64,000 nucleotides of DNA, from positions 310,001-374,000 of the forward strand of contig JAPMXV010000001.1 of the NCBI GenBank assembly GCA_026936335.1. Reading direction: 5' to 3'. Below the pieces are notes generated by a model. That model made no database searches. It was not told the DNA's origin and saw nothing but the letters and a program-made list of their open reading frames with translations. Below are positions 1 through 64,000 of this stretch, one piece after another (the first letter of the stretch is position 1; each line of letters opens with the position of its first letter). The DNA comes from Mantamonas sphyraenae STR306 (lineage: Eukaryota > Protista > CRuMs). A program made the translations under genes and the position numbers.

Positions 1-1052
1 TCGTCCTCTGCACGCGGAGTGCTTGTGCCAGAGCGGGAGCGTGGACGCAAAAAGCGTGGCGTGTGTGGCTGAGAGCCTGGCCGCGACGCATTGGTCTTGT
101 GCAGGATGTACTTGTCCCTCAGGAAGTTGATGAACGACTGCTCATGCCACACGAGTGTGTGGCGGACCACAAAGACAGGCAGAAGGATGGCACATCCAAC
201 AAGAAAGCCCAAGTAGGATGCAATGTACCAAATGTCCGCAGGGCGGCCTGCAGCGGTGGGGTCGGACTGACTGGACAAGAGAAGCCGATCGTAAAACCAC
301 GTGGACGCGTCTGTGCGTGTGGCAGAGCCCGTGGCGAGGTCAATGACCATGTCGGAGATAAAGGCAATAATGTAGATGCAGGAGAGGATGAGGGTGAGGA
401 GGTAGTTGAGGCGCCAGACCTGGAAAAACGCAGTTCGCGCGGGCGTTTCTGGATGCGTTTCGCGAGCGAGGGTGTCGACGTCGTGGCCCAGGGTGATGCG
501 ACTCAACACGCCACGCCACCGCGGCATGTGTTCCGGGTCGCTTGTGCTACGAAGTTCCTCCAGCTGGGTTTGCAGGTTGCTCACGTCGAGAACAATGGAA
601 GGACGTGCGCTTGCGGCAAAGGAGGCCGCGTTGGGCAGTGCGTACTTGTGCTGCGGCGCCACAGTGACGGAAAAGGTGCCTGAAGTGGTCGACGTACGCC
701 GTGGACGACTGGGAAGCACCAGGATGGGCCGTGGTGGCCCATTGTGAGTCCCCGGACTTCGATCCTGGTCGTCCGCGTTCTGCTCGCTTTGCTGCGGTTC
801 TTCGCCGTCCCACGTCTGTGTTTCGCTGTCGCTTCCCTCGCTGCCACTACTGTCGCTTTCACCTGTGCCTTCGCTGGTTTCGCTGAAGCGTCTGACCGAC
901 CGTGAGCGTGTTGCCAGTTCCTCGTCGGGCAGGTGCGTCGTCACACGCCCCACAAACCGCACAGGCGTCCGTGGACCAAACCTGCTGCTGGCTGACCCTG
1001 GCGAATCGGCGGTCCAGTTGCCACGTGTGCGTGGACCAAACCGTTGAGCCAT
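1..1052 (-). CDS. Multi-pass membrane protein of unknown function, 3' end beyond the window
   Basis: Open minus frame from ATG 1052 (MAQRFGPRTRGNW...) running off base 1, so it is absent from the ORF track. It has an acidic low-complexity N-terminus followed by hydrophobic segments (NYLLTLILSCIYIIAFISDMVI; IWYIASYLGFLVGCAILLPVFVV). Confidence 0.7.
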   Translation of the reverse strand, partial: MAQRFGPRTRGNWTADSPGSASSRFGPRTPVRFVGRVTTHLPDEELATRSRSVRRFSETSEGTGESDSSGSEGSDSETQTWDGEEPQQSEQNADDQDRSPGTHNGPPRPILVLPSRPRRTSTTSGTFSVTVAPQHKYALPNAASFAASARPSIVLDVSNLQTQLEELRSTSDPEHMPRWRGVLSRITLGHDVDTLARETHPETPARTAFFQVWRLNYLLTLILSCIYIIAFISDMVIDLATGSATRTDASTWFYDRLLLSSQSDPTAAGRPADIWYIASYLGFLVGCAILLPVFVVRHTLVWHEQSFINFLRDKYILHKTNASRPGSQPHTPRFLRPRSRSGTSTPRAED

Positions 1053-1091
1053 TCTCTTTGCACGCGGCAGCGCGCGGGCTGCGGCAACGCC

Positions 1092-3202
1092 ATGGCCGCT
1101 CGACGCACGACCTTGCTGCAGGTCGTCGTTGCCATTGTCCTTCTTTCCATCGTTTTCAACCTCGTCTCTGTCTTTTACACCGACAACACGGTGTCGAGAC
1201 GGCGGCACGGGAAAGGACAGCGTGTCGGGGAGGCGGAAGATGGCGACAGGCGCAGCCGCGGCCCGTCGAACCCGGCCAACCTGCCGCTGGAACCGAAGCT
1301 TCCAACAAAGCACCGCATTCACGTGTGTAACAACTCGGTGCCTTTAATTGCGTCGTGGGTGCATGCGTACACGGAGGAGGGCTGGACGCCGCCGGTGGCC
1401 CTCTCCGGTGTGACTGGCTGGACGCCACTGAGCAAAGACGTCCCTGCAGGTCGCATGTGCTACGTGGGCATCGAATCCACCTCGCGTACCTTTGTACGCG
1501 ACCAAACACACAACAGAACACAGGTGATTGAACACCCTGCTGTGTTTGTCTCGGACCTAGACGCGCTTGCGGGCCAGGTGCTTGTCGAAAGGTATGCCGA
1601 TCCACGGGCCCTACACATGTGTTGCATGCGAATAGAGAGGCAATGTGGTGCACGACTGACACATGCAATTGCGGTCGCAGTGAGGTGATGCAGGAAGCCG
1701 CCATACGCACGGGCGACGACCTGACGTCGTACGTGGACGTGGTCCTTGAATGCAACCCAGGCTGCAGGCACGTGCGCATTCGAGTCGTTACACGTCGCTC
1801 CATGAAGCCTTTCCCGCCTCCAGCGCCTGCCAATGTGTCGCAGGCCCAAGAGCGACTGCTGGAGCTCCGCAACTTTCGCACGGCCCCTCCCATCCCGTTT
1901 GGACGCCAGGACATGGGATTTGCCGTCATCCACACCGACGTTCTCTTTATTTTTGCCGGATTCTGCGGTGGGGGCTTCGGTCCAGGCGACTACGGCTGCG
2001 AACCGCGAGGCCATGCGACTAGCAGCGAGATTTTCAACGCCCGTTTTCCTCACTGGGGCTGGCGTGCTGTTCCGCCCTTTCCAGGCCCTGCTCGGCAATC
2101 GCCTTCGTGTGCATCACTGGGTCGCTCTGTGTTTTGTTTGGGAGGCTGCAGTGTACGTTGGCAGCAACTGCGGATTGCTCCACTGTCTTCCGAAACCCAC
2201 TGACACGCATACACACACACACACACACATGCCATCAATGGACCCCAGTACACGCCGATCAACCCGGCAGACTTTGTTGGAAAGGCACTGCCAAAGTTCA
2301 AGGCGAACCCGTTTGCGTACAGCGACTTGTGGCAGCTGGAATTGCCCAGAGAGGCGTGGAAGGACGTCAATGTGACTGTACAGAGGGTGAACAGCAGTCA
2401 CTGGGAAAGTGCACACTGGAAACACGGATGGACCCAGCTGAGCAACGCCCCCGTCGATTTGAACGGCGCCGCCATGATAGGCCACAGAGGCGAGCTGCTG
2501 CTTCTTGGAGGCTGCGACTACGATATGCTTACGTTCCACACGTGGTCGGATGCCAATGGAAACACGTACCGCCTGGGGTCGCGGCTGTGGAAGTACAACG
2601 TGCAGCGGGACGTTTGGAGCCAGGGACCGGAATGCCCTGGTACGCCACGCTTCGACCATACTCTCAGCATTGTGGACAACTCGCTGTTTGTAATGGCAGG
2701 TGTGACCACAACCAACAGCGTGTTGCTGTCGGGTGGTGACGCTGTCATCCGCTCCGCAATCGACAATTGGCGCTTTGATCTCATCGACCACACCTGGCAC
2801 AGGCTGGCTGACCATCCCACGGGCAACAGACTGGGCCGAGGCATCCAGAACGTGGTCTATGACCGCTACATGGTCTTCCTCGGCGGTGCACCCAGGCCCG
2901 TCATTTTCCCCGACGGCCGGGCTGTGGACATGTTTGGCGTTGTACAAACACAAGAGTCCGGTGACTGGCGAGGATACCACTTTGCCAACGAAATCAGCTT
3001 CTACGATTCTCATCTGGACAGGTGGGGCAAGAGCACCGTGCGGCTGCCATTTGACAGTGTCAACCTCATTCCCATGGTGGTGGACAACACCGTGTACATG
3101 TTGGGCGGAGAGAATGTCCGCTCTTGCTGGCGGGAAGAGGACGTTGGGATCCACTCGCACACAGTGGTCATGGCAGATGCAGAGATCATACGCGTCGTCT
3201 GA
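1092..3202 (+). CDS. Type II membrane Kelch-repeat beta-propeller protein (NanM/galactose-oxidase-like fold)
   Basis: N-terminal signal anchor (LLQVVVAIVLLSIVFNLVSVFY). Introns 1592-1680 and 2153-2248 join three ORFs in frame. Kelch GG/W motifs: FCLGG, LLLGG, VFLGG, VYMLGGE. Confidence 0.75.
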
Positions 3203-3352
3203 ACATTGCCATCCATTCAACACCCGTGATGACACGCCGAGAGCACAAAGAGAGTCAGAGAGATATACAGTGTACTGTCCTTCATGTCGGGTCTCATCTC
3301 ACTTTGAACACATGGACGCACCCTGCGCCAGTTCAACTTCCAGCCGCACCCC

Positions 3353-4342
3353 ATGGGCCTCAGCAGACAGAAGCTCACCAAGCGCCTGATGGTGCAGTAC
3401 CGCGTCAACTTTGGGATTGAACCGCCATACCGTGTGCTCCTCGATGGCAACTTTGTGCACAAGGCGACAAAGTCGCGGACCAACATCCGCAGCACGTTTG
3501 AGAAGCTGCTCGGCGGAAAATGCGTGCTGTGTAAGTGGACCGCAAGTGCCAGGAATGCACAAAGCACTGCACACACGGGATGGAACAGGCCATACTGACA
3601 CCCAATACACCCGTTGGTGGTCACAACGTGCACACATGCACACAGTCACGACCCGGTGTGTCCTTGCAGAACTGAGAGCGATGGGCGAGGACTTTAAGGG
3701 CTCGTTGATCAATGCACGCAGGTCCAAGGTGGTCCAGTGCGGCCACAAGACTGCACGAACCCCACACGTATGCATTGCCGAGTTTATCGGCGAGGAGAAC
3801 AAGGAGAAGATGTGCGTGGCCACTCAGGATCCCGCTCTGCGTCGTAAGCTGCGCGCACACGGCTGCGTGCCCCAATTCTTCATCACAAACACAATGATCC
3901 TGATCGACACGCCAGGGAAAGGGGATATGCAACACGTGGCCGAACAGGAGCACCAGGAGAAGGAGCAGGGGCTCATGCCTCTGGCCGAGCAGAAGGCGTT
4001 GCAAGCCCTGCGCCTGGAGCACATGGAAAAGATCCGTGAAAAGAGGAAACGGCTGGAGAAACGGAGTAAGAAGGGGCCGAACCCGCTGAGTGTCAAGAAA
4101 GCCAAGGGAAAGAAGGAGGAACAGAGCTCTGCAAGCGGCGAGAGCACATCCTCGTCCTCTTCCTCCTCTCATCATCATCATCCTCATCCGCCGCAGGCTC
4201 GGACAAGAAGAAGCGAAAGCGAAAGCGAAAGCGCAAGCACAGCAGCAACAAAGACAAGCAGGGAAAGGAGGAGGAGGAGGACGACGACGACGACGACGAT
4301 CATCTTGCACAGGACGGCAAACGCCAGCGCACAAAGAAATAG
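3353..4342 (+). CDS. UTP23: rRNA-processing PIN-domain protein UTP23
   Basis: Motifs PPYRVLLDGNF, TTRCVLAEL, VATQDPALRRKLR and KGPNPLSVKK. Intron 3531-3645. A 1-nt frame break at ~4167 in a Ser microsatellite precedes a natural K/R- and D/E-rich tail ending at TAG 4342. Confidence 0.9.
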
Positions 4343-4426
4343 GATGCACACCGTTTCCAACACACACCATAGATCCACTTTGCATCCATGCGCACGTGTA
4401 AACAAAGGAATCCACGAGGCACCCGG

Positions 4427-7035
4427 ATGTCGGGCGAAGAAGAAGCGGAGGATCCGCGCATCGCCGACATCACAAGGCGCACGGCAGATGCACAGCAGAT
4501 GTGGCACTCGGGAAATGCCGACAAGGCGGCCAAGATGATGTACGAACTGCTGGAAGAGTACATGGGCTTCGAGTTGGATGACGCGCTGGAAGAAAGCAAT
4601 GTCGAGGACGGGGAGCCCTCACCGGAGGCAGATGTTACAGACGACGACGATCAACAGCCACAAGGGGCCAACGTAGCACTGACGTACATTGCCCAGATTC
4701 GTACGTGTGCACGCGAGCAGAGCGGACGAGGGAGCGCGAGCTAACACGCAAAAGTGTGTGTTCACACACGTGTACAGAATTCAACCTGGCGCTCATCCTC
4801 ATGGACATGCGTGCGTTTACAGAAGCCGAGCCGCTGCTCAGCGCAGCCATGCAGACCTTTGAGGAGCAGCTGGGCGAAGAGGATGTGCTGGTGGCGCGTT
4901 GTGCCTCGTGCCTTGCCTTGTGCTGCGGGTTCACAGGTCTGATCCGCCGTGCCGTCGCCCATGCCCAGCGAGGTGTCAGCTTACTCCAGAGCCAGGAAAA
5001 GAAGGCCAAAGAGGATGCCAAAGGCCTGTTGCACATCCAGCTGCCCCTTATGGAGGCGTTGAATGTGCTTGCGCTTGTCTACCACGCAGCAGGCGACTTG
5101 CACACAGCGCACCAGCTGTACCACCGTGTGCTCAAGCAGCTGCGCACCCACTTTGATGACCAACACAGACGCAACCTGCCAGTGCTCATCAACCTGTGTG
5201 CGCTGTATTTGGAGCACGAGGAATATGCCAAAGCCAAGCCGCTGCTCAAACGCCTGCTGGAAATCAAGCGAGTCCACTACGACGACACACACGTCGAGAT
5301 TGCCATCACCCTCAACGACCTGTGCCAATGCTTCATTGCACTCAACGACGACCCCAAAGCCGTCGAGAAGCTGCTCGACAAGGCCCTCACTGTCCTGGGC
5401 TGCTCCGCCGAGCACATCCTCAGCAACACCTTGCCCCGCAGCGATTCCTCCGCACGCGCAAACAACACCAGCGGTGGACGCAAACACAAAAACAAGCTGT
5501 GGAAGCTGACCAGGATAGCCTCCCACAAGCTGGGTGCACCCACGGTCTCTCCCGAGCTCCTGGCACACGCACGGGCCTACCCGCTTATCCTCCTGCGAAC
5601 ACACATCACCACCAACCTGGCCATGGTTAAAAAGACCCAAGAGGAATTTGGCGTCGCCGAGGCCCTGTACCGCGATGCCCTCAACATTCTGGCGCATGTG
5701 TGCGGTCTGGACAACAAGCTCACCGAGTTTGCTCTCCTGAGCTACATTGCCCTCGTGACACACATGCACAACCTTCAACTGCCCATTGTGTGTCGTCCCA
5801 AGTGGATTGACGACGACGACGCGCCGGTGTGCATGAACACCACCTGTGGCCGCTCGTTTTCCTGGACCCAGCGCAGGCACCATTGTCGCAACTGCGGACG
5901 CGTGTTCTGCTCCAACTGCGCCAACATCTACGTCCGCCTGCCCCTCTTGGGCTACATAGACCAGGTGCGCATCTGCACCCTGTGTCACACCCTCCTCGCA
6001 AAGCCCTCCAGCATCTACGCCGACGTGGACCGTGTCACCTCAGATTTTGTCGACCACTCCACGCCCCACCTCGCACACCTCTTTCGCACTTCTGTTCTTT
6101 CCATCATTGAGCGCTTCACGGGCGACAGTGACCACGACGGCACTCAGGCCGCACGCTTGCCTCCGTCCACCTCGTCCTCCACCTCCTCCTCCTCGTCCTC
6201 CTCCTTCTCTTCCACACCTACCAAGCTGACCACGCAACCGTACGAGGAGGATGACAGGGTTGGTGCAGCAGAAGACAACAGTGGGGATGCACGCTCCAGC
6301 CAGCCCTCGTCAGCACACACCTCGCCCGAAGGAGGGTCGGGGCGCGACACAACCTCGCCCAGCGATCACAAGCTCATGCGCTCCCTCAGCACAAAGGTCC
6401 ACGAACTGATGCAAAGCAATCTGAGCATGGACGTCTCAGAATCCGAGTCCACAGACGTGTACGTGGATGCGCGCGAAACACAGCCAAGTGCAGACAGCGA
6501 TGACGCCGACGAGACACACTCCACAGCCCCTCGCTATCCAACTGGCGCCACAACCGCCTCCATGCGTGCACAGGGTTCCCTCCTCGTCCAACTCAACACC
6601 ATGGACCCTTTCACGAGCAACTCCTCCATGTCTGGAGACGAGTTTTTCTCCAGCTCCTCCGTCACCGGCCGCTATGCAGGCATCTACTCGCGCTCGTTTG
6701 CAAGTGGTGACCTTGGCCTTTCAGGCGCAAACGCATCCACAGAGATGCTCCTGGGCAGTTCTGTGCAGGAGATTGGCGACGTCCTCAGCACCGAGTTTGC
6801 CGACGTCTCCTCTTCCCTCCGCTCCACAGGAACCGCGTTTTCGTTTTCTTCGCGCGGCGGTCCACCCACACCCAAGAAGAAGCAGAAGAAACAGAAGAAC
6901 AGGGATGGCGCAGGCACAGGCGATGCACAGGATGCAAAGGGACGCACCTTGTTTGCAAAACGCCCTCCACGTCCCGATCGAGGTGCTGGCGCCGCCTCGC
7001 AACCCGTTGCAGACGACTCCATGCTCATTTTGTGA
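4427..7035 (+). CDS. TPR-repeat (kinesin-light-chain-like) protein with a FYVE zinc finger
   Basis: Intron 4701-4777. TPR repeats (AEPLLSAAM, AKPLLKRLLEI, AEALYRDALNI). FYVE signature WIDD...RRHHCRNCGRVFC...RIC at ~5791-6000. Ser-rich tail. Confidence 0.85.
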
Positions 7036-7050
7036 CGACAATGTGGAAGC

Positions 7051-9208
7051 CTAGATTTGTTTCAGCTGGGAAATCGTCGCCACGAGCTTCTCCTCGACGC
7101 TACGCTGCACAGACGTATCCTTGTTCACGCGAGGCCATACATACCCGTGCTTGGGCGCAGCCTCTTCACACCGCTTCACAAGCTCCTCTTGCTTGTCTTT
7201 GTTGCGGTGGGCCAGCGAAAACTGATAGTACGCCGCCCAACTGTCTCCGTTGTCTGCATCCAATGCCACCGCACGTTCGAACCACGTCTTGGCGTCCTTG
7301 TACAGCCGCGATCGCACAAACACCTCTGCCACCGCAACAAACACGTACGGATCCTGCTCGCACGCCTTGAGAGCGTCCATGCTCTTTGTCTTTTGCTGTG
7401 GCCGCGGAGCGGCACGGATGTTGTACGCCCAAAGCAGTCCCGAGCGCGGGCACTCGTCCACACTCAGAGCTTTGGCCAGCAGCGAGGCAGCAAGTTGTGC
7501 CGTGCTGTGCTTCGCCTCCAGTCGCACACTTTCCAACCACAGCACGTCGTTCTTCGGGTTGCGCAGCCTGCCCTTTTCCAGGATTGACCGTGCGCGACTG
7601 ACGTCTCCCTGCTCTTCCTCCAGATGAGCCAGCGACAGCCACAGCGGCACGCTCTTGGGACAGTTCTTGATACCCCGGCTCAGCGTCTCTCGCGCCATCT
7701 CCACGTCGCCCTCCTGCAGTTCCAGCTGCCCGGCCATCAGCCACAGCTTGTCATACTCCGCAAACTGATCGATGCCATCTTGCAGCATGGTTCGCTGCTG
7801 TTCCACGTCACCCAGCTCGCGATAAAGCTGCGCGGAACGCATCCACACACGCGGCGTCGAGCACTCTTTCCGCGCCAGCTCGGCCAGCTTCAGCGCACGC
7901 TCCATCTCGTCCGTCTCCTTCTCCAGATCCATGGCTGCCAACCAAATCTTCTCACTGTCCTTGTTGGCCGCAAATGCATCCTCCAGAATCATTTGTGCCT
8001 CCTGTACGTTGCCACGCGACCACTGCTCTCGCGCAGCCATCAGCCACAGGTCCTCTGCTTGCGGACAGTATCGCACTGCCTTTTCCAGCAGCTCCTGCAG
8101 CGCATCGTGTTCGCCGGCCGCCTTTTCCAACTCCGCCGCTTTCTTCCACAGCGTTTCCTGTGCAGGAAACTTGGTCAGCGCGTACTCGTAGATGCTGCGT
8201 GCCGTCTCGGTTGCCCCGTGCGCTTCACACACGGCCGCATCCTCCATCCACGTCACCAGTCTGTCCTCCTCCTCCACGTTATGTTCAATCACAGCACGCA
8301 CAATCGAGCGGCACGTGTCCACAAAGCGCACCCCCTCCGAGTCGCGCTCCTCTGCCGTGCGTGCCTCCTCCAGCCACTTGTCTCTGTCCACCACGACCCC
8401 CTTCTTGCGGAACGACTTGATCGCACGCTGCACAATCTTGTCCACCATTTTCGGCTGCCCTGCCGTCTCTTCCAGTTTGGCTGCTGTGATCCAGATGCGC
8501 ATGTCACCTGGCACGGCCTTGCGGGCGTCGTTCAACACATTGCGTGCCTTGTCGTACGTCTCCAGCTTTGCCAGCGCCAGCCACAACGGCACCGACGACG
8601 GAACCTCCTTTACCGCCTCTGACAGCATAATCAGCCTGTCTTGATCACTCTCTTCCAAACTCACTGCAGCCTGCCACAACTTGACCGAGTTTGGCACGTG
8701 CTGCAGAGCCTGTCGCAGCACGGTGCGCTTTCCACGCGGTTCGGTCTCCAGCTCCGCCGCACGCATCCAAATGTTCACCGAGTTGGGAATTGCCTTGACA
8801 GCTGCTGCCAGTCGCCGCTTGGCATTCTCCGGTGTGTGCAACCGCGACGCTTCCAGCCACACATCCTCGTTGGTTGCGCACTGTTTGCACGCACGGTCAA
8901 TGATCTTGCGTGCCTCGCTCAGCTTGCCGTCCAATTCCTCAAGGCGAGCGTACGACACCCATCCAGTGGCATGGTCTGGCGTCGTCTTGACAACGGAGCT
9001 CAGCAACGTTTTCGCCTTTTTCATGTCTGCCACGTCGTAGTCCTCCGGCCGCTGCGCCTTTTGCATCGAGGTCAGGTAACCCTTGGGGTCCACCACCGTC
9101 TGGCCACTCACGCTGTCCGACAGCGAGTCCAGCTTGACGCCCAGGTACTGATTGCGCGCATCACCAATCTGCGTCAAGTCCTGCGCAATCCTGGAAGAGG
9201 AGGACGAA

Positions 9209-9240
<32 letters not shown>

Positions 9241-9950
9241 TGCAGACTCCAACGATGAAAAGTGCTCCTGTTCGCGGCGAGCCTTTTCCAGCAGCGACTC
9301 GGGCGCCTTGTAGAAACGTTCATACCGCGGGTTCTCCTTGTACTTCTGTGTGAGGGAGTAGTCGCCGATGTCCGGGATGGCCGCCCACTCGCTCTCGCTG
9401 ATGGACGCCAGGTCTCGCTTGAGGTCGGCAAAGGTGGAGCTGATTTTGGGGTTGCGTGCGAGCAGCGCCTCTTGCTCCGCCTTCTCAGTGGCTTCGCGCT
9501 GCTTCTTGCGTCGCTTGTCCATGTGTTCTTCCACGGCCTGGTACACACGGTCTGCTTCGTCGTCATCCTCGTCATACACCGCGTTGTGGTCCACCAGTGT
9601 TTCGCCCTGGCCACTAAACTCGTCAAATTGCCCGTTTTCCGCCGCCTCCATCTGCTCACGCTTGCGCTTCTCTCTTTCCTGCGCCGCCGCCTGGCTGTCT
9701 GCTTGTGCTTTCATGGGTCCAATGTCTCCTCGCGTGGTGAACCCGGATGCTCTGTGTGCGTCCACAACGGTGGCCGGGTGCCAAGTGGCCGGGTGCTGAC
9801 ATGTAAGCGTGCGTGGTCCGATCCTCACTCTCCGCTCCGCTCAGGAGATCGATCTCCAGGCACAACCTACCCGCGTCCAACACCAGCCACGTATCCTATC
9901 GGTGCTTTCTGCTTCAGGAACGCTTTGTTGGCGTAGTTTTGCTGAAACAT
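7051..9950 (-). CDS. PRPF6: Pre-mRNA splicing factor PRP6 (U5-102K)
   Basis: Exon 1 (MFQQNYANKAFLKQKAPIGYVAGVGRG) and intron 9752-9870 join to ASGFTTRGDIGP. Motifs FADLKRDL, SDSVSGQTVVDPKGYLT and a long HAT repeat array. Confidence 0.96.
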
Positions 9951-10014
9951 GCTCATGGCTGCCAGTCACCTGGTCCGGCCCGCGCCTCCAGCCCATGCAA
10001 GACAAGGGTACTTG

Positions 10015-13000
10015 ATGCATCGTTCGACTCTTGCATTGCTGGTGGCTCTCGTGTGCATCATTTGCGTCGTGGAGCGCGTGCATGCGTACGGCGAACTCGC
10101 ATGCAAAACGGGCGTGCCGCCGCCCCTGCCGGTGGTGGAGCCGCTGCCGCAGCCTTTGGTGGTCCACACCCTTTGCCGGCAGTACAGTGGCTACACAATC
10201 ACATTCAAGAATGCCACAGACACATTTTGCAACCATCCCATGGTCCAATGGGCTCCAGATGACTACTGTGACGCCTTTGTGGGGCTGAACTCGGTCATCG
10301 TGGATTCACAAGGCGTGGGCACCGTCAGCGTGACTCCCCCGCCCTTCATCAGGCGCCCGTACAACGGCACATTGCGCCTCAGCATTGACGGAGGCATCCG
10401 TTGGGTCGATGCAGGCCCGTTTGTCATGGTCCCCAAGGCCAACGGCTTTGTGGTGGACTCGATCAGCGTTCCGGACACGCTTGCATTTCCCCAGCAACAA
10501 ATCACCGTGGTCATCAACTACACTGACCCAAGCATCCAAAACAGGTTTTACACCGTCAACACAAAGGTGCTGAACTTCAACGACCAAATCCATACACAGG
10601 TGCTCACGGTAGACACGCCGTCACCTGGCCAAGCAACGTTTTCCTTCACGCTCGGGGATGACTTTTTCAAGCAGGCCTCACTCAAGCTTTCCCCTGCCCG
10701 CCTGGGCATCAGTACCAATTGTTTCGATTGGGCTGATCACGATGCCCATGGCAATCCTCTCGACCTGCCGTTAGCGCGAGTAAGCAACACTGCGCAGATC
10801 ACAGGCTTCCAGCCCAATCCAGTGACTGCCTGGAACTCGTCGGTGGAGGTCACCATTAAGGGCAAAAACTTTATTCCCAAGCAGTTTCCAATTCTGCAGT
10901 CGATGAACGTGCAGGTGAACATGTCCCAGAACACGGTGCAGGGCTTCATCAAGTGTGATTTCAACTCGGCCTCCCTCAACGCCAAAATCATCAACGACCA
11001 GACCGCCGTGTTTACTCTCGATTCGTCTGGTTCCGGATGCTCTGACGTCCCACTCACCGTGGCCGTGTCCAACAACGGCGGCTACGACTGGTCCAACAAG
11101 GCAGTGTTGCCCATAGCCGACGCGCCCAACACGGCTTCCATCCACTCCTTCTGGCCAACCAAAGTGCCCATGAACGAGCAAACTGATATTACGGTGGTGG
11201 GCACTGGATTCAAAGCTGTAGGCAGAACACTTGCCTTCCAAGTGAACGACCAATCGGCCACGTTCAACACACACGTTTGCAACGATTCAGTGGCTGTCAT
11301 CACGTTTACGTATGCCCAGGTTCCCACAAGCACCCTCTACGTCACCAACCGTGCACAAAACCAGCTCTTGGGGAGCAAGGGTCTCCTTGGCAAGTACTCG
11401 TCGACAAACTGGGCGACCGCCCCTGTCAACATCACCTTTGTGCCCACAAAGATGAAGAGCTGGACAGCCGATTGGATGCCTGCACACCCCAACAACATCA
11501 CGCACTTGCTGCCGTATGTTGTCATCCCGCTGGCGGACACCTCTCAAGGCCTGGACGTCAATGTCGTTGGTGGCCATCCACCGTTCCGCTTCTCCGTGCT
11601 CCACAAGGGGTTCAACCACACATTGGACCCAAACAACCCGTACTACAGTTACAGCGTAAGGCAGGGCACATTCACCATCACCCTGAACTGCAACCGCGCA
11701 CGCATGGACGGCACGATGGTGTTCCAGGTGGATGACACCAGCGGCAACACAGCTCGCTTTAGCGTCAACCTCAACACATCCTCGGTGCACTGTAAGAGGC
11801 CTACGTACAGCAAGGTGGTGTCGCTCCCTCACATGCCCATGGCTGCAGGTAGAGTGGCCGACCACCCTCTGAAATGGGACACTTTCCGTGATCGCAAAGA
11901 CCTCACCTTTGCTGGCATCAATCCACTGTACATGTCGTTTGTCGCCTACTTCCGAGATTACAAGACCAGCTACACGAAATGGGGCATGTTTCTCTCGATG
12001 TCATCATTCACAGAACGAAGCTACGACACAGTTGCCACAAACCCCAACGTGTACCACGGGAACAACGACATCAACGTCCCTCTGGCACCTGTTGGCACGT
12101 ACAACCTTAGCTTGGTTGACGTGTCCAGTTGCACCATCGTGGATATCCCGACGCCGGTGACAGTGAGCTTCAACGACGATGGCATTGTCGAGTATCTCTT
12201 GCAGGTGCTGGCGGCTGGTTTCGTCGGTTTGCTGGTGGTCATCTACGTACACTGTGTTCGCAACCGCGAACACCTGGTACCCAGAGAGCAGAAGGAGTCT
12301 GGTATCGATGTTGCGACCGTGCCGTCCGTGCGCCAGACTCTGAAGAATGTTTTCACGCGGATGTGGACGACCACACACCGCGAGCTCATGCAACATGCGG
12401 ACCCCGAGCAACGTGCACGCCTTTCCTTGGATCGGCGCATGTTGCGCACAATGGCAGGCCTCACCGTGCTCTCGTTGGCGTTGCTGATCTTCTACGTGGC
12501 AATTGGCCGCAATGTGCCCAACCTGAGCGTGTTGACTGCAGCCAACATCCTGGACGACTTGCAAGACGACGCCACAGCATTGACTGTGGCTTGGATTGTT
12601 GTGACCTTGTCTGTTTTGGGTCTGTATATGTTGTGCTGGGTGCTGTGGCACGGATCCCGGCGCACACGCGCAGAGCGCGACGAATACGGCCACTACCAGC
12701 TTCTGGTGGTCCGCAACATCAGTCCTTTGCTGACATATGGCCAGGCACGTAGCGCACTCGAACATTTGACGAGCATCCCCGTTCTGGATGCGAAAGTCGT
12801 CTTCCACGACGGTGTCGAAAGCACCCTCATTGAACAGCCGGACGATGATATGGTGGGTTTCCACGCCATGACCATTACGATGTTGTGGGACAAGGAGACA
12901 GCAGACCACATGAAGCAGTTTGTGGTGCCCCTGAGTTCGGCACGCAGATGGATGCGTGCCATGTGGGGCGGGTCTCGTGGAAGCTCAAGCGACGAAGACT

Positions 13001-14355
13001 CGTCCGTCGAAGCAGAACAGCAAAACGTCCTGATGGCCAGTCAAGGAGGTGTGGCAGTGGACACTTCGTCCTGGACGTTCTTCCTGGCAGGCAGCGAAGA
13101 CGAACTGCTGCTGCCAAGCTTGCAAATCGGCCCACTGGAGCGCTTTCTGCGCAAGCTCCTCGTTGCTGTGATCATTTTCATTGTGGGCATCCTTCTCTTC
13201 CTCACTGTGTTTTTCATCGACGTGTACGGCGAGGTTGACACCTTTCTGATCACAAACAAGGAAAACAGCGTGACATCGCAGGCGGCAAACATGGCAAACA
13301 TGAAAGGGCTTGGCCAGGCAAGCGCCAAGGGCATTTCGGCCATTGCAGTGTTTATCAACTTTGCCGTGCTTCCCGTGCTCTCGCGTGTGTTGTCCAACTT
13401 TGAGGGGCACCTGACGCACTCGAGCCGCGAGCGTTCGATTCTGCAGAAGCGCAGCGGGGGCATCTTTTTGTTTGGCATCATTTCTCCTCTTCTGGTGGCC
13501 GTTTTCCTCGCGTTCATTCGCACATTGTCCGCAGGCATGTTCATCGCCGGCGTCGCTCGAACCGAGTACGCAAACGCACTCACGAGCGCAGGGCGCACGT
13601 TTGGTGAGGTGCTCACCCATTTCTTTGTTACCTATCTACTGTCTGCAATCATGCTGTCGCCTGTGTCGACGCTGTTGCAACCAGGCATTCTGTTCCGGAC
13701 ACGAGTGCGCAAAATGTCGCTCTCCTCGGCTGCGGTGCTCAGGCAGCAGACGTTGACCAACCATGTAGACCGCATGCACGCTGTGTCGCTAAGTCTAATG
13801 ATGGGTGCCATGGTGCCTCTTGTGGTGCCCATGGCACTCCTCTTTCTGGCTGTTCGCAATGTCCTGGACAGGTTCATGCTCTGCTACCCCACTTACTGGA
13901 CATACACGTATTGTGGTGCAGAGCAGGACAACACAGAGCTGCAAGAGCACGAGTCGGGACTGACAGATTCCAATGATGGCGAGCAGGACGACTACAACGA
14001 CGAGGACGACGACGAAGACGACGACGAACCGCAGAGTCAAAGTGTTCGCACAGTCGAGTCGTCGAACCGCCGCCTCCGCACCATGCGAGCAACACCCAAG
14101 CTCCTCAACAACCGCATCACACGCAGTTCGGTGACCATGCTCCTGTTTGCAGCAGCTGTCGTGCCGATTGTGTTTGCGCTGATGGTTTTCGTCAACACCT
14201 TCAACCTCTTCAGCCTCATCTCCGGTGCACCAGGGTCACAGGCCAACGTGGGTGCCGAGCAGCTCTCTGCCTTTCTGTACTTTGCGCTCGTGCTGCTGTG
14301 CATTTCCGTGATGCGTTTCCTCTGGCGCACGTTCTTCCGTGTCCGAATCGTCTGA
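10015..14355 (+). CDS. OSCA/TMEM63 (CSC1/DUF221)-like channel with signal peptide and large IPT/TIG-like ectodomain
   Basis: Signal peptide MHRSTLALLVALVCIICVV. Repeated IPT-type motifs (LRLSIDGGIRW, LGISTNCFDW, VAVSNNGGYDW). C-terminal OSCA-like motifs LLVVRNISP, LQIGPLERFLRKLLV, LSNFEGHLTHSSRERSILQK and MVPLVVPMALLFLAVRNVLDRF, with ~10-11 TM segments. Confidence 0.75.
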   Translation: MHRSTLALLVALVCIICVVERVHAYGELACKTGVPPPLPVVEPLPQPLVVHTLCRQYSGYTITFKNATDTFCNHPMVQWAPDDYCDAFVGLNSVIVDSQGVGTVSVTPPPFIRRPYNGTLRLSIDGGIRWVDAGPFVMVPKANGFVVDSISVPDTLAFPQQQITVVINYTDPSIQNRFYTVNTKVLNFNDQIHTQVLTVDTPSPGQATFSFTLGDDFFKQASLKLSPARLGISTNCFDWADHDAHGNPLDLPLARVSNTAQITGFQPNPVTAWNSSVEVTIKGKNFIPKQFPILQSMNVQVNMSQNTVQGFIKCDFNSASLNAKIINDQTAVFTLDSSGSGCSDVPLTVAVSNNGGYDWSNKAVLPIADAPNTASIHSFWPTKVPMNEQTDITVVGTGFKAVGRTLAFQVNDQSATFNTHVCNDSVAVITFTYAQVPTSTLYVTNRAQNQLLGSKGLLGKYSSTNWATAPVNITFVPTKMKSWTADWMPAHPNNITHLLPYVVIPLADTSQGLDVNVVGGHPPFRFSVLHKGFNHTLDPNNPYYSYSVRQGTFTITLNCNRARMDGTMVFQVDDTSGNTARFSVNLNTSSVHCKRPTYSKVVSLPHMPMAAGRVADHPLKWDTFRDRKDLTFAGINPLYMSFVAYFRDYKTSYTKWGMFLSMSSFTERSYDTVATNPNVYHGNNDINVPLAPVGTYNLSLVDVSSCTIVDIPTPVTVSFNDDGIVEYLLQVLAAGFVGLLVVIYVHCVRNREHLVPREQKESGIDVATVPSVRQTLKNVFTRMWTTTHRELMQHADPEQRARLSLDRRMLRTMAGLTVLSLALLIFYVAIGRNVPNLSVLTAANILDDLQDDATALTVAWIVVTLSVLGLYMLCWVLWHGSRRTRAERDEYGHYQLLVVRNISPLLTYGQARSALEHLTSIPVLDAKVVFHDGVESTLIEQPDDDMVGFHAMTITMLWDKETADHMKQFVVPLSSARRWMRAMWGGSRGSSSDEDSSVEAEQQNVLMASQGGVAVDTSSWTFFLAGSEDELLLPSLQIGPLERFLRKLLVAVIIFIVGILLFLTVFFIDVYGEVDTFLITNKENSVTSQAANMANMKGLGQASAKGISAIAVFINFAVLPVLSRVLSNFEGHLTHSSRERSILQKRSGGIFLFGIISPLLVAVFLAFIRTLSAGMFIAGVARTEYANALTSAGRTFGEVLTHFFVTYLLSAIMLSPVSTLLQPGILFRTRVRKMSLSSAAVLRQQTLTNHVDRMHAVSLSLMMGAMVPLVVPMALLFLAVRNVLDRFMLCYPTYWTYTYCGAEQDNTELQEHESGLTDSNDGEQDDYNDEDDDEDDDEPQSQSVRTVESSNRRLRTMRATPKLLNNRITRSSVTMLLFAAAVVPIVFALMVFVNTFNLFSLISGAPGSQANVGAEQLSAFLYFALVLLCISVMRFLWRTFFRVRIV

Positions 14356-14418
14356 GGACGACCAAGCAAAAGCAAAAAGGTGCTACATTGTGACCTCGCG
14401 TGCCCCTCCCTCTCAATC

Positions 14419-14991
14419 TTAATCGGCCATCTTGCCGCGCTTGCTCTTGCGCTTGGCCCTGGACTTGTTGGCCAAGCCGTCGTAACGTGCGTGCAGCAAG
14501 TTCCCAAACGTCGGGCCAAACTTGATCATATCCTTGGCTGTGAGCTGTGAGTGGGTGATAGATCCAGAGCGGTAGGTGGTATGTGTCCAGTGGCATGTGT
14601 CAGTTGCGTGTGAGGAGAAGCTGTACAGCAGAAGGAGGTGCGCAATGCCAGAGGTGGCCATGCGCCACGTCACGCCGCCTCCCTCTGCTTCGCTACGCGT
14701 GCACAGGGGCGTGCAGTAAGGTCGCCACTGATCACATACAATTGTGCTAAACTTGTTCTTCTTGCCATCGCTGACGCGGATGAGGCACATGACCACGCCG
14801 TCCTGGTTGGCCTTGCCCTTCTTCTTGGGAGTGTTGTTGCTGCTGCTTCCGCCGCCGCCACCGCTGCTGCTGCTGCTGCCAGTCACATGGCGCTTGGTCG
14901 TGATAAATACAGAGCCGCTGTTCTTCCGCTTGCACTCCTCAATGAGCTTCTCCAATCGCGTCAAGAACGCATCGGAGGAAAGGCGAACCAT
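14419..14991 (-). CDS. SRP14: Signal recognition particle 14 kDa protein
   Basis: MVRLSSDAFLTRLEKL, GSVFITTKR, CLIRVSDGKKNKFSTI. An in-frame intron at 14545-14739 precedes a basic C-terminus. Confidence 0.9.
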   Translation of the reverse strand: MVRLSSDAFLTRLEKLIEECKRKNSGSVFITTKRHVTGSSSSSGGGGGSSSNNTPKKKGKANQDGVVMCLIRVSDGKKNKFSTIVCDQWRPYCTPLCTRSEAEGGGVTWRMATSGIAHLLLLYSFSSHATDTCHWTHTTYRSGSITHSQLTAKDMIKFGPTFGNLLHARYDGLANKSRAKRKSKRGKMAD

Positions 14992-15081
14992 GGCGAGGCG
15001 AGGTTTGTTTTGCTTCGGCGAGTGTGTTCATTCATCAGCATTGATGCGAGTGTGTGTGTGTGCGAGTGTGCGTGCGCCAGC

Positions 15082-18000
15082 CTACGCGTTGGCCAGTTGG
15101 TCGAGCACAAGGTCAACAAGACCCTGGGAGGCGGCCTGGTTGGTGGTGCGTGCTGTGACGCGCACGCGCTGGTTGTTTGCGTCTACCTCGACCAGGAGCA
15201 GACACCCGACACTGCCGTTGTTAAACGTAAACAGGCCAGCCGAGTACACCGTCGACTGGTTGCCGTCGATGTCGTGGAAGGTCATGTTGAGGTTGGCCAG
15301 CAGCGTCTTGACGCTGTCTGAGCTCACACCTGGCGCGGGGCCTACGCTCTGCACCTGGCTGCCGTTCTGTGCCAGTCCTGTCCAGCGCTTGCCAAAGTCT
15401 GCGGAGCTAAACGTCACGCCAGACACAAACTTGGTCATGACCAGGGGCAGCTTGACGGCGTGCGCGTACTGCGTCCCCGCGCTGCTGAACGACAGAGTGA
15501 CCACGGGCGGCTCGCTGAACGGAGCGGTGACCATGACGTCAAACGTGTGCTGCAGCTGCTTGCGGCTGGGGATGGAGTTCAGCGCACCCGTCACCTTGAA
15601 CTTCATGCACTCCGAGTCCTCCAAGGCCACGTTGAAGTCGGACAGCTCCGAGCCCAGCTTGTTGCCCACAAACAAGGCCACCTTGCCAAACTGCTTCTGG
15701 AACATGGCCTGGTAGCCGACTTGCACCTGCTGTGTGTTGAGCAGCACCGCCTTGTTGGTGGTGCAAAGCGCACGGAATTCGCTCAGGTTTTCCGGCTCTT
15801 TGCTGTTTCCACTGCTGCCTGCGTCCAGCGTGTCAAACAGAGACAAGCCACTGCTGCTGCTGCTGCTTCCGCTGCTGCTGCTGCTGCTGCCGCCTCCTCC
15901 GCCGCCGAGCAGGTCGATCAAACCGCCGTCGCTGCTGCTGGACTCGGGCTCCTCAGCACCGATGAGCTCGCCGTCGCCCGACTCGTCTTCCTCCTCCTCC
16001 TCGTACTCTTCGCCCTCCTCCTCGTCTTCGCCACTCTCCTCGCCTTCTTCTCCCTCGGCACCTTCCTTGTCGGCGATGGTCTCGAGGTTCCAAGCGCGGC
16101 GATCGACAGTGTCGTCCTTCTCGACAAAACGGCGGATGAGCGACGACTCGCGGTCGGGGAACGGAGGCATGATGTCCAGTACGGTGGGCATGATGTCTTC
16201 GTTGACCTGCAGGAGGCGCACATACTCGTTTGCGCGCTGTTGGAGTTCGGTGTCGATGTGCTCTGTGCAGTTGTTGAGAAAGTCCAGGCAGTCGTCGGTG
16301 ATCTCCGGGTACAAGTTGATGAACTTGACGATGGTGGAGAGCATGACAGCCTGTGTGTTGGGCTGGCTCAAGGCAAACAGGTCGTTGACAATGAAGAACT
16401 GGTCTTCGGGGCCACTGCCTTCCTCCTCGGCAATGAGGTTGCCGTACTCGCCAAGCAGATAGGCGCCAATGAGACGGGTTGTCTCCAGAGAGGCAGCCCC
16501 CTCTGCAACGAGGACCTTGAAAATGGTGTAGGCAGCGTAGAACTGCAGGTTTTCGTCAGCGTTGGTGACGATCTGGACGACGCGGTACCAGATGTCGTCG
16601 GAGACGTACTCGCCGGCCTTGGAGATGAGGTTGAGGATGGTGTCGACGTACCAGGTGAGATCGGGCGGGAACTTTTCGGCAAGGATGGCAATCTTGAGCA
16701 CGAGTTCTTCGCGGATGTCCAGGTCCGAGGTGACGAGGTACTCCAGAAGGCGTTCGACAATCTCCTTTGCGTTGTCCTTGTCGGTCATGACGTAGAGGAG
16801 GTCAAGAGCGCGCTTGCGGATGCTGATGTCCGAATCTTTGAGCGAGTCCAGGACAGTGCTTTGGTGCTTCTGAATGAGTTCCATGGAACCCTGGAGGGTG
16901 GCCAGATGGGCCATGGCCTCGAGGGTGAGGTAGCGCACGTTCGTGTCCTTGCCCGAGAGGAAACGGCCGAGGAGGACGGCAGCCTGGACGAGGAGCTCGT
17001 TGTCACAGTCGAGACGGATGATGAGGTTGATGGCCTCAAAGAGGATGGAGTACACAATGTTGACGCGGTTGGGCGACGAGCGCGAGCTGAGGTCGGCCGT
17101 CTTGAGAATGGAAGAGAGGACGTCGATGAGGTGCATCCTGAGCACGCGCTCCTCGGGCGGTGGGAAGTACTGGAGGCAGCGCAGAAGCTTGACTTGCAGC
17201 CAGGGCGCAACGACGCCGTAGTACACGTACTCGTTGTACTGCGAGGAGGAAAACTCGCGGCCGAGGATGATCTTGTGGAGGAGACGCACGCACTGAGGCG
17301 CCACAGTCTCGTACTCCTCGGGAGCAGCGGAGACGAGGCCGAGGACAAGGCTCATGACCGAAGTGAGCACGCCCAAGTTGTTGGTGGACGTAAGAAGCAT
17401 GACGAGACGTTCCTCCCATTCCTCCGGGATGATGAGGTCGGGATACTTGCGGAAGAGGCGCAGGAGACACAGGGCGCTCTTCTTGCGGATGACAGCGCCG
17501 GTAGTGCTTTGGGGGTGAGAGGGGAACGGGAGCGGACACGGTGAACGCGGGGTGGGTGGGCGGAGGGTAGGGTGTGGAGAGTGTGAGTTTGGATTTCGCC
17601 GGAGACAAAAAACACCCTGTGGAAGAGGACCTACCCCATGAGCATCTTTTGAACCATGGGACCTGAAGATGGGACACGGTGGTGAGCATGTGGGCGAGGG
17701 CAGGGTGAGCGAGGGTCTTTGTGTGAGCGTGTGTGCGGGGAAAGGTGGCGGCCAGGAAAAAAACTGCGGTGGAAGAGGGCAAGGGCTCGGCACGGCGGGC
17801 GTCGCACGGGACGCACGAGAACGAGAGACATACCGAGGGCCTGTGCGGTGTCCTGGGAGCCGATGTTTGCCACTGCTCCGAGGGCCACGCACTGGTAGAG
17901 CTCAGAGGAGCTCTGGAGATCCTCGCCGATGGTGTTGATGATGAGCATGAGCAGATCGCTGCTTTCGTCGAGTAGGACCGAGGTGGCTAGATAGCCGACG

Positions 18001-18447
18001 ACTTTCTCTGCATACACCGTACTACTCATGAGATCGATGGCCTGCATGATGCCAAAGTCCACCTCGTAGCTGCACACACACGCGCGTGGACAGGACAGGG
18101 GCGGGGTTGCGGCCGGAGGGAATCCGGAAGAGGGTGTCAGGCAAGGCGGGAGTGGTTTGGGCACGCCGAGGTGCAAGGGAGTGAGGTACGGCGACACGAG
18201 ACAGCGCAAACACAAAGGACAAGACACACAAGGTGGAGCGATGGGAATGCGGGATGACGTACCCGAGCATGTAAGCGTAGAGGAGCTTGCACACGTATTT
18301 ACGTTTGTCGTAGCTCTTGAGCTTGTGCGAGTCCTTAAAGTTGGAGCGGATGTTTGCCATCTCCTTCATGATGCGCTTCTGCTCCTGCTCCTTGGTAGTG
18401 CATTGTCGGATGTCCGAAATGAACTGAGTGAGGCCTCGAAACGCCAT
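15082..18447 (-). CDS. AP2A: AP-2 complex subunit alpha (alpha-adaptin)
   Basis: MAFRGLTQFISDIRQC...KYVCKLLYAYMLGY, EKVVGYLA, KKSALCLLRL, PWLQVKLLR, DISIRKRALDLLY and DTELQQRANEY, followed by a hinge and appendage. Three 5' introns, including a short exon (PMVQKMLMG) at ~17634-17662. Confidence 0.95.
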
Positions 18448-18497
18448 GGTGTGTGTGTCTGTGTGTGTTCCAAGGTTGGCTGCATCCACGCACGTCT

Positions 18498-19370
18498 TCA
18501 TTTCGCCTCCTTCTCCGACACAAGCACATACTCGCGTGAGCTTTGTCCGAATCGAATGACATCCTGAGAGCGCAGCTCGTAGAAGCGCCTGCTTTTGATG
18601 GGGGCTGCGTTGACGGTTGTGCCGTGGGTGGATTTGAGGTCGATGAGATAAGGCCGGACCACTGTGTCGCCGTCTTCGTTGACTACGCGACGGAACTGAA
18701 GGACGGCGTGCTGGCTGCTACACGAGAGGTGGTCTGTGGGCACGTCGACGACACGGCGATCTCGGCCAAACAGAAAGTGGCTCTTCTGGTGGAGATGCAG
18801 CTTCTCCAACAGCTCTTCGCCACGGAATACATACATACGAAAGGGTTCGTCGGGCATGCAGCCATCGTCGCACTCGGCATACTTGAGTTCGACGCCCGAC
18901 GGCTTGGTTTCCGCGTCCTGCGCGCGACCGCCCCCTCCACCGCTGTCCAGGGCCCCCGAAGTCCCAAAGTCCACCTTTGCCTTTTTGACAGTGCCGCCCT
19001 CGCCGGCATCTGCTTCTGTTCCGTCGCTGGGCTTGCCCCACTCCATTTTGGGGCCGCCACCGGCGACGAGCGCGCTAATGTTGGACGCTGCTGCCTTGGC
19101 CGCGGGTGCAGCTGACGAGGAAGAGGAGGACGAGGAAGACTGTGTGTTGCTGTGTACATTGGCCACAGGGATGGAATTACTGCCACTGCCTGTGCTTGAG
19201 GCTGCGTCGTCGCGCTTGCGCTTTCTGTCGCGCGCCTCGTGTTGCTTCGCTCTGCGAGCAGCCTCCTCGGCCGCCTTTTGCTCCCGCTCTGCCTTTTCGG
19301 CCATGTCGGCCAATCTCTGGGCGACCTGGGAGTCGCTGATGTGTGGGTTTGTGTCCCAGCGGCTTGTCAT
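18498..19370 (-). CDS. SNIP1: FHA-domain RES-complex protein SNIP1/Pml1
   Basis: GVELKYAE, LFGRDRRVVDVPTDHLSCSSQHAVLQFR, RPYLIDLKSTHGT, DVIRFGQSSREYVL. Confidence 0.9.
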   Translation of the reverse strand: MTSRWDTNPHISDSQVAQRLADMAEKAEREQKAAEEAARRAKQHEARDRKRKRDDAASSTGSGSNSIPVANVHSNTQSSSSSSSSSAAPAAKAAASNISALVAGGGPKMEWGKPSDGTEADAGEGGTVKKAKVDFGTSGALDSGGGGGRAQDAETKPSGVELKYAECDDGCMPDEPFRMYVFRGEELLEKLHLHQKSHFLFGRDRRVVDVPTDHLSCSSQHAVLQFRRVVNEDGDTVVRPYLIDLKSTHGTTVNAAPIKSRRFYELRSQDVIRFGQSSREYVLVSEKEAK

Positions 19371-22081
19371 GCGGGTTCTGTTGTGTGGCGCTGGGCGACA
19401 TCGAGGAGCAGGCGACGCAGGAACTGCACCTGGGTGCGTTGCGTCTGTTCCGGTTGCATGGAGTTGATGCGTCTGTTTGCAATCAGCATGCGCACGCGGT
19501 TTGCTGTGCGCTTGTCGCCAAGCTCGTGAAAGGCGTTCAGCAGGAGCTCGAGGAGGGTGACGTCGTGCATAAACTGCAGGTAATCGTGGTGCAGATTGGC
19601 CAGGTTTTGCAGAAGCATGTTGGCGGCGGTGGACAGCAGGCTACTGCGCTCCTTGGTGCGGCTGAGAAGGAGGACGAGCGTGGCTTCCACCGCGCGGGCC
19701 CCTTTGGTGAGACTGTAGGCGAAGCGGCCGAGAGTGCCGTCGTCCATTCCCGATCGATGCAGGTCGTCGAGAGCCTGGGCCACCTGTGCGTCGTGGTGGC
19801 AGTTTGCCCAGCCGTCGCAGATGAGCGCTGCCGATTGGATGTACAGGTGACAGGCGCGCGCGTGGTGGGACTGCATGTGATGATAATCGGCCAGAAGGAG
19901 GGCAATAAATGGATCGGTACCGTCGAGCAGCTCGTGCAGACGGGCCACGGTCTGCATGTTGGCTTTCAGCAATCGTGCGCGTTGCCTGCTGCTGATCGAC
20001 TTTGGCAGTGCACTCAGCAGAGCTGCAGCTGCGTTCATGTGCAGTGTGTCTGTGGACCATTGGGATGCGTCACGTGTGATGACATCCGCGCCCGTTTGCA
20101 TGGAGAAAAACATGCACGCGAGGGCACGCAGCAGCGTGGGGGACTCGAGATGGCGCAGCAGCCCCGTCGACGTGTTCCATTCCAATGCAGGTGTAGCTGT
20201 GCGGTTGGATGACGACGAAGAGGATGACGTGCTGGACGAGGACGATTCCTCCGTGTTTTTCTGTCCGCACAGACAATCGACAATGGCCAGAGCGACATCG
20301 TTGAGGTCATTTGTAGCGACGGAGGAGGAGGACGATGATGATGATGAGGAGGAGGAGGAGGAGGAGGAGGAGGAGGAGGAAGCACGGACGAGGCGTCCGA
20401 GACGATGCAACGCTGTGGCCATGGTGCACGCTTGCCTGGCAAGGAGAGTGCTGGAGGCGAGGGCGTGTGTGATGGCCCCAAGCAATTGGTCGCCATGCTG
20501 TTGCAGACCGACACATTTGGCCAGAGTGGCGTACAGCCTCTCCTCACCAAACGCACGCACACGGTCCGGAGCCTGAAGAAGGCGCAGGGCGCGGTCGACG
20601 TCTGCGTCGGCCAGGGCACACAAGAGAGTGCATGCGTAGACATCGTTGTCGTCGGTGCGTAGGATGTCGACTTCCTGCAGCAGCTCCTGGGCGCGTGCGT
20701 ACTGCTGGCGGGTGACGAGCTGCTTCACCGTTTCCTCCACCTTGCCCACAGGCAGGCGGATGCGCTTGCGGTCATGCGTCGCCTCGCTATCGGCTGTGTC
20801 TGCGGATGACGACGAATCTGTGGAGCGAGAGCGCTTCGTGCCGAGCTGGGGCAGGTGTACAGAGAGCTGGTCGCTGGCGCCCGAGTCGTCGTCGCGGTGT
20901 GTGTACCCAATGCTGTGTTCACGGTCGCGCTGAAGCATGTCGCGGTCAGATTGGGACATTGCATCGATGAACGGGGCCAGACGCGGTGTGTCGAGCACAG
21001 CCCAGGCTGACGGAGTGTCGATCTTGCGCACCATGTTGCAGATGAGGGAGGCCATGTTGGCAACGGCAACAGCGTCGTGGCGAAGCTTGAGTATCCTGGA
21101 GGCATATTCGACGCAAGTGTTCAGGTGGTGATCGCTGTCCAAGGCGCTTGTGGGCAGGAGAAGCTGTTTGTGAACGCTGCCGTGCAAGGCGTTGCACACA
21201 CGCACAGGATCGCCCACGAGCCGCTCCAGCAACGCACGGTAGCGTGTCCCCACGCTGGGTTGTGTCGATGACGTGTCTTGCAGCAAAAGGCTGACAAGAG
21301 TGGCCTCGGCGTCTGTGTCGTCGCTGCTGCTCGTCCGCTTGCCCTCTGCGCCGCCACCCTCCACTTCTCTGCGGGCCCACTCGAGCTGCTGAAACAGCGA
21401 TGTGTCGGAAACAGAGTCGGGTTTGCGGTGAAGCATACCCAAGCTGGCTGTGTGCAACTTGTTGCACAGGGCTGCGTCGTCGTCGTCGAGGCCGTCGGCG
21501 TGGCTCGATTGCAAAGTGCGCGTGTGCTTTACACAGGCGTCGTAGTCACGCAGAGCGAAGCTGGCCTGAGCGCACTCCATGTGGACACGTTGCAACATGG
21601 ACGCTTCGGCCTGGGAGCCGTGGTTGGTCAGCCAGGCCTCCAGGGCCGCCAAAGCGTCACGCAGTGCTTCGAGGGCCACTGCCGTGTTCTGATCTGCAGC
21701 TTGGGCCTGGGTCACGCCCAGCTGATAACGCATGAGAAACAGGCCTGAGGAATGCACGTGTGCGGCTTCAGGATACTCCTGTGCCCAGCGTAGGACGCGT
21801 TCAGGCTGGGTGAGCTGGTCGACAAGCTCGTCCAGCGTCAGATGCGTGGTTTGGTTGACGATGCGGCCCACGAGTTGTTTCAGCGCAGCGGTGCGCTTTG
21901 GATTCACTTCTGTCTGGCGCACCATCTCGTTGATGAGCTCGCAGGGCAACGGCGTGCCTGACGCGTAGTGCTGCGGGTCTTGGTCGCCGTTCCACAGCGC
22001 AATCACGTCGTCCAGCAACGAGCGATTCAGCACATAGTCGAACCATGCCGTGGAAGGCGACACCTCCATGTGTTCCTGCAT
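19367..22081 (-). CDS. INTS8: Integrator complex subunit 8
   Basis: N-terminal WFDYVLNRSLL parallels human WFEFLLEESLL, and PLPCELINEM parallels PAPVQLIVQF. The C-terminal ADYHH...ACHLYIQSAA and FMHDVTLLELL...HELGD parallel ADIYF...ALHYYLQAGA and YIWDVTILEYL...HKRGE. Start taken at MQEHMEV. Confidence 0.78.
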   Translation of the reverse strand: MQEHMEVSPSTAWFDYVLNRSLLDDVIALWNGDQDPQHYASGTPLPCELINEMVRQTEVNPKRTAALKQLVGRIVNQTTHLTLDELVDQLTQPERVLRWAQEYPEAAHVHSSGLFLMRYQLGVTQAQAADQNTAVALEALRDALAALEAWLTNHGSQAEASMLQRVHMECAQASFALRDYDACVKHTRTLQSSHADGLDDDDAALCNKLHTASLGMLHRKPDSVSDTSLFQQLEWARREVEGGGAEGKRTSSSDDTDAEATLVSLLLQDTSSTQPSVGTRYRALLERLVGDPVRVCNALHGSVHKQLLLPTSALDSDHHLNTCVEYASRILKLRHDAVAVANMASLICNMVRKIDTPSAWAVLDTPRLAPFIDAMSQSDRDMLQRDREHSIGYTHRDDDSGASDQLSVHLPQLGTKRSRSTDSSSSADTADSEATHDRKRIRLPVGKVEETVKQLVTRQQYARAQELLQEVDILRTDDNDVYACTLLCALADADVDRALRLLQAPDRVRAFGEERLYATLAKCVGLQQHGDQLLGAITHALASSTLLARQACTMATALHRLGRLVRASSSSSSSSSSSSSSSSSSSSVATNDLNDVALAIVDCLCGQKNTEESSSSSTSSSSSSSNRTATPALEWNTSTGLLRHLESPTLLRALACMFFSMQTGADVITRDASQWSTDTLHMNAAAALLSALPKSISSRQRARLLKANMQTVARLHELLDGTDPFIALLLADYHHMQSHHARACHLYIQSAALICDGWANCHHDAQVAQALDDLHRSGMDDGTLGRFAYSLTKGARAVEATLVLLLSRTKERSSLLSTAANMLLQNLANLHHDYLQFMHDVTLLELLLNAFHELGDKRTANRVRMLIANRRINSMQPEQTQRTQVQFLRRLLLDVAQRHTTEPA

Positions 22082-22150
22082 GGTTGGACAAAGAGCGAGT
22101 GCGTTTGTTTTGGCGGCAGCAGAGCTGCGACTGCGCCGCCAACAATAGAA

Positions 22151-22318
22151 TTGCCTCGCCCACATTCTCCGTACAAGCTGCGGCAGCTCACACTCGCTGG
22201 CTTGTCCCATGGGATTGAGGCAAAGCAAGCCCCGCGGCGGTTTCATCCCCAAAGGGCCCAGGCATTCCATTCTTTGCCCCGAATCCGACTCGGCATTGAC
22301 CACCTGCCTGTGACATCT
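22151..22318 (+). ncRNA. Box H/ACA snoRNA, probably U17/snR30 (SNORA73) family
   Basis: 5' hairpin (ttgcctc/gaggcaa, ccca/tggg, acaagc/gcttgt); H box AAAGCA at 22222-22227; a short internal hairpin; a 3' hairpin (caggca/tgcctg) with AUUCCAU and GACCACC in its pocket; ACA at 22313-22315 followed by TCT and a T-rich tract. Confidence 0.6.
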
Positions 22319-22604
22319 TTCTTTCGCCAATTTCCCTGCCCTGTGTGATGTGCATGCGTGCATGAGTACTGTTTGCGTGGGATTGCTTGTCCATGGCGTG
22401 GCGCAACGACCCGTACGTGACACCGAGAAAGATCGAGGTGCATGCGCCAGGCGCAGAGTCTTTCCCCACCCGTCCACACACGCACACACAAAATGAACAT
22501 GCTATTGCTGTGGATCCCGTCTGTTGTGCACACATCGTGTTGTGCGTTGAACGTCGTCTCGTCTTGTCTTCGTTCGCCCGCCCAAGCTCAAAACAACCGC
22601 AGGT

Positions 22605-24998
22605 ATGAGCGTCGTGCGCGGGGACGCCGAGTCGGCACAGGACGACACGCCTCTGTTTGGCAACGAGCCGACGGATCCTGCACGCATGCGCATGAAACTG
22701 GTTATGGTGGGCATGGTTGTGGTCGTGGTCACAGTGGCGTTTGTGCTGCTGCTGACAAACTCGGTGCTGGATCCGAGCAACAACGACAAGCCCGGGGGCG
22801 GCGGTGGTGGCGGTGGCGACAACGGCAAGACATTGAGTATGGATGAGGCATTTGCACTGCGTGCGCATGGATTTGCATCGCAGTGGGTGCAGAGCCAACT
22901 GCTTTGGGTGGACGAGACCCAGAACGCGCTGCTCGCCCTCACGCCGCCGGCGACCACGCCCCAGGTGCGCGTCAACTACAATGCCAGTGTGTTGGGAACG
23001 AACAATGTCACACGTGCCAGTGCCTACTGGTTTTCCCACGACGCCCAGCGCGTCCTGTTTGCCACGCAGCGGCAAAAGTTGTACCGGCACTCGTTCTACG
23101 CCCACTACAAGGTGTACGACACAGTCAGCGGCACCGTGGGCGATGTGTCACCCGGCACGGGGTCTGTCCGCAACGCAAAATGGGCGTCTGCAAGCAACAA
23201 AGTGTCGTTCACGCGCGACAACGACCTGTTTGTGTCCGATCTGGACGCGGCCCGCACCGTGCGTATCACGAACGACGGCCAGTGGAACTCGGTGCTCAAC
23301 GGCGTCCCCGATTGGATGTACGAAGAGGAAATCTATTCGACGGGCGACGCGGCGTTCTGGTCGCCCAACGACGCATACCTCGCGTTTGTGCGCACAGACG
23401 AGAGCGCTGTGAAGGAGTACTCGCTGACCAAGGTCAACGGGGTCAACAACGCCTACCCCACCCACGAGTCATACAAATACCCTGTTCCTGGCTCTGCAGT
23501 GGCCCAGGTGCAACTGGGCGTGTTTGAATTGGCCACGAACCAGACACGGTGGATGAACATCAGCTCCGCTGGCACCACGCTCCTGGACAACGAGTACCTG
23601 GTCAGTGTTCAGTGGGTGTCCAACGACAACGTGCAAGTGCGTGTCACAGACCGAGTGCAGGCATCTGCTCGTCTGCTGCGGTGCGCTGCCACCACAAGCG
23701 TGTGCACACTTCAGCAGGCCTCCAGCGCCACCAACGGCTGGCTCGTGTACGACACACCCATGGATATGGGCACAACGGGAAACATGGCCACGGTTATCAC
23801 CGGTGCCACCAGCAGTGTGGTGGAGGTGCGCAACAAGCTCACGTGGGCTCTGGTGCGTACACTGAGCCTCCCGGACATCCATGAACCGTCGCTGTTGGCC
23901 TACAGTGCCACTGCAGACACTCTGCTCGTGTCTGGCACGGTGTCAAACAACGATGCGTTGGAGGTGCATGTGTTCTCGCTGGACGCAAGTCAAAACGGAG
24001 GCGTGCCCACACGCCTGACCTCTCTGGGCTCGACCTACGGTGCGTCTGTGGCCCAAGATGGCAACCACATGGTGCTGACCAACCAAGGACCCGACGTTCC
24101 TCAGATCACCCTGTTGGCCACCACTGCAGGAGCCACGCCACTGCTGACCTTGCAATCCAATGCGGCTTTGCGCACGCAGCTCGCCAAATACGCTCTTCCG
24201 TCCAAATTCCACTTTCAGGTACCCTACGTTGATGCCCAGGGCAGCAGTCACACGGCCTACGCTTACCTCCTTCTGCCGCATGGCATGGATCTGGCCTCGA
24301 AACCGGCCACCCGCCTGCCAGTCGTCCATTACGAGTACGGCGGGCCGGGATCACGCACCGTCGACCGCCGCTTCGGAATGGGCTGGGCTGCATTCGTGGC
24401 CTCGTCTGGCAAAGCCTACCTGAGCATTGACGTGCGTGGATCGGGCGGACGAACACGTGACTGGATGCAGGCCACGTACACAAACCTAGGCCAGATCGAG
24501 ACGGCCGACCAGATTGCAGCCGCCAAGGTCGTGCGTACCATGTTCCCCAACCTGCTAGATCCCAGCCGCTGGGCGTACTGGGGATGGAGTTACGGCGGTT
24601 TCATGGCTTCGACGATGGCCGCAACCGACCAGGAACGCATCTACAAGGCCTGCATGGCCGTGGCACCCGTCACCGACTGGCGATTGTATGACGCTGCATA
24701 CACGGAACGGTACATGCGCGTACCCGGTTCGCCACCCACCGCATACGATACTACGTCTGTGGTCAAGATGGCCGACCAGTTCCTTGCCGATCGACCCTAC
24801 TTGCTCATCCACGGTGTTTCCGACGACAACGTGCACGTGGAGAATTCCTGGGAGCTCATCCTCGCCCTCATTGCTGCCGACAAGAGCGGAGGCTTGGAGA
24901 TGGCCATGTTCCCCAACTCGGACCACTCCATTTCCTACGGCAAGGCAAACCGCGACGTCTATCGTCGCCTGGGCCAGTTTGTGGACGAGCATGTTTGA
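22605..24998 (+). CDS. Dipeptidyl peptidase IV family (S9B) type II membrane serine peptidase
   Basis: Signal anchor; NGVPDWMYEEE; YGGPGS; nucleophile GWSYGG; HGVSDDNVH; C-terminal His in SDHSI. No intron. Confidence 0.93.
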   Translation: MSVVRGDAESAQDDTPLFGNEPTDPARMRMKLVMVGMVVVVVTVAFVLLLTNSVLDPSNNDKPGGGGGGGGDNGKTLSMDEAFALRAHGFASQWVQSQLLWVDETQNALLALTPPATTPQVRVNYNASVLGTNNVTRASAYWFSHDAQRVLFATQRQKLYRHSFYAHYKVYDTVSGTVGDVSPGTGSVRNAKWASASNKVSFTRDNDLFVSDLDAARTVRITNDGQWNSVLNGVPDWMYEEEIYSTGDAAFWSPNDAYLAFVRTDESAVKEYSLTKVNGVNNAYPTHESYKYPVPGSAVAQVQLGVFELATNQTRWMNISSAGTTLLDNEYLVSVQWVSNDNVQVRVTDRVQASARLLRCAATTSVCTLQQASSATNGWLVYDTPMDMGTTGNMATVITGATSSVVEVRNKLTWALVRTLSLPDIHEPSLLAYSATADTLLVSGTVSNNDALEVHVFSLDASQNGGVPTRLTSLGSTYGASVAQDGNHMVLTNQGPDVPQITLLATTAGATPLLTLQSNAALRTQLAKYALPSKFHFQVPYVDAQGSSHTAYAYLLLPHGMDLASKPATRLPVVHYEYGGPGSRTVDRRFGMGWAAFVASSGKAYLSIDVRGSGGRTRDWMQATYTNLGQIETADQIAAAKVVRTMFPNLLDPSRWAYWGWSYGGFMASTMAATDQERIYKACMAVAPVTDWRLYDAAYTERYMRVPGSPPTAYDTTSVVKMADQFLADRPYLLIHGVSDDNVHVENSWELILALIAADKSGGLEMAMFPNSDHSISYGKANRDVYRRLGQFVDEHV

Positions 24999-25048
24999 TC
25001 TTTGTAAAGGCCACTAAAAGCCACATGTGTACACTACTGCTACGCTCT

Positions 25049-26792
25049 TCAAACACCCCGTAACAGCACGCTGTACAGCTCTGCTCCTCCAACCGCCCGC
25101 ACTCGCAGCTTGATTGTACGCACAGGTTCCATTTCCACCACATCAGTACCTCCGTGCTTCCATGACACCGTGTAGCTCAGGTGGTCGCCCACTACGGGCA
25201 TGCTCTCCAGCGGCGGATCGAGAAGGCTGCCTTTGCCGTCCAGCACCTCCACGTGCAGATGGCCCATTGGGGCCACGCGCACATTCAACTCGAGAACAAA
25301 GCGACCGGACGAGGGCATTCGTAGGCGCCGTGTCACAACCACCTCCTCTTTGCCGCTGCCATTGGGGCCGCCAAAGTCCAGGTATCCGAATCCGTGTCGA
25401 CGCAGCGAGTAGCGTCGCACCAAGCCACCTGGGCGCACGATGCCCTCGTGCACATAGATGCTGATGTTTCCTTGTTCGTCCACCGCACACCCTTGCGCGT
25501 TGTACATCCACCGCGCCTGCCATTGGCTCTCGTAGTCGTTGCCCGTCAAGAATGGCATCAGCGACAGTCGTCGCCACTGCCGCGGCTGTCGTTTGGTCAT
25601 CAGAATCAGATCGTTCGTTCCTCCATACGGTGTCTCGTTCTTGGGCCGAGCCCAGATGCGCGTGCGCGGCACAAATCTGGTCACAAAGTAGATCTCCGGC
25701 ATGGGCGCGTCCGGAAGGCGCATGGGTGATGCCATGTAGTAGTTTTCTGTCATGGCACGTGCGTGGCCAAGTTGGTCCCCGCTGGCATCGCTAGCCTCCA
25801 CGTGCGGCACTGTGTCCGGCACAATCTTGCCGTACTCGTCCGACTTGATGTCGTCGATGATCCAGCTGGCCACACTGCGCAGCTCCTGTGCAATGTTATC
25901 TCGCACCACCAGTTCGTACATGTTGGACACGAAACTCCATCCTGCGCTGTTCATCCCGTCAAAGAAGGAGTGAAAGTCCCACGTCCGGTCGTTCCACTTG
26001 TTCAGCCGCGGCCCAACGTCTGCCGGCTGTCGCCAGTGGATCCCGTCTGCAGACAACAGATAGTACACGCCGTGGTAGGCACAGCATCCGTCAGCCCCCG
26101 CTGTGTTGCATGTGAGTGTGTGAAGAGGGTGTGTGTGTGCCCCTGTGTCAGTTGTGCCCTGTCTCCCGCGTTTCGCCGCTGCTCCACAACCTACCCAGCG
26201 CTTTGAACCGCTCTGTGGGCTCGCAGTCCGGGTTTGTGTCCAGAAACGGCGACATGTTGTGGGACAGGTGGCCTTTCCAAACAATATTGTTCTGTTTGCT
26301 GCCTTGAAACTCGATCCCGGCGCCCTGGGTGCGCGCGAATGTGCGACCGCGGTCGTGCGACTCCAGGTAACACGTCCACTGCCTGTTGTGCTGGTCATCC
26401 ACGTCCGTCGTCGCCGTGTATCCGCGTTGTACACACCGGTAGTACATGCGCACCAGATTCATCATCTCTCCGGACACTCGGTCCACCATGTCGTGCTGCA
26501 CGACCGCAAAGTACCCCGAAAAATCGCCATCCGTCTCTGTGTCCATACGCACAATGACGTTTTCCTTGCGCGGCACTCCTTGTCGCACCTGCACCCTGTC
26601 TGTGCGCTCGGACAGCAGCCAAGTGTCCACAAACAGCTGCGTGACATTGGTAATGTCCACGACGTCCACGGACTGGTACGCCGCGTCGTACAGCTCCTCT
26701 CTCCATGAATACGTCGTGGCACCAACCACAACACAAGCCAACACACACGCAACAAACACACGCCTCCACTCCCATTGCATGAACCTCTCCAT
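25049..26792 (-). CDS. Type II membrane glycoside-hydrolase-like beta-propeller protein (clan GH-J/GH43-like fold, function unknown)
   Basis: Signal anchor; QLFVDTWLL; RMYYR; Asp-box-like CYLESHDRGRTF and LLSADGIHW; HNMSPFLDTNPDC; C-terminal beta-sandwich (RRYSLRRHGF...ELYSV). Intron 26101-26194. Confidence 0.65.
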
Positions 26793-26900
26793 TGCCTGTT
26801 TGCCCTGCAAACGCGCCCCCCTCGCTGCCGCTTCCACTCGGCCCCGCATCTCCCCGATTCTGCTGCATCCCACTGCGTCAAGTGTCGCACGACACAATTT

Positions 26901-29552
26901 CTACGCATTCGACGACGCTTTCGAAGACGACGACGACGACGTCAGAAATTCCACTGCCAACTGCTGCAGCACGTCCACTTGTGTCTTTTCAGCGTTCGTA
27001 ACGAACGGATGTTGGCACAGTTCCGACGCGCTCGGGCGCTCCTTCGGGTCTTGTGTCAGACATTGGGCCAGAAAGTCTACCAGCTCCGCGCTGTAGTCGC
27101 CTTCGTTGGCCAGTTTGGGCACAGATCCATACACAATGCGGTCGGTGGCGTCCTGCAACGAGCTCAAGTCTTCGTTCGGCGCGTTGCCCTCCACCATTTC
27201 AATCAGACTGACGCCCAGTGACCAAATGTCCGCCTTGAAATCGTACCCGGGATAGTTGATGTCAAGCATTTCGGGCGCCATGAAACACAAGGTGCCTGCA
27301 ATTGACGTCCGGTAGTTGTTTTGTGCGATTTCCGACGACACGCCAAAGTCGGTCAGCTTGCACTCGCCCTGCCTGTTGATCAGAACGTTCCCACACTTGA
27401 CGTCACGATGCATCACGCCGCTTGCATGCAGATAGGCCAGACCCTTGACGCACGACACTGTCAGCGCGGCCACGTACTCCTCCTTCAGCGCGTGCTTCTC
27501 CTGCACCTTTCCCTGGCGCCGGAACTTTTCGATGATGTCGCGCACACTGCCACCATCACAAAAGTCCATCAGAATCCACAGGGTGTTATCCTTGTCGTTG
27601 TGAAAGCAGCCGTAGTAGCTGACGATAAACTCGGAGCGGCACGCCTTGAGGATATCGATTTCGTGCTGCAGCTCCTCGGTGTTGCCTGCTTCGGACAGCA
27701 CTTTGATGGCCAGCACCGCGCCGCTATTGGTGTGCATTGCACGATACACAGCTCCGTATGCGCCTCGCCCAGCCACCTGCAGCAGCTCAAACTGCTTCCA
27801 CGGCTGCTTGCCTGTCCACGTGAAATTGGTGTCCACGTGCACCTTGTGCTTCACAAAAAAGGGCTTTGTGATCCACATCTTGCTGTTGCTCTCCTCTTCT
27901 CCCGCCTCTTCGTCCTGACCCTGCGTCTGCTGCGGCCGTTTCCCGCGGTTCGACCCGCCAGACCTGCCGCCAGATCCGCTTGTCTGCTGCGTTTGCTGCT
28001 GCTGATTGAATGTGGCAATCCTCTGGCTCACGGACATGGGTCCACTGCCGCCTGCCAGCGCGCTCGACGTGCCACCCTGCATCGCAAATCCGGGCGACCC
28101 GCGTCCCCGGTTGCTGTTGCTGTTGCTGTTGCTACCATTGTTGTTGTTGCTGCCACTGAGACTGTTGCTGCTTCCGCCACCTCCACCACCACTACTGCTG
28201 CTGCTGCTGCTGCTGTTGCTGCCTCCCAGGAAGCGGCTGCCAAACCCGGACGATTTTGATGGAGCCGGTGCGTCTGCAACCCCTCCATGTTCGTCCATCA
28301 CACTTTCACACTCGTCTCTCAGCTTGCTCAGCGTCCCTTGGATCTGCTGCAGGCGCTTGTAGCACTGCTCGTGGTATTTCATCTCCAGCTCCGTTACCTG
28401 CACAAGCTGGTGCATCAAATGTGCCTCCCGCATCGCGTCTGTGTGCTCCATCAAATTCAACGTCTGCGCCTGACACTCCACAAATGCTTCCTTAGCCTCT
28501 TCCACCTCCGCCTCGAGCTGCTGCTCCGTTGGAAGCTGTTTGGCCTGTGCTTCCTGCAGCTTCCGCGACTTGACGTCCACAAGCGTCCCTGCGTCTTTCA
28601 GCTCCTTTCGCTGGGTCTGTCACCGTCCCACGCTCACAGTTAGTCCATTTTTCGTTCACACATATGCACACACAACCCCTCACACGAGCCCCTCCAAACT
28701 ACATACCAGAGCGTTGGCAATCTCCGTGTCCACAAACCCTTGCAGCCCCGGCAGCACTTCGTTTGCCACTTTGTCCACCTGTGTAGTGCATGAGAAGGCA
28801 ATGTATGCGTGTGTCATGTGTCAGTGCGTCTGTCCCATCCCTTCACATTCCGTCATGCTCTCAGCGCGCACCTTTTCGCTCAGGAATCGGTCCAGATCCA
28901 GACGCGCTGCTTGGATTTCTTCGTATCCGTTCCCTGTGTGCATATTCAGAAGTGTGTGAACTCATCCGTGCTAGTGTTGCCTCTGTGAAACGCTGTGCGC
29001 TGCGTGTCGCTGCTCCATGGCCATTCCCTGCGTCTCCACTTACCCATCAGGTTGTTTCCTGCCGTCGTGCTGCACTTGCCAACAAACGTGTGCAGTTTGG
29101 CAGCCTGCGAAGGTGGTTCTGTGTGCCATGCTGTGTCAGAGACTACCCATGTCCGGTGCATCCGGCGAGGCAGAGTGCAACCCCAAACGCCTGCGCTGCA
29201 ACACACACCGGCCCCTGGAGTTGCACCTTCCCCTCCCGACTTGATGCCGTGTTTGCCCGCTTCCAAACATTGGTCCCTTTGCACTTACTTGACTCTGCAT
29301 TGTTGATTCCCTTGATGTACTTGTGCAGCTCTTCGTGACGCTTCTTCTCATCCAGCATGTTCTGTACCCCATCATCCATACGGTCCGATTGGACCAACGC
29401 GGTGTCAGCCGATGATCTTCATTCCGCGTTCGCCCCCACATCGCACCCACCTTTTCCAAAACCGCCACGCTCGGGTCCTCCTCCATCGCGTTCATACGCT
29501 TGCCAAACGTGCGCAGCGTCGACTCCTTCAGCTTGTCTTGAAAGGTCAACAT
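26901..29552 (-). CDS. STE20-family Ser/Thr kinase with N-terminal BAR-like domain and CRIB motif
   Basis: Kinase motifs GRGAYG, AIK, HRDVKCGN, DFG and MAPE. CRIB-like ITKPFFVKHKVHV at ~27835-27875. A helical BAR-like N-terminus (LQGFVDTEI, HQLVQVTELEMKYHEQCYKRLQQI) is spread over several small exons starting at MLTFQDKLKE. Confidence 0.8.
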
Positions 29553-29598
29553 GGCCGTTTTTGTTGTTGCATCGCTCTCGCACTCGCCCCCCCACCTC

Positions 29599-31815
29599 CT
29601 ACTCCTGGAAAGCAAACGGAACTTGACCAAAGTTCAACGACACCACAGCTTGGTGATCCATGAGACCCACAGTCGGGTAGAGGACGACGCCGTGGCTCCT
29701 CAACAGCGCCGTCTCGTCATCCCGACCCCCATACATCCCATCGGTCCACTCACGCATGCTTTCCTTGTCCGGAAGCCTGCAGGGCACGTCAGAGAACGCC
29801 ACACCCAACATTTCTCCGTTCCGTGTGAAGAAAATTTCGCGACGGGCGAAATCCAGTCCGCAGCCAATCACGTCGTTGCACTCAAAGCTGGGTCCCCAGG
29901 CCACGCCAGATCCGTTCTCAAAGCTGTATCCATAGTCTCCGTGGTATCCGTACGAGGCTGCGTTGGCCCAGCCCGGATGCGTGTCCACCATTCCCTTGGC
30001 AGCAAGGCCCACCGCAATCGATCCCTGTCGCCCCATGCTGTGGATGCACACCTCAAAGTACCCGACATGGTGCTTTCGTGCCAAACTCACGTTCTGTGCA
30101 ACATGTGGCAGACACCCAACCAGCCGCACCACAGGGCCTTCGGGCACAAGCGCTGCCGGCAGAAGCGGCTGCTTGGACTGCACCGCCCCCACATACACCT
30201 CATGCACGCCTCCCCTATTCCGCTGACTGGGGATCGTAGGGCTGGCTTTCCAATACACGGCGCGAGCGTAGCGCACACGCCGCCCGTCCACGCTCAGCTG
30301 CACGATTCCTTTGCTGCACGCGTTGCTGCAAAGCGTGTTGCCCGCGTTGCGCTTCCATCGCATGCGCGTCTTCCACAACACTTGCGCACACCCTTCAATC
30401 ACATTACTTGGGTGCACCATGCTCTGCGACCCCACCTCTTGCACAACTTCATGCAGGCTGGACTCTCGCAGCTCGTCCATGCTCTCAATACTGCTGCTGT
30501 GCATGCCCATCAGCGCTTCTGCGTCCACGTGACTACCTCCTGACCGCTCCATCATCCCCATCCACTCCATCGGGTTCCGTTCCATCGTTGCGCTCAGTTG
30601 CAGAATCCTTTCCACCGTCGCATCGTCCTCCGCAGACACCTCGGACGCAGGCATGAGGTCCAGAACCTGCTCCAGCATTCTGCAGTTCCATAGCCATGTG
30701 GATTCGCACCATCCATGCCATTCTCGTGATACCCACGCCGCCTGGGCTAGATCTTTGCGCGGCAGCTGCCGCATGATCGTCAAACACAGCTCCACCGGAA
30801 GCATATCAAACGGATTCTTGTCTTCTGTGCGCTCTTTGTCGTGTCCGTTTCGTCTGTGTGTGCGTCGTTGACGTCCTCCACTCCGTCGGCGTTCAGCAGG
30901 CGAGGACGACGACGACGTCGACGACGTTGTGTCCCCCACCACCCCATCTTCAACTGATGGCTCCTCCTCCTCCTCCTCGGATGCGTTCCATTCACTATCG
31001 CTGTCGCTGGAAGACGCACCCTCACTGGGACTGTCCCCCGTTGGCTGACGACGACGTGTTTGGCGCGTGCGTCCTTGCCCCCCCGTGCGCAACACGTGGT
31101 CGTTCACAGCCACCACTCCCACATACACCTTTCTTGCATGCAGGCCTCCGGATGCGCCACCCACAACCGACCCAATGGCGCCCACATGTCGCACACGTCG
31201 CGCAGAGCGCAAGTCGTCCCGTTTCCTCGTGCACTACCCTTGTCTGACATCACATCAACCTCCAACACATCCATACCATGCGATGTTGATCCACGTCCAC
31301 TGCTGCTATGTACACTCTCTCCCCTTCCTGTCATCTTGTCCTCCTGACCCATTGCCAAACCGCGCACCCTTTGCTCGCCTCCTCCTCGCCTCCAGCCGAA
31401 CAGATGCGCCCCCTTCAGACGCCCCCTTCTCTCGCCCGTGTCTGCTACTTGCGTTCAGTGTGCGACGCTGCTGTCGCTGGCCCAGCAACGAGCGCTGAAG
31501 GTGCAGGCGCGGATTCGACGACGAAAGTCCACTTTCACGACGTCGTCCACTCCTGCTGCTCGTAATCTGAGAATGACTGCGCAGCACCTGGTCCACCTCC
31601 TCCTGCGAAGCATACCCGCTCCGTGGGCTGTCGGACAAACGTCGCTGCGAGGGCGAGCGCACAGCGCCCGTTTTGCAGCGAAACGGCGACAACGGCGGAA
31701 GCAGTCCGCCAGGGCTCGACTCCTCCCCGCCCTTTGCCTTGTCCATGGGTGTGATGATCAACGGCAGATGGTCCTCCTGCCCGTCCTCCCCGAGCTTCCC
31801 CAGCCTTGACGACAT
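29599..31815 (-). CDS. F-box plus SPRY (RanBPM/Ssh4-type) domain protein
   Basis: F-box PFDMLPVELCLTIMRQLPRKDLAQAAWVSREW; SPRY GYFEV...IAVGL...PGW...SYGYHGDYG...DVIGCGLD...IFFTRNG...LYPTVGL. The 5' exon structure (31050-31815) is uncertain. Confidence 0.85.
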
Positions 31816-31860
31816 TTTGGTCACCTATGCGCGCGCCAAGGCAAACCGAAAACCTCCCGC

Positions 31861-32854
31861 ATGGCTCGCAATCTGGTTGAGTCGCAGTTGCGGACGCTCA
31901 AACAAAACTTTGTCATCACCGAAGAGGATGCCAACAGGCTGTCCGACGTGGGTCTTGCGAAGGACAAGCTCACCATGGGTCTGTGGAAACGTGAGTTGCG
32001 AGCGGCAAAGACCTTTGCGGTTGCCACTCAATCGTATCGCACGTGCATGTTTACTGTCCTGCCGCTGTTCCGCTGTTTCTCACCCCCCACCACCACCCAC
32101 CCACACCCACACTCTGTCCTCCTCCCACGGCTCACCCACTCGCAGTCAACGAGTTTGTCGAGCAAAGTTACGACAAACGCTTCAACGCCGAAGGCAAGAT
32201 GGAACTCATCAAGCAGATCCAGTTCAGCGAAGCCAAGACCGTGCGCAAACTCGACACAAAGTTTGTGTTTGCCGACAAGGTCGATGTACAGACAAGCGCT
32301 TTCCCAAAAGAATGGGACTATTCGTCCAGCGCCACGGTGTCGCAATGCCGCAAGTACGTGGTTTGCCCTCTGTCGGTGTTGTTTCTGCTCCTTCCTCTCG
32401 TTGCAATCCATGCCCACTCACACCCGTCCTGTCCGCAGGTACGCTCGCGAACGTGCCCGAGCCCTCGAGCTGGAAGAACAGGTGCGCGAAAGCACACGCT
32501 CCCAACAGCAGCTGAAGGTATGCAGGCGCGGGTGAGGACGCGCAAAATCCTCCTATTCCCCTTTGGCATGTGTGTTTGTCCCCCGTCTGACCCGAAACAC
32601 ACGTCCACACAGAGCCTGTGGGAGCTGACACGTGCCGTGTCGCCCGAGCGAATTGGCGCCAACTCGGAAACCACAGCCGCTCTGGCCGAGCTTGGCAAGT
32701 GGCAGCAAAAGCTGCAGGAATCAAAGACAAGCAACCAGAGCTGCTGGATGCCAAGCGCAAGGAGCGTGACGAGGACGACAATTCTGTCTGGAGGGGCCAC
32801 GAACAGATCGTCAACTTTTTCAAACGCCAGCGCGTGGCCAACGACGCCGAATGA
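31861..32854 (+). CDS. Small coiled-coil protein, possible kinetochore Nkp1/Fta4-like
   Basis: Four exons give MARNLVESQLRTLKQ...NEFVEQSYDKRFNAEGKMELIKQI...AFPKEW...YARERARALELEEQ...LWELTRAV, with a 1-nt frame break at ~32718. The pattern recalls the FTA4 family (by eye only). Confidence 0.45.
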
Positions 32855-32883
32855 AGACACACGACACACACAGTGTGCATTGT

Positions 32884-35800
32884 TTACCTTGTGGAGTCCC
32901 GCTGTCCTGCTCCCTCCTCCTCTTCTTCCTCCTCGCCGGCCCCCTGCGAGTCATTCTCCGACGAAAGAGCACGGTCGAGCTCGGCCACCGCCACACCTGC
33001 GTCATTGCGCATCATCACACGCGGCACACGTCCCTTGTTCCCTCCCGATGCCTCTTCCTGCAGCAGAGGGCTCTTCTGCTCCTTTTCCTTCTCCGCCTCG
33101 CTCATGCTGGCGCCAATGGAACGAGAACCACGAAGGCTCTCCAGCTCAATCATCTCGGCATCGCTTGTGGAACGCGAGCCACGCTTCTTTCCCCGCCCGG
33201 TGTTGCTCCCTCCCTTTTTCTCCTTTGTGGTCTGCACAGAGCCACCTGTGTCCCTTCGGCTCAGCTGGACGCGGTCCAACGTGGTCCCGCCTCGTCCACG
33301 AGTCGGCGGCCGCAGCTCCTCCAATTCGGGTTTGCGACGTGCAAGAACAATCAGTTTGTCGCCTGGTGCCACCACAATGCGCTTGCGTGGCTTGGTATAC
33401 ACGTACGGGTACGGGTTGTGGCCTATGTCCTGCGTTTTCGCTCCAAACGCAGACGCTGCGCGAGCCCCGGGCGTCTCCTCATCATCCTCGTCCTCCTCGG
33501 GGGGCCCTTGCGTCGCGACGAGCCCACACGGTACAATGCCAAAGGCACGCACGGCGGCTGCAGTGTACACATGTGCATAAACAGATCCATGTAGTAGCGG
33601 CCGAAAAACTCGCGCGGGATGTCCACCTGGAACACGTGCGACTGAGCACGCACCACGTTCATCTGCGTGTTCTCCACGTTGAATCCGGCTGCTGTGCCAC
33701 GTCCCAGCATGCTGTTCATGTAGGACTGCTCCAGCGTGTCCTCTGTGCCAATGAGCAGACTGAGGATGTTGATGAGGTACTTGTTGAAGTACGACTGCAC
33801 CAGCACTGCACTCAGAGAGCTGGACGAGAAGCCACGCCCACACGCAAAACTCGGCGTGTTGTAGTATTCGTCGTCTGTGCTGTTCTTCATGAACTGCATG
33901 TTCGAGTTGTGGATCATGTCTGTGATGACAAAGATGCGACCGCCGCTCAGTTCCTCGATGTCGCGTGACACAACAATCGAGTCCCAATCCTGCAGCTGCG
34001 GCTCCGTCATCGAGCGGTTCTTGGGGTTGGACAGCACAATCACGTGGCTGCACTGTGTGATGCGCACACGATACAAGTCCGAACGTACAAGCGGCGATCC
34101 ACGCACGTAGTACACGCCCGGGAACCTACAAATGTCCTCCCACTGTGCTTCTGTGGGCGGTTCGTCGTGCAGCACCACCACAGGCAGATACTCGTCCAGG
34201 TAGTCGGCACGCAGCGGCCGGATCAAGTGCACCAGATCTTCCACGGACCCAAACACAAGCACATGGTTTTGCAGCAGGTCGTCCACGTCATCCTCGTAGT
34301 CTTCAATCGCCAGAAGGTGGGCACGTGATGTTCCTCCGCCAGCTGCATGTTGTGCTGCGCGTGCAAAGCTGCCCTTGTTCAGCGACAGCTCGCGCAAGCG
34401 CTCCTCCTCGTCCTCGTCCTCCGGCGTTTGCTGCAAGCCCATTCCATCCAACTCTCCATCCACTGATTCCTCCACCATCACATCCACCATGTCCAGATCG
34501 CTCATCTCCTCCTGGTTGATCAGCGGCGACGGGGCACTGACAATGGTGAGAGTGGCGTCGCGCACAAGCGAGCGGGCGCGTGGAAGGGAAATCACGCGTG
34601 TCGCGTGACCCAGCTGCTGTTTGAAACTGATGGCCTCTGCAATCTCTGCCGCGTACGTCAGACTGCTCTTGCGTCGCGACGACGTGTCCTCTTCCTCCCC
34701 TTCGGCCAACATCGACCGGCGGCTGCTGTTAACCTTGGGCGAACCTTTGGACGAACGCTTCATGCCGGTCGGGTTGACGCTCATGGAGCGGGAGATTGAA
34801 GGGCGATGCGACTTTGGCGCATCCAGCATGCGCTGCACATCCTCCTCGGTGTCCATCGCGGCCGAGGCTGCAGCTCCTCGCTGTGGCTCCTCCGAGTGCA
34901 TCATCTCGCTGGACGACGAGTCGTCCTGAGATTGCGTGATGCGCTTGAGGACAGCGCGTGCGCCAGCGCCACGCCGATCCAGCCCAAACGACGAAATCAT
35001 TTCCTCGGTGATGCTGTGCAGCTGCTGGGCAGCCACATCGTCTGCACAAATCACATACAGGGTGTCAAAGGGCTTGAGACGCCAGCCAACGGGATTCAGC
35101 ACGACGTGACGGGTGGTGGCTCCGGTGAGGTGGGCTGTGCTGGACACAATACGAGACTTGCGCTGGTTGGGACGGCGAAAGTCGCTTTCGACGCCAATGA
35201 TGATGATGTCAAAGTAGTGGTAGGCCAGCTCGAGCAGGTCGTGAAACATGATGCCTGCGAGCTGCCTGGGCAAGTTGGTGATGTACAGCTCGTTGCCCTG
35301 CGCCGTCCTCGTACTCGCGCAGCCAGGTGGGCCGTTCTTTGGCGGCATTGAGGGCGTCCAAGTGGTCGTCAAACACAGTGGAAGCCGACAGGACGTCTGT
35401 GGCCGAGGCGCCGTTGAAGACGTCGTCGGCAAAGTTGTCTGCCTCTGCAGTGCGCAACAGGTTTGCAATGAGAGTGGTGAAGCCATGGCACGTGACGGAA
35501 TGGGCCATGATGGCCAGCTTGGCCTCTTGCACGCAAAGCAAGTGGTCGACGTGTTCGAGGATTTGGTGCATGGTCTTGCGTGAGCCCAACAGCAGGCCGT
35601 GTACGGGTGCTTTGCAGACGTTCTTGAAAGCCATGGCACGGAACATGGTGGCAGCGTCTTCTTGTTTGATGCTGCTTGCGTGGCGGTCGCTGAGAAGGAA
35701 GCAGCCGCTTGCGTTTGCTGCGTCGACGCTCTCGAGATCCTTTCGCAGAAGGGCTGAGCCAATGATATAGCTGACACGGCGGCCGTAGCGAGAGTCGAGG

Positions 35801-37399
35801 AGGAGACGACGCAAGGAAGCGTTGGGCTCGACGGGGGCGAGAAAGACGACTTCGGTTTCTTCGGTTTCTGCACCGTGGTCTTCGTGATAGAACTCGCGCA
35901 GAAAGCGGTAGGCTGTGGAGTAGGTGATGTCACCACAGACGAGCACGTGTTGCGTGCCTGGCTGTGGGGTGTACGCCTTACGGAAGGCAGTGTCTGTGGT
36001 ACTGAGCTGCCACAGTTCGCTGGTCTGCTGTGGGATGACCACAAAGAAGAAGCAGATAAAGACCATGGTGATGACCTTGCCCAGCTCTGTTTCTGGCGTG
36101 ATGTCACCATATCCTACTGTGGTGACGGTCTGTGCGGAAGAGGGGGGGGCACGGCGGGCAAAAGTGATCAACAATATCCCGGATGTGAGCACACGAAAAG
36201 TGACCTGATGGGGGGCTGGCGTGGATGGGCAGCGACACGTGTGTGCAAGGCGATGGTGGTGGCGCGCACAAGATGGGGGCGAGAGTGGCAGAGAGCGGGC
36301 CACGATGGGCTCGTGGGAAGGGCCATGGGGGCGCTGGGTCGGCGAAAGGGGCGGGAAGCGGCGAAAGACCAAAACTGGGAAAGGCAAAAACGTACGACGA
36401 CGAGGAAATAGAGGGAGTCGAGAAAGGTAAGACGGCCATCGTCGCCTCGGCCAAGGCTGTTCTCCACGGTCTGGATGATTCCGGTGGCGCAGAACACAAC
36501 GCAGATGATGGTCAGGATAAGCTTGAGCATTTGCAGCTTGATGTGAGCCTGGGAGCCAGAGCCGATGCCGACTGGAGTCAGAGGAGGATGGCCAGGAAGT
36601 GGAAGTAGAGCAGGTGTCAATGAGTGGGGGCGGGGAACAGGCGGTGTGAGCAGGAGGTGGGCGAGGAAGAAGCGGGAGAGATGCGGGACAAAAGACATAC
36701 GGTCGCCGGCAAAGTCAAAGATGCGGTACATGCGGAAGACTCGGACAACCTGTGTAGCGGGAGGGAGTGCAGACGGAGTGAGAACACGGCGGAAACGGGG
36801 TGGGAGCGGTGTGGGACAATGGAAGCGCGGGTAAATGGGTCAAAGGGGGACTGGAAAGGGCGAGGCTGAGAACGAACGCGCAGGAAGCCCAGATTGTTCG
36901 TGGAGCCCGTGACGGCGAGGGTGATGAGGCTGGGCAGCCACGAAGCGAGATCCACAATGGTGATGAGTTCAAGCATGTACTGCTTGCGGTTGTTGGCAAT
37001 GTACACGTGTGTAAGGTAGTCGATCATGAAAATGACGGCGAGGGTGACGTCCATGGCAAAGAACCAGGATGGTTGCTCGGTCTGGTACGTGGAGAAGACG
37101 TAGAGGATGACCGAAGCCAACGAGAGGAAAAGTTGGAAGGCGTCCTGCAGGTGGGTGGATGGGAGGGCGGGAAGGGTTGTCAGGTGAGGAGAAGGGGTCG
37201 GCAGAGAGGTGTACGAAGGTGTGTTTTTGCGAGGCCGCAAACTCACCAGCACGCGGCCGACTTTGGTTTTGACCAGGACGTAGCCGAGCCTCTCACGGAA
37301 GGAGATTTCCTCACGGCCCTTCTTGGAAAGGTCAGCCAGCGGGTCCATGGCCGTCAGGTCGATGTGAGTCATCGAGCGAGGGCGCTCGAGTCGAGCCAT
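32884..37399 (-). CDS. Slo/BK-type Ca2+-activated K+ channel alpha subunit (6TM + two RCK domains)
   Basis: S4 RVVRVFRMYRI; pore TVTTVGYGDITP; RCK1 HVLVCG, EFYHED, IIGSAL; RCK2 NHVLVFG, YYVRGSPL, PSFACGR, QSYFN. Several introns and 1-nt frame breaks at ~35297 and ~33500. Confidence 0.92.
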
Positions 37400-37535
37400 G
37401 TTTGTGGGGTCAGGGTGGCCGCAGGAGCGCAAGAGCTGCGCATGCATGGACTGAAAGGCCTCCGGAAGCAGACACACGATCCAAGCGTGGGTGGGATCAA
37501 CTTGGACAGCGCGGGTCGATGCAGCCATTTTCGGG

Positions 37536-39167
37536 ATGACAACAATCCACCTATCGCGCAACGAGAACAACGAGGACATCGTCGACGAGGAGGAGCGAGA
37601 GGAGGCAAGCGATGAGGTGGATGAGTACGGACAGGGAGAGGAGATTGAGGAGGAAGAAGAGGAAGAAGAGGAAGAAGAGGAATGGCGTGCGTCCATCGCA
37701 GACGCGGTGTTTGTTCGCGCTCTGCATGAGCCCACTCCAGGGAACAGTGTGCCACCAGTGAGAGGAGATGTTGGTGGAAGCAACCAACGGAAACAAGGGC
37801 AACGTGGGCGAACGGGCCGACGAAAGGCCCGCAGTGCCAAGCAATTCTTGGCGGAAGAGGACGACGAGGGAATCCGCTCGGTTTCCAAATCCGACCGATC
37901 GGATGTGAAAGAAGAGTTTGAGAAGGAGAAAGTTGGTGAGGCAGATGAAGGGGAAGATAGTGGCGAGGAAACGGGATGGAGCGACGAGGAAGAGGACGAG
38001 GAGGCGGAGGAGAGCGAGGAAGAAGAGGCAGTAAGCATCCAAAAAGACGACTGGGCGAGGCGACAACAGAAACAGATGCAGGAACGGGACAAGGCTGCAG
38101 GAGTGGTGCGTGGGGAACCAGTGCGTGAGTGGAGGTCTCGCTCACGATCGCGATCCAAGTCGAGGTCGCGGTCACGGTCTCGGTCTCAGTCGCGGTCGCG
38201 GTCACGTTCGCGGTCGCGAGGACGACGCAGCAAGCGTATTGCGCAGGAGGAGGACGACGCAGCACTGTTGGAAGGAATTGGGAACGGTAGGCAGAGCACG
38301 CGGCACCTGTCGCTCCTGTCGCGAGAGATCCGGCGAGCTGAGGAGAAGCGCAAGCAGCGGATGGACTTTTCGCGATACTGGAACGACACGGAGGGTCCCA
38401 ACACAGCCATGGGGATGCGAAACAGTGGGATGAGTGGGATGGGAGGTGGAAGACGCAGCATGGACAGCCATCGAGGACGGTATGGGCGGCGCAGAGGAGA
38501 TCAGCAGACAGAGATGGAGGAGGAGGATCTGGCGGCGCTGGCGGCTGAAATGGGCATGACGGTGGCAGGGTCAGATGCACAAAGCAGCACAGGCACAGGG
38601 GAGCAGAGGGTGAGTTCTCAACAAGGGCAGGGTCAGGAGCGAGACGAGGAAGTGTCTAGCAGCAGCAGCAGCAAGTCGAGACGCAAGAGCAAAGGAAAAC
38701 GCACACGCAGTGTGCCTGACCTGAAGAAGCATTTCCGAGCGATGCAGCTGCTGCGTGAGGAGGACGAGGGCGAGTCGATGATGGTCAAGGTATTCATCGC
38801 GTTTGACTTGTCGCACGCACCGATCCGCGTCGCATGCAAGGGGAAGCTGCACAACGTGGAGTGGGTCATTGCCAAGGTGTTGCACGACTACGAAAAGGGC
38901 ACGGGCGAAACACTGGACACGTCTGTGGACAACTTTCATTTGTGCTTCGCGGACGCAAGCGGCTACCCGTGCTCGTCGCCGCTGGACCGTGCCGCGTCGT
39001 CACGCATCCTGGCGGACGAGTACATCACTTTGATTTTCATCGAGCAAGAGAATGGCAACAGCGGTTCATCGCTGTCGTCATCCGATGACGATGGAGGCTT
39101 CGTTGTGCACAGCAAGGGCGGCCTGAAGAGCAAACTGAAGAGACTGTGGCGCCGCGGTGGGTCGTGA
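37536..39167 (+). CDS. Acidic/RS-rich protein with a C-terminal SIN1-CRIM-like domain
   Basis: Intronless 543-aa ORF with a Glu-rich N-terminus and RS dipeptide tract (~38130-38220). The C-terminal VKVFIAFD...NVEWVIAKVLHDY...FHLCFADASG...PLDR resembles the CRIM ubiquitin-like fold. Confidence 0.55.
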   Translation: MTTIHLSRNENNEDIVDEEEREEASDEVDEYGQGEEIEEEEEEEEEEEEWRASIADAVFVRALHEPTPGNSVPPVRGDVGGSNQRKQGQRGRTGRRKARSAKQFLAEEDDEGIRSVSKSDRSDVKEEFEKEKVGEADEGEDSGEETGWSDEEEDEEAEESEEEEAVSIQKDDWARRQQKQMQERDKAAGVVRGEPVREWRSRSRSRSKSRSRSRSRSQSRSRSRSRSRGRRSKRIAQEEDDAALLEGIGNGRQSTRHLSLLSREIRRAEEKRKQRMDFSRYWNDTEGPNTAMGMRNSGMSGMGGGRRSMDSHRGRYGRRRGDQQTEMEEEDLAALAAEMGMTVAGSDAQSSTGTGEQRVSSQQGQGQERDEEVSSSSSSKSRRKSKGKRTRSVPDLKKHFRAMQLLREEDEGESMMVKVFIAFDLSHAPIRVACKGKLHNVEWVIAKVLHDYEKGTGETLDTSVDNFHLCFADASGYPCSSPLDRAASSRILADEYITLIFIEQENGNSGSSLSSSDDDGGFVVHSKGGLKSKLKRLWRRGGS

Positions 39168-39206
39168 TGGCGTGACTCTGCACTGTGAACACGCGCGGTG
39201 CGTTGG

Positions 39207-41568
39207 TCAGAGGAGGTGCTTGGAGCGGTCGAGGCATTGCTGGAGCACAGAGGTGAGCACGACTTCGGTGGTGTGAATGGCAAAGCCCTGTTTGCGGAGA
39301 GAGGCACATGCACGGCTGTCTGCGTCGCACGAGACAATGATCACCTGCGCATCAAAGGATTTGGGCTTCTTGGTGAGCATGGTTGCACCGGCAGCCTCGA
39401 CAATGAGGCGCAGGTCGGCTGGCTTGGGGCGAGTGCTCTTGGTCGCATAGACAGAGAGGCCATCCAACAGCGGATTGGCACGTGCACGGTGCAGTGACTG
39501 TTCCAAATCAAAAGCGTACTTTTGCTCCGCATCCTTGTCTTGGACGGCGTAGGCAGTGTGGTCGAGCCATGAGCCGTTGGCGGCGGATTCTTCGATCCAT
39601 TGACGCGTAACAACGGGGATGCCCAGACTGATGGCCACCAAACACTTGACTGTCCTCTGCACAGCGTCTGTAACCAGGTGGGTGCATTCTGTGGTAAGCT
39701 GAGAGCGGTCGCTCAGCACGGAGCCGCCGAGGTTTTTGATGGCACGCTTCTCTGTGCTCGTGGGCACCACGTGTGTAAACGCGATGACAGGCTCGGTGGT
39801 GATGCCGGCTTTGCTTGTGGCTGATGTGGATGACGAGGATGAGAAAGCCGTCGCAGTGACGCGTTGACGTTTGGAGTCTTGAGCAGGTTGGTCTCGTTCA
39901 CCCTCGCTGCCACTGTCGTTGTCATTGTCGTCGTTGGCATCTGCGCTTGTGTCGCTGGTGGGTGCAGTTGTGCGCTTGCGTTTCCGTGTGTTTCGTGTGT
40001 TTTCATCCCGCGCGGGTGCGGGTGGGTTTGCCTCTCCGCTTGAGTCTTGCTCCAACGGGGCTTCTTGGACCGCTTCGGTGTCACCCGGATCCACTTCTTC
40101 GACCACACAGGCTGGACGTCAGCACTGCCATCTTCCTCCTCATCTTCATCTTCAGTCTCTGCGTCGCTGAGGGTGGGCTCTTCGGTGTCTGTGGACTCGG
40201 GCGGCTGCGGGATGTTGGACACAGCGCGGCGAAAGGTGACATGCTTCTCTTCTCCTGAGGAAGCGTTCAAGTGAGCCTGGGCCTGTTCGAGCTCGTCTTG
40301 ACCCATGACCTGGGTTGCATCCGCGTTTGCATCTGCGGAAGGCTGGGCAGGTTCAGTCTCCTGCTCCTCGTCGTCTTCGGCATGGTTCATGGCCTGGGTT
40401 GGTTCTTCGAGATGCATGGCATCATCGTCAAACATGGCCTGTGTTGCATCGTCGTCCAGATCGTGCATGGCCTGTGTGGCATCATCAAAGTCCATGACCT
40501 GCGTGGCGTTCGCATCGTCGTGGACGGGGGAAATTGAGCTCAGATCAGCAACAGCGGTCTCGACCTCGCTTTCTACACCACTCTCGTTCATGGTTCGATC
40601 ATGCACAGCCATGGACGTGTTCCAGTCGCCGTCGGCTGTCTCTTCGTTTGTCTGGGTGGAGGTGACCGGCACTGTGGCGGGGATGGTGGCGGGGATGGTG
40701 GCGGGGATGGTGGCGGGGATGGTGGCGGGGATGGTGGCAGGGATGGTGGCTGGGATGGTAGGTTCCTCGTCTTTGCTATCAGGAATAGTGGCGGGGATGG
40801 TGGCGGGAATGGTGGCAGGAATTGTCCCGCCCTCCCCTGCAGGAAGTGTCGCCGGGATGGTGGCAGGGATGGTGGCAGAGGCAGTTGTGGAGTCGACTGG
40901 GATGGTGGCTGGGATGGTTGCGTCGACCGTGGCTCCAGCAGGGATGGTGGCGGGTATTGTGTCTGTGATGGCTTCCCCTGTCGACTCGGTTTCCATGTCC
41001 CCGCTCTCTGTGTAGTCGGGCGTGGCCTCGCTGTCCTCGGAGGCATACCCAACCAGCACAGGAGAACCACTGGATGCATGCAACGCCGCACTCCAGCCAA
41101 AGAGCAGCTTGGCTGAGCCCAGGTGCAAACGTCGGTTGATGTCCACCCGTCCAGAGCCCTCCACAGACTTTCCGTCCACGCGGACAACTCCGTCTCCGGT
41201 GCGTGTGATCTGGGCTCTGTTGAGGCGCGAGTCCAGGACTGTGTGTGCACGGGGTTGTGTGAGTGAGGGAAGAAAGCCGGGGATCACGTCAGAGTAGGCC
41301 TCTCCCAAGACGCATACAGATTGTAGCGTGGTGTGCCACCACTCCATGTTGTGCACCATCAGGTATGATGACATGATTGTCGTTGGCGACGCCGACTGTG
41401 TTTTCGCCGTCGTACAGGCGCATGAAAAGGTTCATGTCAGCCAGCTGCAGCGTCGCAACCTGTGTACAGAGGAGGAGGGTGCCGCGTGGGGCGTTAGAAC
41501 GTGTACAATGTGTTGTGAGAGGTGGAAAAGGGACGGGTTTGCAGTACATTGGTGCTGGGGAACTGCAT
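39207..41568 (-). CDS. MDC1: MDC1-like DNA-damage mediator (FHA-like + TQ motifs + tandem BRCT)
   Basis: C-terminal tandem BRCT (THLVTDAVQRTVKCLVAISLGIPVVTRQWI...EVVLTSVLQQ) closely parallels human MDC1. Two introns assemble an N-terminal FHA-like domain. Five TQ[AV]M motifs; 1-nt frame break at ~40107. Confidence 0.8.
40674..40960 (-). repeat. 12-bp coding minisatellite encoding (ATIP)n
   Basis: Tandem gccaccatcccc-type units in the MDC1-like gene, more than 15 copies in several blocks. Confidence 0.9.
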
Positions 41569-41618
41569 TGCGAGGCCGGGTCGAGTTGGCGGCCACGGCG
41601 ACACCGCAAACAGCCACC

Positions 41619-43532
41619 ATGATGGACGAGGTCGACATTGGCGGCACAGAGACGGCAGAAACAGTGTCCACAGAAGCAGAGAGCAGCGCAGGGTCAGATG
41701 CAGAGGCAGCATCCGGTGGGGAGGAAGGCGGCAACGCAGCGGATACAGCCGAGGACGTGCTGGAGGTGGAAGTGGCGCTGGACGAGGCAGAAGAGGCGGA
41801 GGTGGATGCACAGACGAGCAGCAGCGGGTGTGACGTGTCATTGAGCGGGACATTTGTGTGGGACTACCGCGAGTGCTTCGTGGTGCTGCAGGCGCCGCAC
41901 TGCGTGACGTTGACGCCTTTTTCCGAGACACAAAAGGCCGACACAATCTACCTGTATGCAGAAGACATCCTGGGAGTGAGCGTAGACTCGGAAGAGTGTG
42001 CGTTTACCATTCACACGTGCATGCGCACGCGCACGGTGATGGAAAAACTGCTGAACGAGACCAAGACGGAGGAGATCAACGCGCGGCTCGCAAATACGGG
42101 ACGCGTGGGCAGCGCAGGGGCAGCGACCGTGGCTGAGAAGCCCGAAGAGCGAGTGAGCGGGGTCAAAGTGCAGCGTGAGTTGCGAAACTTCAAGCTGCGC
42201 ACTCGCAAACTGCAGGATGCGCTGGATTGGGAAGTGGCCATCCACGCTTTTGTGAACGACGTGCCGCTGGAGCTGAACAAGCGCGTGGTGCCGCGGCAGT
42301 ACCTGGTGCTGATCAACCCGGTGTCTGGCGATGGGTTTGCCGAGGACAAGTGGCTGCAGGTGCATCCCATGTTTGTCAACGCCAGCGTGAGCACGACGGT
42401 GATTGTCACGGCCTACAAAAACCACGCAAAGGACGTGTGCCAGGAGGGCGATCTGGACCCTTACGACGCAATCGTCTGCGTTGGGGGTGACGGACTGGTC
42501 CACGAGGTCATCAATGGCATCATGGGCCGGCCGGACTATGACCGTGCGACGCGAAAGCCAGTGTGCCAGATCCCTGCGGGCAACAGCTGTAGCCTTGCCA
42601 CAAGCGTGGGTGCACACGATATCTTTACAGCCGCCTATGTGGCCATCAAGGGCCGTTCCTGCCCGCTGGACCTGATGACGGTCAAGCAGGAGGACCACAA
42701 GCGGTACGGCATGCTGCACGCCTCTTGGGGAATGAGCGGCCAGGTGGCTCTGGACCAACAGGACAACCCCAAAAGCTCGTGGATGCTTGGTTCGACCGTA
42801 CGCTTCGGGTTTGACACTCTGTTTAAGGAGCAGGTCGTGGTAGGTTTGGGCATGGGAAGCTGTGGTGTCGATAGCTGACATGGGGAAACGCACACACTCA
42901 CACAATCGTTCACTTGAAACACTCGCTCTCACACACACAATGGGACAACAACAACTCAACTGCAGTACGAAGCTCGCATCCGGTTCCTGCCGGCAGACGA
43001 CCCGGTCAAGACGGCGTGCGTGGTGCATGACTGCGACCGGTGTCTGACGACAGGTGCCCGTCCGCTACGCAAGCATATGGTGGCAGAGGAGCTGGAAGAA
43101 GATGATGGAGAGGGGCAGGAGGAGGCAACGCCCGTGCCGAGCACTCCTTGCTTGGACCGGTACGACGCACAAAACGTGAACGATGACTGGTGCCATTTGG
43201 ATTCGGACGAACTTTGCATGGTCATTGTCGCATTGTTGCCGCAACTCAACACAGAGATGCGTCCTGCTCCGTATGCCCATCTTTCGGATGGCTTGCTGGA
43301 TTTGATTGTCATTCGCTCCCTGGGGCGCTTCGAGATGGCCCAGCTGCTTCTCAAGTTCCGTTCGGGCGAACTGGTGTTCAACAGCAACGTGGAGTACCTC
43401 AAGGTCAAGGCGGTGCATGTCGAGCCGCAGGGCGAGTGCCCCATCATGGTCGACGGCGAAAGCCTGCCCTCGCGCTGGGCTGCGTTCAGCTGCGAGGCAC
43501 ACCGGGGACTCGCACACACGCTGGCTTTGTGA
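41619..43532 (+). CDS. Sphingosine/ceramide kinase family (DAGKc) lipid kinase
   Basis: LINPVSGDG, VGGDGLVHEVINGI, IPAGN, PLDL, AHLSDGLLDL and MVDGE; a PH-like N-terminal region; intron ~42840-42965. Confidence 0.88.
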
Positions 43533-43632
43533 GCTGTGTGGAGGGGAAATGAAGAGATGACGTGTCCATGCGCAGAACCGAATGGTGTGGCCTGTGCGTG
43601 CCTGCGCGGATTGCGCCTGCAACCGCAACACA

Positions 43633-45129
43633 ATGTCGGTCGCCGAGTCCTCACAGAGCAATTTCCGGCAGACTGGCCGAAACAAAACGGGCAAACTAAA
43701 GCGGGGTGGCACAGCTGCGTACGACACGTACACACTGAGCAACCAGGCGGCGTCGGGGGTCATGATTAAGAAGCAGAGCCACAAGCCGTCGATTCCGTCC
43801 AAGTATGAAACGTATCTGTTGGCAGGCGACCACAAGGCTGCGTTTGGTAGTCAGGAGCAGCGCTTCCGCAAGCAGGGCGAGAACGAGGCCCGTCCAGGTC
43901 CCGGAGCGTATCGGGAACCGGACAGCGGCATCTTCAAAGACAAACCGTCGTTCAGCAAGCGGGGTTACGGCGGCTTTGCGTCCAGGGTATGTGTTTGCGT
44001 GCAATTGTAACGTGTGTGGGGTTGAGGGGGGGGAGGGGGAGGGGAGGGTTGGAAGGGCTGAAGATACCATGGCTGCTGTGGAGGAAAAGCCGGCAAACGC
44101 GGCTGACACGCAGTTGGGTTTCGCACGTGGTGCGATACTCACGCACACACACACACGCGCGCACAACACATGTCCCCATTGGAACACCAACAGACCAAGC
44201 GAGGTTTTGAGGTGGATCACCTTAGGCAGAAGCGAGGCATTCCGAGTGTGGGGTCGTATTCGTTGTCGATGCCGAGCAGTAACGGTCGCTCAAACTCAAA
44301 CAAGCCCTCTGCGTCGTTCATGCTGCCCACACAGCGGTTTCGGCTGCGGGATGTGACACCCGGACCGGGGGACTACAAGTCAGAAAGTATCAACACGTTG
44401 GCAAGCCAATCAGTGACGCGCACGAGCAGGGCAAAGGCAACGGGGGCCTTTGCCTCGCGCACCAAACGCCTCTTTGAGACGTATGACAAGGGCCACGAAG
44501 CACCCGCAGTGGGGTTGTATGATAGCACACGGGGAGAAACCATTGTGAAAAAGGGAGCCAACAACGCAGCGAGTGCAGCGTTCAAGAGCAGCACGCCGCG
44601 TACAAGTGTTGGCATCGGCAGCAGCAGCAGCAGCAGAGGGAGCAGGACTGCACGTGGCATCGAGGCCATCGAACGGGAATACCAACTGCCCACGGCGTCG
44701 ACACATGCGTTTGGAGATACACAGTCGCCTCGCAAGGGACGGCGCTCAGGAGGGAGGCAAGTTGGCGGACGAGCGTACGGCACACGCAGTAGCAACAGCG
44801 GCAATGGGGCAGGCACCCTGCGCAAAGGACCAGCAGTGCGCAAGGACAGCACACGACAGCGTGGGCGTACAGGAAGAATGGGCAAGCAGGGAGGAGGAGC
44901 TGGACGACCCACCACCACGCCGGGACCAGGCGCCTATCTGCGCGACCGGGACATGATCCGCAACAACGCAGGTGCCACGTCGTCGTTCCGATCCTCTGCC
45001 CCGCGCTTTTCGCTGGAGCTGCAGGGGCGCAGGGATGTGCCCGGCCCTGCCTTTTATGACGCCGCCAGCAGCGTGCGCAAAACGGGCAAGAAGAGTTTCC
45101 ATCTGCAGCGGGGGAGTGAATGGATCTAA
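43633..45129 (+). CDS. STPG1: Sperm-tail PG-rich (SHIPPO) repeat protein, STPG1-like
   Basis: SIPSKYET...FGSQEQRF...PGPGAY; further PGPGDY/PGPGAY/PGPAFY repeats; C-terminal KSFHL...WI. One intron, ~43988-44193. Confidence 0.75.
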
Positions 45130-45176
45130 GTGTTCACAGGGAGAGTGAGAGTGTGTCCACTGTCCATTGTCACACC

Positions 45177-47290
45177 TCATCGCAGTGTCTTGGCGTCTCG
45201 GAACTGTCGTGCGACGGCTTCGCGCGCCCAGCGGCTGTGCGGATGCGACCATCCCAGGCCGCTGATGCGTTTGACTTCGTTGTACAGACTCGAGATGGCT
45301 GCAGTGGTTGGTGGCGTTGCATCGGCTGGATAGTGGGAATTGTCGGTGAGGAAGGGGCCAAGAATGTAGTCGACTTCCGTCTCTTTGCCGGCCATCACAT
45401 CCTGCAACATGGAGTTGACATTCATGGAGGTGTCGTGCAGGGTGTCCAGGATCTGCTGCCACATTTGACTGTCGCGCATGGGTGGTTGTGGCACTGTGTC
45501 GGGCGATTGGGCGTGGCGGAAGCGCCACACAGCCATGGCCTCGGCAAAGACGGACAGCATGGACAGGCGTACGCTTTCGTCTTGCAGCAAAAGACCGTTT
45601 CGTTCGGCATGGATGGCCCCGATAGGGTTGACCACCGCATTGACCACTAGTTTGCGCCACTGCTGCCGTGCAACCACGTCCTCCGGTTGTGTGGTGCATG
45701 GCAAGCCTGCAGAACGCATCAAGTGCGCCAATTGATCCACCACAGCCAGTCTGTGGTCGGCAAGGAACGAGTATCCTGATCCGTTCAGGCGCACTTGTCG
45801 CTCGTCCAACCGCGCCGCTCCCATGCTGCTGATGCCCTGCACCACACGCTGTCCCTTGTGTACAGCCTTGCGTATGGTTTCTGCGTTGCCCAGGCCGTTC
45901 TGCAGCGTGATGGCTGCTCCTCCGTCTGCCACAATGGCCTTGTCCAGCCCCTGCACCGCCTTGGCCGTGGCATGACTCTTGGTCAGCACAAGCGCAGCGT
46001 CGGCCAGCTTCTCGCTGTTTCGAGCTCGGAATTCGTTCAGGTCGTTGTAGCCGTGGATGCCATGAACAATCACGGGCTCCTCCGCAACACTCTGGTGCAA
46101 GGCGATCCCTCCGTCATGCAGGTTGGCCATGGCTGGATGCGGGTCAACCACATGGATGGAAGGAACCTCTGATCCCGTCCCCTGCTGCTCCGCAAGCCAT
46201 TGCAGCTGGGATGCCAGCGTGAGACCCAATGCCCCACCGCCCACCACCAGCAGCTTCTGCAGTGCAGGAGCACTTGCCTGCACCTGCATAGCCGCCTGAG
46301 ACAGTGCCTGCGCCGAAGTCTGTGTGATGGGCTGCTGGGACGTCGGTGTGGTTGTGCTCTTGGCAAGCTCCTCCATGACCTCGGCTTTGATGCCGAACGC
46401 GTGTTCCTTTGCCGGAAACGCCCCACTCCGCACCTCGTCACAGTATTGCTGCACACTCGACGTGATGGTTTCACCCAAATGTGCATACTGTTTGCAGAAC
46501 CGCGGCGTAAACGCGTCGTATGTGCCCAACATGTCGTGAAAGACAAGCACCTGGCCGGACGTGCCAGCCCCTGCGCCAATGCCGATGGTGGGCACATCCA
46601 ACAGCTCTGTGATGTGTTGGGCCACTTGGTCGGGCACACATTCCAGCACGAGGGAAAACACACCGGCCTCCTGCAGTGCCAAGGCGTCGTCGACCAGCCG
46701 CTGTGCCGCTTCCAGCGACTTGCCCTGCACTCGGAACCCACCCAGCGCACTTGCACTTTGCGGAGTCAGCCCAATATGGCCCTGTACATTGATGCCGGCC
46801 TTGACGATTGCTTCGGCTCGCTGTGCCATGCGCTGTCCTCCCTCCAGCTTCACCGCCTGCGTCTTGCCCTTTTGGATCAGCCCCACAGCACTCTCCACCG
46901 CGTGTTCGTTGCTCGATTCGTACGAACCAAACGGCATGTCTGCAATGACAAACTTGTTGCCAGCACCTCGTGTCACCTGTGTCCACATCACCCTGTCAGC
47001 AGTGTCCGAAAGGTGATGGAACGTCTCGGCACACATACCGCTCTGCAGAACACCTGCATCTCCTCCAGCGTCACCGATGTCGTGTCTGCATGGCCCAGCA
47101 TCACCATGGCCAGCGAATCGCCCACCAGAATCATGTCCACGTCCGTCTTGGCCACCTGCGTCGCGTTTGCAAAATCGTACGTGGTGACCATGGCCAGCTT
47201 CTCGCCGGCCTCGTACTTGCTACGCAACGTGTTCAACGTCACCGTGTTGGCTTTCGGCGCTGCTTGGGTGCTGTAGCAACGGCGGAACAT
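45177..47290 (-). CDS. panB-panE: Bifunctional ketopantoate hydroxymethyltransferase-ketopantoate reductase (PanB-PanE fusion) with probable mitochondrial presequence
   Basis: MFRRCYST start. PanB motifs TTYDF, ILVGDSL, ADMPFGSY, AVKLEGG, GHIGLTPQ, IGIGAG, GQVLVFHD. After a linker, PanE motifs GGGALG, TKS, LQNGLG, WRKLVVNAVVNP, SMLQD, TEVDYI. Intron 46977-47038. Confidence 0.93.
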
Positions 47291-47362
47291 GACTTTGGCT
47301 GAGCTGGCGCACGTGCGGCGAGTCGGCTTTTCTGTTGCCAACTTGCTCGGCAACCTGTCGAG

Positions 47363-47392
47363 ACATTTCGCAGGCGAACATTTCGCGAGCGA
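47363..47392. promoter_or_regulatory. Tandem 15-bp direct repeat in the panB-panE/panC bidirectional spacer
   Basis: acatttcgcaggcga followed directly by acatttcgcgagcga, between the two divergent ATGs (47290 and 47496). Regulatory role is inferred. Confidence 0.35.
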
Positions 47393-47495
47393 TTCCGGAC
47401 GCAGGAGAGAAAACACGATGGACGTGTGTTGCGCCGGTGGATCCAACCGACATCGCTTCCCTTTGTGCTCGCACCCGTGCATCGCAAAGCCACAC

Positions 47496-48407
47496 ATGAA
47501 GGTAGCCAGAACCATCCCAGAAATGCGGCTCCTGCGCAAGGAGTTGGCCTCTCATGGCCAGGTGGCGCTGGTCCCTACCATGGGAAACCTGCATCAGGGC
47601 CACATGTCGCTTGTAGACACGGCCAAGAAACATGTGGGGGACGACGGGACGGTTCTCTCGTCCATCTTTGTCAACCCGGCCCAATTTGCACCCCACGAGG
47701 ACTTTCACGCGTATCCACGCACCCTCGACGACGACCTCGCCATGTTGGAAGACGCGGGTGTGCATGGGGTCTTTGCACCACGCTCGACTGCAGAGATGTA
47801 CGGCCGAGAAGTGAGTCACAGCAAGGAGATCCACGGCAAGTGGACCACGCTGGACGGAGGAGACACATACAACGTGCTCGAGGGGGCTTCACGCCCCGGG
47901 TTCTTTGTTGGCGTGGCTACCGTTGTTTCCATGCTCTTCAACATCATGCAACCCACCCTGGCGGTGTTTGGGCAGAAAGACGCCCAACAGTGCGTCGTCA
48001 TCCGCAAGCTCATCCATGACATGCACTACGATATCCGCCTGGTGACGGCACCCATCCAACGCGAGTCCAACGGTCTCGCCATGAGCTCTCGCAACAATTA
48101 TCTGACGCGGGACGAGCGAGAACGAGCAGGCGCCATCTACGACGCCCTCACTTCTGCACAAGATGCCTATAACAGCATTGCCGATCCCGTCCTTGACGCT
48201 TCTTCACTGCGACAGCTCGTCGTGGCCCATCTCGAACCGGTCATGCAAATCGACTACGTTTCCGTGGCCGACCGGCTCTCACTGGCCGAACTCGACCAGG
48301 TCGACCCTCGCCACGGCGCCCTGCTTAGCCTGGCTGCGTTTTACGGAGCCAAACGCACTCGACTCATCGACAACGTGGAGCTGTTGCCGTTGGAGGTGGA
48401 TTTGTGA
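47496..48407 (+). CDS. panC: Pantoate-beta-alanine ligase (pantothenate synthetase)
   Basis: VPTMGNLHQGH, SIFVNPAQF, YPRTL, LEGASRPG, FGQKDAQQ, GLAMSSRN, RLIDN. Start taken at MKVARTI. Confidence 0.96.
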   Translation: MKVARTIPEMRLLRKELASHGQVALVPTMGNLHQGHMSLVDTAKKHVGDDGTVLSSIFVNPAQFAPHEDFHAYPRTLDDDLAMLEDAGVHGVFAPRSTAEMYGREVSHSKEIHGKWTTLDGGDTYNVLEGASRPGFFVGVATVVSMLFNIMQPTLAVFGQKDAQQCVVIRKLIHDMHYDIRLVTAPIQRESNGLAMSSRNNYLTRDERERAGAIYDALTSAQDAYNSIADPVLDASSLRQLVVAHLEPVMQIDYVSVADRLSLAELDQVDPRHGALLSLAAFYGAKRTRLIDNVELLPLEVDL

Positions 48408-48435
48408 GACAGTGGAGCACATAGAGTAGCGCGGT

Positions 48436-49380
48436 TTATTCGAATGCAGAGATTTCGGGAAGGGCAACGACCACAGGTCCCATGTCTTTGATGACAAACG
48501 AGTCGATGGCGCCCATGATCGACTGCTGCAGCACTTCCAACTCCTGCCGCTCCTCGTCGCTGCAACCCTTGGTCGACAACACGTCGCCAATGGTGTCTGC
48601 GTTCGGGGTAAGCACATTCGACGGCAGAGCAAACGCCTTGGCCGAGATTGTCTTGGGCATGGCCTGTGTGTATCGGTCTGCGCGCATCTGCGCGTTCTCC
48701 TCGTCCAGCGGATCCGCAACGCCCTCCACGTCGATCAGGTCGCTGTGTACACGCCGGTCTGTGTCAGTCTGCTGGCCTGTTTGTCCTCTGCACCACACAC
48801 ACGTCCTGTCCCTCTGGCCACACAGTGCCTCCTCCGCATCCTGCGCCCTCTGTTCACGCACTTCCCGGTCTGCTCCAGAATCTGCTTCAGTTTGTTTTGC
48901 TCCTTCATCTTGGCGTCATGGTACGAGCCCACCACTGCCCCGCTGTCTCCATCTCTGTGTGCAGGGCCGTGTCGTCCGTTGTGTCCCTCTGCCGTGTCAG
49001 CTTCCCCGCGTTTCCTCGCCGCGTCTCCCTTCCCTCGAAATCGCCCTCGCCGCCCTGCATTCTGCCCCTTTGCTCCTTCCCCGCTCCGCCTTGTCCATAC
49101 TGTCGGCCACACAACTCACCCTCGTCGTCCGCCACCGGCAATGCTCTTGCTTGGCGTGCTCTGCGGCGCCGTGCGACCTCCCTCTTGCGACGGCTGCGTG
49201 CGCTGTGTGCTCTCTTGGATTTCTGTGGCGAATGAACAGCGTCGTCGTCAGCTTCAGCTTCCCTCCTGCACGCCTGGGGTTTGGCACACCCTAGCCCTGT
49301 GCCTCTCTACCACACTTCACATCACGGCATCTTCTCCCTGGGCCCAACGTACGCTCGTTCTGGCTCTGGTTGCAGCCCAT
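48436..49380 (-). CDS. LAMTOR1: Ragulator anchor subunit LAMTOR1/p18 (Ego1-like)
   Basis: N-terminal MGC lipidation motif (ATG 49380). Three introns give EQNKLKQILEQTGNDLIDV...RADRY and a C-terminal FVIKDMGPVVVAL, paralleling EQALLSSILAKTASNIIDV...RARQY...IRVDAKEELVVQF. Confidence 0.8.
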
Positions 49381-49428
49381 GGTCGTCTCGTTTCGGTTGC
49401 GCACACAGGCGCAAGAATTCTGCCCGAC

Positions 49429-50878
49429 ATGAGCCAGCTGGAGGGGATCGACCTGGGCGACATTCCCACCTCTGTCGAGTCCAAGGCAGGCATGTCCATC
49501 CAAATCTTCACGTCGCAGACATGGGACGGCACCCTCTCCGAGGGCGGCAAGCGCAAGGGCAAAAAGTTCACCGTCTACCTCGCAGAGGTTGCTGAGAAGG
49601 GTCAGACCTGGCTTATCTATCGTCGCTACAGTGTCATCCGAGCCCTCAATGAAGTCGTATGTGTCGAGTGCAGCCCGCGGCGTTCCTCCCGATCTGGCTA
49701 ACCTCCGTTCGCCCTTCCACCGGCTGCTTTTTGTGACACCGCGCTCACCTGGCCCGCAACACACCGCCGTGCCCTCTCTGCAGTTCAAAACCCAGTTTGG
49801 CACAAACTTTGACTTTCCGTCAAAGACCTTCCTCGGCAACATGGGCCAAAAGAACATCAACAAGCGCAAGGTCGGCCTGCAAAACTGGTTCAACGACGTC
49901 CTTGCCGACGACGTCCTCTCCGCCTCCTCCCAGTTCAAGGCCTTTGTCACCGCCAATCTCGAGGTACGTGCCTGCTCACACATCGCCCACGCATGCATTT
50001 TGCCTTTACCATCCCCACTGTCCATGTTCTTATCACCCACTCATCACCACTCACCACACACTGCGCACGCCCCATCGCCCCTCTTTTTTGCCGGTCCCGC
50101 TCTCCTCCTTCACTCTCCTCACATGCCACGCCGGCTCACACACCTCACAGGACGCCATGTTTAGCGGCAAAATCGGCTATGCCGAGCTGGAGAACCTCCA
50201 GAGTATCTCTCAGTGTGCGTGAGCCGTGCTCGCCCGTGCCGTTTCTGCCCAACCTCCCCGAGCTCACACACGGGCTCCTGTGTGCCCCCCCGTCCCACAG
50301 TTGACTTTGATGGCCTGCATGAAATCTACACCACCGTGGTGGCTGAACACCCCGATGGTCGCCTGAACAAGGCCCAGTTTGCCACGGTGTGCGAACAGTT
50401 TGGACTCAGCGACGACACAAACTATCTCCTCTTCAATGCGTTTGACAAGGACAACGACGGCAAGGTCGACTTTCGGGAAGTCGTGTGTGGCCTCTCTGCA
50501 TTCCTGTCGGGCGACCAGGCTCAAATGGCCAGCTTCACTTTTGATCTCTTTGACATCAACGGCGACGGCAACATCGACAAGGGTGAAATCTACACCATCA
50601 TTGTCAGTCTTGACCAGGTCACGCTTCAGCTCTACGGCTCCAAGGAGCTCAAGGAGCGCAAGACTGCAAATGCCATGCAAATTGTCGACGAAATCTTTGA
50701 AGCCCTCGACGTTAACAATGACGGCACCGTCTCGCGCGAGGAGTTTACAGGCGGCATCACACGCTACCCCATGCTCTTTCAAGCCTTTGGTGCCATCCGG
50801 GTCGATGTCAAGGGCGACAAGAGCACAAAGATTCGCGATTCACTCAACTCAAGTTCCTCGGGAAGCTTGCGCGGCTGA
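49429..50878 (+). CDS. PX domain fused to NCS-1/calcineurin-B-like EF-hand domain
   Basis: PX motifs FTVY...WLIYRRYS...FPSKTFLGN...KRKVGLQNWF. EF-hands DKDNDGKVDFRE, DINGDGNIDKGE, DVNNDGTVSREE. Three GT-AG introns join the parts in frame. Confidence 0.85.
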
Positions 50879-50943
50879 GGTGGCGCGTTTCCTGTCCTGT
50901 CCACCAACAAACCCATCTATTCATCTCAAATGCGCCCCACCGG

Positions 50944-53900
50944 TCACTGTGTTCCCTGGATGGCCACGCTGCGTCGCTTTGTGCCACGCTTGCGCATGGA
51001 GAAGCGACCTGCGTGTTCGACGTCCCCACCCAGCGACATCGCTTCGTCGAATCCACTCAGGATTTGCGTGATCATTTCGCGCATGTCTTGGAACGCCTCG
51101 TTCTCCTGCAAGCGGTACAGTTGGCGCACGGCGTGCTTGCTGATCAGCGTGTAGTCCTCCTGGCTCAAATCTTTGTAGTAGGGCTGCTGCAGATCCAACA
51201 GGGCGAACAGGGGCACAATCGCTGCGCGTTGAGCTTCCACGCTGCGCGTACACAGCATGCACACAAGAGATTCCACGTCCTTGAGTCTCACTTCAAGGTG
51301 CAGCTTGCCGCTCACCTCATGCTTGCGATGTTTCTTGTCCACCGTCACGCGTGCCACTCGTCGTGTGGCATCTGGTCCCGCAGAGTCATCAACGGCACCA
51401 CCACCGTGCCCATGTAGTCGTTCAACAGCCTGTCCCGGTCCCACAGCGTGCAGGTCAGTTTGCCATGCAGCTGTGTCACCTCAAACTCAAAGCTTTCGTT
51501 CCACGTCGGGTTCAGGTTCTTGTCCACCACGCTTGTCTTGGCGCTCTTTTTGCCCAGCTGCAGCTGTACAAACGGGTCGCTGAGGCCGTTCGAATCCTTG
51601 GCTGCCAGATCCTTGCCTTCCAGCACACGCACATACAATTTCTTGTTCGCCTCGGGCTTGGACGAGCCACGCAACGACAGGCCGCTCCACTTCTTCTTGC
51701 CCGCCTTGCTGCTCTCTTGGCTCACACGCGCCTCCAGCTCGGCCACGGTTTCTGTAACCAGGCGGATGTTGCCCGACAGCATTCCTGCGTGCGCCCCGTC
51801 CAGGGCCAACTCGCACTGGAACGGCGTCACGTCTGTGTTGCCATTGGCCGCCGCCATGGCTGCCGCCTCCAGGTTCACGTTGCCCAGGCCCATCACGCTG
51901 TTTGCACGCAGCGTGTCGTAGTCCCACACGCACACAGACACCTTTTGTCGACCCAGGAAGCGCAGGTGTTCCTCACCGCCCACAACGTACGACTGAAGCC
52001 GCAGCGTTTCCTCGTCCCACGTTGGATCCAGCGTGTTCTTGCACACGCTGCTGGTGGCTCGGTCCACACTCAGAGGCGAGTACAGCACCACAAACGGGTC
52101 TGCCTTGCCTCCGACGTCCGCTGCGTTCAATCCGTGTGCACTCATCTCGGTCACCTCCACGTACGTCACCATGTTTGCCTCTTGTTCTTGCTCTTGGCCC
52201 TCCTCGCTGGGTCCCTCGCGCAACTCCACAAGCGGCCACGGCGGCAGCGCAACGTTCAGTTGCATGGATGCGGCCACAGGTTGGTTGACTCCGCTCACTT
52301 GCATCTCCAGCGCTCGCACCTCCATCCCGTTGACGTTGTCGTGGTGACGGCAGAGCACGTGGTCGCTCCACAGCTGTGTGTCGCCTTGGCTGCTGTCCAC
52401 GCCCACGCGTGCCATCACATTCTCGTATCCAAACAGTCCCGCTTGTTGGCTGCTCACGTAGCCCACGCAGTTGCGACTGCGGTACTCCTTGACAAACTCC
52501 TTGGCCAGACCATCCACAACCGTCACCTGCGTCTCCTCCGTGGCCTCTCCCTGCACGTTGCGGCCCATCCACACAGTTACGTCGTGCTCTGTGCCCACAT
52601 CGTACTCGGACAGCGACGACATGTCCATGAATCCCTCTTCCAGCTCCTGCACCAGCTCCTGCATCTCCACGAGCCGTGCCTCTGCAGATCCCACCTGCTG
52701 CAGGTGAAAGTTGATCACGCAGAACGACGTGATGCCCAGCTCAAAGCGCACAGCCACGGCACCTTCCACCAACTCATCCACCACCACCTCCTCTTCCTCG
52801 TCCTCCTCCTCCCCGACATCTTCTCCATCGCCGCCTGCCGTCACCTCTACGGTTGCCGGGGACGATGACGAAGAAGCAGAGGCGGACGGCATGCCCGAGC
52901 TGCTTGCACTCGTTTCGTCGATGGCTCCCACCTTGACACTGGAGGAAACCACGTTGCTCAACAGCGGCATGAGCGACTCGTGCACCACAAGCACCAAAGA
53001 GGTCAGGCCCTGTGACACGCGATGCACTTGTGCATACTCCTTGCCCAGATGCTTGGCCACAAGGTACGCAAAATGAGCGTGGACCGACAGCGTCGTCTCG
53101 CTCTTGTTGCGAGTGTAGTACGACTCCTGCACGCCAATGGCATACACCAGGTGGCCTTCCGGGAGCAACTCGCCCATGTTCTCCGGCGGCGGCATCATGG
53201 CCATGTTCCACGACACTGTGCACACACTGACCGCACGCAGCAGCTCCTGTTCGGATTGGGGCACCGACAGGAAGGTGTTTTGCACACGTACGCTTCCGCC
53301 AAGCAACCGCGCCACAAACTGTTCGCGTTCAGCCACGCTGCGGAAGCTCACCTCCAGTGGGTTGGGCGACGTGTTGACACGCAGGTGCAGAAAGGTGGGC
53401 TCGTTTGTCACCCGCTCCACGACGCGCACCTCGCGCAAAGGAGTCCTGTACGTGGCTCCGCTTGCGTAGTTGTATGTCACCAGATGGTCGTGCTTGCCCA
53501 CAAACAGGAGCACCTTTTCAGCACCGTTCTTTCCGCTGACCAGGGTTGCGTCAAACACGCCGTTTTCCACATCCTCTGCCTCGTCAAGGTCAAGCTCCGC
53601 CTCGATTTCAAATCGGCCCAGCAACAGGTCCAGCATGCGCTGCCTCTCGCCGTCTTGGTATGTGTTGATGAAGAAGCGCTTCACCGAGTTGATCCCGTCT
53701 TGCAACATGCCCCTGTTGGAACGCTTGCCAGTGCGCGTGTAATCCGTCTTGAGTGCCCCGGTGCCTGCGTACTGCATGCTCATGCTGTCTGCATTGTCCG
53801 CCCACACCGTCTTGAAGCTCTGGCCAAACCCATGTGGGTCGTTGAAGCTTACCGCCTCGGCGCCGAGCAGTTCGTGCTCGCGACACTGCCGCAGCAGCAC

Positions 53901-54954
53901 ATGCATGGCAATGGCACTCTGCACTACGTTTGTACGATCCAAACAGTCGATGCAGTTGGTGCGCACACATCCCTGCTGCTGTGCCTCCAGACGGCATCCG
54001 TGCTCGTCGCCAGACAACACAGTGTACCCGTGCGACTCGACCTGGTCACGGATGCGTTCCAACAGAATGGCCAGATTCTCGTAGCGGTTGTGGGCACATT
54101 CGCGGTGAAAGTCGAACCACGTGTACTGCACGTCCTCGCTGTCCCGCAGCCGAACCAGCGTTTCAAACTGGTCGCCCACGCCCATCTCCTTGCCGTGCAT
54201 GTTGACCAGGTTCACGCACATTTGTGGGCCATACAGCTCCAGCAGCGAGTCAAAGTGCTTGTCAAAGGCAATGCGTGCGTACGGGTCCTGCACACAATCG
54301 GCTTGGGTTTCAGCCCGATCGGCGGCTGGATCCAAAAGTGCGGCATCGACCCGCGCACTTGCACGTGGGACAGAACCTTGGTCGCGCACGTCGTGCCGCC
54401 TTGGTCGCCCACAAACACAAGCTGCTCGGTCTCCACAAAGTTGGCCACATGACCCTGCGGCGAAATACCGCGTGCAAAGTATCGAGCACCTGTGCGTTTG
54501 CACCCACGGCGCGATATCAGCACAAACAGAAACTCTGTCTCCTTGCCTGTGTCGCTGTTGGTGGCCGTGGAGCGCACCGCGGTCACAAAGCCGCTCATTA
54601 CAGGCAACACCGTGCGGTGCAGGCCCAGGGCGATCTGAGCTCTGCACAGGTGCCGGTTCCAAAAGAAGCGCTTGTCCGCACTCTCGTACAGCGGCGACTC
54701 GTCCTCTTCTGCACTCTGTTGCTCCAGTCGCACACTGCTCTGCGTCACATCGTGATCCAGGGAGAAGTACACATCGCCGCTCTCGAGAAACTCAAACATC
54801 GACTCCAGCTGCGCCTGGTCCATCTTGTGTGCCGACTGTTGGCTCTCGTGCACCTTGGCCTTGCTCTGCACATCTTCTTCCTCTTCTTGGTTGTTGCTGC
54901 TCTTGCTCTTGCGCAGAGACAGCGATCGCACGCGGCTTTTCTGAGGTGGAGCCA

Positions 54955-54988
<34 letters not shown>

Positions 54989-55624
54989 TGACCCTCCAGC
55001 CTGCTCTTCTTCCTCGGTCTCACCTGAGCGCTGTTGCTGAGGCTGAAACGGCAGCGCACGCAGCTTTGTAATGGCCCAAATGGTGGCTGGGCCGCGTCCG
55101 GGGTACTGGAAACGCACAACCTCTCTCGCCTGAGTAATGACCAGAAGATACGTGTCTGCATTGGTTGTGCGATGGCGTTTGGTGCAACATGAAGCGGGGT
55201 GAAGCGGCAAGCGTTTGGGTTATCGTGTGTCAGTGTCTTTGTGCTTGCGAGCAGGGTGCCTGGGTTCGTGGATCTAAACGTGCGCGCGCGTGCGTTTCAC
55301 AGGCCACGCCGCCGTGGCACACAAAGTCGCTCTGGGCAAAGGGATCTGTCACTTACCTGCAAGCAACTGGATTGTGCCGAGGATACCAAGCACATTGTCA
55401 CACACAGGCTCAAACGAGCCGCCGGCGGCGTCGAGCTCCTCCCTCGACGTAGGGTCAACGCTCTGCAACCGCCCACTCTCCGGATCCCGCATCAGGACGT
55501 AGTTGGCTCGGCTGCTCTCCTCCGATGCATCCATGTCAGCCTGAAGCAGGTATGCATTGCGTCCATTGTGGAACACTGTGTAGCGAAAGTGCGGCGCGCG
55601 CACATTGTCGTGGGGAGTTGTCAT
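50944..55624 (-). CDS. Synaptojanin-like protein: Sac1 phosphatase + degenerate inositol 5-phosphatase + two C2 domains
   Basis: Sac1 motifs RFFWN, LISRR, RG..GHVANFVETEQ, QVRGSMP, RTNCIDCLDRTNVVQ, QYAGTGAL. 5-phosphatase-like SWNM, IGVQE, GAVAVRF..CVINFHL. C2 motifs ADVGGKADPFV and KDSNGLSDPFV. One intron and 1-nt frame breaks at ~54293 and ~51348. Confidence 0.88.
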
Positions 55625-55724
55625 CAGCGCGTGCGTCCTTCTTCTGCGGCCCAACGGGTGTGTCTGCGAAACAGTAGCAATCGAGGATGCACAGCCAATC
55701 TTTACTGCGACACATGTGCACCCA

Positions 55725-56992
55725 ATGGCCGTGCCAGCGTGTCAGAGTGTACGTCACCGGACCGTGTGTGGCCAGAAAGAAAAAACTCACCGTGGAGGCG
55801 ACCCGCCCAGAAAGAAGTTTTCTTGGCGCCCCATGCGCTGCGCATGCTTCGCCACGACAACCGCAACACCAAACTTACATGTCGCATCACGAACCCTTTG
55901 TGCTGGTTGACTGCCTGGCACAGTGGGATCCGTTCCGATGTGTGCGTGTGGGACTCATGGCCTCGCTGTCCATCGCTACGCTCGTGGTTACCGTTGTGCA
56001 GGTCTCCCGCCTCCTGGTGTTTACAGGCAAACCGTGGAGCCACCAACTGGCCATTTTGTACATTGCCGCTCTCCAGCTCCTCCTCATGGTCATCCACTGG
56101 GCCTTCTTCCACCACATGGCCATGGACATGGTCATCGAACAGCTCAAACTCGTGCAGTACAGCGTCTGTGCTTACTTTTTCGCCTCCTTTGCCTGCCGCA
56201 TCATCCGACGCGAGTACTTGCTCCGCACCCGTGTCCGTCCCTTCTTTGTCCTCGTGGCTATCCTGCAACTTTTGGTCTTTGTCCTTTCCGTCCCGGGCGT
56301 CCTCAACGCCACAAACATCGACCGCGGCTGCCGCTCCCTCTCCTGGACCATGATAAGCTCCATCGAGCTCATTGTCACTGTCCTCTTTCTCATCATGGGC
56401 TCCCTCGTCGTCAACAAGCTCGAGGAGGACCCGCATCCACAAGCAGTACCGCCGTCGCAAGCAGCGTCAGCTTTGGGTCCTCATCCTCGTCTACGGCATC
56501 ACCTCTCTCATCAGCACCACCTATGACATCGCACAGTGGAGTCTCATTCCCGAAAACGGCCGCTGCGACCATTTCTTTACCTCGGAAACGGGCAACGTCC
56601 TCGTGTACATGTTTCTTCGAACCCAAGATCTGCTCCTGCCCATCTGGAGTGTCCTCTATGTATTCTACGGCACTTCCATCCAATCCACATCCACCTCTAC
56701 CAGTGCCCATGGCTCTTCCGTCAACAGCCGCGGTGGTGACGCGGGGCATCCTCGCATGTCCAGCGAGGACGGCCTTCACGACGATCTCAACGACGAAGAC
56801 GACGCCACAAGGCAGCTTCTTGACCAGAGCGAGCGGGAGGACGTCGACCCGCCGCTTACACCACCATGTGAGCCTGCCCAGGCTGTCTTTCATTTGCAGA
56901 ATGGCCTCCTGTACGCGTTCTGCAGCGCCACATGGCCTCACTCTCGCTCTATCCTTCCATCGCTTCGGTATGTGTCATCGAGGCGTGCGTAA
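55725..56992 (+). CDS. Seven-TM membrane protein of unknown family
   Basis: MAVPACQS plus intron 55749-55923, then about seven hydrophobic helices with a 1-nt frame break at ~56421. The acidic tail carries a dileucine-like EDDATRQLL. The 3' end is uncertain. Confidence 0.65.
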
Positions 56993-59900
56993 CCAGTCGA
57001 GTCGACCTGCGAGTTGAGCACAGACGCTCCGCCGGACAGGTGGGTGATTTGTGAGCTCAGTTCCGAATCAAAGCGTTCAAAGCCCATGCCGTGATCGTGC
57101 ATGGGTCGCTTGCCCTTGGTGATGATAAAATAGACACCTCCTCCAAAAATGCCCACCACAGCCACAATCACAGTCACAGGAATCCACACGTCGTCATCTT
57201 GCCCCGGCGTGCTTGCGTGCGGCGTGGAGCTGGGCTTGCCAGAGTTGGAAGCGGTGGGAGTCGCCGTCGGAAGAGGCGATGGCGTCGAAGGAGGAAGCAC
57301 AGGCGCTGCAGTCGCCATCGGTTGCGCCCAGGGCCTCATCGGCGGCAAGCACCAATCCAGCGCTCCCGACGACCACAGCGCCTGAACATTGGCAGCCGTG
57401 GACGACGTGAGGAACGATGTCAGGTCGCGCGCCTGGATGTTTGCCTTGATCTGCTCCACCGACAGCTCGGTGACGAGGATGCCTAGATCGCCCACGCCCT
57501 CGTACACCGCAAACAGGCGGCCAATGGCATAGTCCGCTGTGATGTACACCACCTTTTTCGCGTCCAGTGTGTAGTATGTCTCTTTCTTGGCCAGAGGCAC
57601 AGATTCCAGCACCGAGCTGACCATGATCGACACCCTGTTCGTTTGGCCCACCACCGACTCCACCGTGAACAGAAGATCTCTGTACACGGCAAAAATGCCT
57701 CTGTACTGCCACTCAGACACCTTTATCATGGGCCGCAGGCCACTGGTGGCAATGCTCGATACCAGCGGTCCGCGTTCCAGTGCGTACAAGATGTCCACGT
57801 CGGGGGAGCCCACCACGTAGTCTTTGGCAGCCACAGAGGTAACCGACAGTTCGCTGATAGTACCTGCACTGCGCGTCACCAGCGGCATCAGCGTCAGAAC
57901 CTGTGACGACCCCCACAGAAACGGCCGCGAATAGAAAAGAGTGCACTCGGCTCCAAACGCGCCGTAGCAACTGAGCATGAGTAGACGCGAGTTACCAGCC
58001 ACGTCCATGACAGGGCGAGTCACCAGGTCCATACTGGTTGTGTTGAACGGGCTTGCTCCATCTGAATTCAGCGCATTTGTATGCCGCAAGGAAGTCAGCT
58101 GTGTGAGATTGCCCCCCGGCTCATGTGCTTGCAGCGACCACAGCGTTTGCATAGTGTCGTATGATTGCATACCACCCCACTTATATCCCTCTGGGACGGT
58201 AGTGCAGCTGATATTCTGACCAGCGGCCGGCGTCACGGCCGTCGGCTCAAACGCAAACAGATCGTTCAAGGAAAGGGCGAGGAGAGACGGCGGATGTGTA
58301 AAAACGCGGCAATCGGTCATTTGAAGCATGTCAAACCGCAACGAACAGCGGATCGACCCGGCCGGCGCGGCCAAGTGCAGCCAGATCCATCCATACGATG
58401 CACACGCTGCCTCGGTGCGGTTCTGCACACGGATGCTGCTCACAAACCTTTTCTGTGGTTTGGTGAAAGCGTTGCACGTCAGCGGCACAGGTGTGCTTCC
58501 CAGAGGATGTGCAGTGGCGTCGCGGCGGTCCACAGCAACCAGGGAACCCGACGACAGCAGCACAAACGAATAGTGGCCAGTCACATCCTTGGCCACCACA
58601 CAAGGCACGGCTCCGTTGGTGGTGGGCACGTCTCCAACCACAACCTGCGCGTTGTCTGTGGAGTTGGCGGCGGCCGGCACACGCAGAAGCCGGTATTTCG
58701 TCGCCGCAGCGCCCATCGTCTCGAACTGGAACCAGTATAGCATGTCTTGCGAACGATCGTAGTGCAGTCCCACCTGAGCGTACATGGCACTTGGGATGTC
58801 CAGCTCAACCACGGGCATCATGCGGGCCACGGTCACGGTGGTGTCTACCACGTGCTCTTTCAACTCCTGTCCCCGCATGAGAAAGTTGGCCGACAACCAA
58901 TACACAGGCTGGGTCTCGCCCAAGAACACAAAGGCTGCCGGGAGCAAGCGCTTGCTGTCAAAGAGCATCACCGGCGGCGTGGGATCTTCAGGAACCGTCG
59001 CAAAGGACATGATGACCGAGTGCTGGTACTCGGCATATTCAAAGGCCACCAAGAGACGATCATGAGCCTCAAACGGGTCCAAGGTAAGTGCAGTGACGGT
59101 AAAGTCGTCTAGAACGGGCGCAGCCGAGTTTGGGGTGCCCACCACCACGCCCGAGGTGTTGAACACACGCGGCTCTGTGTCCGACACCCTCATGGTCTGC
59201 ACCTGCTTGGCTCCTTGAGTGCCTACCAGATACATCTGGCAGGTGGCGCCGTTGATGGCAGCGTCTGCCCAGACGCTGAAGCGGCTCTCTGCCATCACCT
59301 CAGACAGGCTTGCGTTGTGGACCGGGTGTGTGGATGGGTTGCTGGCGTTGTGGAAGAGGTGGTCGATGCGCACCAAATGCTTCTGTTGCACGTCCGTGTT
59401 GAGCACGAGGGCAAACAAAGAGTGGCGAAGCTGGTCAAAGGACAAGGAGAGCGACGCCTCGTTGGCTTGCAGCACCAGCAAGCTCTTGCACTTGGAACCA
59501 ACATCCATGCCCGGTTGAACGTCACTCAGGGCGCAGAACATGGTCCCCGACAGGGACATGGCCACGTAGATGCGGTCGCCCAGGTTGTCAAAGGTCACGT
59601 CGACGACGTTGCCTCGGAGAGCGCCGCCAAACTGGATGTTTTGCGGGTGGTGCATCCGCATGTCTGTGCGGATGAGGTAGGGTTGTTGTACAGTAAGATA
59701 CACCTGGCGACGCCACCAGTTCACTTGCAGCGTGCTGATGGTACGCGAGGGGATTTCAGGAAACTCGGCCTTGCTGGCCAGATTTGGACACCCGGGCACC
59801 GTGCACCCGAACACAGACACACCGGCGGAAATGTACAGTGCACGCTCAATGGGATCGTAATCCATGGACGTGACGGGCGAATTGGTCACAGTGTCGAGCT

Positions 59901-60411
59901 GCTGGATGGCCACAGGCGCTGCAATGCCTGTGGCAGGGTCCACCTGCCCGCCAACCATGGTCAGCGAATATAGCGTGGCCGACGCCGCGTAGTACAGATG
60001 GTGTTCACTCATGACGATGCCTGTGGCACTTTTCCCCACGGTGTTGACCAGGTGCGTCAGGTTGGAGCCGTCCAGCTCGGAGGCAAACACTCCCACACTG
60101 GTCTCGGTCCAGTACAGCTTGCCACGGCCACCATCTGCTTCGGCGTTCACTTGGATGGTTGATGCAGCGTGCAGGGGCACGTATGCAAAGTTGGGCTTGT
60201 TCTCAGGGACCGTTACGCTGCTGAAATCGTTCGAGTCGATGATGACCCTTCGCATCGCAGGCACACAGTTGATGGGCGAGTCTGGACAGTGGCCAGACTG
60301 GATCACCACGCTGCGCTGAGTCGAAGTCGCCCCATGTGCCCCTGTTGCCAAGTGGAGCACCAGCAACAACGCCACCAGCACAGTTCGCAGCAGCAACGTG
60401 TGGTGTCGCAT
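56938..60411 (-). CDS. Type I membrane protein with YWTD/LDLR-class-B-like beta-propellers
   Basis: Signal peptide MRHHTLLLRTVLVALLLV; LYWTE, MDYDPIERALYIS, FDNLGDRIYVA and HYDRSQDMLYWF motifs; a P/T/S stalk; one TM (VWIPVTVIVAVVGIFGGGVYFII); cytosolic YARL motif. Confidence 0.7.
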   Translation of the reverse strand: MRHHTLLLRTVLVALLLVLHLATGAHGATSTQRSVVIQSGHCPDSPINCVPAMRRVIIDSNDFSSVTVPENKPNFAYVPLHAASTIQVNAEADGGRGKLYWTETSVGVFASELDGSNLTHLVNTVGKSATGIVMSEHHLYYAASATLYSLTMVGGQVDPATGIAAPVAIQQLDTVTNSPVTSMDYDPIERALYISAGVSVFGCTVPGCPNLASKAEFPEIPSRTISTLQVNWWRRQVYLTVQQPYLIRTDMRMHHPQNIQFGGALRGNVVDVTFDNLGDRIYVAMSLSGTMFCALSDVQPGMDVGSKCKSLLVLQANEASLSLSFDQLRHSLFALVLNTDVQQKHLVRIDHLFHNASNPSTHPVHNASLSEVMAESRFSVWADAAINGATCQMYLVGTQGAKQVQTMRVSDTEPRVFNTSGVVVGTPNSAAPVLDDFTVTALTLDPFEAHDRLLVAFEYAEYQHSVIMSFATVPEDPTPPVMLFDSKRLLPAAFVFLGETQPVYWLSANFLMRGQELKEHVVDTTVTVARMMPVVELDIPSAMYAQVGLHYDRSQDMLYWFQFETMGAAATKYRLLRVPAAANSTDNAQVVVGDVPTTNGAVPCVVAKDVTGHYSFVLLSSGSLVAVDRRDATAHPLGSTPVPLTCNAFTKPQKRFVSSIRVQNRTEAACASYGWIWLHLAAPAGSIRCSLRFDMLQMTDCRVFTHPPSLLALSLNDLFAFEPTAVTPAAGQNISCTTVPEGYKWGGMQSYDTMQTLWSLQAHEPGGNLTQLTSLRHTNALNSDGASPFNTTSMDLVTRPVMDVAGNSRLLMLSCYGAFGAECTLFYSRPFLWGSSQVLTLMPLVTRSAGTISELSVTSVAAKDYVVGSPDVDILYALERGPLVSSIATSGLRPMIKVSEWQYRGIFAVYRDLLFTVESVVGQTNRVSIMVSSVLESVPLAKKETYYTLDAKKVVYITADYAIGRLFAVYEGVGDLGILVTELSVEQIKANIQARDLTSFLTSSTAANVQALWSSGALDWCLPPMRPWAQPMATAAPVLPPSTPSPLPTATPTASNSGKPSSTPHASTPGQDDDVWIPVTVIVAVVGIFGGGVYFIITKGKRPMHDHGMGFERFDSELSSQITHLSGGASVLNSQVDSTGYARLDDTYRSDGRIERE

Positions 60412-60468
60412 GGGCAGACGTGTGTGGATCGGCCCGCGCGTTCCCGCAACGATTCTCTGCCTCGGTCC

Positions 60469-61819
60469 ATGTTGCGCACAGTGGTGTTGACCCTGCTTGT
60501 GCTGCTGGCCTGCCATGTACATATTCCTGCAGGTGTGCCAGGTAGCACAGGCGCAGAGGCGGCGCAGGAGACCTGTGTGTACGGGACGTTTGGGTTGCAC
60601 AACGCGGCCCGAGCTGCTGCTGGCTGTGAATGGCACCAACAGCACGGGCGTCAACGTCACCTTTTCCCAGCTCCCCGGTGTGGACGAATTTAGAGTATAC
60701 ATCGCCCGTGTGGGCTTCAACACCCCTCTGTATCCAATGCCTGTCGACCCTGCGCGCAACCCGACCGTTGCCAGCATGCGCAGCGGCACCACACTCGGCG
60801 ATGCACAGGACTCGCAGCAAACCCTCGTCGCAACCGTGTCCAGTGCTCTCGCCAACGGCGACGTCACTGTCCGCGTGGGCAACCTCTCCACAGACGCCAC
60901 ATACTACGTCAACGTGCTTGCACTCCATCGCAGCTCCAACAACCGCACCGCCTACAACGGCCTCTTTGTGCACACTCGCGGCTACGACGGGGCTGCAGAG
61001 CTGCCTGTTGCCACTCTGCTCATATGGTTTCTGCTCCCGTTTGCCCTCACTCTCGTGTGCTGCGGCTGCCTCTCCTACGGTGCGCACACACACACTCGTC
61101 GTCCATCCCACCTCCTTGGCCACAAGCGACCAGAGCGTCAGGTTGCACGCTGCAATGCCGTCACTGCTCTTGTCTGCCTCTTTGTCGTCTGCGCCCCCAT
61201 TGCTCTCGGCGCGTACTACGGCGTCATTGAACCAGACTTTGGCGTCCTTGCCTACATGCGCGAAACAACCTGCTCCATTGTCTCGGTGGCAGCGGACAGC
61301 AACAGTGCAGGCAACACAACCATGGTCACCTTCAATGCTCTGGCTCCAGGTGCACGCAGCCCCACACAGTTTGTCCGCTCCCTGGCAAACCTCACCGGCG
61401 ACCCAAACACTGTCCAGCGTCTGGTCGGCCGCACCACCATGTGCTTTGTCAGCGACTACTATGCTCGTTCCACCTCCCACCTCCTGGCCAACCGGCCCTC
61501 TCTGCACACACGCAGCTACCCCGTCACCGACCCGCAGCTTCTCACATACCGTCTGGCCACTCCCGAACACAACGTTCTTCTCTACGTCGTCGTCACAACT
61601 TCGGCCGCCATCGGCGCCTCTTGTTGCCTCGTCAACTCCTTCCTCTGGACTCTCTCCACGTGGAGGGCGGGAGCCGAGGAGAGGCCCGACGACTCTTCCG
61701 ACGACGAAATCTACGACGAGGAGGAAGCCGAGCTCCACGGCCTCGTGACCCCGACCAAGACTGGCGCCTCTGCATCAATGGGCGCCCCAGAAAGGAAGAT
61801 TGTGCTGGGAAAGTTGTGA
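60469..61819 (+). CDS. Secretory-pathway membrane protein with an FN3-like domain and three TM helices
   Basis: Signal peptide MLRTVVLTLLVLLAC joins the long ORF via a 1-nt frame break at ~60607. FN3-like VGNLSTDATYYVNVLA, three hydrophobic segments and an acidic tail. Confidence 0.6.
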
Positions 61820-61832
61820 AAACGAATTGAAA

Positions 61833-64000
61833 TCATTGTTCGCCATCCTCATCTTGGCCGTCCTCTTGCTCTTCATCCTCCTCCTCGTTGTGAACTTCCA
61901 TGCCATCGTCTTCTTGGTTCTCATCCTGTTGTTCTTGCTCATCACCGTCCTCGCCATCATTCTCTTCGCCTGCGTCCTGCTCGTTGTCAGCATCCTCCTC
62001 AGCAGCCCCATCGTCCCCAGCATCTTCTCCGCCGTCTTCGTCTTCCACCTGAGCTTCCTCTCCCTGCTCCTCCATCTCATCGACATCGTTCTGCGCCTGC
62101 TCATCCTCATCCTCTTCCTGTTCCTTGTCTTCCGTTTCTGCTGCCTTTGCTCGTCCAAACGACCGCTTGCGCCCAAACGTTTTCCGCGCAAAGGTGCTCT
62201 CCTCCTTGCTGCCCTCGCTGCCGCCTCCGCTCAGCCGCCGTGCAAACGGGTTCGCCTTGCGCCTCGACACCACAGGTGCTGCCGACGAGCTCGACGCCTC
62301 TTCTGCCGCCTTGGCCACCACGTCTGCCTCATCCCCCTGCAGCAAAGGGTTGTCCTTTTGCCCTCCGCTTCCGCGCATCATCTTGCGCACCGCGCTCTGG
62401 AATCGGCTTGTCTTGGCCACCTTGCGCGGCTGAGCCACCTCGTTGCCTGCATCTTCCCCTCCCAGCGCCTCGCCATCTTCGTCATCCTCATCCACCGTCC
62501 CGCTGTCGTTTCGGTCACCGTTCTCGCTTCCACCATTGCTTCCGCTGTCCTTTGTGTCCTCGATCTTTCGTTTCCTTGCATTGGCCATCTTCTTCGACGT
62601 GCCCGTCTTGCGTCCTGCCAATCTGCTCAGAGCACTCGACTCTGACCCGCTGCGCTTCATCGACGATCGTTCTTCCTCCGACTTTTTCGCCTTGGCCATG
62701 CTCAAGGCCTTGGTCTTGCGCTTCGGCGCATCCGAGCCGTCCGTGCTCAGCGACGAAGACGATCCCGAGCGGTTCATCGCTCCGCCGCCCATCACCATGG
62801 CGTCGCCGTTGTCCCCTGGCGACCCTGCACTCGACGCCTGCTTGCGAGGCACAGGCAGTGCCTTCTTCTTCTTTTCTGCAGATCCCGGCGTGCTGCTGTC
62901 TCCTTTCTTGTCTTTCTCCTTGTTGCTCTTTGCCTTGCTGCGCCCGTCTGGAATCTTCAGCGATGGCAACACAGCAGGGCTTGTGCTGCGTGCGTCGCTG
63001 CCCTTTGCAGCTGCCTCCTTCTCTGCTCGCACAGACGCCATCACCTTGAACGCTCCCTTGCGTCCACCCTTACCCGCTGATCCTTGCTTCTTGCCGTTTC
63101 CATCTTCCTCCTCCTCTGTCTCCATCGACTTGCTACCTCCAGTCTCCTTGGCGCCTCCACCAAACATGGCTTGCGTCACCTCATCTTCAGAGGCCGATGC
63201 TGTACTCGCGGCGGCTGCCACGTTGCTCGCCGTGCTTGCTGTCGTCTTTTGCGCCTTCAACTTCTTCTCCAGCAGCGCCGCACGCTTCTTCAACATGTTT
63301 TCACGCTTCTCCAGCGCATCCTTGGCGTCCTCAGCCACACTCACCGCTTGTTCCAACTCTGCCACGCGGGCTTGCAGCTTTTCGATCGTCTGCTTGGCCA
63401 GCTCGTACGTCTTGCTGACCGTTTGCAGCCTCTTTTTCCATTCGGCAGAGTCAACGCCGCTTGCGGATGCACCCGACGCAGACAAAGACGCTGTGGCCCC
63501 GCCCGCCGACGGCGCTGCACCCGAGCTTGTTTCCTGTTGCAGCTTCTTGTACTTGCTGCGCCAATTCGTCGCAATGGTGTGCAGCTTCTTGTACTTGTCG
63601 TCGGCAGCCACCTTGTCCGCTTCCAGCTTCTTGATCGAGTCCTGCGCCTCGGACAGACGCTTGTCCGTCGCCGCAGCTGCCGCATTCTTCTTGGCCTGCT
63701 TCACCTGAGCCTGCGCCGCGCTCACTTGCTTCTGCAGGGCCTCGTTCTCGCTGCGTAGCTTCTTCAACGCCGCCGGATCCACACGCTGTTCCATCAACTG
63801 CTTCACTCGCTTGCTCCAGCTCTTGTTGTGCGCCTCCAGCGCCTCCTTCTCCGCCTCCAGCTGCTCCTTTTGCAGCTCCAATTCACGTGAAGCGGCCTTG
63901 GCCTCCTCGGCCTTGTTGCGTGCTTCCGCGGCATCCTTCTGCAGCTCCTCCATGCGTTTCACGCTGCGCTCGTTTTCGCGTCGCAGCATGCTGTTGGATT
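61833..64000 (-). CDS. TPR: Nuclear-basket nucleoporin TPR/Mlp1-like protein, C-terminal part (5' end beyond the window)
   Basis: The coiled coil MLRRENER...LEAHNKSWSKRVKQLMEQRVDP..LKKL parallels TPR (MLREEKER...LEEDVKRWKARNQHL...DP), followed by a disordered acidic tail. Confidence 0.7.
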   Translation of the reverse strand, partial: SNSMLRRENERSVKRMEELQKDAAEARNKAEEAKAASRELELQKEQLEAEKEALEAHNKSWSKRVKQLMEQRVDPAALKKLRSENEALQKQVSAAQAQVKQAKKNAAAAATDKRLSEAQDSIKKLEADKVAADDKYKKLHTIATNWRSKYKKLQQETSSGAAPSAGGATASLSASGASASGVDSAEWKKRLQTVSKTYELAKQTIEKLQARVAELEQAVSVAEDAKDALEKRENMLKKRAALLEKKLKAQKTTASTASNVAAAASTASASEDEVTQAMFGGGAKETGGSKSMETEEEEDGNGKKQGSAGKGGRKGAFKVMASVRAEKEAAAKGSDARSTSPAVLPSLKIPDGRSKAKSNKEKDKKGDSSTPGSAEKKKKALPVPRKQASSAGSPGDNGDAMVMGGGAMNRSGSSSSLSTDGSDAPKRKTKALSMAKAKKSEEERSSMKRSGSESSALSRLAGRKTGTSKKMANARKRKIEDTKDSGSNGGSENGDRNDSGTVDEDDEDGEALGGEDAGNEVAQPRKVAKTSRFQSAVRKMMRGSGGQKDNPLLQGDEADVVAKAAEEASSSSAAPVVSRRKANPFARRLSGGGSEGSKEESTFARKTFGRKRSFGRAKAAETEDKEQEEDEDEQAQNDVDEMEEQGEEAQVEDEDGGEDAGDDGAAEEDADNEQDAGEENDGEDGDEQEQQDENQEDDGMEVHNEEEDEEQEDGQDEDGEQ

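Follow-up and report, generated by a model that had tools for sequence, protein, structure and literature searches.

The gene described here lies within a 64,000-nucleotide stretch of the Mantamonas sphyraenae STR306 genome (contig JAPMXV010000001.1, positions 310,001 to 374,000 of the forward strand), designated the window, whose numbering is used throughout. The whole open reading frame spans 9949..14355 on the + strand and comprises 1468 codons plus stop, with no internal stop or intron signal. Met23 (10015) is the likely true start, and a divergent PRP6-like gene lies only ~186 bp from the gene start. GC3 was ~0.70 throughout the frame (0.66-0.78 per 450-nt interval) and 0.71-0.78 in neighbouring genes. 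Introns do occur in this genome; no intron-like break was seen in the 1468 codons, either in the GC3 profile or among GT[AG]NGT hexamers (n=2), each of which stood within continuing coding sequence. The chance that 1468 codons would stay open in random sequence of 59% GC was calculated from base composition as ~2e-22. These results agreed with the first-pass annotation, made from the sequence alone, which had described one intronless frame starting at 10015. A single gene encodes both an N-terminal ectodomain and an OSCA/TMEM63 body.

The ectodomain and its junction with TM0

The N-terminal half opens with a signal-peptide-like segment (residues 23-46; 10015..10086, +) that was identified by hydropathy (peak 2.34) and by direct reading of the sequence. 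It begins with MHRS, continues into a hydrophobic core at residues 28-46 and ends at a VHA-YG cleavage-like site, in keeping with the signal peptide proposed earlier. The exoplasmic domain that follows (residues 47-745, 699 aa; 10087..12183, +) contains 11 Cys and no helix-rich or hydrophobic stretch, and it carries 11 N-X-S/T sequons compared to 2 in the other 723 aa of the protein.

Several IPT/TIG-like repeats had been proposed across ~10090-12180, and two TIG domains were recovered. Pfam TIG (PF01833) scored 26.3 bits on the whole protein (cut-off 20.9) over two stretches, and TIG domains were also found by hhalign and hmmsearch with a profile built from the TIG domains of this genome. Domain 1 (residues ~283-376; 10795..11076, +), which carries an insertion, fell just below the Pfam cut-off when its segment was scored alone (20.6 bits, E 4.6e-4). 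Domain 2 (residues ~397-471; 11137..11361, +) alone scored 23.5 bits (E 5.4e-5) and reached an i-E of 2.4e-8 with the own-genome HMM. The remainder of the proposed array was not borne out: hhalign and hmmsearch with the own-genome profile detected no further TIG domain, Pfam scans segment by segment gave no family match for residues 47-282 and 472-745, and a search for internal repeats in the ectodomain found none. The single-sequence AF2 model of the ectodomain was unusable (pLDDT 30), and its language-model neighbours were all Ig/TIG-like, at scores (0.82-0.86) under the trust level. No search found a relative of the ectodomain, in databases that may mask near relatives of this organism, and no paralogue was found within the genome itself.

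The IPT/TIG family is hugely expanded in this organism, whose 25-Mb genome yielded at least 150 matches to TIG. Other proteins encoded there carry TIG stalks on leishmanolysins or ahead of PF06011 TRP-like multipass modules. Three proteins of the latter kind (L039, L040 and L041; TIG + PF06011, fungal-type TRP/Flc/Pkd2-like) resemble the protein studied here in placing an N-terminal TIG exoplasmic domain ahead of a channel-like multipass module. They differ in that the membrane module is PF06011 and not OSCA (above the cut-off in one of the three and below it in two), in their strong TIG matches (70-123 bits) where that of our protein is weak, and in having no sequence similarity to its ectodomain. 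Domain shuffling is the probable origin of the fusion, in a lineage where many surface proteins bear IPT/TIG stalks.

TM0 (residues ~746-768; 12184..12252, +), placed N-out/C-in, was located by hydropathy (peak 749-767) and by alignment with TM0 of both canonical OSCAs (MAFFT) and TMEM63/OSCA structures. It is directly preceded by VTVSFNDDGIVEY, essentially linker-free, such that ~five residues or fewer separate the end of the ectodomain from TM0, and the R/K-rich VRNREHLVPREQK comes after it. The junction falls at TM0, and therefore neither half would be a complete protein by itself. This bears on whether the frame is an artefact or a dead gene, that is, a spurious join of two genes made during sequencing or assembly, or an unexpressed young chimera. 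Such an origin would accord with the failure to find either an RNA run or an orthologue of the same architecture, and ORF-only models can mislead in a genome that contains introns. It was nevertheless judged very improbable, given the incomplete halves, the uniform GC3 of a stop-free frame of 1468 codons, and the room of only ~186 bp before the PRP6-like gene. The topology also fits exactly, as an exoplasmic N-terminal addition to this fold is possible only by way of a signal peptide and an N-out TM0.

The divergent OSCA/TMEM63 body

The C-terminal half (residues 746-1468) is a divergent OSCA/TMEM63-family body. Pfam RSN1_7TM (PF02714) matched residues 1076-1316 at 38.2 bits, above its cut-off of 28.7 (E 1.4e-9), hhalign against nine OSCA-family proteins gave a probability of 99% (E 7e-18), and the significant PDB sequence matches were TMEM63B/C only. 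Hydropathy analysis indicated the signal segment, TM0 and then ten more TM peaks in OSCA order (11 TM in total). TM0, TM1 and TM2 each had K/R-rich flanks on the side predicted to be cytosolic, a positive-inside pattern, and 12 of the 13 sequons fell in predicted exoplasmic parts.

TM1 and TM2 (peaks 835-853 and 880-898; 12436..12648, +) were assigned by hydropathy and alignment, and the short acidic outer loop between them bears sequon N858. The predicted cytosolic domain that links TM2 to TM3 (residues ~901-1065, ~165 aa; 12649..13143, +), assigned by alignment, opens with YQLLVVRNISP, which aligned to the PHM7_cyt first strand hTVxVxxlP; its final part lay inside the hhalign match and its middle was modelled at pLDDT <50. 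The TM3-TM10 pore module (residues 1066-1468; 13144..14352, +) was identified by RSN1_7TM, hhalign, Foldseek, VIA-align and ESM Atlas. Within this module, HMMER alignment of the TM6 segment FFVTY (13621..13635, +) to 8wg3/8ehx/8k0b placed F1225, F1226 and Y1229 at F568, F569 and Y572 of TMEM63B and F542, F543 and Y546 of TMEM63C. A D/E-rich low-complexity insert (residues ~1320-1385; 13906..14103, +), recognized from the sequence and modelled at pLDDT <50, occupies the predicted cytosolic TM8-TM9 loop, in a region where 21 of 89 residues are D or E.

The first-pass annotation had proposed TM0 followed by the OSCA/TMEM63 motif set. RSN1_7TM and the 11-TM order bore this out, and the TM6 F-F-x-x-Y gate, the TM4-5 motif LP...FEGH.THS and the TM7-8 motif VP...P were kept. 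The two other family profiles were unmatched: Pfam RSN1_TM (PF13967) gave no match even at E <= 10, though TM0-TM2 aligned with canonical members by MAFFT and structural alignment, and PHM7_cyt (PF14703) gave none in the whole protein or its segments. For those parts the assignment draws on topology, alignment and a low-confidence model.

Because an OSCA alignment went into that AF2 model of the C-terminal half (mean pLDDT 54), the fold match it gives is partly circular. With this model, Foldseek returned 34 matches at E <= 0.001, all to TMEM63/OSCA, and VIA-align appeared to match TMEM63A/B/C and OSCA structures from TM0 to TM10 (Z 22-27), the best at Z 26.7 over 520 residues (model 3-722 against TMEM63A 44-718). 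The top ESM Atlas clusters were TMEM63C / CSC1-like (TM 0.61). TMEM16/TMC structures reached Z 19-21 with the modelled half, in alignments that begin after TM0. A TMEM16/anoctamin identity was rejected: Pfam Anoctamin (PF04547) scored 29.7 bits (cut-off 28) versus 38.2 for RSN1_7TM on the same stretch, and TMEM16 structures ranked under all TMEM63/OSCA structures and left TM0 uncovered.

As judged from the model, the best structural matches are animal TMEM63A/B/C (CSC1-like; PDB 8wua, 8ehx, 8k0b; Z 25-27, 470-520 residues). Our protein shares with them an identical TM6 F-F-x-x-Y gate, 11 TM, an N-out orientation and a predicted cytosolic segment linking TM2 to TM3. It differs in its low identity (~15%), in the ~745 residues that precede TM0 (~30-45 in TMEM63), in the ~65-residue acidic insert between TM8 and TM9, and in being unmatched by RSN1_TM and PHM7_cyt. 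The model also suggests the same fold as plant OSCA1.2, OSCA1.1 and OSCA3.1 (PDB 6mgv, 6jpf, 5z1f; Z 22-24), proteins that dimerise via the cytosolic domain. The TM6 stretch FFVTY...QPG is close to that of the plant-type homologue P0011, and the cytosolic first-strand motif is common to plant OSCA. Plant OSCA chains have TM0 at their extreme N-terminus, whereas that of our protein follows ~745 residues. The structural alignments start at residues 1-5 of OSCA chains and 31-46 of TMEM63 chains, and the OSCA sequence relatives found were all of ordinary length (411-1014 aa), in line with the short N-terminus attributed earlier to characterised members. No protein with the same architecture was detected among them, in databases from which the nearest relatives of this organism may be hidden. 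Overall, we consider it very probable that the gene encodes an 11-helix OSCA/TMEM63-family protein with a signal-peptide-led ectodomain of ~700 residues, containing at least two IPT/TIG domains and joined to TM0.

Identity to the relatives was 13-19%, and in a small tree the branch was long (2.1 changes per site) and fell outside the clade with plant-type sequences (95/95 support). Taken with the degenerate motif AP.P.DI.W.NL and the unmatched RSN1_TM and PHM7_cyt, this divergence leaves some chance that channel function has been lost or changed. The protein might not be primarily an ion channel: it would be a divergent non-conducting scaffold, and so a receptor or adhesin anchored by the OSCA body, and its Ig-like domain might face the lumen of an endolysosomal or vacuolar compartment. 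We regard this as decidedly unlikely. The retained TM6 gate and the TM4-5 and TM7-8 motifs argue for a conserved permeation pathway, against which stand the long branch, degenerate motifs, large acidic insert and the Anoctamin score just over its cut-off on the RSN1_7TM stretch. TMEM63B scrambles lipids and is present on lysosomes as well as the plasma membrane (PMC11753361, PMC13332465), yet conduction and scrambling are compatible within this superfamily.

Possible gating through TM0

In TMEM63C the N-terminus is extracellular and activity requires TM0-TM6 coupling, and the TM6 F, F and Y are bulky pore-facing gate residues in TMEM63 (PMC10636204). In OSCA1.2, immobilisation of F22 in TM0 blocks reactivation (PMC12346119). 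With the ectodomain ending no more than ~five residues from TM0, this published TM0-TM6 coupling makes tethered or ligand-modulated gating through TM0 plausible, and with it the tethered or ligand/adhesion-gated receptor-channel proposed in the first-pass annotation. The protein would sit in the plasma membrane as a mechanically gated cation channel, and its ectodomain may bind an outside partner, for instance a soluble ligand, a particle, a second cell, or the surrounding matrix or wall. TM0 is a peripheral helix, and opening of TMEM63C and OSCA1.2 is controlled by the way it couples to TM6. A pull on the ectodomain, or a partner bound to it, would therefore shift or tilt TM0 and so bias the TM6 gate. 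A tether or ligand input would thereby be added on top of the force-from-lipid gating of the family. This full explanation, anatomy together with an ectodomain-to-TM0-to-TM6 gating input, is offered tentatively, at somewhat short of an even chance.

Alternatively, the ectodomain could be passive on an ordinary force-from-lipid channel, leaving the gate untouched while it positions or anchors the protein (at adhesion sites, wall or glycocalyx), serves in sorting or quality control, or shields. A 2026 review describes OSCA/TMEM63 gating as force-from-lipid and bilayer-driven, without tethers (PMC13494684). The TIG stalks on leishmanolysin proteases of this genome can only be spacers or anchors, and the ectodomain is fast-evolving and without detectable relatives, as a surface spacer would be. 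Nonetheless, a 700-residue mass joined linker-free to a gating-coupled helix (PMC10636204, PMC12346119) is unlikely to be mechanically neutral, and we judge a passive ectodomain somewhat improbable.

Gating input through TM0 would have a parallel in the complex of TMC-1/2 with the protocadherin-15 tip link (PDB 7usy), the pore of which adopts the same TMEM16/TMC/OSCA superfold (Z 21 against the model). Beta-sandwich modules chained together outside the cell are believed to feed force into the TMC pore. Tether and pore are distinct proteins in that complex, and the pore lacks TM0, whereas here the putatively beta-rich ectodomain is in the same polypeptide and sits on TM0. In its furthest-reaching form, the proposal is of a natural single-polypeptide tethered OSCA/TMEM63, in which outside force or ligand would act on an Ig-like stalk and through TM0 on TM6, as a cis-fused counterpart of TMC and its tip link and as part of a lineage-wide set of IPT/TIG stalks placed on different channel bodies, OSCA in this protein and PF06011 TRP-like in others; in this form we hold it to be unlikely.

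The first-pass annotation had drawn an analogy to polycystin-1, which holds for architecture and not for modules. Polycystin-1 and fibrocystin are mechanosensory-linked membrane proteins with large Ig-like/PKD or IPT/TIG ectodomains; fibrocystin is single-pass and our protein multipass. Pfam scans of the whole protein and five segments detected no PKD, REJ, GAIN/GPS, PLAT or TRP-type domain. A receptor-channel identity of the polycystin-1 type was ruled out, as its diagnostic modules and pore were missing from these scans; the pore module is unrelated.

Among the databases and literature searched, the ectodomain and OSCA/TMEM63 arrangement was found in no other protein or paper. The domain architecture of the family is called remarkably conserved in the 2026 review (PMC13494684). 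On these searches the arrangement is a new domain architecture for OSCA/TMEM63. The outward-facing N-terminus is a few to ~45 residues long in all characterised members. Should the ectodomain prove passive, this would still be a new architecture for the family, of modest interest.

OSCA/TMEM63 is the largest eukaryotic mechanosensitive-channel family. The protein provides a natural construct in which to ask whether an OSCA/TMEM63 pore can be driven or tuned externally by a tether or ligand, and it makes tether gating and membrane-tension gating testable inside one pore family. If the proposal is true, members of this one pore family would be gated by force-from-lipid in plants and animals, and by force-from-tether or ligand in this protist. 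The protein and the TIG-TRP-like fusions encoded elsewhere in the genome suggest a way in which receptor-channels may be built in a unicellular eukaryote, through the shuffling of a single expanded extracellular module.

Reading frame and neighbouring genes

The query is a single stop-free ORF of 1468 codons at positions 9949-14355 of the window (plus strand), and residues are numbered from its first codon. The start at 10015 chosen in the first-pass annotation corresponds to Met23, the likely start; by sequence reading and a hydropathy peak, Met23 heads a signal-peptide-like segment (MHRS, a 15-residue hydrophobic run, then VHA-YG). By our own arithmetic for a composition of 59% GC, a random frame would stay open over 1468 codons with a probability of ~2e-22. 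Third-position GC was 0.66-0.78 across all 450-nt windows of the ORF, second-position GC was ~0.40, and the same pattern of GC by codon position was observed in the neighbouring PRP6-like, alpha-adaptin, TPR-FYVE and INTS8-like genes. Spliceosomal introns are present in the genome (e.g. the intron at L007 5229-5417 in a paralogue, with the ends GTATGT...CAG), as are Integrator-type genes. For both reasons a kinetoplastid origin, which GC content and the long ORFs had suggested at first, was rejected. Only two hexamers resembling 5' splice sites were found in the query ORF, both within continuing, partly conserved coding sequence. A search of sequencing runs turned up no RNA run. Judged from the sequence alone, we take the query as one intronless gene, and we regard it as very improbable that it is an artefact or a dead gene.

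The gene is flanked on one side by the divergent PRP6-like gene, whose start lies ~186 bp off, and on the other by the convergent alpha-adaptin gene. The four neighbours are of housekeeping type and encode a PRP1/PRP6-like HAT/TPR splicing factor (7051-9828, minus strand), AP-2 alpha-adaptin (15082-17892, minus strand), a protein with TPR and FYVE domains (4705-7035, plus strand) and an INTS8-like protein (19367-22489, minus strand). None of the four is functionally linked to the query.

The OSCA/TMEM63 body

The C-terminal half of the query is an OSCA/TMEM63 body. Pfam RSN1_7TM matched residues 1076-1316 with 38.2 bits against a cut-off of 28.7 (E 1.4e-9), and Anoctamin matched the same stretch with a lower score. 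RSN1_TM and PHM7_cyt, which the first-pass annotation had also proposed as checks, gave no match on the query. The only meaningful sequence matches in the PDB were TMEM63B and TMEM63C, and profile-profile alignment of a nine-member canonical OSCA/TMEM63 profile with residues 1040-1323 returned a probability of 99% (E 7e-18). Hydropathy placed TM0 at residues 749-767, TM1 at 835-853 and TM2 at 880-898, followed by a cytosolic stretch of ~165 residues and then by eight more helices, which is exactly the helix order of the family. Next to TM0, TM1 and TM2, Arg and Lys are clustered on the side predicted to be cytosolic, and the short TM1-TM2 loop is acidic with one sequon. By MAFFT, TM0-TM2 aligned with those of canonical family members, and the start of the cytosolic domain, 'YQLLVVRNISP', fell opposite the family strand 'hTVxVxxlP'. 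An Asp/Glu-rich low-complexity insert (…DDYNDEDDDEDDDE…) at 13906-14103 (plus strand), in the predicted cytosolic TM8-TM9 loop, was missing in all aligned relatives.

A word-indexed protein search seeded with an 11-sequence OSCA alignment returned only two proteins, and the alignment for modelling was therefore shallow. The AlphaFold2 model of residues 740-1468, generated from a 15-sequence alignment, was of low confidence (mean pLDDT 54, pTM 0.54). When this low-confidence model was submitted to Foldseek, the result agreed with the family originally proposed: all 34 matches at E <= 0.001 were TMEM63 or OSCA structures. VIA-align matched the model to human TMEM63A with Z 26.7 over 520 aligned residues (model 3-722, chain 44-718) and to the remaining TMEM63 and OSCA entries with Z 22-25; TMEM16 and TMC structures gave Z 19-21, in alignments that start only after TM0. 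Clusters of the ESM Atlas named TMEM63C and CSC1-like matched at TM 0.61. Because the model was guided by the OSCA alignment, the fold match depends partly on sequence evidence.

Two family motifs are retained in the query, 'LP...FEGH.THS' after TM4 and 'VP...P' in TM7-8; a third, the cytosolic 'AP.P.DI.W.NL', is degenerate. In a small tree built from the 7TM region, the branch of the query was long, at 2.1 changes per site, and the query grouped with the database matches and one own-genome paralogue (95/95 support), with plant-type sequences in the other group. Query residues F1225, F1226 and Y1229 fell, in the HMMER alignment, opposite F568/F569/Y572 of TMEM63B and F542/F543/Y546 of TMEM63C, and mutagenesis by Qin et al. 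showed that these three bulky TM6 residues, which face the pore, act as the gate of the channel (PMC10636204). TMEM63B also scrambles lipids (PMC11753361), a point in favour of a rival reading of the query as a scramblase or as a receptor body that conducts no ions and perhaps sits in the membrane of an organelle; we consider this reading improbable.

The ectodomain and the search for relatives

The region from the signal segment to TM0 (residues 47-745) lacks any hydrophobic span and carries 11 N-X-S/T sequons and 11 cysteines; the other 723 residues of the query have two sequons only, and one of these falls in the TM1-TM2 loop, which is predicted to lie outside. Several IPT/TIG repeats had been reported for this region at first pass, of which two (~283-376 and 397-471) were demonstrable, by Pfam and by an own-genome profile; the others were not, and 'several' was an overstatement. 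Pfam TIG scored 26.3 bits on the whole protein against a cut-off of 20.9, and 20.6 and 23.5 bits on the two segments taken singly, and the own-genome TIG profile, built from 20 domains, recovered the same two domains and no further ones. In the rest of the ectodomain Pfam detected no family. BLASTP revealed no internal repeats in the ectodomain, sequence search found no relative in the PDB, and no paralogue of it was found in its own genome. The single-sequence AF2 model was unusable (pLDDT 30). Language-model neighbours from an ESM Atlas feature search were all Ig- or TIG-like with scores below trust level, and the ectodomain is likely all-beta, with an Ig-like candidate fold. The premembrane stretch ends '...VTVSFNDDGIVEY' and TM0 follows directly, with essentially zero linker. 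We hold this anatomy of ectodomain, TM0 and OSCA/TMEM63 body to be very probably correct.

The query is a divergent member of the OSCA/TMEM63 family whose N-terminal part is an ectodomain with IPT/TIG domains, an arrangement that our searches found in no other protein. The short N-terminus ascribed to known members at the outset agrees with the results: TM0 of canonical relatives begins a few to ~30 residues from the N-terminus, and the structural alignments start at residues 1-5 of OSCA chains and at residues 31-46 of TMEM63 chains. Query residues 269-1468, searched exhaustively against 1.84 billion representative proteins, produced nine matches, eight of them ordinary OSCA-type proteins of 411-1014 aa aligned over the pore region only, and zero matches to the TIG-bearing part. 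The ninth, the database protein P0002, was rejected as a relative; its match was a spurious low-complexity artefact caused by the acidic insert of the query. Word-indexed protein searches with the whole query and with residues 740-1468 returned no match, a metagenome contig scan returned no relative, and an ESM Atlas feature search with the whole query gave no usable match. Looked up by exact sequence, neither of the two start variants was on record, in a collection whose scope possibly leaves out the source genome itself. Among proteins outside the source genome and its very near relatives, no orthologue of the architecture was found. A 2026 review describes the OSCA/TMEM63 domain architecture as remarkably conserved and the gating as force-from-lipid (PMC13494684), and full-text searches of the literature yielded no description of a family protein with a large ectodomain.

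The source genome (25 Mb, 78 contigs) contains five RSN1_7TM loci besides the query, none with an ectodomain. BLASTP of the query against the weakest-scoring of its own paralogues (C75) gave no match, indicating that the query is not a recent duplicate. The paralogue on contig C5 (L007:5390-9883, plus strand) has RSN1_TM, PHM7_cyt and RSN1_7TM (155 bits), and its ORF continues at the C-terminal end with a RasGAP and a PH domain; its first exon lies upstream, across the intron at L007:5229-5417, and the two exons were searched individually, unjoined. Its product would join a channel of mechanosensitive type to a regulator of Ras. The paralogue on contig C12 (L008:4044-8024, plus strand) carries an insert of ~380 residues in the cytosolic domain, between PHM7_cyt and RSN1_7TM, with only sub-threshold zinc-ribbon/UBZ hints (E 0.02-0.1). 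P0011, a database protein of 857 aa (source name TIR domain-containing protein, Sphenostylis stenocarpa), is a plant OSCA that carries a TIR domain at its C-terminus; apart from the query, the OSCA fusions found here are therefore on the cytosolic side.

TIG stalks in the genome and a possible input to the gate

IPT/TIG domains are strongly expanded in the 25 Mb of the source genome, where 322 candidates include at least 150 scored matches, and TIG-bearing ORFs reach ~10,900 codons without stops. Ten such ORFs were sampled and seven of them scanned, yielding three of PF06011 type, three leishmanolysins and one SPT23/MGA2-like protein. The PF06011-type ORFs (L039:2122-6570, minus strand; L040:2809-7173, minus strand; L041:2183-7399, plus strand; 1455-1739 aa) begin with two to four IPT/TIG domains, followed by a multipass region of seven peaks that matches PF06011, a fungal-type TRP/Flc/Pkd2-like family; one score was above the cut-off (32.3 bits) and two were below it (21.1 and 19.9 bits). 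One of the three also has SBBP beta-propeller repeats. Like the query, they place a TIG stalk on a channel-like body. In the leishmanolysins (L035:3144-5489, plus strand; L036:3483-6605, minus strand; L037:2911-6729, plus strand), a stalk of one to six IPT/TIG domains bears the Peptidase_M8 catalytic domain, and a TM peak at the C-terminus is the anchor. The remaining ORF (L038:2891-7096, minus strand) combines an SPT23/MGA2-type DNA-binding domain with TIG, ankyrin and TM peaks, the architecture of an ordinary membrane-tethered transcription factor, and TIG matches in this genome are therefore not all extracellular. The query fusion fits a lineage habit in which TIG stalks are attached to varied membrane effectors, including channel-like ones. 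This habit adds to the credibility of a real, functional fusion and makes the query one case of a wider pattern.

The N-terminus of TMEM63C is extracellular, and a cross-link between its TM0 and TM6 (V39C/N545C) raised activity, which fell when the link was reduced (PMC10636204). Photo-crosslinking of F22 in TM0 of OSCA1.2 blocked reactivation (PMC12346119). In the query, a 700-residue domain would be rigidly attached at the outer end of TM0, such that pull or binding on the ectodomain could bias the tilt of TM0 and, with it, the TM6 gate. The result would be a tether or ligand input on top of membrane-tension gating, a reading that we infer only tentatively and place somewhat short of even. 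It seems somewhat less likely that the ectodomain is passive and serves as a spacer or for adhesion, on a channel that is ordinary in other respects. Comparison of the full-length and truncated query would directly test whether input from outside the membrane can drive an OSCA/TMEM63 pore, and for this reason the query is worth the experiment.
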